A DNA stretch of 24,000 nt from Cellulosilyticaceae bacterium. GTDB lineage: Bacteria; Bacillota; Clostridia; Lachnospirales; Cellulosilyticaceae. A program made the position numbers and the translations under genes. The stretch spans positions 4,161 to 28,160 of the forward strand of contig JBOFDK010000038.1 of assembly GCA_051646925.1 (NCBI GenBank), given 5' to 3'. The notes below the pieces were generated by a model. The model was not told where the DNA came from. It saw nothing but the letters and a program-made list of their open reading frames with translations, and made no database searches. Within the stretch, counting starts at the first letter, position 1. Every line of letters begins with the position of its first letter. Below, in pieces: positions 1 through 24,000 of the stretch.

Positions 1-478
1 AGCGAAAATAAAATTCCAATATATAAGACGAAGAAAGTTTAATAGTAGTACAGAAGAGATATCTAATATTAGTGAAGGCTACAATGCGTATATAAAAGAA
101 TCATTTAGATTTAAAAAAGGTACTAATAATGTAATAAGAGAAGAAGTAGCAGGTTTTAAAGAAGAAGGAATATTGATTGTTTCGAGAACAGCAATAGGGA
201 CGGCGCTGATTACAGCAGTCTTTGTTGTAGTAATTGATATGCTAATTTATTTTTTTGAAACGTTATGTGATTATTTTATAGCAAATAAAAAATTCAACCA
301 AATGATGCAATTGGCAGATACGTTAGAGCGGATGATGGAAAAAAGTATTTATGAATTAGCAAAATTTAATCAAGAGTTGAAAGATGGTGTTATTAAAATG
401 GATGAAAAGCATATATTAATATTACAAAAAAATAAAAAAGCCCCAATTGTAGTTAAAATTGAGGACTGCATAGAATAG
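1..478 (+). CDS. Uncharacterised coiled-coil/membrane protein, C-terminal part only (5' end lies outside the window); paralog of 541..2169
   Basis: The reading frame starting at nt 2 has no stop up to TAG 476-478, so the TTG start at 173 in the track is internal. The upstream translation (..EEISNISEGYNAYIKESFRFKKG..) aligns with ..GDINNISEGYKIYKKETYKFNRS.. of the next gene. The last 85 aligned residues are 47/85 identical by hand count and end VVKIEDC[IV]. There is one hydrophobic helix, TAIGTALITAVFVVVIDMLIYFF. Confidence 0.75.
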   Translation, partial: AKIKFQYIRRRKFNSSTEEISNISEGYNAYIKESFRFKKGTNNVIREEVAGFKEEGILIVSRTAIGTALITAVFVVVIDMLIYFFETLCDYFIANKKFNQMMQLADTLERMMEKSIYELAKFNQELKDGVIKMDEKHILILQKNKKAPIVVKIEDCIE

Positions 479-540
479 ATTGTAGTGTATAAGATGTATT
501 GTGATAGCTATATAAGGTAAAAAAAGATAGGGGTGAGTTA

Positions 541-2169
541 ATGAGGCTTGGAGAGATAATGTTTTTAACAATAGGGGATATATGTACTGGTTTTAAAGAA
601 AGTGATGAGCAGAAAGAAATAGCAAATTATAAATTTGAAAAATTTATAAGGAAATTATTTCAAGAGTATCATATTCAATGGAATAAATTATGTGAACACA
701 TAGGTCCTGAAGTTAATATACCTAAATTAACTAAAGATATTGAAATAGATGATATTGATGAATGTTTAACAGAGATGGATAGGGCAGAGAAGGTGTTCCA
801 TGAATTAATAAAAGAAACAAATGAACAAATAAAATATAAATTATTATTTGAAGAGTATGATTATGAACATATGAAATTAAAACCAAATAATATATTGGAA
901 ATAATAGGATATATTGCGTGTGGGATAATGGTATGTGAAAGTGTAGTGTTATCGATTTTAGCATATGGACAGTTAAAAAAAGAGTTAAGTGATATAGCCT
1001 GTATGTATAACTTTATGCAAGAGGAAATGCAAGAAAATTTTTTAGCTAGTAAGAGTGGTTGTTATAGCAATGATTATGATGAACTGGAGAATAATGCGAA
1101 ACAATACAAAGAACGTCAGATGATTATATGCGATAAATATATTAAAGAAATAGATGATGAAATAAAACAAATCCCAAAAGGAAAAAAAGAAATAATTACT
1201 ATATTAGAAGGTGAAAAGAATAATATTGCTAAAGCAGTTGAATTGAAATGTAAAGAATTTAGTGAATACAGTATAGAAAAAAATAATTTAATGATACAGG
1301 AGCTTAAAAATAAAAATCAACATTATGGAATGTGCTCAGTATATAATAAACAAATAGGAAAAGTGAAAAAACGACTAGCATTAATGAAAGATGAACTAAA
1401 AAACGGAGAGCTAATAAAAATAAGAAAAGATTGTGAAGAGGCAGATATCGGAAAGATTAATATAAAGAAAGAAGTTAAAGGAAAAGAATCTTTTTTTGTA
1501 TGCACAGGGGAAAGGGGACCGGAGGGAGTTGAAGAGCTTAGCTTGATAGATTGTAAATATTTTCCAGAATGTGATGTGATATTAATAGTAGACGATATGA
1601 AAAAACTTGAAGAAAATACAATGCGAATTAATAAACTAAACAAATTTATGAGAGAAACTCAAAATGACATTAATACAGGAATATTAGAAGAAATAAATAA
1701 AATAAAAATAAAATATTCAAGACAAGCAGAATTGGGTATTAAGGAAGGTGATATAAACAATATTAGTGAAGGATATAAAATTTATAAAAAAGAAACATAT
1801 AAATTTAACAGAAGTTATAAAAGTGAAATTATGGAAAAAATAGAAAAGGTTCAAAGGAAAAAAATAATGAAGTGTTTTAGTGATACTGCTACTACATGTA
1901 TTTATACAGTGATTTTTGTTGCTGTAGTTGATATGATGATTGTATTTTTTGAAGCGTTACGTGATTATTACAAAGTAAATGAGAAAAAAAAGCAAATGGA
2001 AGAATTTAAGAGTATATTAGGGGCTACAATGGAAAAAAGTATTTGCGAATTAGCGAAATTAAATCAAAATTTGAGCGATGGTATTATTCAAATTGACAAA
2101 GAACACTTATTAATATTACAAGGAAATCAGGAAGTGCCAGTGGTAGTTAAAATAGAAGATTGCGTTTAA
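541..2169 (+). CDS. Uncharacterised 542-aa K/E-rich coiled-coil protein with two hydrophobic helices
   Basis: The ATG is preceded by GGGGTGA. Two hydrophobic segments, each with an embedded acidic residue, flank a ~310-aa highly charged heptad-like region: ILEIIGYIACGIMVCESVVLSILAYG (~aa 117-142) and CIYTVIFVAVVDMMIVFF (~aa 455-472). There is no signal peptide, Walker motif or recognisable catalytic motif. The C-terminal module is shared with the truncated upstream gene. Confidence 0.8.
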   Translation: MRLGEIMFLTIGDICTGFKESDEQKEIANYKFEKFIRKLFQEYHIQWNKLCEHIGPEVNIPKLTKDIEIDDIDECLTEMDRAEKVFHELIKETNEQIKYKLLFEEYDYEHMKLKPNNILEIIGYIACGIMVCESVVLSILAYGQLKKELSDIACMYNFMQEEMQENFLASKSGCYSNDYDELENNAKQYKERQMIICDKYIKEIDDEIKQIPKGKKEIITILEGEKNNIAKAVELKCKEFSEYSIEKNNLMIQELKNKNQHYGMCSVYNKQIGKVKKRLALMKDELKNGELIKIRKDCEEADIGKINIKKEVKGKESFFVCTGERGPEGVEELSLIDCKYFPECDVILIVDDMKKLEENTMRINKLNKFMRETQNDINTGILEEINKIKIKYSRQAELGIKEGDINNISEGYKIYKKETYKFNRSYKSEIMEKIEKVQRKKIMKCFSDTATTCIYTVIFVAVVDMMIVFFEALRDYYKVNEKKKQMEEFKSILGATMEKSICELAKLNQNLSDGIIQIDKEHLLILQGNQEVPVVVKIEDCV

Positions 2170-2211
2170 TAGCGTCTAAAGTGGTATTGTGTAATATATA
2201 TGAGAGTGCTA

Positions 2212-2241
2212 TTCAATTAGATACGGAAAATATGTTATAAT
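2212..2241 (+). promoter_or_regulatory. Candidate sigma-A promoter for pncB
   Basis: TTCAAT (2212-2217), an 18-nt spacer, then TGtTATAAT (extended -10, TATAAT at 2236-2241), about 43 nt upstream of the pncB ATG. Confidence 0.4.
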
Positions 2242-2283
2242 GAGTTCATATAGCATGACATATATGATTGGAGAGCAGAGTAA

Positions 2284-3738
2284 ATGGAAAGAAATTTAAC
2301 GTTATTAACAGATTTATATCAGTTAACTATGATGCAAGGTTACTATGAAAATCATTTAAATAACCATGAGGTTGTATTTGATTTGTTTTATAGAAACAAT
2401 CCGTCAGGAAATGGATATGCAGTTTGTTGTGGCTTAGAGGAAATTATTGAGTATATTAAAAATATAACGTTTACTGATGAAGATATTAGTTATTTAAGAG
2501 GACTTGAGTTGTTTAATGAAGCTTTTTTGGAATATCTTTGTAATTTTAAATTTACAGGGCAAATAGATGCTATACCAGAAGGTACAGTTGTATTTCCAAT
2601 GGAACCACTTATTAGAGTGAGTGCACCTATTCTTGAGGCGCAGTTTATAGAAACAACGTTACTAAACATTATTAATCATCAAAGCTTGATTGCAACAAAA
2701 GCTGCGCGTGTTGTGAGAGCGGCAGGTGGGGATACTGTGCTAGAGTTTGGATTAAGAAGAGCGCAAGGCCCTGATGCAGGTATTTATGGTGCAAGAGCGG
2801 CAATAATTGGAGGGTGCAATGCAACGTCTAATGTTTTGGCAGGAAAGATGTTTGGAGTGCCTATAGCAGGTACGCATGCACATAGTTGGGTAATGAGTTT
2901 TGAAAAAGAAATTGATGCTTTTCGTGCTTATGCAGAACTATTTCCTAAAAAATGCATTTTATTAGTAGATACGTACGATACGATAGAACAAGGTGTTCCG
3001 AATGCTATACGTGTTTTTGATGAAATGAAAGAAAGAGGTATTGTGCTTGAAAGCTATGGTATACGTTTGGATAGTGGAGATTTAGCGTATTTATCAAAAA
3101 AAGCACGTCAAATGTTAGATGAGGCAGGATATGCAGATGCTATAATAAGTGCATCTTGTGATTTAGATGAGTATTTAATTGCTGATTTAAAAAGACAAGG
3201 TGCAGAAATAACACTGTGGGGCGTTGGAACAAAACTTATAACATCAGATGATTGTCCATCTTTTGGTGGTGTTTATAAACTTACAGCAGAACGACGAGAA
3301 GATGCTTGTTTTGCACCTAAAATTAAAATTTCAGACAATCCAGAAAAAGTTACTAGTCCAGGTGTTAAAAAAGTAGTGCGTGTATATGATGCGAACAATG
3401 GAAAAATTAAAGCAGACATAATTGCGCTTGAAGAAGAAGAATTTGATGAAAATAAGGATATGGTATTGCGAGACCCAAAAGCAAGATGGAAGAAGATGCA
3501 CCTGAAAGCAAATACGTATAAATTAAAGTCTTTACTAGTACCTATATTTAGAGATGGGGAATGTGTATATGATGCACCTAGTGTTATGGATATTAGAAAA
3601 AAGACGCAAGAAGAGCTAGAGGGCTTGTGGGAGGAATATAAGAGACTTATAAATCCTGCGATTGTACCAGTGGATTTATCAGATGAATTATATTATCTAA
3701 AAGAACATATGTTAAATAGTTATAAGAAACATGAATAA
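2284..3738 (+). CDS. pncB: Nicotinate phosphoribosyltransferase
   Basis: 484 aa. The N-terminus LTLLTDLYQLTMMQGY and the central GTHAHSW / LRLDSGDL motifs are typical of the NAPRTase family. An RBS-like GGAGAG lies upstream. Confidence 0.93.
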   Translation: MERNLTLLTDLYQLTMMQGYYENHLNNHEVVFDLFYRNNPSGNGYAVCCGLEEIIEYIKNITFTDEDISYLRGLELFNEAFLEYLCNFKFTGQIDAIPEGTVVFPMEPLIRVSAPILEAQFIETTLLNIINHQSLIATKAARVVRAAGGDTVLEFGLRRAQGPDAGIYGARAAIIGGCNATSNVLAGKMFGVPIAGTHAHSWVMSFEKEIDAFRAYAELFPKKCILLVDTYDTIEQGVPNAIRVFDEMKERGIVLESYGIRLDSGDLAYLSKKARQMLDEAGYADAIISASCDLDEYLIADLKRQGAEITLWGVGTKLITSDDCPSFGGVYKLTAERREDACFAPKIKISDNPEKVTSPGVKKVVRVYDANNGKIKADIIALEEEEFDENKDMVLRDPKARWKKMHLKANTYKLKSLLVPIFRDGECVYDAPSVMDIRKKTQEELEGLWEEYKRLINPAIVPVDLSDELYYLKEHMLNSYKKHE

Positions 3739-3782
3739 TTATAAAAAAAAGGAATACTTATAAATAATAAAGAGGTGATAGT

Positions 3783-4517
3783 ATGATTAGGAGTGTACGG
3801 GTAGTTGGTTTTATGACATGGCATTACGTTAGAAATACGTTAGAGCGTAATAAATATACTTTAAAAGGTAAAGATGTAGATGTAGAAACAAAAAAAGTAA
3901 ATAGAAAAAAGATTTATAGATTAATGCAAAGTATGTCTAACGGTATGGTAAAAGCAGCAGGAACAGAAGTAATAGTAAAAGGTAAAGAAAATTTACCAAA
4001 GCATGGACCTGTAGTTTATATGAGCACACATAAAGGATTATATGATAGTCCTGTGTTAGCAACGATTATAGAGGAACCTATTATTTTTATAGGAAAAGAA
4101 GAAATGGAAAAAATGCCAATTATAGGCTCATGGTTTGATGCTATGGGATGTATTTATCTTGCTCGTGATGATATGAAAAAATCATTGCAAGCAATACTTA
4201 CGGGTATTGAAGAATTAAAAAATGGACAATCAATAGTTATCTTTCCTGAAGGAACAAGAAGTAAAGGTAAAGATATGCAAGAATTTAAATCAGGAAGTTT
4301 TAAATTAGCATTAAAAGCAAACGTTCCAATAGTACCGATAGCTATTCAAGATACACAAAAGGTATTAGAAGATACAGGAATGATAAAAAAAGCAACTGTA
4401 TATGTTAATATAGGTAAGCCTTTTGATGTTGCAAGTATGACAAAAGAAGAAAAGAAAGCACTACCAAAGACAGTGGAAAATAAAGTTCGCGAGTTGCTAG
4501 GCGAAATAACTTTTTAA
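3783..4517 (+). CDS. plsC: 1-acyl-sn-glycerol-3-phosphate acyltransferase (PlsC/LPLAT family)
   Basis: Carries the HX4D acyltransferase motif (STHKGLYDS) and the FPEGTRS motif. 244 aa. RBS AAAGAGGTGA lies 5 nt before the ATG. Confidence 0.88.
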   Translation: MIRSVRVVGFMTWHYVRNTLERNKYTLKGKDVDVETKKVNRKKIYRLMQSMSNGMVKAAGTEVIVKGKENLPKHGPVVYMSTHKGLYDSPVLATIIEEPIIFIGKEEMEKMPIIGSWFDAMGCIYLARDDMKKSLQAILTGIEELKNGQSIVIFPEGTRSKGKDMQEFKSGSFKLALKANVPIVPIAIQDTQKVLEDTGMIKKATVYVNIGKPFDVASMTKEEKKALPKTVENKVRELLGEITF

Positions 4518-4582
4518 AGATAGAAAATAAGTAGCGATGAAAAGGAGGGGTTAACATAGAAAAAGATAAAGTAAAAGAAAAA

Positions 4583-5947
4583 ATGATAATGGAAATAACA
4601 CCAGACAAAATGATGTGTGTTGTTTCTTTTGAAGAACTAGAAGATAACGAAGATGAAAGATTACTAACAGATGGGGAAATAAAAAAAGCAATTACAGCTG
4701 CAGGAGTTACAACAGGTATAGATAGCGATGTGCTAGATGTTATTTTAACTAATCGCAAATATGATTATAAATACGTGTTAGCAAAAGGAACACCAGCTAT
4801 AGCGGGTAAAGAAGCAACAATATTATTTAAATTTGATAAAGATAATATTAACAAATGTGCCCCTAAACATAATGAAGATGGAACTGTTAATTTCAAAGAT
4901 TTAAGTATCATAAAAAACGTTACGAAAGAAACTGTTTTGGCGATTAAAATGCCAGCTGAAGATGGTGTAGCGGGAATAAATGTAACAGGTCAAGAGGTTA
5001 GAGCGTCTAGGGGGCGTGATGTAAGAATGCCTCGCGGAAAAAATACAAAAATACTTGATGATGGAGTTACATTAGTTGCAGAGATAGACGGACAACTTTG
5101 TTATGATGAACATAATGTATACATAACACCAAGTTTTATCGTTGAAAAAGATGTTGATATAAGTACAGGCAATATTGATTTTATTGGGAATGTTATAGTC
5201 AACGGAAGTGTGCAAGCAGGATTTAAAATTACAGCAGGCGGAACAGTAGAAGTTAAAGGAAGTGTAGAAGCGGCTGATATTTATGCAGAAGGCGATATTA
5301 TAGTGTGGTATGGCATTCAAGGTATGGATAAAGGAATTATTAGTACTCGTGGTAACGTAATTGCAAAATTTATTCAAAATGTTACAGTAGAAGCAGGTGG
5401 GAGTGTAGTGGCAGAGGCTATTATGCATAGCAATGTGTCAGCTATTGAAGTAGACGTAACAAAAGGCAAAGGCTTATTAGTTGGTGGGGAAGTTGTAGTT
5501 GCAAAAAAACTCAAGGCGACTATTATAGGTTCACATATGGCAACTGTAACAACGATTAAACTTGGGTTATCACCAAAAATGCTAAAAGAGTTTAAAGAAA
5601 TAGAAGAAAGTCTTGATAAAATGAAAGAAGACCTAAATAAAATTAGTCAAAGTATTACATTTCTTATGAATAGAAAAGATATGCTAGGTCAAGAGAAACA
5701 AGAACTTTTAAGACGCTTATTAAATGCTAAAATGGATACTGAGCTGAAAATTAAAAATAAAAAAACGGCATATGATGATATTTCAGAAAAAGTAGAATGT
5801 AGTACAAAAGGCATTATTAAAATTAAAAAAGTGATATACTCAGGTGCGAAAATAATTGCAGGTTCTAGTATTAAGTATGTTTCGGAAGACCATAATAATT
5901 GCAGCATAAAAAAAAGAGATGGAGATATTGTTTTTTTAGCGTATTAG
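4583..5947 (+). CDS. DUF342 / FapA (flagellar assembly protein A)-like protein
   Basis: 454 aa. The central repetitive beta-helix-like stretch (GNIDFIGNVIVNGSVQAGFKITAGGTVEVKGSVEAADIYAEGDIIV ...) followed by a C-terminal coiled coil is characteristic of DUF342/FapA proteins. The start is uncertain (see finding on the SD at 4541-4550). Confidence 0.72.
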   Translation: MIMEITPDKMMCVVSFEELEDNEDERLLTDGEIKKAITAAGVTTGIDSDVLDVILTNRKYDYKYVLAKGTPAIAGKEATILFKFDKDNINKCAPKHNEDGTVNFKDLSIIKNVTKETVLAIKMPAEDGVAGINVTGQEVRASRGRDVRMPRGKNTKILDDGVTLVAEIDGQLCYDEHNVYITPSFIVEKDVDISTGNIDFIGNVIVNGSVQAGFKITAGGTVEVKGSVEAADIYAEGDIIVWYGIQGMDKGIISTRGNVIAKFIQNVTVEAGGSVVAEAIMHSNVSAIEVDVTKGKGLLVGGEVVVAKKLKATIIGSHMATVTTIKLGLSPKMLKEFKEIEESLDKMKEDLNKISQSITFLMNRKDMLGQEKQELLRRLLNAKMDTELKIKNKKTAYDDISEKVECSTKGIIKIKKVIYSGAKIIAGSSIKYVSEDHNNCSIKKRDGDIVFLAY

Positions 5948-5959
5948 GAAGTGGCGATA

Positions 5960-5988
5960 TTGTTATATAAAAATTTGTATGATATACT
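5960..5988 (+). promoter_or_regulatory. Candidate sigma-A promoter for 6025..6477
   Basis: TTGTTA (5960-5965), a 17-nt spacer, then TGaTATACT (extended -10, TATACT at 5983-5988), 37 nt upstream of the ATG. Confidence 0.45.
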
Positions 5989-6024
5989 GATAAAAATACT
6001 AAAGAGGTACAGGGAGGATTCAAT

Positions 6025-6477
6025 ATGGAATCGTGGGTAACTATATTACTCGTTTTAGTAATTCTTGCGGGAATTGGTGTAGGGTTATATTTTTGGAGTA
6101 AGAAATTAAAAAAGAAATATGATGAACAACAACAGATGATTAATCAACATAAACAATTAGTTCAGATGTTTGTTATAGATAAGAAAAAAGATACTGTTGA
6201 TAATATGAAGTTGCCAAAACAGATTAAAGAGCAAATTCCAAAGATGCAACGTAAACGTAAAATGCCGTTTGTTATAGTAAAAGCAGGGCCACAAATTCAA
6301 ACACTTCTTTGTGAAAACTCAGTGTATGATACAATACCTGTAAAAAAACAAATTAAAGCAGAAGTTGCAGGAATTATGCTTGTAAATGTTGTATCAGGAA
6401 AACTTCCAACTCCGAAAAAGCAAAAATTTACAGCAAAAATGAAAAATAAAGCAGAGCAATTAAAAAATAAATTATAA
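6025..6477 (+). CDS. Small Lys-rich protein with N-terminal membrane anchor, function unknown
   Basis: RBS AGGGAGGA is followed by an ATG. It has one N-terminal hydrophobic helix (WVTILLVLVILAGIGVGLYFW), then a very basic soluble part. The gene is followed by a clear terminator. Confidence 0.7.
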   Translation: MESWVTILLVLVILAGIGVGLYFWSKKLKKKYDEQQQMINQHKQLVQMFVIDKKKDTVDNMKLPKQIKEQIPKMQRKRKMPFVIVKAGPQIQTLLCENSVYDTIPVKKQIKAEVAGIMLVNVVSGKLPTPKKQKFTAKMKNKAEQLKNKL

Positions 6478-6495
6478 TAATATATACACAAAATA

Positions 6496-6527
6496 AAAAG
6501 ATGCTTACATAAGCATCTTTTTATTTT
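6496..6527 (+). terminator. Rho-independent terminator
   Basis: Stem AAAAGATGCTTA / TAAGCATCTTTT with a short loop, followed by a T-rich run (TTATTTT), 19 nt after the stop. Confidence 0.75.
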
Positions 6528-6653
6528 GCATACATTATTACACTGTGATATATTAAATACGAATGATGCTGATTAATAAGTATATATAGAATAGAAAAAA
6601 GATATACTGAATATATATGGAATTTTAAAGTATATGAAGAGGAGATAAGAGTT

Positions 6654-7514
6654 TTGAGATTTTTTAAGTATATATATGGTTTTGGAATGAAGTTGAAGAA
6701 TCGTTTTTTGGGGCATGAAATAGGCGCTAGAAGTGCACAAATGACATATTATTGGATTCTTGCTTTTTTTCCTTTTTTAATTATGTTGATGACACTTTTA
6801 TCATATACAACTATAGCAGAAGGTGAGCTAATGACATCATTAGAACTTATAATGCCTTCAACAGCAATGCCTTTGATAGAAGAAACTATAATGCAGTTGG
6901 TTGAATATAGAAGTGCTACGTTATTGTCAGTTGGGGCTATCGTATCGGTATGGTCATCATCAGCAGCGGTAAATGTTGTTATTAAAGGTATTCATAAAGC
7001 ATACAGTGCAACAGATACACGCCCGTTTTGGATAAAAAAAGCTATTTCGATAGGATATACATTTGTATTATTAATTTTGCTTGTAGGTATGATAGTGTTA
7101 TTAGTATTTGGAAATAACATTGGAAGTTATATACTGAAATTTTTAGTTAAAAATAATTTCATGTATAAAGTGTTGTGGGATTTCTCACGTTTTACATTAT
7201 CGTTACTTGTATTATTAGCAGGACTTTATGCAATATACCGCGTAGTACCACGTAAACATCGTAAATCAAATAATGTTTGGCCAGGAACGTTGTTTGCATC
7301 TTTTGGGCTTTATGGATTTTCGGTATTGTTTGCGATTTACATTGATAAATTTAGTAAATACAGTCAAATGTATGGAAGTATTGGTGGTATTTTTATTTTA
7401 ATCATATGGTTATATGCAAGTGGAATTCTTATTTTGCTAGGAGCAGAAATTAATGCTCTTTGGCAAGATATTATAATTATTGAAAATAGAAGTCGTTATA
7501 AACTAAAAAAATAA
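6654..7514 (+). CDS. YihY/virulence factor BrkB family membrane protein
   Basis: 286 aa and polytopic (about 6 hydrophobic helices). Family-typical features include the C-terminal LLGAEINA motif. TTG start after GAGGAGA. Confidence 0.8.
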   Translation: MRFFKYIYGFGMKLKNRFLGHEIGARSAQMTYYWILAFFPFLIMLMTLLSYTTIAEGELMTSLELIMPSTAMPLIEETIMQLVEYRSATLLSVGAIVSVWSSSAAVNVVIKGIHKAYSATDTRPFWIKKAISIGYTFVLLILLVGMIVLLVFGNNIGSYILKFLVKNNFMYKVLWDFSRFTLSLLVLLAGLYAIYRVVPRKHRKSNNVWPGTLFASFGLYGFSVLFAIYIDKFSKYSQMYGSIGGIFILIIWLYASGILILLGAEINALWQDIIIIENRSRYKLKK

Positions 7515-7545
7515 TAAAATATTTTGTAAAAAGGAGTAACTCATA

Positions 7546-8394
7546 ATGAAACCTATATTATCATTTGAAATATTTCCACCTAAAGAAACGACAAAAATTG
7601 AAAGTATTTATAGTACTATTGACGCATTAGCGCCATTAAGACCAGACTTTATAAGTGTGACGTATGGAGCAGGAGGTAGTAATCAAAATAATACTATTGA
7701 AATAGCTTCGGTATTAAGAAACAAATACAATATTAGGCCAGTTGCACATTTAACGTGTGTCGGAGCAACAGAATCTTCAATAGATATGATTCTTGATAGA
7801 TTAAATAAAGAGGGCGTAGAACATATACTTGCACTTAGAGGAGATTTGCCGCATGAAAATGCATTGGGAGATTTTAAATATGCTACGGACTTAGTAGCTT
7901 ACATAAAGAAAAAAGAACAATTTAGTATAGTTGGGGCGTGTTACCCTGAAAAACATATAGAAGCTATTTGTTTAGAAGATGATATTATGTATCTAAAAGA
8001 AAAAGTGGAAGCAGGAGCAGAAATGCTAGTAAGTCAGTTGTTTTTTGATAATGATGTGTTTTTTGAATGGGTAAGCAAAGTTCGAAAGGCGGGGATTACA
8101 GTTCCTATTATAGCTGGAATTATGCCTATAACATCTGAAGTTCAATTAAAACGTATGCAGTCACTTTGCGGAGCGACTATTCCAGATAATATAAAGGTGT
8201 TAATAGATGCCTATAGTCACAATCAAGCAGCACTTAAAGATGTTGGAACGACATATGCAACGATGCAAATTATAGATTTACTTGCAAGGGGTGTTGATGG
8301 AATTCATTTGTATACTATGAATAAAGCAGAACTAGCAAAAAAAATTGTGGACAATATTAGTAGTGCGTATTATGCACGTTGTCAAAGTGAATAA
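7546..8394 (+). CDS. metF: Methylenetetrahydrofolate reductase
   Basis: 282 aa. The N-terminus SFEIFPPK and SVTYGAGGS are typical MTHFR TIM-barrel motifs. RBS AAAGGAG. Confidence 0.9.
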   Translation: MKPILSFEIFPPKETTKIESIYSTIDALAPLRPDFISVTYGAGGSNQNNTIEIASVLRNKYNIRPVAHLTCVGATESSIDMILDRLNKEGVEHILALRGDLPHENALGDFKYATDLVAYIKKKEQFSIVGACYPEKHIEAICLEDDIMYLKEKVEAGAEMLVSQLFFDNDVFFEWVSKVRKAGITVPIIAGIMPITSEVQLKRMQSLCGATIPDNIKVLIDAYSHNQAALKDVGTTYATMQIIDLLARGVDGIHLYTMNKAELAKKIVDNISSAYYARCQSE

Positions 8395-8432
8395 ATTGCA
8401 GTAATTATAGAAAAATAGAGGATTAATGAGAG

Positions 8433-8481
8433 AGCGTTTTTGTATTTGGTACATACTACTAAATACAAAAGCGCTTTTTTG
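8433..8481 (+). terminator. Rho-independent terminator after metF
   Basis: 15-bp stem AGCGTTTTTGTATTT / AAATACAAAAGCGCT (one G-U pair) with a 13-nt loop, followed by TTTTTTG. Confidence 0.75.
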
Positions 8482-8520
8482 TTTGAAAGTGATGAAAACA
8501 TAGAAGTGTAAAATAGACTC

Positions 8521-8547
8521 TTGAAAAATATAAAATTATGATATAAT
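8521..8547 (+). promoter_or_regulatory. Candidate promoter for the wecB-atp transcription unit
   Basis: TTGAAA (8521-8526) and TGaTATAAT (extended -10, TATAAT at 8542-8547). The spacer is only 15 nt, so this is tentative. Confidence 0.35.
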
Positions 8548-8682
8548 ACCAAAGTATGGCATTTACAATGGTATCTAAATGATGGTAAAGTAGAAAAAAA
8601 TACTTATTTTTATAACACACACATAATATAACGCTATACTATACAGAATAAAACAATATGTTGAAATATTTTAAGGAGTAGG

Positions 8683-9837
8683 ATGATGAAAAAAATACGA
8701 GTGATGAGTGTTTTTGGCACACGTCCAGAAGCAATTAAAATGGCGCCGCTTGTAAAGGTGCTTGAAAAAGATGAAGCTATTACAAGTATTGTATGTGTAA
8801 CAGCGCAACATAGAGAAATGCTAGACCAAGTGTTGACAATTTTTGATATTAAACCAGATTATGATTTAGATATTATGAAAGAGCGTCAAACGTTAGAAGG
8901 CATTACTGTTAGAGTATTAGAAGGAATGGGCAAAGTTTTAGAAGATGCAAAACCTGATATAGTTTTAGTGCATGGAGATACATCGACAACATTTGCGACA
9001 GCGCTTGCAGCTTTTTATAAGCAAATTCCTGTAGGACATGTAGAGGCAGGTTTACGTACACATAATATGTATGAGCCATTTCCAGAAGAAATGAACCGTA
9101 AATTAGCAGGAGCACTTAGTACATTACATTTTTCACCAACGTTACTTGCAAAACAAAATCTTCTAAAAGAAGCGATTGATGAAAATAGTATTTTCATTAC
9201 TGGGAATACTGTTATAGATGTGTTAAAAACAACAGTTAAAGATAACTATAAATTTACAGTGGAAACACTAAATAATATTGATTATGAAAATAAAAAAGTT
9301 ATAACTATGACAGCGCATCGTAGAGAAAATTTGGGTAAACCACTTGAAAATATTTGTGAAGCAGTAAAACGAATTGCAAAAAAACATGAAAATGTTGAAA
9401 TTATTTATGCTGTGCATAAAAATCCTGAAATTCGTGAAGTGGTTTCTAACATACTTGGAAAGCAATCAAATATACATTTGATAGAGCCATTAGATTTAAA
9501 TGATATGCATAATTTGATGAAACGTTCATATCTTGTATTAACAGACTCAGGTGGATTACAAGAAGAAGTGCCATCACTTGGAAAGCCTGTTCTAGTACTT
9601 AGAAATGTAACAGAAAGACCTGAAGGTGTAGATGCAGGTACGCTAAAACTTGCGGGTATTGAAGAAAATACTATTTACAATTTAACAGATGAACTACTAA
9701 CTAATCAGAAAGTGTATGATGAAATGGCAGGAGCTAAAAATCCTTTTGGAGACGGTGAAGCGTCGCTTAGGATTGTTCAGGCTATTAAACATTATTTCCT
9801 GGAAAATGTAGATAGACCTATAGATTATAAAGCCTAA
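8683..9837 (+). CDS. wecB: UDP-N-acetylglucosamine 2-epimerase (non-hydrolysing)
   Basis: 384 aa. The N-terminus VMSVFGTRPEAIKMAPL, HVEAGLRT and LVLTDSGGLQEE are typical of the WecB/MnaA family. RBS AAGGAG. Confidence 0.92.
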   Translation: MMKKIRVMSVFGTRPEAIKMAPLVKVLEKDEAITSIVCVTAQHREMLDQVLTIFDIKPDYDLDIMKERQTLEGITVRVLEGMGKVLEDAKPDIVLVHGDTSTTFATALAAFYKQIPVGHVEAGLRTHNMYEPFPEEMNRKLAGALSTLHFSPTLLAKQNLLKEAIDENSIFITGNTVIDVLKTTVKDNYKFTVETLNNIDYENKKVITMTAHRRENLGKPLENICEAVKRIAKKHENVEIIYAVHKNPEIREVVSNILGKQSNIHLIEPLDLNDMHNLMKRSYLVLTDSGGLQEEVPSLGKPVLVLRNVTERPEGVDAGTLKLAGIEENTIYNLTDELLTNQKVYDEMAGAKNPFGDGEASLRIVQAIKHYFLENVDRPIDYKA

Positions 9838-9850
9838 TTTGGAGAAAAAT

Positions 9851-10096
9851 ATGAATAAGAAAAGCTGGGTTTCGGCGTTAGCACTATTAAATCAAGTTGG
9901 AATCGTCATGGCAGTTCCAATTTTCATGTGTTTATTTATAGGTATTTTTTTAGACCGTCTGACGGGTATGGAGCCGCTATGGCTAATAATTTTTATTTTA
10001 TTAGGTGTAGGTGCTGCTTTTCGAAATTTATATCATATTATGGATAAGGAAGTTAAAAAAAGTGAAAAAAATGATAACCGTCATGATAGGTTTTAG
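9851..10096 (+). CDS. AtpZ/AtpI-family small membrane protein (ATP synthase gene 1 type)
   Basis: Two hydrophobic helices. It sits immediately 5' of atpI/atpB. I prefer ATG 9851 (GGAGA at 9841-9845, 5-nt spacer) over the track's TTG at 9839. Confidence 0.7.
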   Translation: MNKKSWVSALALLNQVGIVMAVPIFMCLFIGIFLDRLTGMEPLWLIIFILLGVGAAFRNLYHIMDKEVKKSEKNDNRHDRF

Positions 10097-10406
10097 TATA
10101 ATTGCTTATGGGGTAGGATGTTTTTTAACAGAAAACGTTATGGCATGGACTTTAGGTGTAGTGCTTGGCCTTATTATATCAATTTTAAAACTAAAACTTA
10201 TGGAGCAAACTTTTACAAAGGCAGTAACACTAGAAGAGAACAAAGCAAAAGGATATACGCAGCGTCAGTATATGATTAGATATGGGCTAACAGGCTTAGT
10301 GCTGTTAATTGCAGCATTGTCAGAAACGATTAGTTTAGTTGGCGTATTTGTAGGTCTTATATCTATGAAAGTAGGCGCGTATTCTGAGTTGTATCGTTCT
10401 AATTAA
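10062..10406 (+). CDS. atpI: ATP synthase subunit I
   Basis: A small 4-helix hydrophobic protein directly before atpB. The likely start is GTG 10062 or ATG 10071 (after AAGGAAG), not 10011, which would run inside the upstream gene. It overlaps the upstream gene by ~35 nt. Confidence 0.7.
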   Translation: MKKMITVMIGFSIIAYGVGCFLTENVMAWTLGVVLGLIISILKLKLMEQTFTKAVTLEENKAKGYTQRQYMIRYGLTGLVLLIAALSETISLVGVFVGLISMKVGAYSELYRSN

Positions 10407-10468
10407 TTTGGCAATAAGGGGAAATCCCTTTTAGCATATATAAATTTTATAGAAAGGAGAGTGAGTAG

Positions 10469-11167
10469 GTGGAACAAGAATTAGATTTTGGGATCCATAT
10501 GCTTATACCACTTTTTGAGCACAATGGAGAATGGTATGGTTTTACGACAACGCATGTTGTCACGTGGGTTGTAATTCTAGCATTAACACTTATTGGTCTC
10601 TATGTAAGGCACCGCGTAAAAAACTTCAAAATAGTACCTGATACAAAATTTCAGGTTGCAGTAGAATATTTTGTTGGTATGATGAGTGACTTTACAGCAA
10701 GTACGATGGGTGAGAAAAATCGCCATTTTGCGTATTTCTATGGTCCTATGTTTTTATTCATTTTGTTAAGTAACTTAACAGGATTAATTGGACTAAGACC
10801 ACCTACGGCAGATATTGCAACTACGTTTGCATTATCACTTACTACATTTTTCATGATTCATGGATATGGTGTTCGTGCCAAAGGAGGCAAGTATTTCAAA
10901 GGTTTCTTGGAACCAATACCATTACTGTTACCACTAAATATTATTGGTGAGCTTGCAAATCCAATATCATTAAGTTTCCGTTTATTTGGAAATATTTTAG
11001 GTGGAACAATTATTATGGGCTTGTACTATAATATGATGCCATGGTTTATGAAAATTGGTATACCGTCAGTATTACATTCATACTTCGATATATTTGCAGG
11101 AGCACTACAAACGTTAATTTTTGTAATGCTTAGTATGACATTTGTGTCAAGTGCTATGGAAGAATAG
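10469..11167 (+). CDS. atpB: F0 ATP synthase subunit a
   Basis: 232 aa and polytopic. It has the conserved stator arginine motif LSFRLFGNILGG. GTG start after AAAGGAGAG. Confidence 0.93.
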   Translation: MEQELDFGIHMLIPLFEHNGEWYGFTTTHVVTWVVILALTLIGLYVRHRVKNFKIVPDTKFQVAVEYFVGMMSDFTASTMGEKNRHFAYFYGPMFLFILLSNLTGLIGLRPPTADIATTFALSLTTFFMIHGYGVRAKGGKYFKGFLEPIPLLLPLNIIGELANPISLSFRLFGNILGGTIIMGLYYNMMPWFMKIGIPSVLHSYFDIFAGALQTLIFVMLSMTFVSSAMEE

Positions 11168-11172
11168 TTTAG

Positions 11173-11724
<552 letters not shown>

Positions 11725-11738
11725 GCTATAAGCTATAG

Positions 11739-12065
<327 letters not shown>

Positions 12066-12110
12066 TAAATGTGCTATACGATTGATATATAGGAAGGAGG
12101 GTGTTTACTG

Positions 12111-12632
12111 TTGGATACGTCTAAAATTATTGAATTCTCCCTACCAACGTTATGGGAAATGTTTTGGCAGTTTTTAGCATTGTTTTTAATTATCTGGATT
12201 TTGAAAAAGCTTTTATTCAAACCAGTTATGGATTTCTTAGAAAAAAGACAAGAGCATATTCAAAAAGAACTGTCAAATGCAGCTGTAGCATCAAAAAATG
12301 CTGAGGAACTAAAAAATTCTTACAAAGAAAAACTTGCGCATATTGAAGACGAAGCAGATAGTTTATTAAAAGAAGCTCGTCAAAAGGCGTTAAAGCGTGA
12401 AGAAGAGATTGTAGCAAATGCAAAGAAAGAAGCAGAAGCAATCAAAGAAAAAGCGATGCAAGATATTGCGCTTGAGCAAACACGTGTTAAAAGTGAGATA
12501 AAAGATCAGATGATTGATGTAGCAGGTCTTATGGCAAGTAAGTTTGTTGAATCAACTATAACAGAAGATAAGCAAGAACAATTAATAGATGATATGATTA
12601 AAGAGATGGGGGATGTATCGTGGCTCAATTAG
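12111..12632 (+). CDS. atpF: F0 ATP synthase subunit b
   Basis: One N-terminal TM helix followed by a long charged helix. Position in the operon fits. TTG start after GGAAGGAGGG. Confidence 0.88.
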   Translation: MDTSKIIEFSLPTLWEMFWQFLALFLIIWILKKLLFKPVMDFLEKRQEHIQKELSNAAVASKNAEELKNSYKEKLAHIEDEADSLLKEARQKALKREEEIVANAKKEAEAIKEKAMQDIALEQTRVKSEIKDQMIDVAGLMASKFVESTITEDKQEQLIDDMIKEMGDVSWLN

Positions 12633-13165
12633 TAACCAAACGATATGCTACTGCCCTTTATGAAATTGCCAAAGAAAAAGGGGCAATTGAATCGTTTCAA
12701 CATCAAGCAGAAATGCTAGTTAAATTAATAGGTGAACAAGATGAGTATTTAATGCTGCTTAGTCACCCAGGTGTTTTGGTAGAAGAGAAGATGCGTCTTA
12801 TAGACGAAGCTTTTTCAAAACAAGTAGAAGATGAATTTGTAGGTCTTTTGGCACTTATTGTGAAAAAAGGACGTCAAGATTATATTCTAGATATTTTAAA
12901 TGCTTTTATCGATTTAGCGAAAACCGAGGCAGGGCTTGTTCAAGCAACTGTAACATCGGCAATCGCATTACAAGAAAAACAATTAGCGCAAATTAAAGCT
13001 AATATTGAACAAAATACAGGGAAACAAGTAGAACTTGAAGTAGTTGTAGATAAAACACTTATTGGTGGATTAATTGTTCGTGTTGGTGATAAAGTTGTTG
13101 ATGGAAGTGTTCGTGGTCAAATGAACACATTGAAATCAGAACTTAGTAATTTGCGACTTGCATAA
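12620..13165 (+). CDS. atpH: F1 ATP synthase subunit delta (OSCP)
   Basis: 181 aa. N-terminus VTKRYATALYEIA and C-terminus GGLIVRVGDKVVDGSV. The GTG start overlaps the end of atpF by 13 nt. Confidence 0.9.
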   Translation: MAQLVTKRYATALYEIAKEKGAIESFQHQAEMLVKLIGEQDEYLMLLSHPGVLVEEKMRLIDEAFSKQVEDEFVGLLALIVKKGRQDYILDILNAFIDLAKTEAGLVQATVTSAIALQEKQLAQIKANIEQNTGKQVELEVVVDKTLIGGLIVRVGDKVVDGSVRGQMNTLKSELSNLRLA

Positions 13166-13185
13166 AAAGGGGTGTAACAAGTTAA

Positions 13186-14694
<1,509 letters not shown>

Positions 14695-14723
14695 TGAATA
14701 TGTAAAATAGAAAGGGTGCGGCT

Positions 14724-17007
<2,284 letters not shown>

Positions 17008-17015
17008 GTGATGTG

Positions 17016-17417
17016 ATGGCAGATAAAAAAATCAACCTTCAAATAATCACACCAACCCGTCTTGTTTTGGATGAATTAGTAGATTCAGTTGTACTATGCA
17101 CAAAAGAAGGCGATATGGGTATTTTGTATGACCATGAGCCAGTTGTAACTTTGTTATCATATGGTATTTTAAGATATAAGCAAGATGGGCAACAAAAGAA
17201 AGCGACGATTATGGGTGGTTTTGCTGAAGTTACAGAAGATCGTGTAACAATTCTTGCAGATTCTTCTGAACTAGAAAATGAAATCGATCTTAATCGTGCA
17301 AAACAATGTAAAGTGCGTGCAGAAAGTAGACTGAAAAAATCAGACTATGATGAGGCACGTTTACAAATTGCACTACGTAAGTCACTTATTAGAATTAAAC
17401 TTGCAGAAGGCAATTAA
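17016..17417 (+). CDS. atpC: F1 ATP synthase subunit epsilon
   Basis: About 133 aa, with an N-terminal beta-sandwich-type sequence (LQIITPTRLVLDE..) and a C-terminal helical pair. It is the last gene of the operon. ATG 17016 and GTG 17013 are both possible starts. Confidence 0.92.
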   Translation: MADKKINLQIITPTRLVLDELVDSVVLCTKEGDMGILYDHEPVVTLLSYGILRYKQDGQQKKATIMGGFAEVTEDRVTILADSSELENEIDLNRAKQCKVRAESRLKKSDYDEARLQIALRKSLIRIKLAEGN

Positions 17418-17427
17418 AAAATTATAT

Positions 17428-17472
17428 AAAAAAAAGCTAGTTTTTGCATTATGCAAAAGCTAGCTTTTTTTT
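17428..17472. terminator. Bidirectional rho-independent terminator (atp operon and convergent 17471..17935 gene)
   Basis: An A-run, then stem AGCTAGTTTTTGCAT / ATGCAAAAGCTAGCT (one G-U pair), then a T-run of 8. It sits between the two convergent stop codons. Confidence 0.85.
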
Positions 17473-17935
17473 ATATATTGTAATCAGATTCGTTAAATTC
17501 TAATATAGTTTTAGTATCTGTATCTCTTCCATCAGCGTCAAGCAGAAGGTCACGTTTAAAATGCTCTAGTATTTTATTAAGCAGAGGAAAATACGAAAAA
17601 GAGATAGGGGTAGTCCGGATTCTAAGTGAGAAAACCATTTTGTTAAGTCTAAGAATTTCCTTAATCTCAGATAATGTTTTAGAAACATCTTCTTGTAATA
17701 AACGTATCCTCTTACGTCTCATTAGAGCATCTGCATCCGATAATAAGGTTGATGCAAGTCTTATAGGGGGTTTCTTATAGTTAGAATTATCCAACACAGA
17801 TACTGAATCTCGTAGTGTTCTTAGTCTTTCGATTGTATTTTGTTGTAAATCTTCAGCTAGTAAAAGCTTTGATATAGCTATAGCTTCTCTTACCATGTTA
17901 ATAGATGATGCAGAATAATATTTGATATATACCAT
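17471..17935 (-). CDS. Small all-helical-looking protein of unknown family, paralog A of a three-gene cluster
   Basis: 154 aa. RBS GGAGGCC lies 7 nt before the ATG. The C-terminal motif ILEHFKRDLLLDADGRDTDTKTILEF is shared with the two genes upstream. No TM helix or signal peptide. Confidence 0.7.
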   Translation of the reverse strand: MVYIKYYSASSINMVREAIAISKLLLAEDLQQNTIERLRTLRDSVSVLDNSNYKKPPIRLASTLLSDADALMRRKRIRLLQEDVSKTLSEIKEILRLNKMVFSLRIRTTPISFSYFPLLNKILEHFKRDLLLDADGRDTDTKTILEFNESDYNI

Positions 17936-18030
17936 AATAGGCCTCCATAAAATTTGAGTAGTTATTTAAAATTAAAATATTTATTACTTATAATAAGCTT
18001 TATAAATTTATTTGAATTTTTAAAACACAG

Positions 18031-18071
18031 TATATATATATGCAGGAAAAATAAATGTGAAAGTTGTACTA
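18031..18071 (-). promoter_or_regulatory. Conserved bipartite upstream motif (copy 1), candidate promoter/operator of paralog A
   Basis: On the - strand it reads TAGTACAACTTTCA -14 nt- GCATATATATATA. The same two blocks recur upstream of paralog C at 19093..19133 with 15-nt spacing. It can be read as TTTCA[C/A] -16/17- TATATA. Confidence 0.45.
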
Positions 18072-18105
18072 TGGTTTTAAAAATATTATTTTTAAAGATT
18101 ATTAG

Positions 18106-18594
18106 TTAATCAAACGTTAAAAAAGTTCTCTCAGTTGAATTTCGTCCACGAATGTCAAGGAGAAGCTCTTTTCTTATATGATCTAGTATTTTAATAATCG
18201 TATCAAAATACTCATTAGACTCCTCTGGGTGTTCGTATACGAAGGATAACATAGTTTCAACATTATCTAGTGAGCGAAGGCAGTTAGATACTGAGTAACG
18301 AACTAGTTTTGTAGAACTGCAGAATAAACCACCGTATTTAAAACGATCATGGAGTGTGTCGAAATCTAACAACTGTCTAGGATCTAAAATATTGAGTATA
18401 GAATTTTTTGCGAAGTTAATCGCACGTTCCTTTTCAGGTGTATGATTAAAAAATTTTTGGCAATAATATTTGGAATCTGGAAACAGAGAATGATTTGTAA
18501 AGAAATGGTAATCTAATACGTATAGAATGGCGTTTATATCATCCGTAATTGGATTTGTATTATTTTGTGCATATCTAAAATATCGTTTAGACAT
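18106..18594 (-). CDS. Small protein of unknown family, paralog B
   Basis: 162 aa starting at ATG 18594 (MSKRYFRYAQ..), with AGGAGG 7 nt upstream. The track's start at 18666 would overlap paralog C and lacks an RBS. C-terminal motif is ILDHIRKELLLDIRGRNSTERTFLTFD. Confidence 0.72.
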   Translation of the reverse strand: MSKRYFRYAQNNTNPITDDINAILYVLDYHFFTNHSLFPDSKYYCQKFFNHTPEKERAINFAKNSILNILDPRQLLDFDTLHDRFKYGGLFCSSTKLVRYSVSNCLRSLDNVETMLSFVYEHPEESNEYFDTIIKILDHIRKELLLDIRGRNSTERTFLTFD

Positions 18595-18611
18595 AATAAA
18601 CCTCCTAATTT
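18576..18611 (-). repeat. 36-nt block identical to 19036..19071 (first 6 codons + RBS + proximal leader of paralog B)
   Basis: The + strand string TAAAATATCGTTTAGACATAATAAACCTCCTAATTT is identical at both loci, while the gene bodies are strongly diverged. Confidence 0.9.
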
Positions 18612-18658
18612 GAATAGTATTTGTAAAATTTAATAAAAAAATATTAATGTATTGTGTA

Positions 18659-19054
18659 TTAACCAAACGTTAAATTTGCAAAATTCTTATCGCCCGAATA
18701 TCGTCCTGTTATATCTTTATGAAGCGCCATTCTCATATGCTCCAGTAAGCAAATAATTTTATAAATGGTAAACTCACAATATAAATGGCGAGGTAACGAG
18801 TGTAGTCTAATCTGCATAGCAGCAACTTCTTTTTGTAAATCAAGGCATTTTTCAGCAAGGGGCTCTATTATAGAGCGACTATTAAAACTTTCCATATCTT
18901 CATTATCTAGATGCACGGTTATAGCTTCTAGTATGTCGAATATTCGGTCAAGATTTGGTGCTGGATCTTTGAAGCAGTGTAAATCTATTAAAGATAAAAT
19001 TTTAGTTATAAGAAAATGGTTATCAAAATTGTATTTAAAATATCGTTTAGACAT
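18659..19054 (-). CDS. Small protein of unknown family, paralog C
   Basis: 131 aa, starting MSKRYFKYNF.., with AGGAGG 7 nt upstream of the ATG. C-terminal motif is LLEHMRMALHKDITGRYSGDKNFANLTFG. Confidence 0.72.
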   Translation of the reverse strand: MSKRYFKYNFDNHFLITKILSLIDLHCFKDPAPNLDRIFDILEAITVHLDNEDMESFNSRSIIEPLAEKCLDLQKEVAAMQIRLHSLPRHLYCEFTIYKIICLLEHMRMALHKDITGRYSGDKNFANLTFG

Positions 19055-19071
19055 AATAAACCTCCTAATTT
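19036..19071 (-). repeat. 36-nt block identical to 18576..18611 (start region of paralog C)
   Basis: See 18576..18611. Confidence 0.9.
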
Positions 19072-19092
19072 AATTTGTATTTGTAATGCTTA

Positions 19093-19133
19093 ATATATAT
19101 ATGCTAAGAGGTATTGAATTGAAAGTTGTACTA
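19093..19133 (-). promoter_or_regulatory. Conserved bipartite upstream motif (copy 2), candidate promoter/operator of the paralog C-B unit
   Basis: On the - strand it reads TAGTACAACTTTCA -15 nt- GCATATATATAT, about 40-80 nt upstream of the paralog C ATG. Confidence 0.45.
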
Positions 19134-19167
19134 AAACAATATTAATGTTTTTTTATAGATACTAATA

Positions 19168-19213
19168 AATTTGAAGGTAGAGTATTAACAAGTTAATACT
19201 CTACCTTCAAATT
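19168..19213 (-). terminator. Long perfect hairpin, probable terminator of the DUF3810 gene
   Basis: A 22-bp perfect inverted repeat, AATTTGAAGGTAGAGTATTAAC / GTTAATACTCTACCTTCAAATT, with arms separated by 2 nt. It overlaps the stop codon (19212-19214) and on the - strand is followed by ATTTATT. Confidence 0.6.
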
Positions 19214-20351
19214 AATAATATTTATCATATAGTGCAAGTAAGAGATTCACAACTTCACCATAGTTTGCAGTACCAGATGCAACGCCGTTTGATTTTAGAT
19301 AAGTATCGTTAATTGCAGTAGCAACTTCTTGAATTTCACCCTGGTATTTGTCCCAAAATAAATTAATTGATTCTAGGTCACCAAAAACTTTAGGATTCAT
19401 ATCAGTATTAAGTTCTTTTAGTTTTGTAATATCAATACGCGCAAGTGCATTACTTGTATATGATATTGCTAAAATAAGTCCGGAGTATTGAAAGTCTAAA
19501 TCAGGATTAGACATACAAGCTATAAAAGAAATAAAATTACATTCATTTTCAAAAGCATAACCACGTTGATGTGCCATCTCATGGCAAGTTGTTGAAGGAA
19601 GTGTAAGTAGTGGTACGTTAATATTTATATTAGGTTCTCCTGTAAATGGAGAGTAGATACCTGTAATACCTGTGTATGACAATATTTTTGATGAAAGTAA
19701 TGGCTTTGCTTTTCCGTAAAATCCTTTGAGTGATGGAAACTCTTTGGATATAACTTCAAAGCCTTTTTCAGCGCGGTCAAAAATATCTTTGTAATCACCA
19801 TATGGAGTCATAAGACCATTAGGTGTTTCTGGAAGTTTAGAACGGATACTTGAAGCTTCATCTAAAAGGTGTGAGTATAGTTTGCCTAAATCTTCGGGGC
19901 TATAATTGCCAACTTCTAATCCGTATTGAGTGCTAAAAGGTGGGCGATTGTAGTTTAATCCCCAAAATGTAACGAAAATAAAAATGATAAGACAAGTTAG
20001 ACTAAACATTGTGAGTAAGTAATTAAAAAGTATTATGAATGATTGTTTCCATTTTGGAATAGCGCAAAGTATTTTATAAAATGTAAAAAGGGTAAATATT
20101 ATTAATGTGAATATACATATATATAATAATATTTCTACAACTGAAAAAGGAAAAATATTAAGTGAAATACTAGATAGTTGTATTAGATATTTATTAATAC
20201 CTAGAGAGTAAAATTTTTCCCATGTTTCTGGGTAGAATAAATAAAGTTTATTAAGCAAAATAGCAAGTGGCAAAAGTAGTATAAGTATCATTTTTAGTTT
20301 AATATGCGGAACAATAGATGATTTTTTATTTAAAATATTTAGTGGATGCAT
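19212..20351 (-). CDS. DUF3810-family membrane protein with HExxH zinc-metalloprotease-like motif
   Basis: 379 aa with three N-terminal hydrophobic helices. The soluble domain has GITGIYSPFTGEPNININ and CHEMAHQRGY (HEMAH), matching my recollection of DUF3810 proteins. RBS GTGAGGT. Confidence 0.7.
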   Translation of the reverse strand: MHPLNILNKKSSIVPHIKLKMILILLLPLAILLNKLYLFYPETWEKFYSLGINKYLIQLSSISLNIFPFSVVEILLYICIFTLIIFTLFTFYKILCAIPKWKQSFIILFNYLLTMFSLTCLIIFIFVTFWGLNYNRPPFSTQYGLEVGNYSPEDLGKLYSHLLDEASSIRSKLPETPNGLMTPYGDYKDIFDRAEKGFEVISKEFPSLKGFYGKAKPLLSSKILSYTGITGIYSPFTGEPNININVPLLTLPSTTCHEMAHQRGYAFENECNFISFIACMSNPDLDFQYSGLILAISYTSNALARIDITKLKELNTDMNPKVFGDLESINLFWDKYQGEIQEVATAINDTYLKSNGVASGTANYGEVVNLLLALYDKYY

Positions 20352-20488
20352 TAAAGAAACCTCACTTTATAGTTTTTTAAAATTAAAGAATTAATAGATT
20401 TGTGTCGATAAGAAGTATAGCACTTTGTAATAAAAATAGATAGGTAAGGGCAAATAGAGTGAGCGAGAATTATTATGAAAGGGTTTTG

Positions 20489-23400
20489 ATGATGAGAAAA
20501 AAAATAGCATTAATTTTAGCAATTTTTATATGGAGTAGTATATTTTCGGGAATACAACTAGATGTTTATGCAATGTCTTCTAAAAAGTTAGGTTTAATAG
20601 AACTTAGTCTTAAAGGAGGAAATAATCAAGGTATAAGCACAAATCTTAGTCAAGAGAGGCTAGAGTTAGTAACGCCAGCAGAAAAAGATGAGGCGGCTTT
20701 TAGTTTTCCAATTATGAATGGAAGAGAAGTTAAAGTTGGAACGTACATATTAGAATATTATATACAAGGAAATGAAACATATCGTATAGAGGCTGAGTTT
20801 GAATTTAAATCAGATTATACAGCAGATGTTACTATCAAAATGTTTAAGGAAAATAGTGATAAACCAGAGCAAGTAAAGTTTGTAGAATATAAAGATTATT
20901 ATGGTGATATCAATGATGAAAGTAATGGATTTGAATTTAAAAAGACATTAAAGTTCAAATCAGGTTTAGATACTGAATATGAAAAAGGTCTAAAAGTTAG
21001 TATAGGTGGTTTTGCTCCGATTCAGATGTATGTAGATAGTGACAAAGGGGTATTAAATTTTTCAACAAAAAATATAAATGCAGGACTTATTACACCGTTT
21101 AAACTTATGTATTCGGGTGGTGTTGCAGCAACTGATGAACAAACGATAGATGTTTTTAAAGGACTTGATGATACAATTGTAAAACCAACGCATTTATTAT
21201 CTGAAGAGGAGTCAAAAAACATTTCGCCAGATAATTTAGATAGAACAATTGGATTGCCATCGCTTGAGCTTATAGATATAGAAGAAAATCGAATAGATGG
21301 AACGAATTTTAAATATGGTGAACCAGGAACTAGACCAGGGGTAGTTGTTCAAATTACAACACCTAAAAAAATCAAAGATGGTAAGTTTGTACTGCTTGAT
21401 GATGTAGACGGTAGTAGTGAACTAATTAATGTTAAATTGACATTAACTAATCCGTATGAGACAGGGCTACCTCTTACTGTGAAGTTTCCGTTAAAAAGTG
21501 GAGAGCCAGTCGTAGGTTTTGGCGTGCAAAATGGTGTTGTAGGTATACATGATGGAAAATATGAAGTGTATATTTCACAAGATAACTATACGGGTATTAC
21601 AGAAAAAGAAGCAATAGAGAAAAAGATTGCAAAAGAGTGTATATGGAAAGAGATTGCAAAAGCAGAGATTTATCATACAGAGTTAGAACTAGATGGTGAA
21701 GTATTAGCTAATACGAATACTTTATCTCGTAGTTATTCAACGGATTTAGGATATACATACGTTAAATACGGAGTGGAAAAAACGAGTGAAACATCTATTA
21801 CATTTAATATAGAGCCGTATAAAATTCAGCAAGAAGGAACAATTACTTATATTTTAACTAGAAATGGCAAAGAAATAGAGCGGCGTACATATTCACCTGG
21901 TGATAACGTTAGTATTACAACTAATTTAAAAGCAGTAGATGACGTGTATCAGATAGAAGTACTTAGAGCAAGTGATGGAAAGGAAGTATCGTACAAATCA
22001 CAAAAAATACGTGTTGATGCACAGATTTTTGGAGAGCTTACGCCTATTCAAACAAATGAAATCATTAGTATAGATAACATATGGGTTATTCCCAACAGAA
22101 ATATAAATGCTAATGAAGGGCAAGTAGCACCTGATTCAGTAATGTTTGATTTGCAGTGGAGAGCTCCTGCAAATTTAGTTAATACTATACTAAAATCGGA
22201 AAAAGATGCGATTTATTATGAATTAGAAATAAGTGATAAATTAGACGGAATATATAATTTAAATACGATTTTTAAAGTTGTTAAAGAAAACCAAAACAAT
22301 ATAGGTGTTTATTTATATGATAAAAATTATTCAGATGAAGCACCAAAAAAAGGATATTATGATGCAGCAACAAATACTTTTTCGTTTAAAGAAGTAGTTA
22401 TTAAACGTCCATCAAAAAATATTGAAAATGAAGCTGAAAAAGATAAATGGCAAAAAATAGAGATGCCAAAAGATTATGAGAATTTATATTCATATCCAGA
22501 TGCAAAAAATGATATTAGTTTTGAAGATAGTTTGGAATATACAGTACCAAATGTGTTTTATTTTAGAATGCGTAATTTTTATGTTAAAGATGGATATAAA
22601 GGAATGGCGAAAAGTGGATATTCGGTATCGAAACCAGTTACGTTAGATATTACGAATTTTTTAATTCCACCAGTTACGAACGTAAGGAAGCTAGATTTGA
22701 CAGACGAGGAAAGTAAATTATTTGGTAAATATAGCTGGAAAATAGGCTATGAAGGTATTAGCCTTGAAAAATATAAGAAATATTTATTAGAGCCATTAGG
22801 TATTGTACTAAATGAAAAAGATGAAGATGCATTGACACGTGTTTATAGCACGTATTTATACAATGCAACGAGTAATATTGAAGAAGTATTTAAAGAACTT
22901 AGTAAAGAAGATATGGAAGATGAAGAAATAGAACCGGTAAAACGTTTTGTATTAGCGAGTGAGTATGAAGAAAGTAAACATAGCACATACAATGGAATTA
23001 TTTATGACGGAAATAATTCTGAAGGTGCGTATGATTTAACAAAACGCATTAATGAAAAAACTAGTAAAACGTATCAAGACTATATTAGAGAAAATGGTGT
23101 TGTAAGGTTTGATACATATTCAGACATAGACAAGACAGATACATTTACTCCGCAAGAAACGATTTTATTTACAGGTCTTGAACCAAACACGCCATATGCA
23201 GTACAAATTCGTGTTCAAGTTGAAAGGTATAAAAAAGAAGATAGTAAGTGGGAAAGAATTAAACCAAATGTGTATTCTGTTTTTTCAAAAATATTAACGT
23301 ATACGACAACTACAGAGCCAATGCCACCAACGCCTGATGAGCAAAAGCCGATGCCACCAACAAATTTTTGGGAAGAGATAGAGGCAAAGGGCAAAACAAC

Positions 23401-24000
23401 TGCTGTGCTTGCATGGGAAGAGAGTGAATTTGCAAAAACAATTCAAGACCCTGAAAATGTAATATATGAGTTAGTTAGAGTTAAAGATAAAGAGTTAGAT
23501 AGTGAGTTAAATCAAAAAAATGTATTACTAGATACAATTAAGAAAAAAGATAATCATTTTGTTTATGAAGCGTTTCCAAAACGAAATGAAGATGATAAAG
23601 ATGCAGTAGTTAAACGTTCAAATGGGAAAACAGGAAAAGTGGATACATTTGAATTGTGGCAACATGGTGATGTACTAAGTTTTGAAGATACTGAGTTATT
23701 GCCAAATACAATTTATTATTACTATATAAGAACAGTTTATAAGACAAGTGATGAACGGTCACAATTTATAATGTTGCCAGTGACTACGGATACGCTGGGC
23801 AATCCAATTAATTTAACTGTAGAATCTTTGAAAGACTACCAAGTAGATAATGAAGCACATGAGGCAGTAGTTAGTTTTTGGGCACCAGTACCAGAGGGAT
23901 TTGATGTTAGGGATGGGAAAACATATGACTTTGAAATTGCTATTAGAGGAGATAACGATGAGCAGTTTTATATTGCAAATGTAGATAAAGAAAGGCCGTA
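20489..24000 (+). CDS. Very large secreted/cell-surface protein with FN3-like modules (3' end outside the window)
   Basis: I hand-translated the frame from ATG 20489 to the window end (1170 codons) and found no stop. The signal peptide is MMRKKIALILAIFIWSSIFSGIQLDVYA. FN3-like signatures: DLQWRAP, LEPNTPYAVQIRV, LLPNTIYYYYIRTVY. There is a Pro-rich linker, EPMPPTPDEQKPMPPT. The ORF is missing from the supplied track, presumably because it has no stop in the window. Confidence 0.85.
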   Translation, partial: MMRKKIALILAIFIWSSIFSGIQLDVYAMSSKKLGLIELSLKGGNNQGISTNLSQERLELVTPAEKDEAAFSFPIMNGREVKVGTYILEYYIQGNETYRIEAEFEFKSDYTADVTIKMFKENSDKPEQVKFVEYKDYYGDINDESNGFEFKKTLKFKSGLDTEYEKGLKVSIGGFAPIQMYVDSDKGVLNFSTKNINAGLITPFKLMYSGGVAATDEQTIDVFKGLDDTIVKPTHLLSEEESKNISPDNLDRTIGLPSLELIDIEENRIDGTNFKYGEPGTRPGVVVQITTPKKIKDGKFVLLDDVDGSSELINVKLTLTNPYETGLPLTVKFPLKSGEPVVGFGVQNGVVGIHDGKYEVYISQDNYTGITEKEAIEKKIAKECIWKEIAKAEIYHTELELDGEVLANTNTLSRSYSTDLGYTYVKYGVEKTSETSITFNIEPYKIQQEGTITYILTRNGKEIERRTYSPGDNVSITTNLKAVDDVYQIEVLRASDGKEVSYKSQKIRVDAQIFGELTPIQTNEIISIDNIWVIPNRNINANEGQVAPDSVMFDLQWRAPANLVNTILKSEKDAIYYELEISDKLDGIYNLNTIFKVVKENQNNIGVYLYDKNYSDEAPKKGYYDAATNTFSFKEVVIKRPSKNIENEAEKDKWQKIEMPKDYENLYSYPDAKNDISFEDSLEYTVPNVFYFRMRNFYVKDGYKGMAKSGYSVSKPVTLDITNFLIPPVTNVRKLDLTDEESKLFGKYSWKIGYEGISLEKYKKYLLEPLGIVLNEKDEDALTRVYSTYLYNATSNIEEVFKELSKEDMEDEEIEPVKRFVLASEYEESKHSTYNGIIYDGNNSEGAYDLTKRINEKTSKTYQDYIRENGVVRFDTYSDIDKTDTFTPQETILFTGLEPNTPYAVQIRVQVERYKKEDSKWERIKPNVYSVFSKILTYTTTTEPMPPTPDEQKPMPPTNFWEEIEAKGKTTAVLAWEESEFAKTIQDPENVIYELVRVKDKELDSELNQKNVLLDTIKKKDNHFVYEAFPKRNEDDKDAVVKRSNGKTGKVDTFELWQHGDVLSFEDTELLPNTIYYYYIRTVYKTSDERSQFIMLPVTTDTLGNPINLTVESLKDYQVDNEAHEAVVSFWAPVPEGFDVRDGKTYDFEIAIRGDNDEQFYIANVDKERP

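Follow-up and report, generated by a model that had tools for sequence, protein, structure and literature searches.

The window analyzed here, a stretch of 24,000 nucleotides from an uncultured Cellulosilyticaceae bacterium, contains three consecutive genes on the minus strand that occupy a variable slot between a DUF3810 gene and the atp operon. Gene A (18659..19054; 131 aa, MSKRYFKY...LTFG; NCBI MGL4362126.1, locus tag ACRCSG_02470) is followed by gene B (18106..18594; 162 aa, MSKRYFRY...LTFD; MGL4362125.1, ACRCSG_02465) and gene C (17471..17935; 154 aa, MVYIKYY...SDYNI; MGL4362124.1, ACRCSG_02460), and all three, carried by an 88.5-kb contig, are called as genes in the NCBI annotation. A preliminary description of the same DNA had given the correct sizes, but it listed them in map order and thereby paired them with the wrong N-termini.

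The locus and its surroundings

Both the strong Shine-Dalgarno sequences and the two strong terminators reported at the borders of the cluster were recovered. A and B have AGGAGG 6 nt ahead of the ATG, C has GGAGG (17942..17946) at the same distance, and the terminator scan finds the two border sites among six terminator-like sites in the window, where 0.6 are expected. The upstream border is a hairpin with a 20-bp stem (inverted repeat I2, 19168..19213) that ends the DUF3810 gene, and the downstream border (inverted repeat I1, 17428..17472) is a two-way hairpin common to gene C and the convergent atpC. The mechanical reading frame of gene B extends to a TTG at 18666, and the ATG at 18594, with its Shine-Dalgarno sequence, is the likely start. 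The leader of gene A (19055..19092, minus strand) carries its AGGAGG at 19061..19066; the 64-nt spacer between A and B (18595..18658, minus strand) has kept AGGAGG at 18601..18606 along with a GCATATATATAT box, described below, in decayed form. No terminator-like site between A and B was found in the scan of the window, and B is probably co-transcribed with A.

A promoter-like pair of boxes, TAGTACAACTTTCA-N14/15-GCATATATATAT, occurs exactly twice in the window against an expectation of zero, in both cases on the minus strand and 5' of a gene. The copy before gene A (19093..19133) has TAGTACAACTTTCA at 19120..19133 and GCATATATATAT at 19093..19104, separated by 15 nt, and the copy before gene C (18032..18071) has them at 18058..18071 and 18032..18043, separated by 14 nt. 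The pair was absent in a pattern scan of ten related loci and of viral contigs. It was not flagged by the sigma-A scan, in which counts equal those in shuffles, and an ECF-type AAC...CGT arrangement was rejected, there being no CGT at the right distance. Rfam matched nothing but the terminator hairpins, below the gathering score, and folding revealed no stable structure or riboswitch in the leaders (z-scores -1.3, -1.35 and +0.9). A separate 16-nt inverted repeat (17501-17516 / 19129-19144) is at chance level in AT-rich DNA, about one being expected by our own estimate.

The neighbours of the cluster are the atp operon, the DUF3810 protein and a large secreted protein that has only a faint Pur_ac_phosph_N match. 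Comparison with related loci shows that the flanks are kept (the DUF3810 gene, the large secreted protein and, in three genomes, atpC) but that the slot holds no homologous copies, carrying instead YkuD, LemA, TPM or BadF-type genes. Searches of the ten related loci for any trace of A, B or C, by tblastn and by hmmsearch of six-frame ORFs, returned only noise; two 10-bit matches fall on the wrong strand or inside atpD. Descent of the cluster from a decayed BadF-type, YkuD or 126-aa gene was rejected, as neither tblastn nor blastn gave a signal. The cluster has a GC content of about 30-32%, against 35-42% in the atp operon and 26-35% in the rest of the window; it is indeed more AT-rich than the atp operon, as had been noted, yet it is ordinary for its surroundings, with no compositional sign of foreign origin. 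A mobile element was likewise rejected, since the cluster contains no ORF of integrase or transposase size and its GC is not atypical for the window.

Coding evidence and duplication of the units

A, B and C are genuine protein-coding genes. When 17471..19054 was shuffled 2000 times with its dinucleotides preserved, the longest ORF had a mean length of 57 aa; only one shuffle yielded an ORF of at least 131 aa, and none yielded three. The codon log-likelihood is above zero in the annotated frames only and all three genes show GC1>GC2>GC3, with a codon bias (0.24-0.32 bits per codon) weaker than that of the neighbouring genes (0.45-0.99). All three frames are still open despite the saturation of synonymous sites in their middle parts. 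Over the last 32 codons of A and B, identity is 70% at positions 1 and 2 versus 50% at position 3, as expected under selection on the protein. In the corresponding block of B and C the third positions are 0.72 identical versus 0.59 at the first and second (n=32), so that part of the conserved motif could be due to gene conversion rather than to selection on the protein.

Similarities between the units indicate that the three genes are tandem duplicates of a single unit consisting of promoter-like box, leader and gene. A and B align over their full length in BLASTP (E=4e-5) and B and C over their last 34 residues (E=4e-7); A and C are not significantly similar as proteins, and their upstream DNA aligns at 68% identity over 128 nt (E=1e-13). 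Paralogy at the protein level is statistically supported by way of B. Over a stretch of 76 nt, the leader of A has 84% identity to that of B together with B's start, the A-B spacer being homologous to the A leader, and DNA alignments between units reach only the 5' part (box, leader and first codons) and the 3' motif. The leader of C contains a degraded version of the ribosome-binding site, ATG and first codons of A and B (repeat family D1, 17969..18010, minus strand), with ATAAAG in place of AGGAGG and ATA in place of ATG. Because this copy sits 56 nt upstream of the C start and out of frame, the N-terminus of C does not come from the A/B start codons. The aromatic and basic N-terminus earlier ascribed to all three proteins is thus common to A and B, while the likeness of C is weak and arises from different codons.

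The middle parts had been called diverged almost beyond recognition, which the saturation of their synonymous sites confirms. The family had also been described as fast-evolving and multi-copy; the second term stands, but with saturated sites in the middles and no orthologue found, the first is inseparable from the alternative that the copies are simply old duplicates.

Predicted proteins and the search for relatives

The products are small and soluble, without signal peptide or transmembrane segment (the maximum Kyte-Doolittle 19-residue mean is 1.07), and are therefore presumably cytoplasmic. The common C-terminal helix motif proposed at the outset is real in the sense that the expression [ILVM]L[ED]H[FIMLV][KR]..L..D..GR matches A, B and C only in a six-frame translation of the window. 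No catalytic motif was recognised in the three proteins, and a regular-expression search found no WxG, SQELD, ExxH or CxxC in any of them, in agreement with the earlier inspection by eye for transmembrane segments, Cys clusters, SQELD and WXG. That inspection had missed one Rx4-6H match, RLHSLPRH in A, which is not conserved in B or C (C has one His); we regard it as a chance match and reject a HEPN domain.

AlphaFold predicts four helices for A (11-27, 35-50, 60-84 and 94-119; pLDDT 61, pTM 0.60) and a helical protein for B with four long and two short helices (pLDDT 58, pTM 0.54), both low-confidence models resting on an alignment of three sequences. The models are consistent with the earlier picture of a multi-copy family of small helical proteins, and they suggest, with low confidence, an all-alpha fold resembling a four-helix bundle, of provisional topology. 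In both, the C-terminal tail after the G-R turn is unstructured, with a pLDDT below 50. When these two models were searched with Foldseek against the PDB and BFVD, nothing fell below E=0.18, and at the top of the list stood helical bundles, generic or designed, and ferritins with large rmsd.

Several known groups of helical proteins were considered on this basis. Like the Spo0E-like phosphatases and other small helical regulators of Firmicutes, A, B and C are small, helical and multi-copy, without signal peptide or transmembrane segment; unlike them, they lack SQELD and any Pfam match, and they are two to three times longer than Spo0E-type proteins. WXG100/T7SS substrates, helical hairpins of about 100 aa, were rejected on the lack of WxG, on length (131-162 aa) and on the at least four helices predicted in the models of A and B. 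Ferritin-like and Coat F four-helix proteins were rejected on the lack of ExxH, the metal-binding motif that such proteins have in pairs, and on the poor ferritin matches in Foldseek (E at least 0.34, TM 0.2-0.45, rmsd about 16-20 A).

Sequence searches were equally negative, and the earlier statement that the proteins belong to no recognisable family holds for profile, sequence and fold searches alike. The profile-HMM search of Pfam and NCBIfam gave no family at E<=1 for A, B or C; PADLOC gave nothing at E<=10, and PHROGs only noise for A (E=0.34 and 0.61). No relative appeared among PDB sequences searched with the family profile, or when B and the profile were run against a word index of 5.8 billion proteins, or when HMMER compared the profile exhaustively with 1.84 billion representatives; in this last search a relative that has no more than the 30-residue motif in common would exceed the E cut-off. 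Back-translated pattern scans of genome, viral and metagenome collections, tblastn with B against phages and plasmids and an exact-sequence look-up of contigs found no match. The family has only three detectable members in public data.

Possible functions of the cluster

The best overall explanation, to which we give a probability of about one half, is that A, B and C are three real, tandem-duplicated orphan genes in a variable slot that encode small, helical, co-regulated, non-enzymatic binding proteins. In its functional part, which we infer, the box upstream of A would drive A and B together while C would use its own copy; whatever factor recognises this shared box would therefore turn on the three genes at once. 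The conserved last helix would form a common scaffold with L104 and L111 (A numbering) in the core, the D114-x-x-G117-R118 element providing a helix C-cap and an i/i+4 salt bridge, and the four-helix bundle, of up-down type, would have both aromatic tails, N- and C-terminal, at one end. Differences between the copies would reside in the saturated helices 1-3. Such a combination of a conserved scaffold helix with diverged helices 1-3 leads us to expect that the proteins act through binding, to a protein partner or to each other, rather than through catalysis. If a defined partner were found, the proteins would found a new small-protein family and would also offer a compact case of paralogs whose ends are homogenised and whose middle is diversified.

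It is unlikely that the proteins are immunity or antidote proteins, each paralog binding and neutralizing its own toxin or bacteriocin variant as in class IIa immunity or polymorphic-toxin arrays. Diverged paralogs in tandem, variable in the middle and conserved at the ends, would suit such a role, as would small soluble products with four predicted helices, a flexible C-terminal tail and no enzymatic motif. Class IIa bacteriocin immunity proteins (EntA_Immun/PedB) are small, soluble four-helix bundles with a flexible C-terminal tail and very low conservation between members, and extra "orphan" copies occur in Firmicutes; our three proteins are like them in size (roughly 100-150 aa) and divergence and may, going by the low-confidence models of A and B, be like them in forming an antiparallel bundle, a likeness useful as a lead only. 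Unlike them, A, B and C have no match to EntA_Immun or to any other Pfam immunity family at E<=1, EntA_Immun is not among the Foldseek matches, the top 50 of which include no solved immunity protein, and the 24-kb window has no bacteriocin, transporter or mannose-PTS gene. With the orphan immunity arrays of T7SS/LXG, Rhs and CDI systems the cluster shares tandem, strongly diverged, small and presumably cytoplasmic products, but it has no Imm, SUKH or DUF600-type domain and no horizontal spread, whereas immunity families usually spread between genomes and A, B and C have no relative among 1.84 billion representatives. The 24-kb window contains no gene for a toxin, bacteriocin, ABC exporter, T7SS, Rhs/LXG or other secretion system, nor any defence or mobile-element gene; with neither a PADLOC nor a PHROG match and no foreign composition, the immunity, antitoxin, anti-defence or decoy role put forward in the preliminary description has found no positive evidence.

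A bolder proposal, and a very doubtful one, is that gene conversion maintains the likeness of the conserved DNA ends, which act as arms for recombination, and that the middle helices diversify under selection, making the set a lineage-born, cassette-like repertoire of immunity-like or decoy-like binders of undescribed fold and family.

We consider it improbable that A, B and C are mother-cell proteins of sporulation, for example coat proteins or regulators peculiar to the lineage, with sigma-E or sigma-K transcribing them from the GCATATATA box. It speaks for this reading that coat proteins are as a rule small and restricted to a lineage, and that they often have paralogs. In B. subtilis the promoters of these sigma factors have a spacing of 16-17 nt. 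The -10-like GCATATATA occurs twice in the window, and the conserved ACAAC of the box copies is located 20-21 nt upstream of CATA. The mother-cell -10 elements of C. difficile are CATATTAT and CATATAAT and its -35 elements are ATA in the case of sigma-E and AC in that of sigma-K (PMC3789822). The GCATATATATAT box resembles these -10 elements but differs in the last two positions (TA versus AT), and neither ATA nor AC fits at 16-17 nt in either copy, so that the box does not match the known sigma-E/K spacing.

Small DNA-binding regulators are a quite unlikely reading, in which the C-terminal helix, the G-R turn and the S/T..K/R-T helix would form an HTH-like head and the variable bundle would be a module for sensing or dimerisation. 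The pattern L..D..GR.[ST]..[KR]T.L.F does resemble a hydrophobic helix, a glycine turn and a helix with a polar start, and basic residues flank the turn; but neither Pfam nor NCBIfam gave an HTH family at E<=1, the turn is followed by no more than 9-12 residues in A and B, the tail is the unstructured part of the AlphaFold models, and A and B have a mildly acidic pI (6.3-6.4).

Finally, that the ORFs have no maintained function, whether as artefacts of annotation, as duplicates in decay or as genes too young to have come under selection, is highly improbable: absent homologues, weak codon bias, low-confidence models and the decayed and replaced start site of C would fit, but three frames of 131-162 codons are unexpected in 30% GC DNA and have stayed open through saturating divergence, with strong ribosome-binding sites, a protein-selection pattern in the A-B C-terminal block and inclusion in the NCBI annotation.

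Families confined to one lineage are common in poorly sampled bacteria, and the orphan status of this one follows in part from sparse sampling, as the nearest relative sampled is only about 60% identical in the DUF3810 neighbour, a distance at which a small, weakly constrained protein would be beyond recognition. How far an "orphan" label stems from sampling is the main lesson of the locus, which opens no long-standing question and would not surprise a specialist. Like other tandem paralog families of ORFans in such bacteria, A, B and C are short, AT-rich, weakly biased in codon use, locally duplicated, limited to a single genome and placed in a variable slot. Their sole distinction from that general class is a clear mosaic structure: the DNA is conserved at the 5' end, with its regulatory and start region, and in the 3' motif, and the middle is saturated.

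A tandemly duplicated family and its regulatory boxes

Genes A (18659..19054, 131 aa, start MSKRYFKY; NCBI ACRCSG_02470), B (18106..18594, 162 aa, start MSKRYFRY; ACRCSG_02465) and C (17471..17935, 154 aa, start MVYIKYY; ACRCSG_02460), all annotated as hypothetical proteins, are consecutive minus-strand open reading frames (ORFs) within 17471..19133, and the comparisons presented here show them to be a real tandemly duplicated family, confined to this lineage and equipped with duplicated regulatory boxes. In NCBI the proteins derive from an 88.5-kb contig of a Cellulosilyticaceae MAG, and every one forms a singleton cluster. Each gene has a ribosome-binding site (AGGAGG in A and B, GGAGG in C) 6 nt before its ATG; the mechanical ORF of B extends to a TTG at 18666, with the perfect AGGAGG standing before the ATG at 18594. 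Hairpins with 20-bp stems border the cluster, one (17428..17472) common to C and the convergent atpC and the other (19168..19213) ending the upstream DUF3810 gene, so that the preliminary description of three small tandem genes between two strong terminators is borne out.

BLASTP aligns A with B over their full length (E=4e-5, 26% identity) and B with C over the last 34 residues (E=4e-7), with no significant match between A and C. The C-terminal motif first noticed by eye is indeed common to the paralogs, being exact in all three and absent elsewhere in the window's six-frame translation. The DNA of the three units (promoter-like box, leader and gene) aligns only at the two ends, namely at the 5' end, comprising upstream box, leader and first codons (A-B 84% over 76 nt; A-C 68% over 128 nt, E=1e-13; B-C 67% over 69 nt), and at the 3' end (A-B 65% over 107 nt; B-C 68% over 94 nt). 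Since both ends align, regulatory DNA included, the entire unit was duplicated twice. The gene middles are saturated at third positions, with an identity there of 0.32-0.45 versus ~0.32 expected from composition. Over the last 32 codons, A and B show the pattern of protein-level selection (identity 0.70 at positions 1+2, 0.50 at position 3), while B and C show the reverse (0.59 versus 0.72, n=32), a third-position excess that hints at gene conversion. The 5' similarity of A and B (18572..18647 versus 19032..19107, minus strand) includes 35 identical nt, spanning the ribosome-binding site and codons 1-6, beyond which it drops abruptly to noise; because no RNA structure or Rfam family accounting for this run was found, gene conversion is the simplest reading.

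The element TAGTACAACTTTCA (14 nt), with GCATATATATAT 15 or 14 nt further on, has just two occurrences in the 24 kb, where none is expected by chance: one upstream of A (19093..19133, minus strand) and one upstream of C (18032..18071, minus strand). Both elements are perfectly conserved between the copies amid DNA that is 55-70% alike, from which we infer functional promoter or operator elements. In the 64 nt between A and B only the second box persists, in decayed form, and there is no terminator, so A and B would be co-transcribed; C would have its own promoter, and all three genes may well be co-regulated. Within the C leader (17969..18010, minus strand) the A/B ribosome-binding site, ATG and first codons survive in decayed form (AGGAGG to ATAAAG, ATG to ATA), 56 nt upstream of the present C start and in another reading frame. 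The start site has thus been replaced in this one paralog, whose N-terminus is therefore not the codon-for-codon heir of the MSKRYF start; the common N-terminus once ascribed to all three stands for A and B and fails for C.

Relatives and the surrounding slot

No relative was found in Pfam, NCBIfam, PADLOC, PHROGs or PDB sequences, in a word-index search of 5.8 billion proteins, in DNA scans of genomes, viruses and metagenomes, or in phage and plasmid records, and an exhaustive profile HMMER search of 1.84 billion representatives (E<=0.001) returned A, B and C themselves only. A search with the neighbouring DUF3810 protein yields 603 relatives (E<=1e-60); among the nearer ones that have names, at 48-60% identity, are Cellulosilyticaceae MAGs, Niameybacter and Epulopiscium-group genomes, to which a DNA scan adds Holtiella. 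With the best of them just 62% identical, the lineage is one without a closely sampled relative, and this gap makes the absence of homologues far less striking: once lineages are so far apart that a conserved membrane protein shares 60% of its residues, one would not expect to recognise a small helical protein under weak constraint. The family is new just as any lineage-restricted hypothetical family is, and there is no sign of a novel kind of system.

Relatives keep the flanks of the slot between the DUF3810 gene and the atp operon, with a large secreted protein divergent from DUF3810 and, in Holtiella, Niameybacter and UMGS1389, atpC-atpD a few kb beyond it. The slot itself is filled instead by YkuD, LemA, TPM and/or BadF-type ATPase, and in these three groups a BadF/BcrAD-type ATPase gene, probably the ancestral filling, lies between DUF3810 and atpC (L003 11669..13233; L004 11468..12451; L005 11459..12430), joined in Holtiella by an extra 126-aa ORF. 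Nothing of A, B or C can be seen in the relatives' loci; conversely, no remnant of the relatives' slot genes was found in the window. The GC content of the cluster (~30-32%) is ordinary for the window, and no phage-, plasmid- or transposon-like genes adjoin it. The preliminary description is confirmed in its observation and partly supported in its interpretation, since profile, sequence and Foldseek searches all support a family without a match; for the suggested immunity or anti-defence role the window offers no positive evidence, and we regard it as unlikely.

Predicted proteins and their possible roles

The products are soluble (GRAVY -0.14 to -0.49, highest 19-residue hydropathy 1.07), mildly acidic in A and B (pI 6.3-6.4) and basic in C (pI 9.3). 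As had been stated, they have no transmembrane segment. Neither Cys nor His residues form a conserved cluster (a single His and zero Cys in C); WxG, SQELD, ExxH and CxxC are absent from all three, and the sole Rx4-6H match, in A, is not conserved in the other copies. Low-confidence AlphaFold models from the three-sequence alignment give A four long helices (pLDDT 61, pTM 0.60) and B those four with two further short ones inserted (pLDDT 58, pTM 0.54), both tails being unstructured. Foldseek searches of PDB and BFVD with these models gave nothing below E=0.18, the matches being bundles, generic or designed, and ferritins, with an rmsd of ~16-20 A. The proteins are small and soluble, and probably helical. 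L104 and L111 (A numbering), one heptad apart, would face the core, and D114/R118 (i/i+4), together with G117 ending the helix, would form a capping and salt-bridge motif, so the C-terminal motif looks structural rather than catalytic. An up-down four-helix bundle would bring the aromatic N-tail and the L/F-T/E-F C-tail together at one end. The proteins would have a non-enzymatic binding role, with the termini and last helix as conserved scaffold and helices 1-3 variable.

Sporulation proteins are a still less probable reading: the -10-like part of the A/C box resembles the C. difficile mother-cell -10 elements CATATTAT and CATATAAT (PMC3789822), but in neither copy does the matching -35 (ATA or AC) stand at a fitting distance. 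A weak sigma-A reading of the box (TTTCAA/TTTCAC, 16-18 nt, TATATA) is no less plausible. Small HTH-like regulators, as a reading of these helical products, we consider similarly improbable.

Coding evidence and neighbouring genes

Among 2000 dinucleotide-preserving shuffles of 17471..19054 (29.7% GC), the longest ORF averaged 57 aa and reached at least 131 aa in one; three such ORFs arose in none. Under a codon log-likelihood model trained on the window's other genes, A, B and C score above zero in the annotated frame only (0.24-0.32 bits per codon, other frames mostly negative) and share the GC1>GC2>GC3 order of their neighbours. Their signal is weaker than that of the neighbours (0.45-0.99 bits per codon), as would suit genes that are young, little expressed or under weak constraint. 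The strongest case for the proteins being in use is that all three frames stay open despite saturated middles, which makes ORFs without function a poor explanation. A plus-strand 102-aa ORF antisense to A has a negative codon score and was taken as spurious.

The DUF3810 protein (19212..20351, minus strand; Pfam E=2e-98) has several hydrophobic segments and, after them, HEMAH, a zinc-protease-like motif of the HExxH type; gene content downstream of the gene differs between all the groups of relatives examined. Divergent from it, 20486..24000 (plus strand), running off the window end, encodes a secreted protein of >1171 aa whose N-terminus is signal-peptide-like and whose sole Pfam match, to Pur_ac_phosph_N, is below threshold; putative counterparts of 1450-1700 aa (faint fn3 / Pur_ac_phosph_N) occupy the same position, divergent from the DUF3810 gene, in the relatives L007 and L010. 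Pfam matched neither of two further plus-strand ORFs, 541..2169 (542 aa) and 6025..6477 (150 aa), at E<=0.001. The mechanical ORF of atpD (15496..17007, plus strand) has a TTG start overlapping atpG, and comparison with Holtiella AtpD makes the ATG at 15616 the likely start. The atp operon has two plus-strand c-subunit genes, 11176..11724 for a fused, duplicated 182-aa subunit with two ATP-synt_C hairpins (the first ...AVAETSG, the second ...AVAQTTG, Gln replacing the carboxylate) and 11781..12065 for an ordinary 94-aa product with AVAETTG, a pair reminiscent of the hybrid c ring in the Na+ F-ATP synthase of Acetobacterium woodii.
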